Origin: Octopus vulgaris
Lineage: Eukaryota
Direction: 5' to 3'
Length of the DNA: 64,000 nt
NCBI GenBank assembly: GCA_951406725.2
Contig: OX597819.1
Location: 79,298,001-79,362,000, forward strand
Below, one piece after another: positions 1 through 64,000 of this stretch (within the stretch, counting starts at the first letter, position 1; each line of letters begins with the position of its first letter). The translations under genes and the position numbers were made by a program. The notes below the pieces were generated by a model. That model was not told where the DNA came from. It searched no databases and saw only the letters and a program-made list of their open reading frames with translations.

Positions 1-289
1 AGATGAAATTTGTTGTTATATAATTTCGATGCTGGCAAAATGTAACGAACAGCACCAATGACGCAACCATTCTGGAAACAGCTGTAAAGCTATTTTTTTT
101 CTACCAGTGAGAACTTTCATATCCCTACCGAACTATGTCATATCAGTACTCTAGGCTTCTTGCCTGCCATATCTTGGAGTCTACCTATTTATATTGTCTC
201 TACAAGGAACTTACTTATATCTACATTGCCACTACAAAGAATTTCCCTCTGCTATGTATACTCCTTTATGGATTTGTTTTATTCCAGAT

Positions 290-345
290 CAGTGGTTCTC
301 AACCGGGATCGACCTGGCCCTTAGGGCCCGTATATGATTATCCTG
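290..345. mobile_element. hAT-type MITE terminus (one end only)
   Basis: Begins CAGTGGTTCTCAACC, a typical hAT MITE terminal motif; no partner TIR found. Confidence 0.35.
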
Positions 346-855
346 TTGAAATTTATATGCAATAAATTTGATATACTTCTATAATAAACAAAATAAACTT
401 ATCAGTGAGCTAAAGTGATAGACTGCTTTCTGGCTTTGATCTAGATTAATCTGGGAGTAGTACCTGACAGGTATGTGAACCGACTGATGCACTCCGAATT
501 TAAACCGGATTAATCTAGGTCTCATTACCTGATAGATAGGTGAAATAACTAACGGTCGACGTTCTTAATCTGAACTAGACGAATACTTGATAGACAGATA
601 GACCTGATTGATAGATTGCGTTTTCAGTCTATACCAAATTGATATGACACCCATTTCTGACATGTATTTGAATTGAGTACTGTAATGTGTTCTACGATTG
701 AATGCATTCTAAATTTGAAGTAGATAGATCCAGGACTCGTGTCCGAAAGACTAATGAACTTATAGATGGACTATGTCCTGTGTTCGAACTTGATCGATGT
801 GGTAACTATTTACGACAGTTAGGTATTTCTGACTGGTAGGCTGTATCATCTACCT

Positions 856-899
<44 letters not shown>

Positions 900-1453
900 G
901 AGTGAGAGAGCAGTTCATGCCATCAAAGTGACACTGGGGTAAAATATACGAAGCCCAATATACCCATCATGACTACCCGTCTGATAAAGGTACACCAGGC
1001 ACATGCATCACAACCATATGTGCGCGACATGGTGATCTCATATCAAGATAAACAGCACATGACCTTGCAGGTGGGACCCAGTTAGAATTTTCTTCAGGTT
1101 GAGTAGCCCATCCCGCTCAAACGGTCCCTGAATAAGGGTTGTTTAAGGATGTTGAAAGAACCACCCATGTTTCCAGAGGTGAACTATTCAAACCCCAAAG
1201 AATCCCTCTCAACACATGGCTATGATGCTCCCCCACTACTTCTGCTCGTGATCAGAGATGCACATATCGTCAGCCACTAAGGGACATGCTCAACTGGTTA
1301 AGGTCAAACAACTGACAAGCAAATCTGTGGTATTGCGCAGAATATTTGCTGTAGCCCATCTTTTATACCAAGACAAAACAATGTACATGATAACACTTCC
1401 AATCAGTTAAGATCAGAAGCCATGAGAGCCACTGCCTGGTACTGCATCAGGGC

Positions 1454-1457
<4 letters not shown>
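900..1457 (-). mobile_element. ~560-bp non-coding interspersed element in (ATT)n, copy 1
   Basis: Colinear with 1901-2461 (GAGTGAGAGAGCAG...CATCAGGGCATTT); (ATT)n on both sides; strand inferred from an (AAT)n tail. Confidence 0.75.
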
Positions 1458-1522
<65 letters not shown>

Positions 1523-1548
1523 TACTACTACTACTATTATTATTATTA

Positions 1549-1609
<61 letters not shown>

Positions 1610-1620
1610 TACTATTATTT
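1458..1620. repeat. (ATT)n/(ACT)n microsatellite
   Basis: Direct reading. Confidence 0.97.
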
Positions 1621-1642
1621 AATTATTATTCCTATTATTGAA

Positions 1643-1852
1643 GGCGGCGAGCTGGCAGATTATTTAGCTCGCCAGGAAAAATGCTTATGGTATTTCGTCT
1701 GTCTGCATATTCTGAGTTCAAATTCCGCCGAGGTCGACTTTGCCTTTCATCTTTTCGGGGTCGATAAATTAAGTACCAGTGAAACAATAGGGCGATGTAA
1801 TCGACAAGTTCCCTCCCCCTAAACTTTTTCAGGCCTTGAGCCTATAACAAAA
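1643..1852 (+). mobile_element. tRNA-derived SINE, family B
   Basis: GGCGGCGAGCTGGCAGA head, B-box GAGTTCAAATTCC, core GTCGACTTTGCCTTTCATC..GGGGTCGATAAATTAAGTACCAG; many copies in the window. Confidence 0.8.
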
Positions 1853-1900
1853 ATTATTATTATTATAATTATCATTGTTGTTGTTGTTGTTGTTATTATT

Positions 1901-2461
1901 GAGTGAGAGAGCAGTGCAGCCATCAAAGTGACACTGGGGTAAAATATACGAAGCCCAGTATACCCATCATGACTACACATCTGATAAGGGTACACCAGGC
2001 ACATACATGCATCACAACCATATGTGCGCGACATGGCGATCTCATATCAAGATAAACAGCACATGACCTTGCAGGTGGGGCCAAGCTAGAATTTTCTTCT
2101 GGTCGAGTAACTCATCCCACTCAAAAGGTCCCTGTATAAGGGTTGTTTATGGATGTTGAACGAAACACCCATGTTTCCAGAGGTGAATTATTCAAACCCC
2201 AAAGAATCCCTCTCAACACATGACTATGATGTTCCACCACTACTTCTGCTCGTGATCAGAGATGCATATGACGTCAGCAACTAAGGGACACGCTCAACTG
2301 GTTAAGGTCAAACAACTGACAAGCAAATCTGTGGTATTGAGCAGAATATTTGCTGTAGCCCATCTTTTATACCAAGACAAAACAATGTACATGATAACAC
2401 TTCCAATCAGTTAAGATCAGAAGTCATGAGAGCCACTGGCTGGTACTCCATCAGGGCATTT
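1901..2461 (-). mobile_element. ~560-bp non-coding interspersed element, copy 2
   Basis: Same ends as copy 1; flanked by (GTT/ATT)n and (ATC/ATT)n. Confidence 0.75.
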
Positions 2462-2559
<98 letters not shown>

Positions 2560-2690
2560 CATTATTATTATCATCATCATCATCATTATTATTATCATTA
2601 TTATTATCATCATCATCATCATTATTATTATTATTATTATTATTATTGTTGTTATTGTTATCATCATCATCATCATCATCATCATCAATA
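2462..2690. repeat. (ATC)n/(ATT)n compound microsatellite
   Basis: Direct reading. Confidence 0.97.
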
Positions 2691-2719
2691 TCATCTAAAT
2701 ACTATTGATAAATATACGA

Positions 2720-3135
2720 TTGGCTAGCAATTTCGAGGGAGTGTGTCAGTGGATTACATCGACCACAGCACTCAACTGAAAATTATTGTATCGATCTTGA
2801 AGGGATGAAAGGCAAAGTCGACCTCAGCGGAATTTGAACTCAGAATGTAAAGAGAGGCGAAATGCCGGTAAGCATTTTGCAAGGTTTGCTAACGATTCTG
2901 CCAGCTCACCGGTTTAATTTTAATTAATGTATTGGTTTCAAATTTTAGCACATGGCCAGCAATTTCAGGAAAGAGGAAAAGTTGATTACATCGATCCCAG
3001 TGTTTCACTAGTACTTATTTTATCGACCCCGAGAAGATGAAAGGCAAAGTCGACCTTGGCGGAATTTGAGCTCAGGATGAAAATGTTGCTAAGCTTCTTG
3101 TCCGGTGTGTTAACGATTCTGCCAGCTAGCTGCCT
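2720..3135 (-). mobile_element. Two tandem SINE family B copies
   Basis: GATGAAAGGCAAAGTCGACCT..GCGGAATTTGA..CTCAG...AACGATTCTGCCAGCT occurs twice. Confidence 0.75.
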
Positions 3136-3179
3136 TAATATAAATAAATATATTAAAATATATAATTTAAAACACGAGG

Positions 3180-3484
3180 ACCCACGGTGAGAGTCCCAGC
3201 TAATATGATCAACGGAACAGCTTGCTCGTGAAATTATCCTGTAAGAGGCTGAGCAATCCATATACACGTGTACCCTTAACATAGTTCTCTAGCATATTCA
3301 GCATAACACAGAGTGCGACAAGGCTGGCTCTTTGAAATACAGGTACCACTCATTTCGTCAGCTGAGTGGGCTGGAGCAAAGTGAAGTAAAGTGTGTTGCT
3401 CAAGGACACAACGCATCGCCGGGAATTGAATTCCTGATTTTGCGATCATGAGCCGAGTGCCTTAACCACTAAGACACCCGCTTT
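3180..3484 (-). mobile_element. tRNA-derived SINE, head Y + tail 2
   Basis: Minus strand TAGTGGTTAAGG (A box), AATTCAATTCC (B-box-like), TTGTGTCCTTGAGCAA body; 3' half matches 47890-48075. Confidence 0.7.
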
Positions 3485-3740
3485 CATTTAAAATATATAT
3501 CAGAAATGAATCACACTGATTTGGTAACTTTTTCTGACAACTAGGAACGTGATTGATGCACCGTCTCTTTTCCTTTGTTCTCCCTTGATTAATTTGGTAC
3601 ATATTCCTGACATTTGTTCGAACCAGATTGATCTGGTAGTCATTTATGTCAACTAATGGAATTGAAAAGAAACGAGGTAGACTAATAGCTCCTTACCAGT
3701 GAATCAACTGCGCATCTACAGTAGATCTACACTGTATGCT

Positions 3741-3959
3741 TTTATTCTTTTGTTTGTTTCAGTCATTTGACTGCGGCCATGCTGGAGCACTGCCTTTAGT
3801 CGAGCAAATCGGCCCCAGAACTTATTCTTTGTGAGTCTAGTACTTATTCTATCAGTCTCCGAAACGCTAAGTTACGGTGACGTAAACACACCAGCATCGG
3901 TTGTCAAGCGATGTTGGGGGGGGGGGGGGGCAAACACAAACACACAAACATATAAGCAC

Positions 3960-3997
<38 letters not shown>

Positions 3998-4160
3998 GCA
4001 CACACACACACACACATATATATACGAAGGGTTTCTTTCAGATTCCGTCTACCAAACCCACTCACAAGGCTTTGGTCGGCTCGAGGCTCTAGTAGAAGAC
4101 ACTTGCCCACGATGCCACACAGTGGGACTGAACCCGGAACCATATGGTTGGTAAGCAAGC
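3741..4160 (-). mobile_element. tRNA-derived SINE family A with internal microsatellite
   Basis: GGTTCCGGGTTCAGTCCCACTG head, GGGCAAGTGTCTTCTAC core, (TG)n middle, tail CTCCAGCATGGCCGCAGTCAAATGACTGAAAC. Confidence 0.85.
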
Positions 4161-4529
4161 TTCTGTGTTTAAACTAATATCAGCTGAACCAAAATGGTCA
4201 CACTACGATTATAACAGCATGAATTGAAGTGGATTTGACCAAAATAAAAATTATTTGGAAAATAAAACGACAAAACTAATCAACATAAAAAGAAAGCAAA
4301 AATAATTCAGTTTTGGCTTCAGTCCACGAATTTTGGTTGAAGTGTGTAGAAGAAGCTGCCATCGAATAGTTCTAATTGCAACAAAACAGGTTATTTTCAG
4401 GCGAAAAGCACCAGATGGTATTTGCAAAATTTTACCGCTAAAATTAAATTTTGTCGTTGTCGCTAGTTTTAGATGGCGAGGTAGCGGCTATTGTAAGTGG
4501 AAATTGAATAAACACTGTCAGATGTGTAA

Positions 4530-4639
4530 AATGCACACACGCACAAACATACTTAAGCACACACACACACAAACACACATACACACACACACACACACTT
4601 CACGCACATACACACATACTCACTACACATACATTCATA

Positions 4640-4690
<51 letters not shown>

Positions 4691-4891
4691 CATACATACA
4701 TACATATATATCTGCATATGTATGTATATATATATATATATATACACACACACGTACATATGTATATATAGTATATATGTATACGCAGACAAATGTAAAT
4801 ATATACCGTACATTTACGTATATATATATAACCTTATAAATGTCTATATATCATCTATTTAACTATATACATGTATGCATATATATGTATA

Positions 4892-4929
<38 letters not shown>

Positions 4930-5006
4930 TACATGTATGCATAGATATATGTGTATATATGTATACATATATATATGAATATATATACATATATAATTAT
5001 ATATGC

Positions 5007-5085
<79 letters not shown>

Positions 5086-5200
5086 TAGATAGATAGAGTG
5101 ACAGATAAATCGGTAGATAGATGTGCACATACATGGATACACATATAGAAGCGCGCGTACACAACACACACATACACATATATTCTTGTGTGTGTGTATG
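4530..5200. repeat. (CA)n/(TA)n microsatellite complex
   Basis: Direct reading. Confidence 0.95.
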
Positions 5201-5502
5201 CTAGTATAGACAATAATAAATCTCCAGTAATGATAAAACCGACATGTCTACATGTTATTATTTTATCTATTTATCTATTGATCTATTTCTAGATTTTTAT
5301 GAGTGTAATTATCAGTAATATGCTTACGTGTGTGTTTATGAATATCCACATACGTGCGTACATATATTCATATGTAGATTTATGGGCATGTATATAGACT
5401 GAAAAATACATACACCACATACACACACACACATATATATAAGTTCATATGCAAATGTGTGCACGTATACATGTATGTATGTATGTATGTAACTTAATGC
5501 CA

Positions 5503-5581
5503 GGTCACTTGTGAACGCTACTGGTAACATGTGATCCAGTACAACCTGTTGCATGATCGGCTTGTCGGCGACTAAACTGGG
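5503..5581 (+). ncRNA. HDV-like self-cleaving ribozyme fold at a retroelement 5' end (slightly decayed)
   Basis: P1 GGTCA/TGATC, P2 TCCAGT/ACTGGG, P3 (A)CA/TG(C), L3 ACCTGT with CC facing GG 5559-5560, short P4, J4/2 CTAA. Confidence 0.6.
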
Positions 5582-5704
5582 CTACTCCACTAGGCTTGCT
5601 TAGTGAGAGAGTGATTGGACACCCTGCAGGCAGGACGACAGATGAAATCACTGAAGTCAACGGCCATTCAGTACTGTGTACTTAAGCTCGGTCCTGGCAT
5701 TTCT

Positions 5705-6340
5705 CATAGGTAGTGGTTGTGCAAAGGGTTGATGCGTTTTGAGCAATGGGCAGCCACAACAGGTTCGGTCAGCAGTGAACTATGAGCATGAGAACGTAGG
5801 CGAGGATCATTATCACTTTCCTCTAATCTTTTAAGGTTCGTGTAAAGAGATGCCATGTCTCCTCTGCAGACACTTTTGAAACGAAATGTGGCCGACCCTA
5901 TGTTCTTTTGATGGAGGCACATGACCAGGCCAGAGGAGGCGTCGTTGTAATAGCCCGAGGAGTTTTGGGATTTGCCAAAAATTGCAGGACTTCATTGCTA
6001 GTGACTTGATGTTCAGAATCTGTCTCAGGTTGCGTAGGTAGACGTCGTTGAAATCCCGCTCTTGTCTGGAGTGGATGCTCCAGGTTTCGCTGCTATGAAA
6101 CGGTGTGCTGAGAACCTAAGTTCCGTAGCCTGCAACCTCGGCGTGAGCCGTTAGCTTATTTTCTCCAAGTCTAGTGTTGAGGCTACTCTTTCAACACGCC
6201 TGTTGGTCTCAGACGTGAGAGGGAAGATGTCCGTGATGACAGAACCGAGTTATGTGGACTCATAGACTATCTCTAGCCGGCAATTGTTGACAGCAATGGT
6301 AGGTGAGTACTCGGCGTGCTTTACTATAACACTAAAGAAG
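5705..6340 (-). mobile_element. RTE-clade LINE, decayed RT C-terminal fragment
   Basis: Frameshifted peptides VLSTPFHSSETWSIHSRQER, YLRNLRQILNIK, LLWPGHV, FRFKSVCRGDMASL resemble the RTE RT thumb/C-terminus. Confidence 0.75.
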
Positions 6341-7864
6341 ATGCCAAATAGGAAGTGCGCAAACACACAACCCTGATTCAACCCACTGGAAATATCGAAG
6401 GATTCCAATCAAGAGTAATCAAACTGAATGATGCCTTTCATCCTTGTGTCTGTGTGGAATTAGTGAGTAACCGTAAAAAGGCATTATTGGTTTCTTTCGA
6501 TGTTATTAATCTTTACACCAACATTCCACATGACTATGGAATAAAAGCAATCAAATTCTAGTTGGAATGTACCCCGAGGTACTCCCGGAACGCAAAAATC
6601 AGATCTTTATAATTGAACCTTTAAAATTTATACTCCAGAACAATTATTTCCTATTTGATGACACCTACTATCGTCAAAATGTGGAATTGCGATGGGAAAG
6701 AAAGCAGCCCCTGTTCTTGTGAGCCTGATAATGGATTATTTTGAATTCACCATACATGAAGTGTCACTTACAAAAATATGGTTATCCATTTCACCATTAC
6801 ACGTGAGAAAGCTGGAAAAGATACCTGGATGACTGTTTTATCATTTGGAAGGAGACCATTGACAAACTTTTGGATTTCAAATCATCACTAAATGATATAA
6901 ATAGTAACATTCAATTCACAATGGAACATAGCAAAGAACAGCTCCTATTTCTGGATATTATGATAAAAAAGGAAGTCAACAACCAAATTATAACTGATAT
7001 CTATCATAATCCCACGGACTCGAAACAATATCTCCTCCTTAGCTCATGCCACCCAAAACTCATCCAAATAAATATCCCTTTAATTTGGCAAAAAGGATTT
7101 GCACAATAGTGTCTGATAGAACTATTTGGGACCTTCGTCTCCAGGACCTCAAAACAACACTAACTGAAAGACAATATCCACCCTTACTTATAGACGAAGG
7201 AATTAAGCCTGCCAAGAAATTAGACATAAAAACACTCAGGACAACAAAACATAACACCACACCTCATCTGAAAACACTGCTGTATATATATCAACTCACA
7301 ACCCTAGAAACAATGAGGCATACAACACTATCGTGAAAAGTCTCCCTTTACTAACCAGAGACCCCAAAATGAACAACATCAAATGAAAAAGCAATACAAA
7401 TCGCTGAAGAGACTTCTAACAAATGCGAAGCTTACACGACAACCACAAAACCAACGTTTAAAACATGTGAACGCCCAAACTGTGGAACATGCCCCAACCT
7501 ACTTGAAGGCTCGGATTTCTTTTTTCAAACAAGAAGAGAGGTTTACAATGAAAACCAACTTCACCTGTGCCCCTGAGAACCTAATTTATGTAATAATCTG
7601 TTCGGGTTGTGGACATCACTATATAGAACAGACAAGTATGACATTGAGACGGAGAACCACTCTACATAAAGAGCAGATCCGGTTCCCGCAATACAGATAA
7701 ATTCCTTTAAGTGAACACATAGAGAAATGTCCAGGCAACATCAAACCAAATTTCACAGTTTTCTCCTTCTACAAGTGTAAAGATACAACTTCTTTAAAAG
7801 AACGTTTAAATAAAGAAATTTTTTTCATCGAAAAATACAGAACACGTCTAAATATGCACGCATA
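6340..7864 (+). mobile_element. Penelope-like element, RT + GIY-YIG endonuclease pseudogene
   Basis: LVSFDVINLYTNIP, GIAMG, YLDDCFII, IQFTMEHSKEQLLFLDI, SCHPK, CxxPNCGTC, NLIYVIICSGCGHHYIEQTS; stops and frameshifts. Confidence 0.9.
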
Positions 7865-8865
7865 ACCAAATTTGATCTCTTTAAAGGAAAGAAAGTTTGT
7901 TTTACGTTTCGAAGACTGGGGAAAAGTCGCCAACAATCCAATTACATTTTGAAAATGTATATATATATTTTTTTTTCTAGTTTCAGCTCAGAGCTGCGCC
8001 CATGCTGATGCACCGCCGTTTATATATATATGTTTACGCAGGTACAAACCTATATATACACACACACGCAAACAATATCCTATACAGCGAAATGATCCTC
8101 GTGAAGATATGTTGCCTCCACATCTGGGGTGATGTTTGTCACACAAATTGATATCTTAGTCACATCCAGAGAAAAAGTCACTCGAATACTGACTTAAAAA
8201 CCATTCTCAGATTTGTTCCAGTCATTAGCACACACATGTGCTGTATCACCCCCAGGTGTTTCCTTCTTTTACTCTAATTATGTCCACTGTTCCTCGGAGC
8301 TAGCTGATTGCGAGTTACTTCGCCTCAGATGCTCTCAACCCGCTCGTTTCTCTTCCTTTCTGCCTCGATGATTTTGCATACAACTGCACGGACTCTGCAC
8401 TATCCATTACTTTCTGTACTCTCACCCAAGAACATCGGTCATCTCGAGAATCTCCTTCCCGCCGATGTCAACTTGCAAGTTTAAGCGGAATATTAATGGT
8501 AATAGTCTCACTAGCATCGGAAAACTTGCGAAACCACATATGCATATGCTTCTACCTTTATATTCGGCAACCTACCTACCTACCTACCTACCTACCTACC
8601 TACCTACCTACCTACCTACCTACCTACCTACATACCTACATAAATACATAGACACGCTAATATATCCATATAAGCATAAATTTTTATGTATATAAATTTA
8701 TTTCTAATAGTATATGAGAATTATCTATTAAGTAAATATTTGTATCTTTCATATTACCACACATGCATATACTTATGCATGTGTACATGCAATCATGCGA
8801 ATATACATTTGCATCAACAACATCAACCGACACATAAATACATAGTCATGCATACACACGTGTTC

Positions 8866-8928
<63 letters not shown>

Positions 8929-9846
8929 GTATACGCACGCACATACGCATACACACACACAAACACACACACATACACAAATATATATAGATACCTCATG
9001 TATGCATATATGGAAATACGTGCCTTATATGCACACGCACATACACACAGAGACGCACTGGCTCACACACAACGCAACGCTCACACATATGTCAGCGAGG
9101 ACGCTTACACACCATGCACGCACATTTCTTCCTCTCGGCTGCTTCATAAACTTAAATCTGCCGCTGCCGCCATGAAATAAAACTCATTTATATGAACATT
9201 AGTCGATATATTAATTTTCACAAATAATTACTTTTGATATCTTAACCAATTCGAAAAGTCTTTAATCCAGAGTTAACAATAACTCAGCAATCGACTTAAG
9301 CTCACCTCAGTCACTGAACCAAACGTGAGCCTAGACTACGATACCAAGTTAACTGCAAGGGCCATAACTGTTCCTAAACATGAATGTGGAAGAGAAAGTG
9401 AGCTTTACATTAGCATTAATGTCATGCCTTTTAGTTATATTGTTGACATCCTCGAAGAAGTGGGCCGGAAAAACTTAACAGAACTTACGAATCATATTAT
9501 GAGAACTCTCCACTGCGCTTTCAATTGCGATATAACGGAATCATATCACGTGCTAACGTGCGTTGCTATTATTGTCGTTGTTTTTACTGTACCGTTGCTG
9601 TAGCTCTTAGCTGTTGTTGTGTAGCTCCCATGTCAGTCCCGGTTGTGCAAGCCGATAACCTCCTTCCCCTTTGATGCCCCCCCCTCAACTTCGCCTTTCC
9701 TCTTTTCGGTATTGAGAAAGTAAATACCCGTCGATCACAGGGGTCGATGTAATCGACTCACCCCGTTCCCTGAAATATTTGGCCTTGCGCCAAAATTTGA
9801 AATCATTATAATTACTTTTACTAGAGGCATATTAGCATAGGCTGTA

Positions 9847-10080
9847 GGCGCGTGTCCTAGTAGTTAGACTGTTGCACTCACGATCGCTAGATCGTGGGTT
9901 CGATTGCCTGAGTAGACGGTGTATTGTGTTCTTGTGCAAACCACTTGTTCTAGTTCCCGCTTTCCATCAGGGGGGATCGCTTACCCAGCGGGGTGGCGTC
10001 ATTTGAAGGCTAAAACAATGCAAGTGTGCATTGTGACCAGCAATGTGTGACAACATCTAATCCCTATAAGTCACGTGATC
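9847..10080 (+). mobile_element. tRNA-derived SINE, head Y + tail 1
   Basis: CCTAGTAGTTAG A box, GGTTCGATT B box, TTGTGTTCTTGTGCAA body; tail GGTGGCGTCATTTGAAGGCTAAAACAATGC...GTCACGTGATC shared with 14864-15157. Confidence 0.7.
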
Positions 10081-10228
10081 CTTAAATTTTAGGGGAAGGG
10101 ATTAGTGAACCCCAGCACTGTATTGTTACTTATTTTAATCTATAGAACCCGAAAGGCTATAAAGCAAAGTCGACCTCGGCAGCAGTTCAAACTTGGCGAC
10201 AGTATAACAGAGCTATAGTTATATTCTT

Positions 10229-10369
10229 ATATTCTTTTACTTGTTCCAGTGATTTAACTGCGCCCATGCTGGAACACCGCTTTGAAGGGTTTTAAACGAA
10301 CAAATCAACCCCAGGACTTACTTTTTAAGCCCAGCACTTATTCTATCGGTGTATTTTGCGTAACCGCAA
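10229..10369 (-). mobile_element. SINE family A, 3' half
   Basis: Matches the family A tail. Confidence 0.7.
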
Positions 10370-10418
10370 ACATATAAAATAGAATACACATAAGAACACA
10401 CACACACGTAAAATATAC

Positions 10419-10449
<31 letters not shown>

Positions 10450-10464
10450 CATACATACATAAAT

Positions 10465-10803
10465 AGGAGTGGCTGTGTGGTAAGAAGCTTGCTTTCCAAC
10501 TTCATGGTCCCGGGTTCAGTCCCACTGCGTGGCACCATAAGCAAGTGTCTTCTTTTATAGCCTCGAGCCGACCAAAGCTTTGTGAGTGGATTTGGTTGAC
10601 GGAAACTGAAAGAAGCTCGTCGTATATATATGTGTGTCTTTGTTTGTCCCCACCACCATCGCTTGACCACTGATGTTGGCGTGTTTACGTCTCCGTATTT
10701 TAGCGGTTCGGTTAAAGAGACCGATAGAATAAGTACTAGGCTTACGAAGAATAAATCCTAGGGTCGATTTGTTCGACTAAATGACTGAAACAAGTAAAAG
10801 AAT
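10465..10803 (+). mobile_element. SINE family A, near full length
   Basis: GGAGTGGCTGTGTGGTAAG head to GACTGAAACAAGTAAAAG tail. Confidence 0.85.
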
Positions 10804-10806
10804 ATG

Positions 10807-10974
<168 letters not shown>

Positions 10975-11021
10975 TATATACATATATATATATACACACA
11001 CACATATATATATATATATAT

Positions 11022-11731
11022 AAACAATTGTCCCAAAATAATCTGTATTTTTGTTATTTTTTATTTGCCCTGTTCGTGTGAGCTAACAATCGTACTGACT
11101 TTCATGGGAAACATGTATTTTTGTGGTTGAAACCTATTGGATCTATTACTAGTGCTAGAGTGAGCCACATAGTGACCACTCTCTTATATTTATTTTTGTA
11201 TAAAATATTATAATATGTTATAAAATATTATAATAATCCAGGTTTCTCGGGGCACTGGGCCACTTGGTGTTGAATAGGTATACTATTAAATTAGTATCTA
11301 ATTCTCTCACCCTTATTAATTAATTATAATTATGCTGCATTTATTTCTAAATGTAGTATCTGTTTCCGTGAAAGTTTGGCGCGCTGTTGGTAGGGGCATT
11401 TGAATTATAACGTCGGATGTAATCAATTGAACCACACGTGTATTTATCGTTATGGTAAAATCTGGCGTGTAATTGAGTGGATTTCATCCAGATAGTTTTG
11501 GCTGAGGAGCTACAAGTGAGTTATTGTGAGTAAAATTACATTTAATTCATTAATAGCGAAACAATTGTCCCAAAATAATCTGTATTTTTGTTATTTTTTA
11601 TTTGCCCTGTTCGTGTGAGCTAACAATCGTACTGACTTTCATGGGAAACATGTATTTTTTTGGTTGAAACCTATTGGATCTATTACTAGTGCTAGAGTGA
11701 GCCACATAGTGACCACTCTCTTATATTTATT
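11022..11731 (+). mobile_element. Non-autonomous hammerhead retroelement (retrozyme/Penelope-derived) with 173-bp terminal direct repeats
   Basis: 11022-11194 equals 11559-11731 except for one substitution (period 537); flanked by (TA)n; contains an intact hammerhead; no ORF. Confidence 0.75.
11496..11575 (+). ncRNA. Type I hammerhead ribozyme (intact core)
   Basis: Stem I TTTTGG/CCAAAA; CTGAGGA 11502-11508; stem II GCTA/TAGC with extension; GAAA 11558-11561; stem III palindrome ACAATTGT; predicted cleavage after GTC at 11569. Confidence 0.85.
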
Positions 11732-11733
11732 AT

Positions 11734-11778
<45 letters not shown>

Positions 11779-11780
<2 letters not shown>

Positions 11781-11935
11781 GACGGTCTTCTTTCATTTCC
11801 CGTCTACTAAATCCACTCACTAGGATTTGGTCGGCCCGTGGCTATAGAAGAAGATACTTGTCCACGTAGTGGGACTGAACCTGAAACCATGTGGCTAGGA
11901 TGCAAGCTTCTTACTATGCGGCCACAAATGCGGCT
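11779..11935 (-). mobile_element. SINE family A, 5' half
   Basis: Matches the family A head/core. Confidence 0.7.
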
Positions 11936-12238
11936 ATGTGGATTTCATTTATTTATTATTGTTTGTATGTGTATGTGTGTGTGTGCGGTTATCTATTGTT
12001 TTCATTTTGACCCTATGGAGTAGATTTACGACCAAAAGCGTTCCATCTATGACCATATCGTCTTTTATTCAGACAGCTTTATAGCTAGATCGACATTTTC
12101 CCCTTATTTTTCTAGTACGATCCAGGGGAGATTTACTTACTAGTTCTAGCAGGTCAAATGATCTCGTATAGGCTTCCTCATTAGATCCTATTTAACTGGT
12201 TAGGTCTGTATGTGTGCGTGCATACATACGGTGTGTGT

Positions 12239-12242
<4 letters not shown>

Positions 12243-12310
<68 letters not shown>

Positions 12311-12458
12311 ATAGAAGAGTGTGAATGTGTGTATTTATGCATGTGATCCTATATGCATACATGTATGTGTTTGATTCTTTCGTTTCTTGTACGTAAGTAT
12401 ACACAAGTGAAAACAAATGTATGAATGAATATAGATATGCGTATATGAGTGTGTGTGT

Positions 12459-12499
<41 letters not shown>

Positions 12500-12559
12500 C
12501 GTGCGTGCGTGTATGTGGGCGTGCTTGCGTGCCTCTGAATATGTATATATGTGGTGTGC

Positions 12560-12640
<81 letters not shown>

Positions 12641-12657
12641 CCTACCTACCTACCTAC

Positions 12658-12690
<33 letters not shown>

Positions 12691-12720
12691 CATCCATCCA
12701 TCTATCTATCTATCTATCTA
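12243..12720. repeat. (GA)n, (TG)n and (ATCT)n microsatellites
   Basis: Direct reading. Confidence 0.95.
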
Positions 12721-13026
12721 TGGTCTTTTCCGTAGGCTTTTCCTTCCACGGGTAAACCTCACCTGTCCTCCCCTTTACACTTCATATTGACATTTCTGTG
12801 ATTACGATCCCTATTGATCAACTTTTTTTTTCCTCTCCCCTTTTCTTTTTTTTTTCCCTCTCCCACACTATTTTTAATATCCTCCCCTTTTTTTGTCCTC
12901 TTTCTTTCCTTTTACGATCCCTTTTGATCGAAAACCAACCCCTCTTTTTTTTTACCCCTAAAAGAAAAGCTCTACCTTGTAATTTGTTCTGTCTGTGTGC
13001 AGCCCTGTGTGGCTAATAAAGAAACA
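12721..13026 (+). mobile_element. L1/Tx1-like LINE 3' UTR in an (ATCT)n tract
   Basis: Pyrimidine-rich segment ending GCCCTGTGTGGCTAATAAAGAAAC, similar to the 3' end of the ORF-bearing fragment at 26940-27575. Confidence 0.55.
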
Positions 13027-13058
13027 TATCTATATATCTATCTATCTATCTGTCTGTA

Positions 13059-13103
<45 letters not shown>

Positions 13104-13465
13104 GCCTGCCTGCCTGTCTGTCTTGCTAGCTAACTAGCTAAGTATTCATTTATTTATTCACCTGGTTGAGTATCTTGCATGGTATCTGGGTTTATATTAG
13201 TATGATTGTGTCAGCTTAATTCTGTGTGTTTGCATTTATACACGCGCGCGTGCGTCTGAGTGTTTGCGCGTGCGTGTGCGCGCATGTATACGAAATTGCA
13301 ATATATACATGTATTTATAGTGACATTGCGCAGAGCGAGTATGCGCACATGCAATACAATAAAATGTACGTGTACATTAGTTTATATGTATGTGCTTGTG
13401 TAACTGCGTTGCTTGTATATGTATGTATGAACACATATATTTATATATGTATATCTGTATGTGTG

Positions 13466-13498
<33 letters not shown>

Positions 13499-13507
13499 AT
13501 ATATATT

Positions 13508-13542
<35 letters not shown>

Positions 13543-13589
13543 ATATATATGTATGTATGTATATATATACATACTTATATACTTATATA

Positions 13590-13669
<80 letters not shown>

Positions 13670-13755
13670 ATGTATATGTATATATATATATATATCCGTA
13701 TTTTTGTTTGTGAAAGCAAACCTATGTATCGTAGCGTGTGCCGGTATCGAATGCG

Positions 13756-13823
<68 letters not shown>

Positions 13824-14863
13824 TGTGTGTGTGTACGCGCGCACGCGTGTATGTTTGAATGTATGTTGTTTGTAAGTGCGTGAGTGTATATGAATACTCT
13901 GGCTTTTATGTCGATTGACAATTCCATCGTATGTATTGAATTGAATCCCTTGAGGATATCATATAAAGCTATCCGAATTATTACGTGTTGTATTCGATTT
14001 AAGAAGTTAATTACTCAGATTAACGAAAATTCCAGAAATATTTCCTTCCATTTTGTGTTGGAGTCGCTGAGTTTACCGTAATTTTTAATGGACCATTTAT
14101 TGTGATGGTTTTCATTAAGTTCTACCAAACCCCGCGGGCAGACGACATTTCTCAATAATTTTCTATTTGTAAGGCAGTTTATGTAATCACATTCTGTTCG
14201 TGAATTGTTGTTCTTGGTGATTCAAGTTGTGGTTAATATATTTTATGAACAGAAGAGAAGCAACATGAAGGACTGTAATAAGTCTATATAGTTTCGCTTT
14301 AATTCTCACTCGTTGATATAATCTGAAAGAATTAGTAGCTTTGCAGTACAGCGGTAACATTTAATGAAATGGTAATTATTTTCCCACGGAATTGGATAGG
14401 AGAGAATTAAAAACACTTGGGTTCGAATGTGATCATGTGAGTAATGGTTAATAAATAGCATACACTTAAAGTTATAGCTAAATTACTTGACATTGGTAAT
14501 TTCTCCGAAGAAGTGGTTATAAATGTTTTGTCATTCACTGACCCCCATTTGTCGAAGGGCGTTTTGCTAACGTCTCCTTCACACGTTTTTGAAATAAAAA
14601 GTATCGTATCTTCCAGTTTATAAGGAGCATTCTTGCATAAGACAAACCCCTATTTTTCAGGCGTAAAACTATATTTTATAAAAGCAAAAAGGCATATACG
14701 GTAAGGAAAATGAAAAAAAAAAAAATTCCACAGAAGACGGCGAACTGGCAGAATCGTTATTACATCAGCATTTCGTCCGTCGGCATAATGGTTACAGCGT
14801 CGGGCTCATAATCATGAGATGCTGAGTTCAGTTCCTGGGACTCTTTATATATATATATATATT

Positions 14864-15150
14864 GGAGGCGCAATGGCCCAGTGGTTAGGGCAGCGGATTC
14901 GCGGTTTCGATTCCCAGACCGGGCGTCGTGAGTGTTTACTGAGCGAAAACATCTATAGCTCCACGAGGCTCCGGCAGGGGATGGTGGAGATCCCTGCTGT
15001 ACTCTTTCGCCGCAACTTTTTCTCACTCTTTCTTCTGTTGGCCTGCTCGCTTACCCGGCGGGGTGGCGTCATTTGAAGGCTAAAACAATGCGAAGTGCAT
15101 TATGACCAGCGATGTGTAGCAACATCTGATAGCCTGGTAGGTCACGTGAT

Positions 15151-15157
<7 letters not shown>
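14864..15157 (+). mobile_element. tRNA-derived SINE, head X + tail 1
   Basis: GGAGGCGCAATGGCCCAGTGGTTAGG A box, GGTTTCGATTCC B box; flanked by (TA)n. Confidence 0.85.
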
Positions 15158-15208
<51 letters not shown>

Positions 15209-15299
15209 GAAGGAGAAAGAAAACAAAACCAAGGCAGGACGAGCATCATTTAGAATATTTAATTAGAGTAAGGAGAATCGAAAAAGCAGAAATACAAGT

Positions 15300-16980
15300 A
15301 CCTCTGTCTGATTCCTTCTCCTACAAATACCCCTAGGTAGTTGTAGCTCTCCGCTGGTTCTATTTCCTTTATGACATTCTGCTGGTCAAGATTAACATTG
15401 GCTGTTTGTCATTTTTCCTTTGATAAAGGTAGCTCTTGCACACTTATCGAGACCAGATTGCACCCTGATGTCGTCACTGAATTGTTTAACAATCGCTAGT
15501 AAGCCCTGTAGTTGTTGGTCATTTTTCGCAAAGGGCTTTAAATCATCCATGTAACTGAGATGATTTATATTTTTATCAATCATTTTTTAACCGTATTGTA
15601 CATTATTGAGCAATGAGAGTGTTATTAAGGCTGGACAAAAGAGGAGAGGTGATAGAGAATCACCCTGGAAAATGCCACATGAAATTCTTGCATCTCCAGC
15701 ATTAAGAGATTCCTTGTCACTGTTCAAAGTCAGGGTGGTTCTCCAATATCTCATACTTACACACAAGAACTTTCGCAAATCAGGTGCTATTTGCTACATT
15801 TCCAGACATTTCTTAATCCAGCTATGTGGTACGCTATCAAAAGCTTTTTTATAGTCTATCTAGGCTATCGACAAGTTTTTGTGTCGTTTATGACAATTTT
15901 CCAAGACCATCTTATTGATGAGTAGCTGATCTTTACAATCATAAGATCTACATTTACATCCTTTTTGCTCATTAGGAAATATGCCAGTTTCTATTAAAAA
16001 AAACTATAGGTATATTCATTGAAGACATGTTAGCATTTTATACATTGTTGTTAAGCAGGTTATGGGTCTATAATTTGTTTCTTCATTTTTTGGAAGTAGG
16101 AATGTTACACCATTAACTAGCCAAGAAGGAATCATTCTAGGTTGTTACAAAACATTGTTGTAAAGTTTTGTTAGTGGTTCATGGTTCTCTGGGAAGGCAT
16201 TCAACCAGGATTAAGGAATTTTATCCTTTCATGGAGACTTCCATTTGCTTAATTCCCTGAGATTATATCTTACGTCCTCTACCTTGATACCCTCCCACTT
16301 TTACTCTTCTAAGGAGTCTAAGTCTGTAAATATTTTATCAATCCAAGGGGCCTTTTCATTGTGTGTATTTTCTTCAGCCCAAATTTTATTCCAAAATTCC
16401 TGCACTTCTTCTTTTGATGGGACAGACTTTACTGTAACTGGTATTTTCCTTATCTTCTTGTAAAAATTTCTTTATTTTTGAACATGTTGTTGTCCTTGAA
16501 GAATCTAATACACTTTTCATACCTTGATATGCGGGCATCTTTAGCACATACCTTTTGCTTGATGGTTTCTATGGTGGTATCAATGTCAAATATGGTTTTC
16601 ATATAGTCTTGTCTAACTTAAGGTTTTTTAAACATTCTATGTCAGACCTAAGTAGCTTAATTTGGTGTTGAATACGCTCTTGCCAAGTAGGCTTTTTGTG
16701 GGAATGTTGTCGTTTTCTAAGCTTTTCACCACATAAAATCGTTGAGATGCATAGTACAGGTGGTTGAGATCTGTAATATCAACATTATTAGCTGAAAATA
16801 TATCCTTAAGTGCAAGGCGGATTTTGCCAATTATTTTCAGGTTTTGGTTAGAACTGCAAATTTTTGGGAGAGTGTCGCGTTCTTTTATACTTGTTTCTTT
16901 AATTTTCAGCCATTCAATCATGATTTTATTTTTTAGATCATTTACTTCTGTTGAGTCAATTTCTGTGTGATTTTCTTCGT
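15300..16980 (-). mobile_element. R4/Dong-like (REL endonuclease) LINE, N-terminal + RT pseudogene
   Basis: IDYKKAFDSVPHSWI, GIFQGDSLSPLLFC, HLSYMDDLKPFAKN, GLDKCARATF; frameshifted. Confidence 0.88.
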
Positions 16981-16985
16981 TATTA

Positions 16986-17057
<72 letters not shown>

Positions 17058-17289
17058 GACAGAAAGAAGAGCGCAATGCGATTTGTAATTGATTGTTTAT
17101 GTAATGGTTTGAACGATATTATGACATATCATCTTTCCTCCTCAGGTTGAAAATTTAATATGAAAATGAAAACAATCGCAGAAACACAGAAATTCAAAAT
17201 ATAAGCGAGGAACAACGACAACAACAACAACAACAACAACAATAAGAACAGCAGCAGCAACAACAACAACAACAATTATAATAACCATA

Positions 17290-17870
17290 AATCGTGACTT
17301 CACATCGATATGACTGTCCCAATCGACATAGATGAGCAAGTATAAAAATCTTGAAATAGAAATTGGTAAAATGTGGAACCTCAAGACAAAAACAATACCT
17401 GTTGTAATAGGTACCATAGGAATGAGAGCAAAAGGAGCTGATTGCTACCTAACTCAGATACCAGGGAATCCCAAAATGTAAGACATTAAAAAAATAGTGC
17501 ACATGGGAACTGCCCATATCTTACGTAAGGTATTATTTATGTAATTCCCCCAAATATTTTAATACGTAATCAGTGTCAAAATATTTTCCCTTTTTACAAC
17601 AAATACCTTTTACTGTCATCGTAACATCAGACTCTCATATTACAATCAAATTAATTTTTGAAACAATCTTCTAATTTATTTAGCTATTGACAGACTTTCT
17701 CTAGAACAATATTCTGTACAACCAAATATATGGCATCCTAGTCATAAGATCAACTTGAATTTCTAACTTGTTGTCTCTTGAGGTCCCTGGGTGAGACTTG
17801 GAGTCAACTTGTACAAATACAAAGCAAACGTCAAACAGAATAACAACAACAACAACAACAACAACAACAA
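17290..17870 (+). mobile_element. R4/Dong-like LINE, REL endonuclease end + 3' UTR + (AAC)n tail
   Basis: IDMTVPID, KYKNLEIEIGKMWNLKTKTIPVVIGTIGM, GTAHILRKVL. Confidence 0.82.
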
Positions 17871-17941
17871 CGATCTATCTATCTGTCTATTTTTCTGTCT
17901 GTCTGTCTGCCTGCCTGCCTGTCTGTCTGTCTGTATGCCTG

Positions 17942-18034
<93 letters not shown>

Positions 18035-18036
18035 AC

Positions 18037-18164
18037 ACGACGGTCTTTCAGTTTCCGTCCATCAAAGTAACTCACAAGGCTTTGGTCGGCCCGGAACTAA
18101 AGTAGAGGACACCTGTCCAAGGTATCACGTAATGAGACTGATCCCAAAATTATGTAGTTGGGAA
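18037..18164 (-). mobile_element. SINE family A, 5' half (decayed)
   Basis: Matches the family A core. Confidence 0.65.
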
Positions 18165-18237
18165 ATGAGGAAAAGAAAACGGAAAAGAAAGAAACAGGAA
18201 ACCTTGCCCAGGCTTGCGTGCAGAGAAAGGGTCCACC

Positions 18238-18283
18238 CTTACTGATGAATACCCGAGGTGTAGAAATGCCTCGTTGTATAATG
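18238..18283 (+). ncRNA. Candidate hammerhead ribozyme
   Basis: TTA-CTGATGA-A-TAC..GTA-GAAA-TG..TGTA-TAA; short, wobble-rich stems. Confidence 0.4.
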
Positions 18284-18471
18284 ATGTATCACTGATCTTC
18301 GAGCAACAATTTTTAGAATTTTCGCTGCCGTGTTGATGATAATAGCGATGATGATATTGATGATGATGTCGACTTCAAAAGCGATAATGTTGTTACTGTT
18401 GCCGTATTACTCTTGTGTAGCCTCCAGCACTTCTACGACACGTTGCTACAGCGAACGAATGACAGGGCATG

Positions 18472-18593
18472 ATCCGCAGATCAGGCATTGTTAAGAGCTT
18501 GAGGTCAAGCCAAGAATCAAGGAAACTGTTATGCAATATATTGACCTACTTCACAGGTTACCTCAAGCTCTTAACAATTCCTGATCTGCGGAT
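18472..18593. repeat. 34-bp inverted repeat, 54-nt spacer
   Basis: ATCCGCAGATCAGG(C/A)ATTGTTAAGAGCTTGAGGT at 18472-18505; reverse complement at 18560-18593. Confidence 0.9.
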
Positions 18594-18602
18594 ATAATTA
18601 TA

Positions 18603-19169
18603 TTGGGTTGTCCGGAAAGTTCATGCCGATTTTTAAAGGAAAGAAAAAGGTCAATTAATACTTGCCATTACATTTTAAATCAACCAAATACGAACCATTT
18701 TGTTGTACAATGTGTTTCCATCTTTCCTTTAACTTGAAAATACCACTCTCCCAGAACTGAGATGGTTTCATGGCAAAGAATTCATCAAGGTATCTTTTTA
18801 CGTCATCCAAGGAATTGAAATTTTTACCATTAAGACTATTCTGTAGAGATCTGAATAAGTGGAAATCCGAAGGAGCAATATCTGGTGAATATGGAGGGTG
18901 GGGTAACACATCCCAGCCGAGCTGCAGCAATTTTTGTCTGGTTCCCAAAGCATCAAGTGCCGAAAATGAACTTTCTTATCTTCCATTTTAAAGGGTTACA
19001 GAATTAACACAGATTATAGGAACATTAAACCTTCTTCCACGAAAAGATAGCTTAAACTGTGCTCTAAATTGAGGTATAGTCAAATCCTATTTCATGGACT
19101 CAACCATGTTCTAAAATATGTCGAAAGGTAAGCTACTATAAATCGGCACGAACTTTCCAGACAACCCAA
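18603..19169 (-). mobile_element. Mariner internal-deletion derivative with both TIRs and TA TSD
   Basis: TIR TTGGGTTGTC(C/T)GGAAAGTTC(A/G)TGCCGATT at both ends, TA at 18601 and 19170; MEDKKVHFRHLML start joined to WDVLPHPPYSPDIAPSDFHLF C-terminus. Confidence 0.93.
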
Positions 19170-19341
19170 TATTTTTGTGATCATGTAGATGTTGTACTAC
19201 ACTTTGACAATTTTTGATATCTTGTCATCTGAAGCAGCTGGAGATACGATAGTTTGACCGAAAGAACTGGTTATTGCAAGCAATAATAAATACGTATTTG
19301 ACCAAATTTGGACATACGACAGATTAACATAATAACAACGA

Positions 19342-19414
<73 letters not shown>

Positions 19415-19420
<6 letters not shown>

Positions 19421-19635
19421 GGAAGGTTCTGAGCGTTTTTAATTGCAAAAAGGGATAAAAATAATATTCCATCAGCATAAATTTGACTGGTTTTGAGGAG
19501 AAAAAGTTATCTAGCTGCATTTTGACTCCATCTAAATCGTTAAATGTTTTTCCTTGCGATGAGTTCTGTAGAGACAAAAACAAGTTGTAGTCGGATGGCA
19601 CAATATCAGGAGAATATGGCGGATGGGGTAAGATA
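19415..19635 (-). mobile_element. Mariner transposase 3' fragment
   Basis: HPPYSPDIVPSDYNLFLSLQN. Confidence 0.8.
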
Positions 19636-20326
19636 ATTGTAGACTTTCTCTCTTCCTTCCCTTATTCTCTCTCTCTCTCTCTCTTTCTCCTTCTCTCACA
19701 TTATGCTACTTCCCTTCTATCTGCTGCCCACACGTGAGCCTTAACTGATTTTCTGTCTTCTGCTTTTTCGCCACCGGACGCCTAGAGTGCTGGTCAGCTT
19801 TCTTTCCTCTCTTAATAATCCTATTTTTATATCCATTTGAGGAATTCTTTCAAGCGTTAATCCATCATTCTAGTATTCGGCCGAAAGGTGTTATTTATTG
19901 TCTTCGACTATCGTTTCAGATTACATTTGTCTACTTTCGTACGTCCACCTTCTGTCGTTTTGTTTGCCTGAGCCCTAATTCTTCGCAAATCTTGCGGGTG
20001 CCGCCAATATACGAAGTTCTCAGTCTTATCGTGAAGGGCACGACACTGGGTATTAGTGGTTTTGGTCGATAACTCATGAAGCATTAGGGCCCTTGTGTCT
20101 GTCCTACACGTACCTTTTGTAGTATTAAGTTACTGGCCGAAACCCATCAAAGTTATCAAAGTGACACACACACTTACACATACCACACACACATTATTGT
20201 AGAATAATTCTTACATAATTACACAGACACCAACGCATTTATATGTGGATATATAGATATGTAAACGCACACATATGTATGTATATATATGTATATATGT
20301 ACATATATGTACACACAGACACACAG

Positions 20327-20373
<47 letters not shown>

Positions 20374-21239
20374 TACATACGATATATATATATATATATG
20401 TGTGTGTATGTGTGTGTGTGTGTGTTTACAGATGATTCTACATTATGTATTGTTATAGCTCTTGATTTCTATAATTGTAACAGCTACTTAAGACGATAAT
20501 TGATGCTTTCTTTTGTTTTTCTTTATGTTCCTTTTCATTTTCCGTTATCACTCAGGCCTCACCCCCAAAAACCCACCCCACTCTACTAAACCGATTGAAA
20601 AATCATTATTCCGACTTCGTCATCCTCCTCCTCAGACTCATCCTTGCCCTCCCCCAATCCATCTCTCATATCCACTTTCAATATTTTAGACTTCGGCAAA
20701 GATATCGAAATATTGATTACTAATAGATAATTTTCATGTAATTAATATTGTTTAAAATACTAACGCACGCATGTACACACACACACACATACACACACAC
20801 ATACACACACACACTCTCTCACACACACACTCTCTCACACACACATGCACAAATGCATGTATAACATACATCCAAACCGAAGTACATTATATACCTATAT
20901 ACCTATATATATGTGTATACATATGATGCATATATATATATGATACCGCTCTATATATATATATGTATATATGCACAGATACACACAAACACACACATAT
21001 ATGTATATGTTTCTATATATACTGTATATATATATATATACATATACACAGACAGACACAATATATATAGAAACTTATACATACATGTGCGATTATTCTT
21101 AATATTATATTTATCTTACATTATATCGGTTCAACCCCGAATAACAGGCTAACTAACCAACATCATAAGACGGTAGCTGGCATGATGGAATAGGAGCTGT
21201 AGATGCATATTCAAAACGGTTCCCATAAACAAATTTAAA

Positions 21240-21316
<77 letters not shown>

Positions 21317-21318
21317 TA

Positions 21319-21420
21319 CGCTGGTCTTTCAGTTTCCGTCTACCAAATCCACTCACAAAGCTTTGGTCGGCTCGAGGCTATATTAGAAAACACTTGCCCA
21401 AGGTGCCACCCAGTGGGACT
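21319..21420 (-). mobile_element. SINE family A core fragment
   Basis: Sequence match to other copies. Confidence 0.7.
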
Positions 21421-21885
21421 TTGCCATTTATCCTTCGCGGTCGATCGAATGAGTGACACTCATTCTATATTTGCTCTTTTGGGAACTCAAAACATAAGGA
21501 GAGGAGTCGTAGTAATACTTCAATAAAACTACAGCAATTTTTATTTCCTTCATTGACAAAAGACATCAATCATGTTGGGGGCGACAGACATGACCATTAC
21601 TTAGTTATTAATTTCTTGAAATTATCTCCCCTTTTCAGTGTGAGACGCTATCGCTGGCAGCAAGAGTTCAAATTTCTTTCTCCAAAGAAGTGATAGACTT
21701 CGATTCATACAGAAGTTTTCTTTAGGCGTGCATCATTCAGTACATATGCATATACTTAATCTGAACTCAGCTGGGTTATGTCCTTTTATTCCATTTTGAC
21801 GTAACAGATTACAAATCACTGTTGCCCTAAAATTTTCGTCTAAAAAATATTTTCCCTACTAATCTGGTGAGTTTGTACTGACTGC

Positions 21886-21930
21886 GATTCACTGATGAGA
21901 TCCAATAAGATAGAAAACGGTCTGTTAATC
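21886..21930 (+). ncRNA. Decayed hammerhead motif
   Basis: CA-CTGATGA-GATC..GATA-GAAAACGGTC-TG; one change each in stem II closure and stem III. Confidence 0.45.
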
Positions 21931-22327
21931 TCAACGTTTTACGAAAATAAGATAAATTTTCTTTAGTGGATTCTGCAATTTCCGCTAGACTTTTGATATC
22001 TTTCTCTAATTAATGTGCAGATAGCTTCAATCATATAAGAAATTTCTGTGTACAACATTCAGTACAACATCACCGACCTCATTTATTGTAATAATTCTAG
22101 AGAAAAAAACGGACAAAATATATTTTGTGAGTAATTGAACTCGAAAAGTTGTTGAATGTAACTAAATAATAAGTTATTCAGTTCGATGTTCAAGAACTCC
22201 ACCACTCTGAATATAGAACAACAGTAGCAATAACTATAAATATAACTAAGACAAACACATATTCACATAAAAGTAGACACACACACATGTCTTTAAACAT
22301 ACATACATACATACATACATACATACA

Positions 22328-22359
<32 letters not shown>

Positions 22360-23107
22360 GATATATATACATTTGTATACACACAACACATATATAGTTA
22401 CATAGATAGATATACACCTACAAATTCATATACATATGCGGTCACAAATATACATAGATGCATGTATATATACATATAAGCATATGTATGTATACCTATA
22501 TAGAAATAGTAAGAGCGAAAGTACCACATCTAACACGATCATCAATAACAGCGATTAAAATAACACAAGAGGAAAAAAGAACAACAAAAATAAAAACCCA
22601 CATCAAAAACAAGGAAGGCGACGATGACAACAAGAACAAGCACAAAGCCAAAAGAAAAAAACCAGTAGCAAAAAAAAAATGAAAAACAAAACAAGAAAAA
22701 ATCAGCAACAAAAAAATCCTACAAAACTATTTACAAATGAGTACTACATCGCCATCCAGCGCCCGACCCGGAAATCACCCCCGCTTCCGCCTATCTGACA
22801 TCTCAATTCAAAATAGTGTGTGTGGTGACGCTATAGACAAAATTATATTATAACGTCCATTTTGTTGGAGGTTGTTTTTAATGGCGGTTTTACGTTGGCG
22901 CCATTAACTTGTGATAAAAATATGATGGAACTTTTTAAGTGTTATGTTAGTCTTATTAATGGTTATTTTCTCTTTAAAAAATATTATAGGTGTGTATGCA
23001 TCTATATGATACGTCTACTTCTCAGTGTCCATTTAGCGTCTGTGTGTGTCAATATTCGTGCACATGTTTGTGTGTGGATATGTTTATAGATATGTAAATC
23101 TATATGC

Positions 23108-23158
<51 letters not shown>

Positions 23159-23159
23159 A

Positions 23160-23231
<72 letters not shown>

Positions 23232-23244
23232 GTATACGCACCCA

Positions 23245-23278
<34 letters not shown>

Positions 23279-23286
23279 CACATACA

Positions 23287-23320
<34 letters not shown>

Positions 23321-23445
23321 TAATAAATATATATATATATAAATAAATAAATATATATATATATTTATATATATATATACGTAGTAGGTATGTATGAATA
23401 TGCTTATATCTGTGCATATATATATATATATATTTATATACTATA

Positions 23446-23556
<111 letters not shown>

Positions 23557-23928
23557 TAATAAAGACAAAATACCCAAAGCACACGAACATTTCCTCAGTT
23601 TATTATTTTATATATATTATATATAATATATATCTATATATACAAATATATGTATGTATAAACGTATACATATTTATATATATAAATATGTTTAGATCTA
23701 TATATATATGTGTGCGTGCGTGCGTGTGCATGCGTGTGTGTATGTGCACTATAAACTTAGACAGAAATATAACATTGAAGACATATTTATGAGAGTATAT
23801 AAAAATATGAGCATAGTTTCCTTGTGTGTGTGTGCGTTGTGTGTGCGTATGTTTGTGTATATTTATGTATTGTGTAAATATAAACGCATATGTTTACGTG
23901 AATTTTTGTGCATACATAATCATGAATA

Positions 23929-23973
<45 letters not shown>

Positions 23974-23974
23974 G

Positions 23975-24027
<53 letters not shown>

Positions 24028-24131
24028 TTATATATAAATGTATATGACGGCTGAAAGCTACAAATTTTTTTTTCATTTTCTCTGTTTTCTCTCTCTCTAC
24101 ATATATATATGCTTTCAGCTATATATATATG

Positions 24132-24166
<35 letters not shown>

Positions 24167-24207
24167 GAGTGCGTGTGTGTTTATGCCTTCTGCAAAAATT
24201 CATCTTC

Positions 24208-24244
<37 letters not shown>

Positions 24245-25059
24245 TACTTACATTTGACGGATATTTGTCCTCATCTTTTTTGTTGTTAGTACAATGTTTC
24301 GGCTGATGTACTCTCCAGCCTTCATCAAGTGTCCTGGGGTAATTTTGAACCTGTGTTCTCATTTCTAAGGTGTTTTTCCGATGTTATTATTTTAATTCAG
24401 GTCACTGAATAATAATAATAATAGAACTCAGAATCCTAACCCTACGCCACATGCTCGTGGGCAATAATTTTAGGGCTTATAAATCTAATATTTTCCTATC
24501 TTTCCATAACACCAGTTCCCATATGCTACTCATATCCGCACTCGGTCTGCTCAGGAGGTTGTTGTGTCTTAACACATGTGTTGCCTCTTTTAGTTTTCGC
24601 ATTTTCCAGTGGTGTTCTCTGTCTATTATTTCAAATTCATCCCGCAGGGAGAAGTGGTCTCCGTTTTTCCATACATGATCAGCTATACCCGATTTATCGA
24701 TATCTCCTCGTGTCACAGCTTTGCGATGTTCCTCTACCCTTATTTTGAGGGGGTGGTATGTTTCGCCTTTGTATAACTTACCACAGCTGCATGGGATGGA
24801 GTACACTCAGTCTTTGGTCATATTCTCTTCTATTGGTGGTTTTACTCGAAGGAGATATTTGCGAAGTGTTGTATTACTCTTGAATACTGGTCTGATGTCG
24901 TATGGACCGCATATCTTTTGTATCTTTTCGGAGAGGCCTTTCATATAGGGTAGGCAGACTGTGGTCAGTTTATGGGTTTCATCCTCTCTTCTCTTCATAA
25001 TTGGAGTGGACAGTATCTTTTGGGGGTAGTTGTTACTTAATAGATTGTTACTTAGCTTG

Positions 25060-25062
<3 letters not shown>
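24245..25062 (-). mobile_element. Penelope-like element 3' part: GIY-YIG ORF end + 3' region with tRNA-like segment and hammerhead
   Basis: VCLPYMKGLSEKIQKIC, VYSIPCSCGKLYKGET, RKLKEA; downstream GACAC-TTGATGA-AGGCTG..CAGCC-GAAAC; bounded by (TA)n on both sides. Confidence 0.9.
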
Positions 25063-25096
<34 letters not shown>

Positions 25097-25197
25097 TTCT
25101 GACAACGCCAAACGCCAATAAACACACGCACTCATACCAAGCATATAAACGTGTCTTAGATTTCTTCATTAAACTCTAAATTCCTCCTCCTCCTTCC

Positions 25198-25347
<150 letters not shown>

Positions 25348-25359
25348 GTTTTGTTTTGC

Positions 25360-25615
25360 TGTTGTTGATTAGCCTCAGGTCAGTTCTGATCGAGTAGTCC
25401 TTATACTTTACTTCCAGATTCTTAATCGTCGAAAGTCATTCCGTTCATGAACATCCCATTTGATTTTCAGGTAAAATCTAACCCTGATTACATTATGAAA
25501 TCTATCCATTTTCTTTGCAAAAAAAAAAAAAAGAAAAAAGAAATAATGGTTTGGTTTGGTTTACAATAGATTTGTCTAATATTTCTCGCAGATCCAACGG
25601 ACACATAGAAAATAC
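25360..25615. mobile_element. Old SINE-like relic (related copies near 12005-12190, 39420-39620, 49935-50400, 53000-53150)
   Basis: Shared degenerate motifs TAGCC..AGGTCAG..CTGATCGAG and AGATTTGG..ATATTT. Confidence 0.4.
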
Positions 25616-26584
25616 GAACTACTGCGGGTTCCTCATTCTCTTATTCTGTCTTGTGACGGTACAGTAAAACTCTTCGTTGTCAGTGGTTTTATAATTATTG
25701 TTTTCTTTACTGGTTTCCTAATTTGCCACCAAGGCAGCACAAATGCTCCAATATAAATCATATTCTATGAAACTGAATTAAGAAATCACTCGTGAGTTGT
25801 TTTGTTTCCATGTTATACAGAAAATATTTATAGTGTTTTGGTTTCACAGTAAGTATTACCAGTTGTAAACACCTTCGTATACTATAGAGGACAGAAGAGC
25901 GAGGACTCGACCTAATCAGTTTCAGTCCTATTTGGTATTAATAAGTGACTAACTATCCGTTTTGGTTGTTTACGGGGACACTCATTATAAACCTATTATT
26001 ATTAATGACCTAAGTACATAGGATAGAGTGATTAGCATATTTCACGCATTCTTATCTGCCGTGCGATTAGTAATTTACTAATATCAAACCAATAACAGCA
26101 ACAAGAACAGCAGCCGTTCAAGAATTTGGACCTAGAGATCTCCATTTTCAGCGACTTCGAGGGCCACCTTCCAGTGGTTTCGGGCGTCAACGAAGAGCCC
26201 TCGACTACAACAAGACGACCAAAGTTTTATTTTTCCCAAGGTCTGGGGTCTCTCGCCCCTAAGCCCTAGACCATCACCTAATCACTCTTACCCGTCTTGT
26301 TGCTTAACAAAAACAACAACAACAATAATAATACGGCCAAATACCACATAGAGTGACCCAGTCAGTGACCGGCAAAAACCCATGGGATTGCTTAATTCAC
26401 ACGCTGTTTAAATGTTTTCCTCCTTAGCCCGACCAGAATTATCACGAAAATTCTAGAAAGTTGAGAGAATACATAGCATTGGTGCCGTAGGCTACAGGTA
26501 CCAAGTATGCTACTCAAGCGAGACTCCCAGTGTTTCAACAAAAACAGAGGTAAAAAATATAATAATTGTAGAAATATAAAATAA

Positions 26585-26935
26585 ACTGTGTAAGATCATA
26601 GACTTTGCAGTTCCCCATGATAACAGACTCGATATCCATCAAATTGAAAAAAGAAAAGATGAGAAATATTAGGATCGAGTCTGAGAGCTGAAGAAACTGA
26701 GAAAGACTAAAGCAGCAATTACTTCTGTGGTAATTGATGTGATTGGCACAACAGCCAGAATGTTACCTAAAAGACTGGAAAATATTGGAGCTGAGACTCG
26801 CATTTATCGACCCGCGAAGTATTGTTCTGAATTCCGCAAGAATCTTATGAGCTAAGGAGACTTTCTGTCACCAAACTCGAACATAACATTTCTGCTAATT
26901 AAATTACCATGTAATAGCTTAACAACAACAACAAC
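26585..26935 (+). mobile_element. R4/Dong-like LINE REL endonuclease relic
   Basis: CKIIDFAVPHDNRL, KDEKY, VVIDVIGTT. Confidence 0.7.
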
Positions 26936-26939
26936 AATG

Positions 26940-27575
26940 ATTTCATTTATTTGCCACAAGGGCGAAGGACGAGGAGAAAAATACAAAGACAGACATAAAG
27001 TGCGGAGGTTTACATGTAATGAATAAAAAAAAAAAAATTAACGGTATACAGTGAAAAAGAAAGGATATATGCATAACATATAAAGGTTTAAAAAAACAAA
27101 AAATAAATGGGGCGGGGAGGATAATGAAGACGTGGCCCTCTTGATACAGAAAGGGCTCTAGGGATAATCGAGGAACCCCACTGTCCGAGATTTCCCCGAA
27201 ACCCCAGGAGCAAGTACTCTCTCCAATTTCTTCCCGCCGACTCACAGCTTTACTCTTAGACAGGCACCATGCACTCTTGCCATTTTCGTAACTTTCACCT
27301 ATCTTTCAATAAGCTTATCCGAGGAGAGCACTTCCATTCCACTCTCAATTTCCTTTTCAAGTGAAACTTGAAGAAATAAATGAGAATTCTACCAAAGAGG
27401 AATCTGTCTGCCCTCATGCCTTTCAGCTTTGTCCATAAAAGAAAACTGCCTCGCCTGCCCGATTAAAGAAAGGTGGCGGTTTGATCATTACCACAGACTC
27501 GGCCGACAGACAGATCTGTTCCACACGTAAGAGCAGCTGTTCGACATAACTCCACAACGATGCCCGGACACTGAA
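26940..27575 (-). mobile_element. L1/Tx1-like LINE 3' end
   Basis: FFKFHLKRKLRVE, EVLSSDKLIER*VKVTKMARV; ends CCTTGTGGCAAATAAATGAAAT. Confidence 0.65.
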
Positions 27576-28084
27576 TTAGTACTAATTGGGAACTGGGGTC
27601 GATGTAACCGACCAGCCCCATCACCAAAATTTCAAGCCTTGTGTCTATAGTAAAAAGGACTGTTTTGTGCTTTTCCAACTGTAGACGTTAAAGTTTCTGT
27701 TTTTGCAAAATAGTTGACATTTTTTTCTCGCATCAAGCTTTTGTGAAGTATCAAGTTTAACCTTCATGCCCTTTTCCCACAACTTATTTCACGTGCGCTT
27801 GATGACCTCTCCTTTCATCATTTCGAATAAGGGTTGGAGAACCATATTTTGAGTAGTGAACGTTTCTAAAAGTTATATCCAAAGTTGATGATAATAGACA
27901 AGAAATTATCACCAGTCACATGATATTTCTAAAAATACAATCGCATGTAATATTCCATCCATATTCGTTAATCTGACAAAATAGTTTTCCTCTCGTCTAT
28001 GGCTCTGAATCCGGATTCTTAGCAACCGGACATAGCTTCGTTTGAGCTTGTCACCCACTAGATGATAGATCATTAGTTCCTACA

Positions 28085-28252
28085 CGCATTTTTTCTCTCC
28101 TTGTTTTTTTTCTGTGTATCTTTCTGTCGAAGAGCGTAGGCTCGAAACATAAAGGATTGTTCTATTTCTATTCCTGAGCGCCATACTAATACATTTGTTT
28201 GTTTGTACTCCACCTGCCTTCGTCTTTTGTTTATTTTCGTAAACCTTCCCGT
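28085..28252 (+). mobile_element. Penelope-type terminal fragment with decayed hammerhead
   Basis: GAAGAGCGTAGGCTCGAAAC and TTCCTGAGCGCC shared with 63940-64000 and (reversed) 35400-35477; runs into (TA)n. Confidence 0.55.
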
Positions 28253-28334
28253 TATATATATATATATATATATATTTCGTTCTTGGATTTAGTCTGCAAG
28301 ATTCTTTATATGAGTTTGTGTGTTGAAGCATATT

Positions 28335-28493
28335 CTGTTGTGTCTGGGGAGAGTCATTCTCTTTTAGTGCCTTATTATTTAACACTCACCGGTAGAATTT
28401 TTAAAAAGTAAAATTTCCAAAAAGTAGAAATTCTACCGGTGAGTGTTAAATAATAAGGCACTAAAAGAGAATGACTCTCCCCAGACACAACAG
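28335..28493. repeat. Perfect 66-bp inverted repeat, 27-nt loop
   Basis: 28335-28400 is the exact reverse complement of 28428-28493. Confidence 0.95.
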
Positions 28494-28526
28494 TATATAT
28501 ATATATATATATATATACACATACGT

Positions 28527-28558
<32 letters not shown>

Positions 28559-28587
28559 GCATATATATATATACATACATACATACA

Positions 28588-29373
<786 letters not shown>

Positions 29374-29388
29374 TATGTATATATATAC

Positions 29389-29413
29389 CTGAAAGAAGCC
29401 CGTCGTATATATG

Positions 29414-29474
<61 letters not shown>

Positions 29475-29630
29475 ATGCGCATGTGAGTTTTTATCTGTGT
29501 ACCCGCAAGTTCGCAATTCGGCAGTAGAGGCCAGTAGAATAAGTTCTGGGGTCGATATCTTCGACTAAAGTTCCTTTAAGGTGGTGTTCTAGCATGGCCG
29601 CAGTAAAATGATTGAAACAAATAAAAGATG
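29389..29630 (+). mobile_element. SINE family A, partial
   Basis: CTGAAAGAAGCCCGTCG, microsatellite, family tail. Confidence 0.65.
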
Positions 29631-29643
29631 AAATATATATATA

Positions 29644-29900
29644 CAGTAATCCCTCGACTATCGCGGGTGTTACGCACGACCCGCTCCTCCTCGCGATAGG
29701 TGAAAATCCGCGAAGTAGAAACAGTACTGTACTGTATATATTCTAAAATTATTTTTATAATTTGTATATATTTATTTTATATAAATGCTAAACAACACCA
29801 CGGAAGAATCGACATAAGCTTAAATAAGAAAACCGCGATAGTTGAATCGCGAGATAGGTGAACCGCGAGAGGTGAAACGCGATATGGCGAGGGATTACTG
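29644..29900. mobile_element. Tigger/pogo-type MITE
   Basis: TIR CAGTAATCCCTCG...CGAGGGATTACTG with TA on both sides. Confidence 0.88.
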
Positions 29901-30610
29901 TATATATGTGTATGCGTGTTTGTGTGTATGTGTGTGTGTGTACATATATGCATATAAATATGAATATATATATGTGTGTGTATCTGTGTGTATGTGCGCA
30001 TGCTTATACCCCAACCCTTTAAATTCAAGTTCATTATAGAACACAACAGTAGACGATTAGTAGGATGGATGACAACAACAAAGGCAACATCAACAATAAG
30101 ATCAAAACAACAATAAAACAAAATACCACCATCATCACTATCACCACCGCCACCACCATCTCCATTACCACCACTAAAAACAACAGCAACAACAACATAT
30201 AAAGCAACAATAACATGCACTATATCAATAGAAATATTTGCACAAGTCAAACGAGAGTCCAATAAACAATCAAATAGATAAGTATAAAATATATAAATAA
30301 ACAAATATATAGATATATAAATAAATAAATAAAAATCGAACAAAAAATGAAGAAACAAATGTTGCCATTTAATGGCTGATCTCGACTTGACAGTTATCGA
30401 ACAGTAAAGGTGAGTGTATGCCATAAAGTGATGTGATATTAAAGGATATTAGCTATTTTATAACGTCGTACACTATACTTACATTTTATTCTGTTATAGG
30501 ACAACAGTGTAAAGTTGAAAAAGAAAATGCGTGTGTGCGTGTGTGCGTGTGCATGCATGTATGTGCGTAAGTGTGTGCGTATGCGTATATATATATATGC
30601 ATGCATACAA

Positions 30611-30746
<136 letters not shown>

Positions 30747-30954
30747 TTATCCATGTATGTATGTATGTATCTATCTATCTATCTATTTCTCTCTTTCTCT
30801 CCCCCTCCCCCCTCTCTATATATATTTATTTACACATATATAGATATACATACACAGGCACATATACACACACACTCACGTACGTACACATAGACATGTA
30901 GACATGTGTATACATACGTACACATAATCAATATTTCAATGTATGCATATATTA

Positions 30955-31068
30955 TTCCGGGTTCAGTCCCGCTGCGTGGCACCTTGGGCAAGTGTCTTCC
31001 ACTATAGCCTCGGGCTAATCAAAGCCCTGTGAGTGGATTTGGTAGACGGAAACTGAAAGAAGCCCGTC

Positions 31069-31112
<44 letters not shown>

Positions 31113-31343
31113 GTGTATGTATATGTATATGTATATGTTTGCGTGTCTGTGTTTGTCCCCCAGAATCGCTTGATAACAGATGCTGGTGTATTTAGGTCCC
31201 TGTAAGCTAGCAGTTCGGCAAAAGAGATCCAATAGAATGAGTACTAGGCTTACAAAGAATAAGTCCTGGGGTCGATTTGCTCGACTCAAGGCGGTGCTCC
31301 AGCGTGGCCGCAGTAAAATGACTGAAACAAAGAGTAACAGAAT
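30955..31343 (+). mobile_element. SINE family A
   Basis: B box, core, internal (TA)n, tail. Confidence 0.85.
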
Positions 31344-31589
31344 ATATATACACACGCATATATATGTATGACGACGTACATACATACAGAGATAGAGAGA
31401 GAGGAGGAAGAGAGAGGGCGGAAGAAGGAGAGTGTTTGACAGAGGGAGGGAGAGAGAGACGTTTTAAGAGAGAGAAAAGGTGATGGAGATAAATGAACAT
31501 TAGCCTGATGACGGTAGATGACGGTAGAGTCGATGGTGATGCTGATGGGGAAGAGAGCAAAAGAAAACGATGACGATCACAATTCTTAT

Positions 31590-32110
31590 TACTATAGACA
31601 CAAAGCCTGAAAATTCGTGGGAGTGGAGTGGAAATGGAAATCGATTACATTGAATCCCTAGTACTTGACTGATAATTATTTTATCACCCTCGCCGAATGG
31701 TCGAAAAGCAAAGTCGACCCCAGCAGAATTTGAACTCAGAATGTAAAGACCCAGAATACATACCCGATAAGAATTTTTTCCGATGCGCTAACGATTCCCT
31801 CAACTAGTCGTTTTAATTAATTGTGGTTTCTAATTTTGTCACAAGGCCCGCAATTTTAAGGGTGAGTTAATTCAATTACATGGACCTAAGTATTCAATTG
31901 GAGCTTACTTTATCGACCCAGAAGTGACGAAAGGCAAAGTTGATCTCTGCAGAATTTGAACTCACAAAGTAATGTGTCGGTCGGAAGAAATGCCGCAAAG
32001 TCTTTTTTCCTGCGGGTTAACGCTTCTGCCAGCTCGTCGCTTTAATTATTCCTTCTGCGATAGGCAAAAGGTCTGAAATTTGTGGAGAGTAGGAAACTCA
32101 ATTGAAATCT
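31590..32110 (-). mobile_element. Tandem SINE family B copies
   Basis: Two cores (GCAAAGT.GA.C...GCAGAATTTGAACTCA) plus the start of a third. Confidence 0.7.
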
Positions 32111-32205
32111 ATGGCGTAGTAAAGAGAAGCAAGTCGAAAATGCCAAACAATGAGTATAAAGAAAAGAATTCAAGAATGGCAATAGAGAAATTTAAAGAAA
32201 AATGA

Positions 32206-32520
32206 CGGCTGTGGCTGTGTGGTGAGAAGCTTGTTTCCCGACCATATGGTTCCGGGTTCAGTTCCAATGCGTTCTACCATTGTCCTTAACTTATAGCTTT
32301 GAGATCTACAAAGCGTTGTGAATGGATTTGGTAGATTTGATTTCTGCGTGACTCTGTGTTGGGTTTGCACCATCCCCAATCCCATCATCGCTTGACAACC
32401 GGTGTTGGTGTGTTTACGACCCCTCAACTTAGCGGTTAGGCAAATGAGTACCAGGCTTAAAAAGTAAGTACTGGCGTTGACATGGCTGCAGTCTAATGAA
32501 ACAGATAAACGGAGAAAGGA
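32206..32520 (+). mobile_element. SINE family A (decayed)
   Basis: TGGCTGTGTGGTGAG head; CATCGCTTGACAACCG body. Confidence 0.7.
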
Positions 32521-32799
32521 ATATAAGAAGTTGAGTGACTATATCTTTTAAAACCGATATTGCTTTCTATTACGTACAGGACGTTGTACTGTTAATTAAT
32601 TCAAATTAAAATAGTAATTAAATTATAAAGTCAAAAATCATCAATTCTCCAAATTCATAATACTCTGAATATTTTAAAGTTTATAATTAAAATTAATTTC
32701 GTTACAAACAAAAATAGTTTAGTAGACATTTTGCTAAAACAGCTCAGTATTAATTTCGTAGTATTTTCTTTTATTTGATGCATTCTGAAAAATGGCTTC

Positions 32800-33180
32800 A
32801 TATTTTGGCTCAAGTTCGGCGATTGGATATGAGTTGGAAAGTCGATAACAATGACTCAAGTGTTCAGCTGGTACTTATTTTATCGACCCCATAAGAATGA
32901 AAGGCAAAGTCGACTACGGTGGGATTTGAACTAAGACTGTAAAGACGGTACGAAATGCCGATAAGCATTCTGTTCGGTGTGCTAACGATTCTGCCAGTTC
33001 GTCGGCTTATGAGGTATCCCTAATTTGACACAAGGCAAGCAACTTTAGAGTGGGGTAAGTCGATAACATCGACGCCAGTATTCTACTGGTACTTATTCCA
33101 GCAACTCCGAAAGGATGAAAGTCAATGCCGCGGAGCATTCTGTCCGGTAGACTAACGATTTTGCCAGTTCATCGCCTTAT
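32800..33180 (-). mobile_element. Tandem SINE family B copies
   Basis: Two cores ending CTAACGATT.TGCCAGTTC. Confidence 0.7.
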
Positions 33181-33304
33181 GAGATATCCCTAATAATAGC
33201 CGTTAACGATAACTAACTATATATTCCAGTACAAGAGCTAGTTCCCATAATTTCAGAAATCGCATGGATTTTGACAATTACGCCTAATTACGGAGGGCGA
33301 GCGC

Positions 33305-33770
33305 TAAGCGGAGATAAGTGAAATTTCAATGTTACTATAAATCTGAATATGCTTCATGCACTTTCTAACTGGGGAACAAGTTACTCATTGCGTTTTGTCA
33401 TGGAAAATGTCTAGGTAGGTAGTGCTGCGAGCTGATCTAGGTGTATACACACCATTTGTCAACAAGCGAAATATATTCTCCGTGGCAAAACGCAGTCACT
33501 GGAAAAGCATGAGATGTAATCTCTTAATTCAGCTCGCAGTGTTGTCTGCTTAGTGTCTTTGATCGATGAAGAGCCAACCACTCCGAAATGTTAACATCTC
33601 ACTTTCTATGTAGGTGGCTTTGCGAACTGTTCTGGGTGTATACACATCATTTGTCAACAAGCGAAATATATTCTCAATGACAAACCTCAGTGAGTAGCTT
33701 GTTCCCCAGTTCGAACGTGCATCAAGCATATTCGTACTGGTAATAACATTACAATTACGTCTAAATCCAA
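33305..33770. mobile_element. MITE-like element with long imperfect inverted repeats and an internal direct repeat
   Basis: 33345-33402 vs 33675-33733 inverted; 33411-33496 vs 33606-33691 direct. Confidence 0.55.
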
Positions 33771-35283
33771 CTTTCACCGTCCACTCATACAACATTACAT
33801 CCAAATTCATCCCGTTTTATGCCGTATTTGTGATCTTTCCTCATTAATACTTCTTATTAACTACATATTTATCCCAATTGCTCTTCACTCACTTCTATCG
33901 GTTCGCTCTTTATGAACATGTTCAATTGATAATTTAAATCCATTCATTAAAACTGCTTTCTCTATTTTCTATAGCTCTACCTTGTTTATATACGACAAAT
34001 ATCTAGACGTCTACTACACACTGAAAAGCCCGTTTTAGAGAAATATCGAAGTAATTTTCACGTAAAACATTAAATTCTATTATACATACTAGTATACATA
34101 GAATCTATTATACATACATATAAACACTCACACACATTTATACATATATATGGATATATACATACATAGATATATTGTGCGTGTTTGTGCCGGTACATAC
34201 ATCACATACAAGCATACACACATATGTACAAAAGAGCTGTGTTTGTATGTATGTCACTGATAAACATGATTGTGAACTTGTGATGATAATTAAATGCCTA
34301 GTCATAAATTTCTATAGTATATATACACGCACACATTAATATGCACACAGACACACACACACACACACACACGTAATAAGATTTAAGGTGAAAAAGCACA
34401 GATATCTTGTTTGTGTAGATAAAGATTAGTTAATCCATTCTATCTTTAAACAATATTATATCAAGTGAACATATGTTTTTAGCTAAAAAAAACATATATT
34501 CACTGATTATCCCTCTTGAGCTATACTTTCCTGCATAACCGCAAAACTGTATCATACCTGATTCTGTGGAAGAGTAAATCAAAACCTTCTTATGATTTCA
34601 TAACATCGAGTCATGATTAGCGAAGCGAAACCGGTCGAATCTATACATATTGTAATGGATTAAATAATCTTAAATCGTATTTTACATTTACCAATTGGAA
34701 TCTCCCTTCGAATGTTTCCCCTATAAATATATAAATATATGTATGTGTGTTTGTGTGAGTATGTGATTGAGTGTGTGCTTACATGTATGTATATAAATGC
34801 ATACATATACTGATTATATATATGTATATGCTTTGAGATATGTACCTACATACGTATTCGCTGTCGAACTGTGCTTAGTTTGTATATTATTTAATAGAAA
34901 TGACAAGAAACATACGCTGGAGCGCTTCACTTTGAAAGCTATGTGAGAATATGAGAGAAATTATACTTAATCTATGAACAAGAGTTTTTACTGAATCTTG
35001 TGTTTATACATACATACATACATACATACATATACATACATACATACATACATACATACATACATACATAGTACATACATACATATAAACATACATAGTA
35101 CGTACATACAATACATACATACATACATACATACATGCCTACGTACAGACATACATACATACATAAAAACACACATACATTCCAATATACACATATTGCA
35201 CCTGTTCATATATGTGTATGCGAGCGTGTATGTATATATATATTTATTTATATGGACATATGTATGTATGGATGTATATATAC

Positions 35284-35327
<44 letters not shown>

Positions 35328-35353
35328 ATAAATATATATATACATATATGTAT

Positions 35354-35384
<31 letters not shown>

Positions 35385-35476
35385 TACATATATATATAAT
35401 TTTAATCCAAACGGGAAACAAAAAAACAACAACAAGGGAACAATTACAGTATTATTATTAATAGGCGCTCAGGAAA

Positions 35477-35527
<51 letters not shown>

Positions 35528-35751
35528 CATACACACATATACACATTTAAAGGATAGATAGAGATGCGCACACGGGTATATATGAATATTGTTATATACT
35601 TATATCTTAACGCACACGCAAATAAGTATAAATACATATCAGAAGAAGAAGATGAATAGTTTAGGTCATATATATAAATTTAAATGTATATATAAGTATA
35701 TGTACGTGTATATGTTTTTATATATGTGTGTATATATATATATATGAGTGT

Positions 35752-35831
<80 letters not shown>

Positions 35832-36121
35832 GTGCATGTGTGTATATATGTACGTCTCTTCACACACTCGTAATCAGATTTAGAAATAACTATATAGAAG
35901 TTGAAACGTTAACTGTCACAAAGACTACACCGTTCTGGATACACATTCAGACATATATAATTATATGGCGACTAACACCAAGCTCTTGTTATGAAGACAA
36001 CTTCATGTCACATCTATTCTCAATGGAAACATATTTAAAACAAACCTCTATTTTAGCACCGATCGTAATATCTCACCAATATCTTACAACATATTTATAC
36101 ATATGTACTTGTATATGTATA

Positions 36122-36203
<82 letters not shown>

Positions 36204-36437
36204 AATATATATATATGTACGTGTGAGTTTGTGTATTATATATATTTATATCTATATATATATATACATATCTATATGTGTGTATGTGGGGGGGTATGTG
36301 TGTTTTTGTGTGTGTATACAATTACATACAACACACACACAAACTGAGCCAATATTTTCATCCTTTTCTTATATATATTCGAACATATATACAGATGTAT
36401 GCAAATACACACACACCCGCATACAAATACACTCACA

Positions 36438-36472
<35 letters not shown>

Positions 36473-37055
36473 CTATAGATATCTCATTGCCGAAACAGTT
36501 TAAAGACAACAAAAAGTTAAGTAGGAATTAACACTTTAAATTGACATTTAAAAGTCTTTAAATTAACGTTAAATGGAACCATGTTGTTGCGAGCGACATA
36601 GTGTTTCAATGTTAGTAATTATTATGACTAGGGTACAAAAAGTATTTGCAAGTCTGCTCGCCAAATATTCAATTAACCGAAGTAATTGAATTTCAGCAAC
36701 GCAACTATGTAAGATAAATACGGAAAAGACCGCCAGCTTTTCCGTATAATATGATACAAAAGTGTTCCTAAATTGCTAGTGATCGATATTCAAAGTGAAA
36801 TAACAAGTTAGAAAATCAAGTTTGCTTACGAGCTTGTTTTTGTGTTTTCTCTTATAAGACGGACAAATTTGTCACGGCTTTTTGGCCTTTAGTTGAAAAG
36901 CTAATGATATGAATAAGTTTACCTTTGCTTTTGTGTCAATAGTCAATAGTCTTATGATATGATACAGCAGCAAAATATTAATTTACAAGGAAATTGCTAC
37001 CTAGAAGTAACTTTGTTGGGTATACGCATGTATACACATACAAATACACACTCAG

Positions 37056-37098
<43 letters not shown>

Positions 37099-37163
37099 CT
37101 TGTATTTTTTTATATATGTGAATACATATACACAGTATTTACATATATAGCTGTATACATGTG

Positions 37164-37198
<35 letters not shown>

Positions 37199-37223
37199 GT
37201 ATATGTACGAATATATATGTATA

Positions 37224-37930
37224 TACGAGGTGGTATCAAAAAGTTGAAGGACTAGTTCTGTAGCGCACCAACAAATGGCAGCACACAGTTGCGTGTGCAA
37301 CAAGAGCTAGCAGTGACTTTCATGGAGCAGTGTGCTGAGTGATATCGCTGTGTTTGCTTAGTAAGTCATGAAATCTGTGTTTTGTACCTGTCATGGACGG
37401 GTAGAAAGAGTAAACGTGAATTTTTGCGTTAAACTTGAGAAGTCTGCTGCGAGGCAATGGGTCGTACGCAATGTTTCCAGGGGCATGAGTGCTTGAAAAG
37501 TAGAAGAACGTCCCTGGAAATGATGAGCGATTGGTAAGACCTGCCAAGTGCGTCACTCCCGGAAATGTGGTATTGTACATCGAGAATTCATCCTCCAGGG
37601 CCAAACCGACAATCAAGAGCTCTACTGCGACGTTTTGAAGCGTTCGTGGGAGGACATTCGGCGAAAGCGACTACGTCTGAAGAGCTTCATAATGACAATG
37701 CACCCTGTCACCGTTCTCTCAGCAAGAAGAGAATGTATCGATTCCACACCCATCTTATTCACCATATTTAGCACCTGCAGATGAAAATTCAGCTCAAAGG
37801 TCACCGTTTCAACACCTGTTGTCAAGAAAGTCCTCGACTCGCTTACGGAAAACGACTTCCAGGTCGGATTCCAAAAGTGACAGGAACACTGGGACCGGTG
37901 TATTGTTGCGCAAGGTGACTCTTTCGAAGG
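37224..37930 (+). mobile_element. Decayed mariner element
   Basis: TACGAGG..TATCAAAAAG end; GIVHREFILQGQT, YCDVLKR, HNDNAPCH, PHPSYSPYLAPAD. Confidence 0.8.
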
Positions 37931-37934
37931 AGAT

Positions 37935-38300
37935 GGTGTTTACGTCCTCGTAACTTAGCGGTTCGGCAAAAGTTCCCGATAGAATAAGTACTAGGACTTA
38001 CAATGAAAAAGTCCTGGGGTCGATCTCTTCGACTAAAGGCGGTGCTGTAGCATGGCCACAATCAAATGACTGAAACAAGTAAAAGAATATGTGTATGTAT
38101 ATATATATATATATATATATATACATACACACACACGACAAGCTTCTTTTACCTTCTATCTACCAATCCAATCTCACAAGTCTTAAGTCGGCCCGCGGCT
38201 GTAGTAGAAGACACTTGCCGAATGTGCCACGCAGTGGGACTGAACCCGGATCCATGTGGGTGGTTGGGAAGTAAGCTTCTTACCACACAGCCACACCTGT
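37935..38300. mobile_element. SINE family A tail (+) and head (-) fragments
   Basis: Matches to family A. Confidence 0.75.
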
Positions 38301-38301
38301 A

Positions 38302-38467
<166 letters not shown>

Positions 38468-39056
38468 AAAGTAATAAAGTAATGTTAATAATACAGTGGT
38501 AAATTCTTTAAAATACCCTTCGGTATTTTATGTATACACCATATATGCCTATAGATATATAATATATATATACGCATAATGTCAGGCTTAGGTCTACTGA
38601 ACGAATGGAAATTTAACTAGGATTGCTTTTAATGACAGTAATCATTCTTCAGCTTTGTTTAAAATAGTTTTTGCAAAGACCGAAAGGAGAAGCATATGAG
38701 AGAGAAGGAAACAGAATGGGAGCAGAAAGTGGTCCATAAATGTTTGCTAGATAATATTGTGCTATAATTGTGATAGATGTATAGGTAAATGAGATTATCC
38801 TAAAATAAAATATAAATTTGAAATATAAATGTTTAACATAGAAGGCGACTACCATAAGATTAGTAATACAAATCACCATTGACAGACTTACGCCAATAAA
38901 AATTCCCCCCTGAAAACTTTTGCTTGGAATTTACAACAGAAAATTCATTTCTAATACGAATAAAAAAAAAGTGTAGTTTTTACACCTTGGAGTTAAAGAG
39001 GCAGAGAGAAAACCTCTCTTGTGCGCACACTACTAAACAAGATATCCTAAAGGTAA

Positions 39057-39283
39057 TAGCTGGCAGACACGTTAGCGCCCAGGGCGAAATGCTTAGCGGT
39101 ATTTCGTCTGTCGTTACGTTCTGAGTTCAAATTCCGCTGGGGTCGACTTTGCCTTTCATCCTCTCGGGGTCGATAAATAAAGTACCAGTTACGCGCTGGG
39201 GTCGATGTAATCGACTTAATACCTATGTCTGTCCTTGTTTGTCCCCTCTGTGTTTAGCCCCTTGTGGGTAATAAAGAAATAGG
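39057..39283 (+). mobile_element. SINE family B with Tx1-like AATAAA tail
   Basis: Well-preserved core; ends GCCCCTTGTGGGTAATAAAGAAAT. Confidence 0.85.
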
Positions 39284-40124
39284 TAATATTTCTGCAGTGA
39301 CATTTGATTTAACATGTAGCAAATATTTAGTGTATATTTTTGCTGACTGATAATACTCAGCAGCCTCAGCTGTCTTTTCTTTTCTGTTTGTGGTCATTGC
39401 TTATAATGATCTCATCGTTCTTTTAATTTGATCCCCAATTCAGACTCGATCAAGAAAACGTATGTTGACAAGGATTCTTTTCGTGTCTTTCTCATTTCCT
39501 GAAAATTTACTTTGCTTTGTGCAACAATATGTAATGAATGCATTATTCAAGGCAGTAGAGTTCTTTCTTTGGGGGAAGACACTCGGTGCTATCATTAGTA
39601 GGTGGAAGTGATCTGAAACTGTGATAGCATACCCTCGAAACTACACAAGAGAAATTGCGAGGGTATACAACGGTGAAGTTTTAAAGTAATCACAGTTGAT
39701 TAAATGCGATTCACGTGTTTGAAAAATGCATCGAGATACCTTGCTTTTCCCATCTACTTGTTCTTGTGAACAAAGGTTTCCACTAGCATTTATAACCAAC
39801 GACAAATTTCATGTAACACTGTCATTTTAAGAACGATATGCAGGTGTGATATCTCCCTGAAATGATGTATAGAAATGAGTTACTTGCGAGAAAGAGCGGA
39901 GTCAATCTATCTTATTAAAAATGCAACATTAAATTAAATGGCAGAATGTTGGGAGAAGAAAAAGACTATCATATAAGTATAATAATTCACTAATACTTTA
40001 TTTTATCAAATCCAGAAGGATAAAAGGTTAAGTTTTCAGCAAGTGAGGTCTTTAATATAAATTAGATTAATAATAGTTAATGCGTATCCTAAAGTCTACT
40101 CTATGTTATTACTCTTTTACTCTC

Positions 40125-40544
40125 TTTTACTCTATTTCTTGTTTCAGTCATTTGACTGCGGCCATGCTGGAGCACCGCCTTTCGTCGAGCAAATCGACCC
40201 CAGGACTTATACTTTGTAAGCCTAGTACTTATTCTATCGGTCTCTTTTGCCGAACCACTAAGTTACGGGGACGTAAACACACCAGCATCGGTTGTCAAGC
40301 GATGTTGGGAGGACAAACACAGACACCACACAAACAAACACACACACACACACACACATATATATACACATACATATATACGACGGGCTTCTTTCAGTTT
40401 CCGTCTACCAAATCCACTCACATGGCTTCGGTCGGGCCGAGGCTATAGTAGAAGACACTTGTCCAAGATTCCACGCAGTGGAACTGAACCCGGAACCATG
40501 TGGTTGGTAAGCAAGCTACAAACCACACAGTCACTCCTGCGCCT
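40125..40544 (-). mobile_element. SINE family A, full length
   Basis: GGCGCAGGAGTG head through GACTGAAACAAG tail. Confidence 0.9.
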
Positions 40545-40862
40545 ATATCCAAAGATTTACACAATATTCCTCACATAGAGTACATCAACACTGCCGAATA
40601 TGATGAAGCGGTACACTGGTATATTGTTTATATATTGTGAGTAGGGACGAATGACTGCCATTTCTAGCAGACAAGTACCCAGTACCGATGACGAGTAAAG
40701 ACCTAGGAACCATGGTGTACTGGTCTTGACAAGCTAGTGGGAGTGATTGGTTCCCTCATAATATATCAGACACAGGTTATGTGTTGTTAACCAGCCAGGA
40801 AAGATGTTTTCCTTGGGTTAAAATATAGTAGCATAGTTCTGTGTTATAGTGGCAAAAAATAT

Positions 40863-40915
<53 letters not shown>

Positions 40916-40933
40916 TATATATATATAGTACTG

Positions 40934-40977
<44 letters not shown>

Positions 40978-41216
40978 ATATAAATAATATATAATATATA
41001 TGCATATATACATACATATATGTACATAATTACATATACATGTATATATACATGCACATATGGGAACAGGACATAAAAAAACGTTGAACACAATGAGAAA
41101 CAAAAACGTAAGAACAGAAACTTAGATACAATGAAAAAAAACAAACAGAGAAACGAGACATACAACAAAAAGAATATTCCCCTTTTTCAGTTGTCCGTTT
41201 CATCTACTCCACGTTT

Positions 41217-41346
<130 letters not shown>

Positions 41347-41899
41347 GTATATAGATGTAAGATGAGGGGGAGAAATTTGATATTAATTTAATTAGCATGA
41401 ATTTCACACCAGTGGTCTAGCATATAGAAATAACTGAAGGTTCAGTAAAATTGTATTATATACATATGAGAGGGATAACTACTATGTGTACTTGCTGAAT
41501 TTTTCTTGAGAACATTTCTTAGTGGTAAGACCATAGCGGATCTACTTCTAGCGTAAGAGTGTCCACATAGTGGTTATCCCTCTCATATGTATATATATAC
41601 ATATAATAGTATGTATGTGTAAATATATATATATAAACGTATTTTATCATTTCGCATAGGCACAGCGATACTAATTACTCGTGTTATAACTCAATATACA
41701 TAAGCTTCAGAAAAATGCGTTAGTCGAGTACAGAGCATCAATAAGAAATTTGAATGACAAAGGAATAAGAAATTATGTCCTGATCTTCATTAGCTTACTG
41801 CTGTTTCCGCTATAAATACAATGTGCTCACAAGTGAATGTTTGTGTATTATCCCACAGCTTCATCGAATCTTCAAACACGAAGTACAATTTTTGTTTCT

Positions 41900-42025
<126 letters not shown>

Positions 42026-42532
42026 GATCGATCGATCGATCTATCTTTCTATCTATCTATCTATCTGTCTGTCTATTAATATTTAGCTAAATATTATTAG
42101 TAAAATACTCTTAAGACTGAAATGTTCTGCTTTGTCATAAGCAGAAATGGTTTCTGAAGAAAGCAGCATAAATCTTTTTAGGTTGTTCAACTTTTCTCTA
42201 CTGATCAATAGACCTATTGAGAAACCTATCAGTAACGAACCTATAATGATTACCCGAAACAGCTGTAAGCCAAATTTACTCCAATGAAAGAAAAAATATG
42301 TAATGACCATTATATATACATTGTCTTTTATATCACTCTGGGTAAAAATCAGTTTGACTGGAGCTCAACCACGAATTTACAATAAAGAATGATGATGAAT
42401 TATAACCTCGGTTCTTACCATAGAAATACTTGGAATTCTTTAGTAATCTGAACAATATTGTTCAACTGGTGTGCAAAGAGAGAGATTATGAAGTATTTTG
42501 CCCGGATTGATAATCCCTTATCTATAACTATG

Positions 42533-42619
<87 letters not shown>

Positions 42620-42997
42620 CGCATATATATAAGTATGTATGTGCATGTGCACACATGCATATATATAAATGCATGTGTGCATTTATGTGAATATTGTTTT
42701 TACCTTATTTTTATGTCAGTAGGGATGTCATTGCTCATAAATCGTTACAGAGTTTCCGAGACTGGTGTGAAGGAGGGATTAAGGTATCCTTAAACCAAAG
42801 AGTGGGTGTGCGGGCGCACATGTGTAGCTATGAACAGGCGCGCTTACGCGAATACTATGAACCTTTTACCCCCTTACTTTACTTCCTCCCCTTACTTAGC
42901 GGTCATTCGAATAGCTCTTTTGTCTTGATAACGGTCAATCACACAGTAATTTCCCTTTGTATAACGGTCATTTTTCATAGCAATTTTCCGATGGCTG

Positions 42998-43058
42998 GAT
43001 AACTGAAGAGATGGCGGCGTGGATTTCTACCTCGGCATCCGAAACTCGGAGTTTTATC
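42998..43058 (+). ncRNA. Type I hammerhead ribozyme (near intact)
   Basis: GATAA-CTGAAGA-GATG..CATC-C-GAAAC-TCGGA-GTT-TTATC. Confidence 0.65.
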
Positions 43059-43087
43059 TTGGCTACCGAATAAATGTCACATATTAC

Positions 43088-43157
<70 letters not shown>

Positions 43158-43167
43158 ATATAGGAAA

Positions 43168-43312
43168 ATCAGTTAGTTGTCATAATAAAAGTCAGAGATT
43201 CGGATGTCGGGATTGAAGCTTGATCCGGCATCTCATCAGAACTGATGAGATGCCAGAGCAGACCTCAGCCCCGTCATCCGAAGATCTGAGTTTTATTATG
43301 ACAACCAAGTAA
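43168..43312. repeat. Head-to-head pair of decayed hammerhead copies forming a fold-back
   Basis: GGCATCTCATCAG-AA-CTGATGAGATGCC centre; arms extend to TTGTCATAATAAAA/TTTTATTATGACAA. Confidence 0.8.
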
Positions 43313-43651
43313 TTGTCACATATTATATTTATAGATAAATTCCTCTATTTACATAATATTGAAGTTTCATTAATTCTTTTGTTGTCATATTATTATTAAT
43401 ATATATATATATATATATACATACACACGTACACACACACACACACATACACACATACACACACACACACACACACACATATTAATGTTTGCTTTTATGA
43501 CAACTAATATAAAAACGTTCTTTTTAAACTGAAGAATTAGTGAATGCTTAATATTAAAGTACATTAAAGATTTACAAGGAGAAGAGTGACAGTGTCTTCG
43601 AAGTTGAATATGCATGTGTGTGTGAGTGTGTATATATATATGATATATATA

Positions 43652-43699
<48 letters not shown>

Positions 43700-43904
43700 T
43701 GTGTGTGTTTGTGTGTTTCTTTCTGCGTGTGCATGTGTGCGTGTGTATATGTGTGTGTTTGTGCAAGCACGTGCGTGCGTAGTAGTATACGGATCAGGTA
43801 ATCATCGAATCTCATTATTTTGAATTCTTTCACTATTGTCAAGTTTTGCACAATTGTGTTCATACGTATCCGTTGTATGTGTGCGAGTATATATATACAT
43901 ATAC

Positions 43905-43990
<86 letters not shown>

Positions 43991-44334
43991 GTATGCATAT
44001 ATATATATATATATATATATATTTGTATTTATTTACATGTGAGTAAATGTATGCTTGCATCTGTCTATTCATATACATACAGACGCGCGCACACACACAT
44101 ACATGTACATACACACATATTCAGTAATGTCCACCGGATATACCTGCTTATAGAATACATCCTCATTACTTATAAGAGTACAAAATCTTCGTCGTTATTA
44201 ATTCATTCATTACTAATGAGCACCGATTTGAGAATTCGTGTAAACACTGATACATACATATACACATATACAAGTCGTACATACATATACACATCTGACA
44301 CATATGTTTTATGTTTTATATCTATATCTATAAC

Positions 44335-44367
<33 letters not shown>

Positions 44368-44422
44368 ATATATATATATATTAATATATATATAAATATA
44401 CATACATACATATATATATATA

Positions 44423-44457
<35 letters not shown>

Positions 44458-44538
44458 GCACACATTCATATTAAATATGTATCCTATATACATGCGCAAA
44501 TATGTGAGCTAGATATATAATGTATAAGTATGCCTAAT

Positions 44539-44575
<37 letters not shown>

Positions 44576-45083
44576 TACACAAACACAAACATAAACACAG
44601 ACACACATACGTATGTATGCATACAAATATTATATGTATGTATATATTGTAAGTATAATTTGTGTTTATATAAGAAGCACAATTAAATTTTCTCTCTCAC
44701 GCACACATATACACACAGGACACACACACAGAGAAATGCACACATACAAGCAATCAAACATCCACATAGTATCCTATATTTATGTTTATATATAAATATA
44801 CGCTTGCATCGGAATGTATGTATATAACATAATATATGTCTTGTAGAAATCCATATCCATGTGGGATTAATTTTTTAATTAAGTGTTTGTCACGATTAAG
44901 GATGCGTTCTATCGCTCTACGTGGTAATTACCTCCCTTGATACCATTATCGTCTCTGCACAAGTTATCATCATTATCATTGATCATTTTCTATAGCCGGT
45001 AGTAATTATGGTAATTATAGTACTTGTAGTATGTTGTTGTTGTCGTTGTTGTTGTTGTTGTCGTTGTTGTTGTTGTTATTATG

Positions 45084-45640
45084 ACGGCGGACTAGCAGAA
45101 TCGCTACTGTGCCAGTCAAAATGGTTAGCGGCATTTCTTCCGGCTCTTAACATTCTAAGTTCAAATTTTCACCAAGATCGACTTTACCTTTCATCCTTTC
45201 GGGGCTGATAAAAATAAATACCAATCAAGCACTGCGGTTGATGTAATAATCGACTAGCTCCTTCCCTCGCAATTTAAGGCTTTGTGCCTATATTAGAAAC
45301 GTGCCTATATTAGAAATGTGAGCTGCCAGAATCACTAGCGTGCCGGGCAAAATGCTTAGCGGCATTTCGTCCGTGTTTACTCTCTGGGTTCAAATTCCGC
45401 CGCGGTCGAATTTACCTTTCACCCTTTTGGGTTTGGGAAAATAAGTACTAGTTGAATACTGAGGTAGATGTTTTAGGCTTGACCCATGCGCCAATTTGTT
45501 GGGCCTTTTGCTAAAATTTGAAATCGATTTTATTAAGGCGGCGAACTGACAAATACGTTTACGTTACCGCGTCGGGCAAAATGTTTTGCGGCATTTCTGC
45601 CGACTCTTTACGTTCTGTGTTGAAATCTCGCCGTGATAAC
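45084..45640 (+). mobile_element. Three tandem SINE family B copies
   Basis: Heads at about 45084, 45320 and 45537. Confidence 0.75.
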
Positions 45641-46519
45641 CCTTCCTTTGAAAAAAAAAAAAGAAAGACCCTTGAAGGTTGCTATAGGAATAAAAAGAAT
45701 CCGAAAGAAAAATTGGGTTGGGATGAAGTTGCAGACTCTGATTCAGGTGAAACCTGAGATACTGGACAAAAACTCCGAATTAATTGAATCCCGGGAGAGC
45801 AGTTATTGCAGGTGGTTGTGGAGAGTAGAATACATCGGTGCTAAAATAGTGTAAACACTACTAATAATCCCAAAACTTTCTGACTCCAATAACAGAATCT
45901 TATAGCTGAGAGAAGGCCTCCAATACTGCCAAAGCTACAACTTCGGCATTAACGACGACATTTGCAATCACAGCAGACAAGCAAAGAAACTACCAGAAAA
46001 GAGCATGTTACCGTATCACTAATGAGTGCAGCAGCAGCTACATGACTGAAAACAGCACCTACTGCAAAAACCGCAAGAAGAACACCAAGAGATTAAACAA
46101 AGGTAAAAATAAAGGAAGATATAAATAAAACGCTGACCTCAAGAGCCACTACATCAACGACAACAACAATAGCTGAAAGCCTCTTAACAAAAAAGCAAAA
46201 TACTTCTAAGATATGCCCCACTTCGCTTAAAAGTGGTCCCATGCGAGGAGGGTCACTCCTAAGACAGAAGGAGTATTACCAAGAGAGGAGATGCAATCCC
46301 AAGCGAAGGTGACAAGAAATGAAACAGATGGCAACCAGTAACAAACAATAAAATAAAAAAGAAGCAAAGAGAAAACATCACCCCAACAAAATTGTTAAGA
46401 TGTACAAACGAGTGGAAGAAATACCTCCTAGTAAAGACACATGACCACTTCTCCAGCAACAATGCCAATTCTACCGACACGTGTGTCTTTTTGAATATAC
46501 ATGCGTGGCAGGTGCATAC

Positions 46520-46673
46520 CTTGCTGCGTGGTAAGAAGCTTGTTTCCTAACCACATGGTTTCGGGTTCAATCCCACTGCATGTCACCTAGGGTAGGTAAC
46601 TTCTACTATAACCTCGGGCTGACCAAAGCCTTTGTGAGTGGATTTAGTAGACGGAAACTGAAAGAAGCCCTTC

Positions 46674-46731
<58 letters not shown>

Positions 46732-46938
46732 GGGAGTATATCCAAACTTACAGGGAAAAATTAGATTAAAAAGTAAAAAATATTAAAATTTAAAAATTTA
46801 AAAAGTTAAATTTTAAATTTTATATTTTATATATATATTATATATTGTATTAATTATATTTATATTTTTTTGTTATTTATGTATTGGTTTATGTCTATCA
46901 CTGTTTGAGTTGCCTAATAGTGGTTTTATCTCTAATTC

Positions 46939-47015
<77 letters not shown>

Positions 47016-47217
47016 AGGGTAAAAAATTGATATTAGTTAGATTAATATCAATTTAAACCAGTGGCCTAGCATATTGAAAAAAATCTGAAGATTCAGAAAA
47101 TTATATTACATACAGATAAGAGGAATGACCACTAGGTGGACTTCTAATATGCTAAATGTTGACCCCATATGGCCAGACCATATGACGTCTACATTTAGCA
47201 TATTAAGAGTCCACCTA

Positions 47218-47270
<53 letters not shown>

Positions 47271-47500
47271 ATGTGTGCGTGTTTTTGCGTCTGTGTTTCC
47301 CCCCACCCATCGCTTGCCATCCTATGCTGGTGTATTTACGTACGCGTAATCTAGCGGTTCGGCATAAGAGAACGATAGAATAAGTACTAGACTTACAAAG
47401 AATTATTCCTGAGATAGATGTCTTCGACTAAAAACCCTTAAAGGCGGTGGTCCAGCATGGCTGCAGTCAAATTACTGAAACGAGTAAAAGAATAAAAGAA
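46520..47500 (+). mobile_element. SINE family A split by about 590 bp inserted in its internal microsatellite
   Basis: Head/core 46520-46675, tail 47270-47500. Confidence 0.75.
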
Positions 47501-47889
47501 TACCTCTCGCTGGATTTCTTTCTCAATGCATCAACTCATTACTGTCAGTTTCCAAAACATTCATTAATTATTAATTAATGTCTCTGTTCACTGTACTAGG
47601 CTTTATTAAGTTCATTCAGAGGCATCTTGGGTAATTGTCTTTATCTACACCTTCGATTCGACCCAAGGTTTGAGAATGATATTAGGTAGAGGGGTATTGA
47701 GTATAGCCTGTAAGATTGGTCCAACTTGTTATTTAAAGGTCCAGTCTTGTTACAAATTATGACACGCTGTTTCTACCTGAAGATTACATTAACATTACGT
47801 GTATCAGGGAAATTTCCAGCAGCTTACACGTTAATTCAATGAACAAAGGGTTCAGTTTCTCGAGCGACTAAATGATCATGGTTGGAAAT

Positions 47890-48271
47890 GGAAGCACTCC
47901 TTCGGTTACGACGATGAGGGGTTCCGGTTGATCCGAATCAACGGAACAGCCTGCTCGTGAAATTAACGTGTAAGTGGCTGAGCACTCCACAGACACGTGT
48001 ACCCTTAACGTAGTTCTCGGGGATATTCAGCGTGACACAGAGATTGACTAGGCCGGCCCCTTGAAATACAGGTACAACAGAAACAGGAAGTAAGAGTGAG
48101 AGAAAGTTGTGGTGAAAGAGTACAGCAGGGATCACCACCATCCCTGCCGGAGCCTCGTGGAGCTTTAGGTGTTTTCGCTCAATAAACACTCACAACGCCC
48201 GGTCTGGGAATCGAAACCGCGATCCTACGACCGCGAGTCCGCTGTCCTAACCGCTGGGCCATTGCGCCTCC
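47890..48271 (-). mobile_element. Young tRNA-derived SINE, head X + tail 2, with 10-bp TSD
   Basis: TSD GGTTGGAAAT at 47880-47889 and 48272-48281; A and B boxes intact. Confidence 0.92.
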
Positions 48272-48299
48272 GGTTGGAAATACTGACTGAGATTAATCT

Positions 48300-48640
48300 G
48301 TTTTATTTTATTTGTATTTTATAAAAAAAAAACAAGTCGCAAACAAGGTGAGAAGCCACTTAGTGTAAGGTACTATGAGGAAAGAGAAATTAAAACGAAA
48401 GGAATTAATTTATTTTAGACTTGAAAGAGCTCAGGCCATAAGGTGGAAGAAAACAATGAGATGGAAGAGAGTTCCAAAGTCTGGTAGTTCGAGAAAAAAA
48501 AAAAAACTACGACTGTAGAAAGACTTCCTTATTTGTGGAAGCGAACAGTCTTTGGATATCCATGCTGCGAGTTTCGAGTGAAGCGAAATAGCACAAAGCA
48601 ATCTGGAACTAAGAAAATCCATCATGAGCACTTCCTGTGC
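48300..48640 (-). mobile_element. Jockey/CR1-group LINE 3' end
   Basis: SLPQIRKSFYSRSFF..SRTTRLWNSLP..FKSKIN followed by an A-rich tail. Confidence 0.6.
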
Positions 48641-48649
48641 CAATAACGC

Positions 48650-49530
48650 TAGTAGTAGTAGTAGTAGTAGCAGTAGTAGTAGTGATTGTGGTGGCAGCTG
48701 TGGTAGTGGCGGTGGTGGTGGAGGCGGGCGGTGGCGGTGGTGGTGGTGGTGGAGACGGTAGCGACGATGGTGGTGGAGGTAAACGTACTTGTTGCAGTAG
48801 TGGTAGTAATAGTAGCAGTAGTAGGTAGTGGTGGTGGTAGTGGTACCAGCAACAGCAGCAGCAGCAGCAGCAATATCAGCAATATTAGCAGCAACTATGT
48901 TATGTTGCACAATTGCAATAAAATGCGTTGGTTGCACAACAACCTGCAAATATATGCTGCAGTCATTGAATCTTGTTTGCAATGATATTAATTATTATTT
49001 TGTTGTTGTTGTTATCGTTATTGCCGCTGTTGTTGTTGTTTTGGTTTTTTTCTTTTTTCATTTATTGTTTAGCGTTTGAAATTGATAAATTTGTTTCTTC
49101 TTCTTCTTCTTCTTTTGTTTTTTTTTTCTCTTTTCCTCTCCTTTTTCTTCCCCATTTTACTTTACTTTCGCTGACATTGTCGTCGTCATCGCCAACGTAA
49201 TTTCTGTTGCTGTTGTTGCTGTTGTTGCTGTTGTTGTTGTTACTTCTGCTCCTTTTTGTTGTTGTTGTTGTTGACAATTTTCCATTGATTGATCTAATAT
49301 ATCATTCGACAAAGACTGACATGGAAAGGTTGTTGGGCGATAGATTTGACATTGTTGCTGTTTGTGTTGCTGGCAACGCTGTTATTGTTGCTGTTGTTGT
49401 TGTTGTTTGTGGTGGTGGTGGTGGTGGCGGTGGTGGTATTTGCGGTTGTGACGGTATTTGTTGCGACAACTTCGTTGCTATTGTTGTTGCTGGTGTGTTT
49501 GTATTGGTGGTGTTGGTGTTATTGTTACTG
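48650..49530. repeat. Compound trinucleotide low-complexity tract (GTA/GGT/GCA/GTT)
   Basis: Direct reading. Confidence 0.9.
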
Positions 49531-49536
49531 TTAATG

Positions 49537-49863
49537 ATGATATTAGCGGTTGGGAGGCAGTTGCCGGCAACCATGGAGAATGGCGACGTACCGTAAAAGA
49601 GGGAATACAAAGGAGTGACAGAGAGAGAGAGGAGAGATGGAAAGAAAAAAGAGACGTCAACAAGAGACTATGGCATTACAACCAGCCAGGAACAGTCTTC
49701 GCTACATTTGCGGTACCTGCCAGAGGGAGTGTTTGTCCAGGATAGGACTACACAGCCACAGCAGGAAATGTATCAGGACATGAAATGTAAAAGCCGGACT
49801 AGACTACTTTATGCGCAACTCCATTGTCTCCCGAGACAGAAAGGATGCCAACAACAACAACAA
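49537..49863 (+). mobile_element. RTE-clade LINE 3' end
   Basis: WEAVAGNHGEWRRTVKEG, YICGTCQRECLSRIGLHSHSRKC zinc finger, TGTCTC-CC-GAGACA stem-loop, (CAA)n tail. Confidence 0.85.
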
Positions 49864-51479
49864 TGATGATGGCGCTCATGGTGAAAATGTTTGTCTTAAT
49901 AATATCAATTCTTTTGTTGTTGTTGATGTTCGTTCTGTTGTCCCAAATTAACCCTGACCGAGCAGTTGTACAGCACACAGGGAACTGTTGTTGTGTAAAC
50001 TAGGTAAATCCCGGTCGAGCAGTCTTATTGTGCGTAGGTAGTCGAGCGAACGCCCAGTTGCGACACAAAACCCCGTCTTCCTATTTACCTCATGCTTCTA
50101 CCAAGCTTATGCTCCAACATGCAGTAACGAATTGTATGAAAGCAGTGTGACAATGTGACCTCCATATTGCATACCCTATTCACTGCCCAGTTTACTCCTG
50201 TACTTTGTTGTTATTTAGCCTTAGATTAACTGCGATTAAAAAATAAAGAAAAGAAAAATAATCCAGCTGTGAATTTTTGTAGTTTCAACGGTATGTAAGA
50301 GTACATTGTTTAATGTGTTCTGTCGTTATTTAAAATGTTTCTATCGGAATTGAGTATATTTGGTTCATATTTCTTGCAGATCAAGCAACAGTATAGCTAC
50401 ACTCTCTAGATTCTGGTGTTGGCCACAGACAGAGGGGCAGGTGATTCAGTCAGAGCGTGACAGTTGCTGATCCTCAGTCCTTATTAACGGTGATGTGCAC
50501 CCATGTGCAGTGTTTGGTTCCAGTGAGGATAATGGTATTTTTTAACCTGGTCCATACTGAACGAGAGAGATAGTACCTTTAGGATGTTATCGTAGATGTG
50601 TTCTAGAATGTTGTATGAGCTTAGGTATTTTGAGGTTGAGTTTTGTCTTGGGGCATGGACCGTGGAGCTTGGGGGCTTGCTGCGGCAACAAACTGTACCA
50701 CAAGCACGTTCCGGAGGTCTTTCATTTTTTTGATTTTCTGTTTCAGAGTTGCTGATGTTTTCTGTACGAAGATTCTAATGTTATCTGACTTAATTCGCAG
50801 TGCATGTTTTTCGTTGTAGTTTATTGTGGTATGGCCAAGGTTTAGGTAAGAACTTGGATAATTCATTAAGGAAGCTAATCTGTCGTTTAAGTCCTATTGT
50901 TAATTCTTTGTGGCTGTTCTACGTATTGTTATACGATTTTTTTTTTACATTTTCTATGTATTGAATGTTAATCCTAACATTTTTGTCTTTCTGTCTTTGT
51001 CGTGTTGTTCAGTGTAATGGTTGTTAAAATATAATATTCTCCGCTGCTACTCGTAAGAAAGGAAATAGTCAATGAGGTTGTTGTGGAGCTAGATTTCTCG
51101 TGATATAAAAAAAGTTGGAATAGTCCTGCACCAGTGTCTGGAAAATGGCAGAATAACGAGTTACGACACATCATGCCATCATGCTTCTATCAAGCTAGTG
51201 AGTCTAACGTTAGTGAGTCTATCAACACAGTGAGTCTAATGTTGTTTGTATATGAGTCTGATTGCATGATTTGTTGTTGCTGTTGTCAAGAAAGGGAGTG
51301 TAGATAGAGTTAAAAAGAATGGATAAGACAACGGATGCTTGTGATACATCATGTGACAAATAGCAAGTTCTTGAACACTGCATTGCCTGCTGAAATGACT
51401 CTAATATCTGTTGTTAGATACCATTTTGTGTTGTGTTTGAAGGTGGCGTTGAGTATCATTTGTATGAGTGGATAACGGG

Positions 51480-51857
51480 GAATGAAATCTTGGCTTACTG
51501 TTCTCAACACACTAATAATTATAGGCACGACCTTTACAATTCGCATGCTCCAAATTCTTCCTATTTCGAACTTTTAGGGATTGTATATATTTTTTGTTGC
51601 TTTTCTTCCTATTTCGAACTTTTAGGGATTGTATATATTTTTTGTTGCGTTTCTTCCTCTTTTGTTTCGACTCTGGAATCAAACGGACATGATGGCTCTA
51701 TAAGTAAGCAACTTCGCTTTTCCTTATCTGCAACCTTTATGTCTGGTCTATCATTTTCTAATTTCTTTTCCGTTTGAATAGGAAAGTCCCACAAAATCTT
51801 ACATTTCTCCGACTCCAGTACTCTTTCAACGCGATGATTGTACCACGTGTTTCCAGA
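51480..51857 (-). mobile_element. R4/Dong-like LINE REL endonuclease fragment
   Basis: KILWDFPIQT, RPDIKVADK..CLLIEPSCPFD, VVPIIISVL. Confidence 0.85.
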
Positions 51858-51953
51858 TTCTTCTTCTTCTTCTTCTTCTTCTTCTTCTTCTTCTTCTTCT
51901 TCTTCTTCTTCTTCTTCTTCTTCTTCTTCTTCTTCTTCTTCTTCTTCTTCTTC
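51858..51953. repeat. (TTC)n microsatellite
   Basis: Direct reading. Confidence 0.98.
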
Positions 51954-52319
51954 TAGTTTATTTGTCAAAGTTTTTTCGTCACACATACTACGACCTCTTC
52001 AGTGGTTTCCCTGTTCCACGTATCTCCTCTTGTCCTGTCTATTCCGTTTTGTCTTTTCTATTTCCAAATATAACAAAATCTATTTCATCATACGATTTCA
52101 CATCAAGCATCTGACAATGATTTTTGCATCTCTTTGCATCGAGGGTATTATTATTTGACATGCATATTGTCACACTTAAAGTTTAGTGTCACCATTATTG
52201 TTGTTGTTGTAGTTGTTGCTCTTATTGTCTAGGCTAATGCTTCAGGTAATTGTAATAGTAAACGGGTGGTAGTGCAGTTATCGATGATTATATTGAAGTT
52301 GGAAAATAAATTGACAGTA

Positions 52320-52560
52320 CATTATTTACATTATTTACATTATTTAAATTGTTTGTTGTCAACACAACGTTTCGCCTGGTATACCCTCCAGCCTTCTTCA
52401 GGTGTCTTGGGGAAACTTCGAACCTGGAAGCTCATTCCTCAACCACTACGCCATATGCCCACGGGCATATGCCCACCGAATATGGCGTAGTGGTTAAGCA
52501 CGCGGGCTACTAATCCCGAAAAATACCTTAGGAATGAGGATCCAGGTTCGAAATTTCCTC
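52320..52560. mobile_element. Inverted Penelope 3'-region fragments with tRNA-like head and hammerhead
   Basis: Homologous to 24245-24460; AACCACTACGCCATAT/ATATGGCGTAGTGGTT inverted arms. Confidence 0.75.
52361..52406 (-). ncRNA. Minimal type I hammerhead ribozyme
   Basis: GACAC-CTGAAGA-A-GGCTGG..CCAGGC-GAAAC-GTT-GTGTT; palindromic AACGTT. Confidence 0.7.
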
Positions 52561-52790
52561 ATCTCTTAAATATAGAACTAAATTGGCGGTGTTTATAGTG
52601 ATGGCTTCATTGGCGGTGTTGAATGTGATAGTTATTATGGTAGTAGTAGTAGTAGTAGTTGTCGAATGTAAACAATTAAATAATGTATTATTATCATCTC
52701 TTAAATATATTACTAAATTGGCGGTTTTTATTGTGATGGTTTCATTGGCGGTGGATTATTATGGCGGGGTTGAATGTGATAGTTATTATG

Positions 52791-52824
<34 letters not shown>

Positions 52825-53401
52825 TGGTGGTGGTGGTGGTGATAGTGATAGTTGATTTGTTAGCGATGAAGATAATTCTTGATAATGCTAATTGTGATCG
52901 GTTGTGATGATATTGTTGATAGTGTAGACGGAAATAAATAGTGATGGTCATGATGATCATAGCTGTTGTTGTAATTGTTGTTGTTGTTGTTGTTGTTAAA
53001 AATCAGACCCGATGAGCGTTGATTAATCATACCCATGAGAGGTATTCCAACCAGATAGGGCGACCATTTTTCAGGCACAGTGTATTCAACGTGTCCTTTT
53101 ATAAATGGTAGGTTGTGGTTTGGAGGAGATTTGGTCATATTTGTTTTTGTGTCGGTCGTAGTTATGATAGCTGAGATTGTGATGACTCTTGTCCTTGTAA
53201 CATTATTAATGATGGGGGAGAAGCAGGGGTTGTAACGATGGTGGTAGTTGTGGCTATGGTATGGTAAATGGTAGACACAGCGGTGTTGGTGGTAGTAGGA
53301 CTATTCGATAGTTAAGTTTATAGTAATACGAAAATTAAAAAAAAAACTGTTGGTGATGTTGTTGTTTGTCTCGGTGAGAATGTCAATAATGCGGGTCACT
53401 T

Positions 53402-53518
53402 ATGATGATGATGAGGAGAAGAAGGTGGAGAAAGAAGAGGAGATTATAACGATGATGATGATGAGATGACGACGACGTCGAAGATGATGACGACGACTGT
53501 GATGATGATGAAGATGAA

Positions 53519-53572
<54 letters not shown>

Positions 53573-53642
53573 AATGATGATGATAATGTTGATGATGAAG
53601 ATGATGATGATGATGATGTTGATGATGACGACAGCGATGATA

Positions 53643-53726
<84 letters not shown>

Positions 53727-53789
53727 GTGATGACGACGACGACGACGATGATGATGATGATGATGAATGTGATGATGATGATGGCGTTA

Positions 53790-53878
<89 letters not shown>

Positions 53879-54100
53879 AATGACTTTGACGACTACGCCG
53901 ATAACGCGGATCATAATAATGATGGTGTTGGCTACGACGATGTTACAGTTACCGCCACAGCAGACGAAGGTGAGGAAAACGATGCAGATGAGGATGATGA
54001 CAATGACGACGACGACGATGATGATGAAGATGACGACGAAGACGAAGATGATGACGATGGCGATGATGACGATGCTGATGACGATAATGATGATGATGAC

Positions 54101-54142
<42 letters not shown>

Positions 54143-54615
54143 AATGATGATGATGATAACGACGACGACGACGACGAAAATGATGATGATGAAGAGAATG
54201 ACGACGACTATTATTATGATGATGATCATGAAAACGGAAATAAGAGTAAGAGGAAGAAGAATAAAAGAAAGAAGACGGGGAGGTTAATGATGATTATGAT
54301 GAAGGGGAAATAAAAAGGATATAAACAACAAGAAAAAAAAAGAACACTGATATTACATTGTTGTCATTGCTGTTCTTGTGGCAAGGAAATTATTATGATA
54401 AATATTAATGAATAACATTAATATTAATATTGTTGGTGATAATAATGATGATGATGACGATGATGATGATGATGATGATGATGATGGTGATGATGATGGT
54501 GGTGATGATGATGATGGTGATGATGATGGTGATGATGATGGTGATGGTGATGATGATGATGGTGATGATGATGGTGATGATGATGATGATGGTGATGATG
54601 ATGTTCATGATGATA
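53402..54615. repeat. Long compound (GAT/GAC)n microsatellite
   Basis: Direct reading. Confidence 0.95.
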
Positions 54616-55161
54616 AGGTGGTGTTAATGGAGTTAGTGATGCTGCTGCTGATGAGGTTATTAATAATGATAATAATAATAACAACAACAACAACAACAAT
54701 AATAATATTAATAATAATCAGAATGATAAAAAATATTCCAATTTTATCAATAAAAATATGATATTGACGATGATTAATAGTAAAAAGTGTTGTTGTTGCT
54801 GCTGTTGTCTAAGAATAGGATGATGAGGGAGGCGAAAGTGATGATGAAATATGATCAAATCTAATGAAATGAAAATAGCGATCTGGATGCTAAATACGAT
54901 GGAGAGAGAAAGAAAGAAAAAAAGGAAGAGAGAGAGAGAGAGAGAGGGGATATTATGGGAAGGAATGAATAAATGAAAGAATAGGAGAGAACAAGAGGGA
55001 GGGGAAGAGAAGAAGAGCAATTGGAAAGTAAGAGCAAGGACAAAGAAAGAGTCTGGTGAGACGTGAGAAAGAATAACGAAAAAAGAAAATGAGAAACGTT
55101 AACAAGAAAGTAAAAGAGAAAGTGAGGGAGGAGGTAAGAACACAAGAAAATAAGGGTTGGG

Positions 55162-55211
<50 letters not shown>

Positions 55212-55337
55212 TAGGAGAGGGAGAAGGTGTGAGAGAGGGATAGGTGGACGACAAATGAAAGAGAGGAATTTCTGAACAAAACTTTAATGTTTGTATGCTA
55301 GAATATTCGTTAACTGAAATCACTAATATCACCACAC

Positions 55338-55530
55338 ACCACCACCACCACCACCACCACCACCACCACCACCACCACCACCACCACCACCACCACCACC
55401 ACCACCACCACCACCACCACCACCACCACCACCACCACCACCACCAAAACCACCACCACCACCACCAACACCACCACCAACACCACCAACACCACCACAA
55501 CCACTGCTACCACCACCGTCACCTCCACCA
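55338..55530. repeat. (CCA)n microsatellite
   Basis: Direct reading. Confidence 0.97.
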
Positions 55531-56365
55531 CAGAACTTAGTAAACTTATCTGGCGACTTAAAGACTAACAAATTTTTTTCTTTATACTGGAAAATTTCAT
55601 CTAGATCATTCCCCTATGACAAAGGGAAATTTTTTCAGTCCTCTCTAAACGGAAGACCAATTTGCCGTCCTCTTTTCCAAACACAAACTGGTGAACACGT
55701 TTATAGAATGAGTTTATGCTTTTTACAAATAGTAACTACTCCTTACGTAATAATAATTTCTGCAAATTATCTTTTCTTTATTCATTATTCTTACTTCCCA
55801 TAACCTGTATTCCTCCCTTCATCTTTTCTTTCCATCTTTTAGCTAACCTTCGACTGTACTGGACCCGATTTTCTGAGCTCTTCGCTCTACCCCTGCCGTG
55901 TATAATCTTTTAGGACAGTTTTCTTTTCTCTTTCGCGTTACCGATTTTTGCCTTGTCTTGCTGCCCCAAGGCTTTACGCTGTATATGTATTATCATAATT
56001 AATTGTTGCCTTCACGTGGCCGTATGCCTTCATGCTGTTCATTGTTTTCTTCGCATGTCCGTCCACTAACGGTCTCGAGCCCATTTCGTTTTGTTATGTT
56101 TAGCTCCCATTCCTGGCAAGTTTCTTGCCGGTGCCTCGATAATGGCTGAAATTGCGTTTGACTCCTCTGGCCGATAACTGATGAAGAATTGGTGAGCTAC
56201 GTTTTCTGTTCGCTTGTGTATTTAGTATATGTTCATTTGATTATTTACTTCAGTTCTTTTTTAAAATTATATATAGACTGTTAAATGTTATTTTACGTTT
56301 GTTTTCTTTTTACTTAATCCTGAAAATATTATTTATGTAACCCACGCACTCCTTAATTTTTTACC

Positions 56366-56415
<50 letters not shown>

Positions 56416-56457
56416 TCTTCTCTAAGCCGTATATATATATATCCTCTTCTCTAAGCT

Positions 56458-56541
<84 letters not shown>

Positions 56542-57664
56542 TACATATATATATGTATGTATGCGTATTTATGTGTATATATACATACATGCATAATACA
56601 TATATACATACGTATACATAGACAGACGTACTGATGCAGAGAGAGAGAGAGACAGACAGAGACAGACAGAGAGAAAAAGAGCGATAAAGAGACAGGCAGA
56701 CATATAAAGGCTTGGTGAGACAGAAGACAATGTAAAAGAGAAAAATGACAAGAGACTAAGAAATAGAAAGGGTTAGAGATAAAGAGAAAAGAGACAGAAA
56801 GAGGTATAAGAATATTAAATGAGCGAAAGACAGTACAACAGGAAAACAATTGGGTTGATAGTGGTTGTGGTGATATTGCTGATGATGGTGATGATGATGA
56901 TGAAAATGAAACTGATGAAAATGATGCTGTTGATGATGATGGTAATAATGATGATGATGATGAAAATGATGATGGTGATGACGATGATGATTACAACGCG
57001 TATGAAGTGTGGGTCTTGACGGAATTTTGATGATGTGCATGATTTTGAAAGAAGCTGCAATATCCAGACATAGAGCATAAATGATGTGGAGACAGTGAGA
57101 TAAAAGAAAATAAATAAATGCATAAATAAATAAACAAACAAACAAGCAAATAAATAAATAAATAAATAAAATTAAAGCCGAAAAGAATACCAAGACAGAA
57201 ATGTGTTGAAAGATGAGAAACAGGTAGTAAAGGAAAATAAAAATGACGGTAAAGGTACACACACACGCGCCCGCGTGCATTGATACATACACAGACACGT
57301 GCACATAAACGCGCACATACACGCACACACAAATGAATAAGCAAACAAGTATACGAAAATATAACATGTCTGATACAGTCCTGTATAAGATTTCTTCAAA
57401 AGCAGACGACACATTTAAAAGCAAACGACAGTGAAGAAGAAAGAAAAAAAAATCTTATTAAGATGGCGTAATTCTTTTACATTCACCTGCTTTCCTCTTT
57501 CGATGAGTAACTTCCTTACAAAGCAATGACATTGGTTTGGGGGTAGCATATCAGAAGTGTCTTTGTGCGAACAAAAGCGACCCCAATCAGATGTGTCAAA
57601 AAATAACATTCTATCAAAATCATATTTATTGAATATCTTCCTGGTCTACAAAACACCTGCTTCT

Positions 57665-57931
<267 letters not shown>

Positions 57932-57997
57932 GTTCTCTCTTTCTGTATCTATATAACACACATATATATTTATATTTGTATACACACATGTATTTAT

Positions 57998-58033
<36 letters not shown>

Positions 58034-58043
58034 TTATATATAC

Positions 58044-58093
<50 letters not shown>

Positions 58094-58370
58094 GTATATA
58101 TAAAGTTATATATATGTATATGTATATATATATACAGAGTAGGAAAATTAGAAAAATTTTCTACCAGTGGCTAGCATGCATGAAATAGTCAATAAACAAC
58201 ATATTTTTCATATAAATTTAATGTACATTACACAAAAGAGGTGACCCTAACAGGTCATTTTACATGCTAAAAGGAGCAGTCAAAGCCCAAATCACGGTTT
58301 AAGAGTAATTTCGAAGTGGATTTGAAAAATTATAATGTATAAAGATGAGACGTGTGCTGTCTATTTTAGC

Positions 58371-58445
58371 GCCGTTGCTGATGAGAACACGGATAGCAAA
58401 TTATTTTATTTGTTCATTAATGTTCGAAACCTAGGTACAAGTGGT
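58371..58445 (+). ncRNA. Type I hammerhead ribozyme (intact core)
   Basis: TTG-CTGATGA(58378-58384)-GAACA..TGTTC-GAAAC-CTAG-GTA-CAA; palindromic ACCTAGGT; extended stem II AGCAAAT/ATTTGTT. Confidence 0.85.
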
Positions 58446-58574
58446 AACTATTGAAAATGCTCTTATTTTTCATCCTCTTCGAAATTACTCTTAACCGTGG
58501 TTTGGGATCTGACTGCTCCATTTTGCATGTAAGGTGTCCAGCTAAGGTTACCTCTTTTGTGTATAAATGTACAC

Positions 58575-58639
<65 letters not shown>

Positions 58640-58689
58640 GTGTATCAGTTGAATAAAGTTACAACATAGTCTGGTTTTCACGTTTTCTA

Positions 58690-59830
58690 TTATTGTATTT
58701 TAAAAGAATATGTTTGCAATGTTGAAGTGTTAAACATTAAAAAAATATTTTGTAATGTTCATAAAGTTCATTTGGCGCTTTCATACGTTCGTAGTAATCA
58801 TCAGATTTCAAAATGCATTAACTGACAGTTCAGTTCAGTGCTTGACAACAGTAGTAAAATGACTAACTTCTTCCTTTTTATACCTTTTAGAAGGCTCCGA
58901 GAAGCTGAATTTTTCGAAAACTGTTTTAATCAATCAGCATTCATCTTAAACGTCACGGTTTACCGGGCGCACCGATATTACAGGCATAGATCTCGCCTTT
59001 ATTTCAAATAATAAGCTTGTGGTTTACATGTAATGGTTTTATGAGTGAGTAAACTTTGTTGGTTTCGATCGTTTTTATTTCAATCGCTTGGAGTATTCTG
59101 TAATTTGTTTATATTCATATTTTAAAGATATTTTTTAATCCACATCATTAACTGGTTGCTATATTATTTCCGTTCAGAACCGTTTGGAAAATTTTAATAA
59201 ACCGTTTTTTTTTATCCTTCTTCCAACTTCACTTGTTTCATGTAGTTTGTGGGAAGGAAAAATTTGAAACATTTTTTGACCACGCGTCTCTATATGTTCA
59301 CTCAATGGAATTTGGCGAACATTAGTGTTCCGGATTTGTTGTCTGTGAACTCGTGAGCGTTCCGATAATGCATTCCTTGTCCGGCCAATGTATAGTTCCT
59401 CGCAATCAGGGCATTTAAAGCAGTAGATCAAATTTCTTCTTTCGCAATTCATATCTGCATTTGCGAAAATCTTTCCATTTTTTTGTTCTAATGGATGTAC
59501 CAGCATGTATGTATTGACACGTTCCACATCTGTTATCATTACACTTGGATACTGTAAATGATTTATCCTGTTTGTTCATGTTGGAGTTAGCCTTTGTTAA
59601 TATTACTTTATGTGGTTGCGTTTTGCTTAAGATAAGTGTTTGATTAGTTATTATGTTTTTCAGTTTTTCACTTTGTTTCATAATTGGCGAATTTGTTTTG
59701 ATGATGTTAAACATATTTTGGTGATGTGGATTGTGAGTTACTACAGATAGAATTGTGTTCCGTTGTCGGGTTCGTCTTTCTCGTGTTGCCCTAATTGTTC
59801 TATAGATATATCTTTTGCTCGTTGAGTTTT
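58690..59830 (-). mobile_element. Penelope-like element 3' part (GIY-YIG pseudogene + 3' region)
   Basis: CNDNRCGTCQYI, NLIYCFKCPDCEELYIGRT, IPLSEHIE; decayed CTGATGA..GAAA at 58771-58810. Confidence 0.85.
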
Positions 59831-59890
59831 ATAGAACAAACCTGTTCTGAACGGAAATTTGTGTGTGTGTATGAGTGTGTGTTTCTATGG

Positions 59891-59925
<35 letters not shown>

Positions 59926-60858
59926 TGTGTGTGCATGAATGTATGTATATTTTATACATCAAGCCCAAGCGTGCTACCAGGAGCTGTTTATTAAGTATTA
60001 TCTTAATCAAATAACTCTATTCATGAAATCGGTCACTTAATATCAATGTATAAAATCGTCATAAATGATGAACTCCGATAACATTTTCAACCATACGAGA
60101 GTAAAGGGTAACTCAGAGTAACGGGACCCAAAATCTAATAGATTCAGAAACAAGCATGCAAATATATCAAAAATAGAATCCCATCGTCAACTGCATAAGA
60201 GATATCACTAAGGTTTTGACACCTGGACATATGCATCTGTAAATTAATAAATGAATAAATAATATACATTTATGTGTGTCTATGTGTATGTATATCTATA
60301 TACATATATGTATTTGTATGTATGTATGTATGTATGTATGTATGTATGTATGTATGTATGTATGTATGTATGTATGTATGTATGTATGTATGTATGTATG
60401 TATTATGTATCTATCTATCTGTGTTTGCTTTTATGTTCAGTTACCATAAAAATAATTTTACATTAACCTATAATTTTTAGACTACAAATTTATTAGTCCT
60501 ATATAAGAACGTTGTGTATAGGGATTTCGAAGTTTCCGCCAATTAATCCATAGTCGGACTGCAATGCGTTAGAGTTAGTTATGCCTTTATATAGTCTCTG
60601 TTGGGTTAAAATTATCTTTGGATGCGTGGGTTTGAGTGGAGTGGTAATTAGGTTTTTAATGTACGTTGTTTTGGAAAGGTGTTTTGAAAAAAAATTTGAT
60701 TACTCTGAAATCATGCTTTTATTTAGAATCCATTATATGTGTATACAATTAAATATATATATATATATATATATATATTACTGTGAGGTAAAGAAAGGAA
60801 ATATAGCGTGTGAAGAAAACACATATAAGAACATGAATGAAAAATATTTAAACACATA

Positions 60859-61025
60859 GGCGCAGTGGCTGTGTGGCTGTGTGGTAAGTAGCTTGCTTAC
60901 CAACCACATGGTTCCGGGTTCACTCCCACTGCGTGGTACCTTGGGCAAGTGTCTTCTACTATAAACTCGGGCCGACCAAAGCCTTGTGAGTAGATTTGGT
61001 AGACGGAAACTGAAAGAAGCCCGTC
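60859..61025 (+). mobile_element. SINE family A head/core
   Basis: GGCGCAG..TGGCTGTGTGGTAAG to GAAAGAAGCCCGTC. Confidence 0.85.
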
Positions 61026-61070
<45 letters not shown>

Positions 61071-61080
61071 TTTTTTCCGG

Positions 61081-63770
61081 ACACACCACCCACACACACC
61101 CACCCACCTACCTCCCACCCACCTACCTACCTCCCACACGCCTGTTCACACACACACATACGTAGACCCATCTACGTACATACATTCACACATTTAATCA
61201 CACACACTTACAGACACACATGCACATACACACACACATACATACACACACGCATACATACTTACACACACACACACACACAGACATACATACACACATA
61301 CACACACACATACATACGCACATACATACACACACACTCACACACACACACCGCACGTACATACCTCACACACACACACATGCACACATACATGTAGGCA
61401 CATACATACATACATACCCACACATGCACACCCGTACACTGAATGCACACACACATACACCTTTTTGCATCCAGGCAGCCCCCCCTCTTTTTCTGCTTTC
61501 CGGTTTTGGCTGATGGATCCTCGGTTCCCGCGTAGCGGGGCGTTCGAGGGCCTTTGCGCTCGCGCGCCTTGGCGCGCACTGGGGGCTCGGTCGGCCCCTT
61601 TGGGCTTGCGTTGCACTGCTTGTGCGTTGTGTGCGTGAGCGCGCTTCGTGTGTGTGGGCTTGCTTCGGATGTGCGCTTGCGTATGTTTGCATACATACCC
61701 ACACACTCGCATGCATCCCTACCCACATACATACACGCACACCTACTCACACACACACATACACACACACACATACCCGCACACACACACACATACATAC
61801 ATACACACACATACCCACTTCAGACATACACACACACAGACATACACCCATACACCCACACTCACACGCATACACACACACACATACACACGCACACGTA
61901 CACATACACACACACACACACACCCACATACATACATTACACTTGTATACGCACACACTTACATTCATACACACACACACCTACACAGCCATACCCTCAC
62001 TCAGACACACACATCTACCTACACACACACAAACACACACTGACACACACCCATACATAGATACATCTACACACTCACGCCTACACACATACATACACAC
62101 ATACATAAACACACACACATACACATACACACACATACGCACACACGCATATACTTATACACATGCACACACACACACATACATACACCCATATACATAC
62201 ACACACACATACCTACATACTCCTATACGCACATACATACACACAGACATACACACATACACACTCACACAAACATACACACACACATACTTACACACAC
62301 ACTCACCTGCACGCGCACACACATGCATGACAAACACTCATACACTCACACTCACATACGCACACACCAACATAAACACGCACACGCACACACACACCTA
62401 CACTCCCACACACATACACACGCACCTACATACACACACGCACGCATACACACGCATACACACATACATTACACACGTACACACACACCTACATACACAT
62501 GCACACACACACACACACAAACATGCACGGACACACCCAGACATACATACATACACCTATATACACACGCCTACACACCTACATACACACACATATACAC
62601 ACGCCCACACAGCTACATACACACACATACATACACACATACACGGACACACCCATACATACTTACATACATACACCTATACACACACGCCTACACACCT
62701 ACACACACACATGCACACACATACACATGTACGCACATACACACACATATACGCACACACATATATACCCACACACATGCACACACACACACATACGCAC
62801 ATACATGCACGCATGCACACGCGCACACCTACACGCATACACACACACACACTCACGTACACATACATACATACACACACGCATACATACACCCATACAC
62901 ATACATGCATCCTACACACACATACATACACACTCACACATACATACACACACACGCACTCACTCACACACCTGCATGTTCGCGCACACACATGCACATA
63001 CACACACTTCCCCACACCCACACGTACATACATACACACTCATACACACATACACACACACACACACACACGGACATACATCTATGCACACACATATATA
63101 CACACATACTCACATACATTCATCGGACACACTGCCACCCAGACATACACACAGACACACTCACACATCTACACGCACACATACGTACGCGCACACTCGC
63201 AGGCTCGCGCACACACGCGTTTGCGCCGGTTCGCGCACGCATGCGCCCGCATGCACCTCGCCCTTGGACCCGACGAGACCTCCCGCCCGTTCCTGGGATG
63301 TCGCTTGTCGTTGGGTTTTCCCACGCCCGTCTCCGCGGGACCACTCTTCCATCTTCCCCTCCGCTGGAGTCCTTTTCCTAAACCCCCCCCCCCTTTTTTT
63401 CGTTACACACACGCGCACACATATACACACATTGCTTAAACATATACATCACTCTTACACACATTCAATCTACTCGCCACTAATACTACCACGACACTGG
63501 ACACACACACACACTACTACTCAACACACGCTGGCACGCTACATACGCCCCCACCCCTTCCCCTCCCTCCCTTCCTCCTTCCTCCCTTTTCTCACTACTG
63601 ACCTTTGTCTGCTATGCTGCTGCTATGCTGACCACCGTCTCGCCCTACCTCACACGCCTACCCACAGACGCACACACTAACACATACATATATTTTTTGT
63701 TTTTTTACCTCGCCTCACACACACACATACACACACGCACACGCACACACTCACACATACACACACATCT
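61081..63770. repeat. Long degenerate (CA)/(TACA) tract with two GC-rich islands
   Basis: Direct reading; source of the 352-605 aa HT-rich ORFs. Confidence 0.85.
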
Positions 63771-64000
63771 GTTGCGTTACCAACCTTGTCTCCACTCTTT
63801 TGCCTTTAAAAACCCACTTTGCTCTTGTTATCGTAAACATCCGCCTTTCACCATGTGCTACTGCTAACACCAGCCGTTTTTTTCTCTATCTCCGTTGCCC
63901 GCTCCGGGATCTTTCTTTCCTCTCTCTTCCTTCTTTATGTTTCCGACGAAGAGCTCCGCTCGAAACGTCATACCTCCCTGCTTCCATTTCCTGAGCGCCT
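63770..64000 (+). mobile_element. Penelope-type terminal region with decayed hammerhead (continues past window)
   Basis: GTTT-CCGACGA-AGAGC-TCC-GCTC-GAAAC-GTC-ATAC then TTTCCTGAGCGCC. Confidence 0.55.

Follow-up and report, generated by a model that had tools for sequence, protein, structure and literature searches.

Introduction

Retrozymes are already known as a kind and are widespread in animals, and the octopus copy described here is likely one further member. For the metazoan non-LTR retrozymes, the text of Cervera and de la Pena (2020; PMC7229834) reports that RNA circles (in coral, mussel and axolotl), cleavage of dimers and closure by RtcB were demonstrated. As a monomer, the axolotl ribozyme HHR_Amex1 reached 6% cleavage in one hour, whereas its dimer cleaved far better (PMC7229834). 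The dimeric hammerhead chemistry was already known, and copying of a circle beyond unit length had been proposed in 2014 (Cervera and de la Pena, PMC4209133). Li, Clavereau and Pollet (2026; bioRxiv 10.64898/2026.07.22.740005) regarded retrozymes as non-autonomous derivatives of Penelope-like elements, defined 'active' copies as those with two or more complete hammerheads, suggested that monomers are unable to transpose, and reported cleavage in one of nine predicted dimers. As given in the text of the preprint, their 35 species (31 vertebrates, three insects and one coral) included no mollusc. Frangieh et al. (2024; PMC11167929) showed that the PAc protein, once purified, initiates at internal positions located downstream of the hammerhead, and mainly on uncleaved RNA.

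The main text of PMC7229834, as far as it was available, mentions neither octopus nor cephalopods, and the 2026 repeat annotation of Octopus vulgaris (text and supplement) mentions no ribozyme, hammerhead or retrozyme. No cephalopod retrozyme was found in print; the supplementary files of PMC7229834 or the 2026 preprint may bear on this point.

Anatomy of the insertion

The window, that is, the whole stretch of DNA analysed, comprised 64,000 nt of Octopus vulgaris. A preliminary description had reported within it a 173-bp direct repeat with one mismatch and a period of 537, located between (TA)n tracts, and had interpreted it as a young, ORF-less unit and candidate retrozyme. The repeat was confirmed by recomputed coordinates: positions 11022-11194 recur at 11559-11731 with 99.4% identity, the sole mismatch is a G at 11123 versus a T at 11660, and A/T-rich similarity makes the 3' edge indistinct as far as 11738. 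The insertion measures 710 nt and represents 1.32 head-to-tail copies of a 537-nt unit, with the following parts:

10802-11022, no strand, left (TA)n tract, written (AT)n, the inferred insertion target (repeat scan)
11022-11194, plus strand, upstream partial copy of 173 nt, pseudo-LTR-like (repeat comparison)
11033-11569, plus strand, predicted 537-nt monomer between both cut sites, ORF-less, 67% paired as a circle (folding)
11195-11494, plus strand, non-repeated body, predicted to pair with 11053-11113 and so to bring the monomer ends together (folding)
11184-11235 and 11317-11358, plus strand, A/T-rich hairpins inside or near the body (folding)
11559-11731, plus strand, downstream 173-nt copy with its 3' end 162 nt beyond the cut site (repeat comparison)
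11736-11776, no strand, right (TA)n tract (repeat scan)

The unit resembles retrozymes in its size of a few hundred nucleotides and its GC content of 32.8%, which is under 45-50%. The longest stop-to-stop frame around the closed unit was 57 aa in six frames, so that it is indeed ORF-less, and the ORF for RT and GIY-YIG domains of autonomous Penelope-like elements is absent from it. With its type I hammerhead, its low GC and a strongly self-paired unit without an ORF, the octopus sequence is like the metazoan non-LTR retrozymes as described in PMC7229834, whereas its 537 nt and long stem II set it apart from the invertebrate members reported there (about 170-400 nt). The length lies within the 51-972 bp range given in the preprint of Li et al. 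(2026), in which solo monomers are also described, and Penelope-like elements co-occur here as they do there.

The layout is that of a non-autonomous Penelope-like copy: a partial tandem forms the pseudo-LTR, the hammerhead is located in the repeated end, and the genomic 3' end is downstream of the cut site. The partial tandem, the hammerhead in the repeated end and an A/T-rich target are likewise described for the pseudo-LTR hammerheads of Penelope-like elements, as is the position of the 3' end (PMC4209133, PMC11167929), whereas the octopus unit lacks an RT/GIY-YIG ORF and no sequence link to an autonomous element was found. Non-autonomous Chlamys elements such as MRC1 (Craig et al., 2021; PMC8557442) are reported to share the absence of an ORF, the pseudo-LTRs, the head-to-tail arrangement and the microsatellite targets; unlike the octopus unit, Chlamys elements, which are from green algae, are described there as mostly without canonical hammerheads.

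The insertion is located in A/T-rich DNA and (TA)n, as described for Penelope-like elements, and a second family member also adjoins (TA)n; a target duplication is unreadable within such a tract. The 3' end of the downstream copy, in an A/T-rich stretch, may mark the start of reverse transcription. In unit coordinates, the upstream copy begins just past the foot of hammerhead stem II, 1-2 nt on its 3' side. Both ends of the insertion directly adjoin (TA)n, and no other piece of the unit was present within the 64-kb window. These two observations make it highly improbable that the locus is a remnant formed at the DNA level, in which deletion or unequal crossing-over would have shortened a tandem array without any recent retrotransposition here, even though unequal crossover has been proposed for retrozyme arrays in the text of the 2026 preprint (bioRxiv 2026.07.22.740005).

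The hammerhead ribozyme

A strict descriptor for type I hammerheads and folding identified one ribozyme in the unit:

11495-11576, plus strand, type I hammerhead with the cut after 11569 and a minimal palindromic stem III (strict descriptor and folding)
11495-11501 with 11570-11576, plus strand, stem I, 7 bp (hammerhead pairing)
11502-11508, plus strand, CUGAGGA core (hammerhead motif)
11509-11557, plus strand, stem II, 4 bp that extend into a hairpin of 49 nt (hammerhead pairing)
11558-11561, plus strand, GAAA, followed by C-AAUU-GUC up to the cut after 11569

When the complete window was dinucleotide-shuffled 10 times, the same descriptor never matched. The motif had been called fully canonical, and this held for the core only; stem III, by contrast, is of the weak form, with one C-G pair, A15.1-U16.1 and a palindromic loop. 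Rfam gave no match at the gathering score and, up to E 10, only simple-repeat or chance matches, none of them to a hammerhead model. Stem III of the axolotl HHR_Amex1 is described in the same way, as one pair with a palindromic tetraloop (PMC7229834).

One complete hammerhead is present at the locus. Because two complete tandem units are lacking, the locus is filed as a monomer-type, non-autonomous, Penelope-dependent copy that resembles a non-LTR retrozyme and is not 'active' by the two-hammerhead definition. It differs from the dimers and multimers reported in PMC7229834 in having 1.32 units and one core, and it differs from the active copies described in the preprint of Li et al. (2026) in combining one core with an upstream half-site that is predicted to be cleavable.

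The upstream half-site and predicted double cutting

The copy of the cut site at 11032 lies 11 nt into the upstream repeat, as had been stated earlier. Since this repeat begins just ahead of the palindrome, it keeps the full substrate strand of a hammerhead:

11024-11039, plus strand, half-hammerhead substrate strand, predicted first cut after 11032 (folding)
11024-11031, plus strand, palindrome of the half-site (folding)
11032, plus strand, C17 of the half-site (folding)
11033-11039, plus strand, stem I strand of the half-site (folding)

When RNA 11022-11580 was folded, the minimum free energy structure was an active hammerhead in which an 8-bp stem III joined the upstream strand to the downstream core, predicting a cut after 11032. 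The predicted probability of this long-range fold was 0.36-0.70 for transcript 3' ends at 11568-11650, 0.05-0.23 for a 3' end at 11680, and only 0.0002-0.003 (under 0.004) for the full-length transcript, these values being equilibrium predictions without tertiary contacts or proteins. At 18 C, the predicted value was 0.75. The collapse at full length implies that the first cut would require co-transcriptional cleavage. When only the body was shuffled (n = 30), the median probability was 0.003 and the maximum 0.67, compared with 0.70 for the native sequence, which was reached by 0 of 30 shuffles. In this model, the body appears to be arranged so as to bring both monomer ends together.

The cis fold needed for the cut after 11569 had a predicted probability of about 0.007, and the second cut would therefore be slow; two copies of the hammerhead were predicted to cofold as a double hammerhead. 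According to these folds, the single-core locus could release a 537-nt monomer by using one core at two sites. The half-site chemistry is that of the known dimeric hammerhead, and the addition could be that one core serves two sites and frees a monomer. If this is true, the rule of two complete hammerheads undercounts source loci.

A broader proposal, to which we give limited credence, is that a cephalopod retrozyme family may spread through 'one-and-a-half hammerhead' insertions. Stalling of the reverse transcriptase at the foot of stem II would leave the substrate strand, single-core copies would cut both ends in order during transcription and free a 537-nt circle, and monomers scored as dead would be the source loci.

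The family in public sequencing runs

Part of the stretch was contained in 20 of 24 listed sequencing runs (nine studies, four organism labels), none of which is on record as RNA. Four of the 24 runs (X1, X10, X15 and X21) were compared with one period of the unit, 11195-11731. X10 and X15 may be RNA, and neither is taken here as a sign of expression. Matching contigs numbered 3467 in X1, 65 in X10 and 128 in X15, and 30 of 30 bins were covered in each of these runs. Among the X1 contigs, 1113 had an identity of 99% or more and 1478 an identity of 95-99%, so that 2591 of 3467 reached at least 95%. The 537-nt unit is a family of close variants across the three runs. At 11 listed sites, and by indels, the window copy departed from the majority sequence in X1, and the family is therefore young. 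The interpretation as a young, ORF-less unit with a hammerhead, of the retrozyme or non-autonomous Penelope type, was supported, and in other runs the end of the unit is joined to its start.

Template editing from A to I, as a source of these differences, was rejected as unsupported: four of the 11 sites are A to G, two of them in the context favoured for such editing and two outside it.

An end-to-start joint, from 11731 to about 11202, was present in X1 (10 rows) and X15, and X10 contained the same junction as a loose end. Since two runs contain the joint and the third a matching loose end, the family unit of 537 nt is probably closed, as judged from sequence, and the stretch is probably not a randomly truncated piece of a Penelope element with an ORF. 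Under that alternative, the insertion would be the 5'-truncated terminal part (a pseudo-LTR partial tandem) of an ORF-bearing Penelope or Neptune element, and the period of 537 would reflect a one-off template jump. Penelope-like insertions are indeed described as mostly 5'-truncated partial tandems with pseudo-LTR hammerheads (PMC8557442, PMC4209133), the summed depth in X15 was higher at 11447-11662, and one contig in X15 (529 nt, depth 20.5) fitted the unit over only 85 nt and continued into unlike sequence. This origin is nevertheless improbable. Three runs, which carry two organism labels between them, contained the 11194/11195 junction, and its depth in X15 (1550 + 720) matched that of the neighbouring body (1606 in the main contig just downstream). 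The shares of records continuing into unlike sequence were only 0, 0.1 and 0.04 in the three runs, and no ORF was found to start after the 173-nt repeat.

Among the 18 loose ends listed (56 more exist), 16 looked by eye like local variants of the unit, one was the junction and one was (TA)n; no foreign coding sequence was seen by eye among these 18. The cut site was crossed by contigs at 11535-11600 in X10 and at 11535-11604 in X15. No piece spanning the whole unit, multimer or circle was found among the contigs of X1, X10 and X15, though both junctions close; contigs carry no information on strand, RNA ends or circularity. A further end was indicated by one contig:

11317-11332, plus strand, A/T-rich, candidate permuted 3' end, another family member running into (TA)n after 11328 (one X10 contig only)

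Both repeats of the window contain an A at 11136/11673, where the family depth reads T (100% in X10 and X15, 61% in X1). This shared state fits one template read twice.

In run X21, 0 of 12,895,792 raw DNA reads matched 11195-11731, a result that does not count as a test. X21 shares its species label with X1, in which the family is best represented, and 1-3 reads per copy would be expected for an assumed genome of 2.3-5 Gb, so that the zero would reflect either an animal without the family (patchy distribution) or a label that covers another species. Exact-pattern scans of metagenome, viral and prokaryote genome contigs gave no match to the unit.

The hammerhead core varied among family members at 11502-11524 in runs X1, X10 and X15, with A at position 7 and, in some members, C at position 4. 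Stem II was also variable in loose contig ends of the same runs. The summed depth in X15 at 11447-11662, around the hammerhead, was mostly several times higher than elsewhere, which reflects either overlapping variant contigs or a related family sharing that part. Summed contig depth was rejected as a gauge of copy number or expression.

Fold of the predicted circle

The predicted circle of 11033-11569 had a minimum free energy of -146.3 kcal/mol, with z = -6.5 against 60 shuffles and -5.0 against 20 shuffles. High self-pairing of this kind is a retrozyme feature; the score is only supportive, because five of 47 control windows also reached z <= -5 and the minus strand of the unit folded at z = -5.0. 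Sixteen substitutions from the other runs were placed on the predicted pairs, with positions 11337 and 11354 scored on their separate contigs: five were unpaired, six kept the pair and five broke it. For the pair 11337-11354, the window has G-U and the two X10 contigs have G-C or A-U, with the phase of these variants deduced from matching depths of 75.5 and 29.9.

Two control windows had low scores of their own. The 537-nt window at 28700 had a z of about -68, with long inverted repeats at 28527-29472 and 28330-28498, and the window 33259-33795 had a z of -9.4 and is not a simple repeat.

Candidate Penelope-like helpers

At 6300-7900 (plus strand) and 59174-59828 (minus strand), broken remnants of Penelope-like elements were located that contain a CX2-5CxxC linker and sequence of the GIY-YIG type. 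A Pfam GIY-YIG match was obtained for 59177-59575 (E = 2.4e-5), and RT motifs were seen by eye at 6300-7100. The linker is described for Neptune and Nematis, and a (TA)n bias is described in the same text (PMC8557442); from their sequence, the two linker-bearing remnants are Neptune-type candidates for the helper clade. A third remnant, a broken endonuclease end of Penelope/Poseidon type without the linker, was recognized by eye at 24477-25175 (minus strand). No likeness was found between the unit and the DNA 3' of the three Penelope remnants in the window, and protein searches with a Penelope remnant as query returned no scored match.

Frames resembling mariner transposases and LINEs were also seen by eye, all on the minus strand, at 18655-18975, 19197-19661, 16637-17128 and 51609-51998; Pfam gave no match for the three of these that were tested.

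Origin of the insertion

On balance, we lean towards the view that 1.32 copies of an ORF-less hammerhead unit were inserted in (TA)n by a Penelope-like enzyme that copied more than one turn of a circular RNA. What was observed is the anatomy, a family of closely similar variants and the joint from end to start; all steps at the RNA level, as well as the helper, are predicted or inferred. Target-primed reverse transcription would start in the A/T-rich stretch at 11731, which equals 11194 on the ring, and the enzyme would make one full turn plus 173 nt before halting at the foot of hammerhead stem II. If the new copy is transcribed, its single core, as soon as it has been made, would pair with the palindrome and the stem I strand upstream, forming the 8-bp stem III, and the RNA would be cut after 11032. 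The second cut, after 11569, would follow through the weak cis fold or through pairing with another transcript and free the 537-nt monomer, which a host ligase of the RtcB type would close into a circle.

The preliminary description had taken the 1.3-mer as the product of copying more than once around a 537-nt circle. Copying of more than one unit fits the locus; a circular template is not established by it, because a Penelope-type reverse transcriptase can start internally on linear tandem RNA and leave the same DNA. Reads joining 11569 to 11033 had been suggested as a test for circles and were discarded as non-diagnostic, since the genomic sequence from 11570 onward already repeats that from 11033 onward.

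A linear template is a serious, though clearly less probable, explanation. The same non-autonomous, Penelope-dependent unit would be copied from linear RNA that was transcribed from a tandem array and left uncleaved, with circles absent or a by-product; the reverse transcriptase would start internally, 162 nt past the hammerhead, and halt after 710 nt. Such a route agrees with the internal initiation downstream of the hammerhead in PMC11167929, where hammerhead mutants were without effect on insertion and no reads ended at the cut site. The weak stem III, with its improbable cis fold, also favours uncleaved RNA, and all contig results fit tandem DNA as well as circles. The predicted fold, however, has the body joining the monomer ends, which would suit a cleaved or circular monomer, and the repeats of an array would derive from different units, yet the state at 11136/11673 is common to both. 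The candidate second 3' end at 11328, from one contig, suggests flexible priming, but a multimer would also permit it.

The locus could serve as an inexpensive test case for two questions: the movement of animal retrozymes through circles, and the production of monomer by a copy with one core.

Other repeats in the window

A SINE-like family with a central (TA)n was present at 10465-10801 (plus strand), at 11771-11925 (minus strand) and at about 14 further places. This family presumably resembles the SINEs of octopus. The right flank of the insertion is the 5' half of one SINE-like copy, which runs into the (TA)n target. Elsewhere in the window, a direct duplication of about 790 nt was observed at 857-1640 and 1858-2648, the two copies being 89% alike with a period of about 1000 and containing triplet microsatellites.
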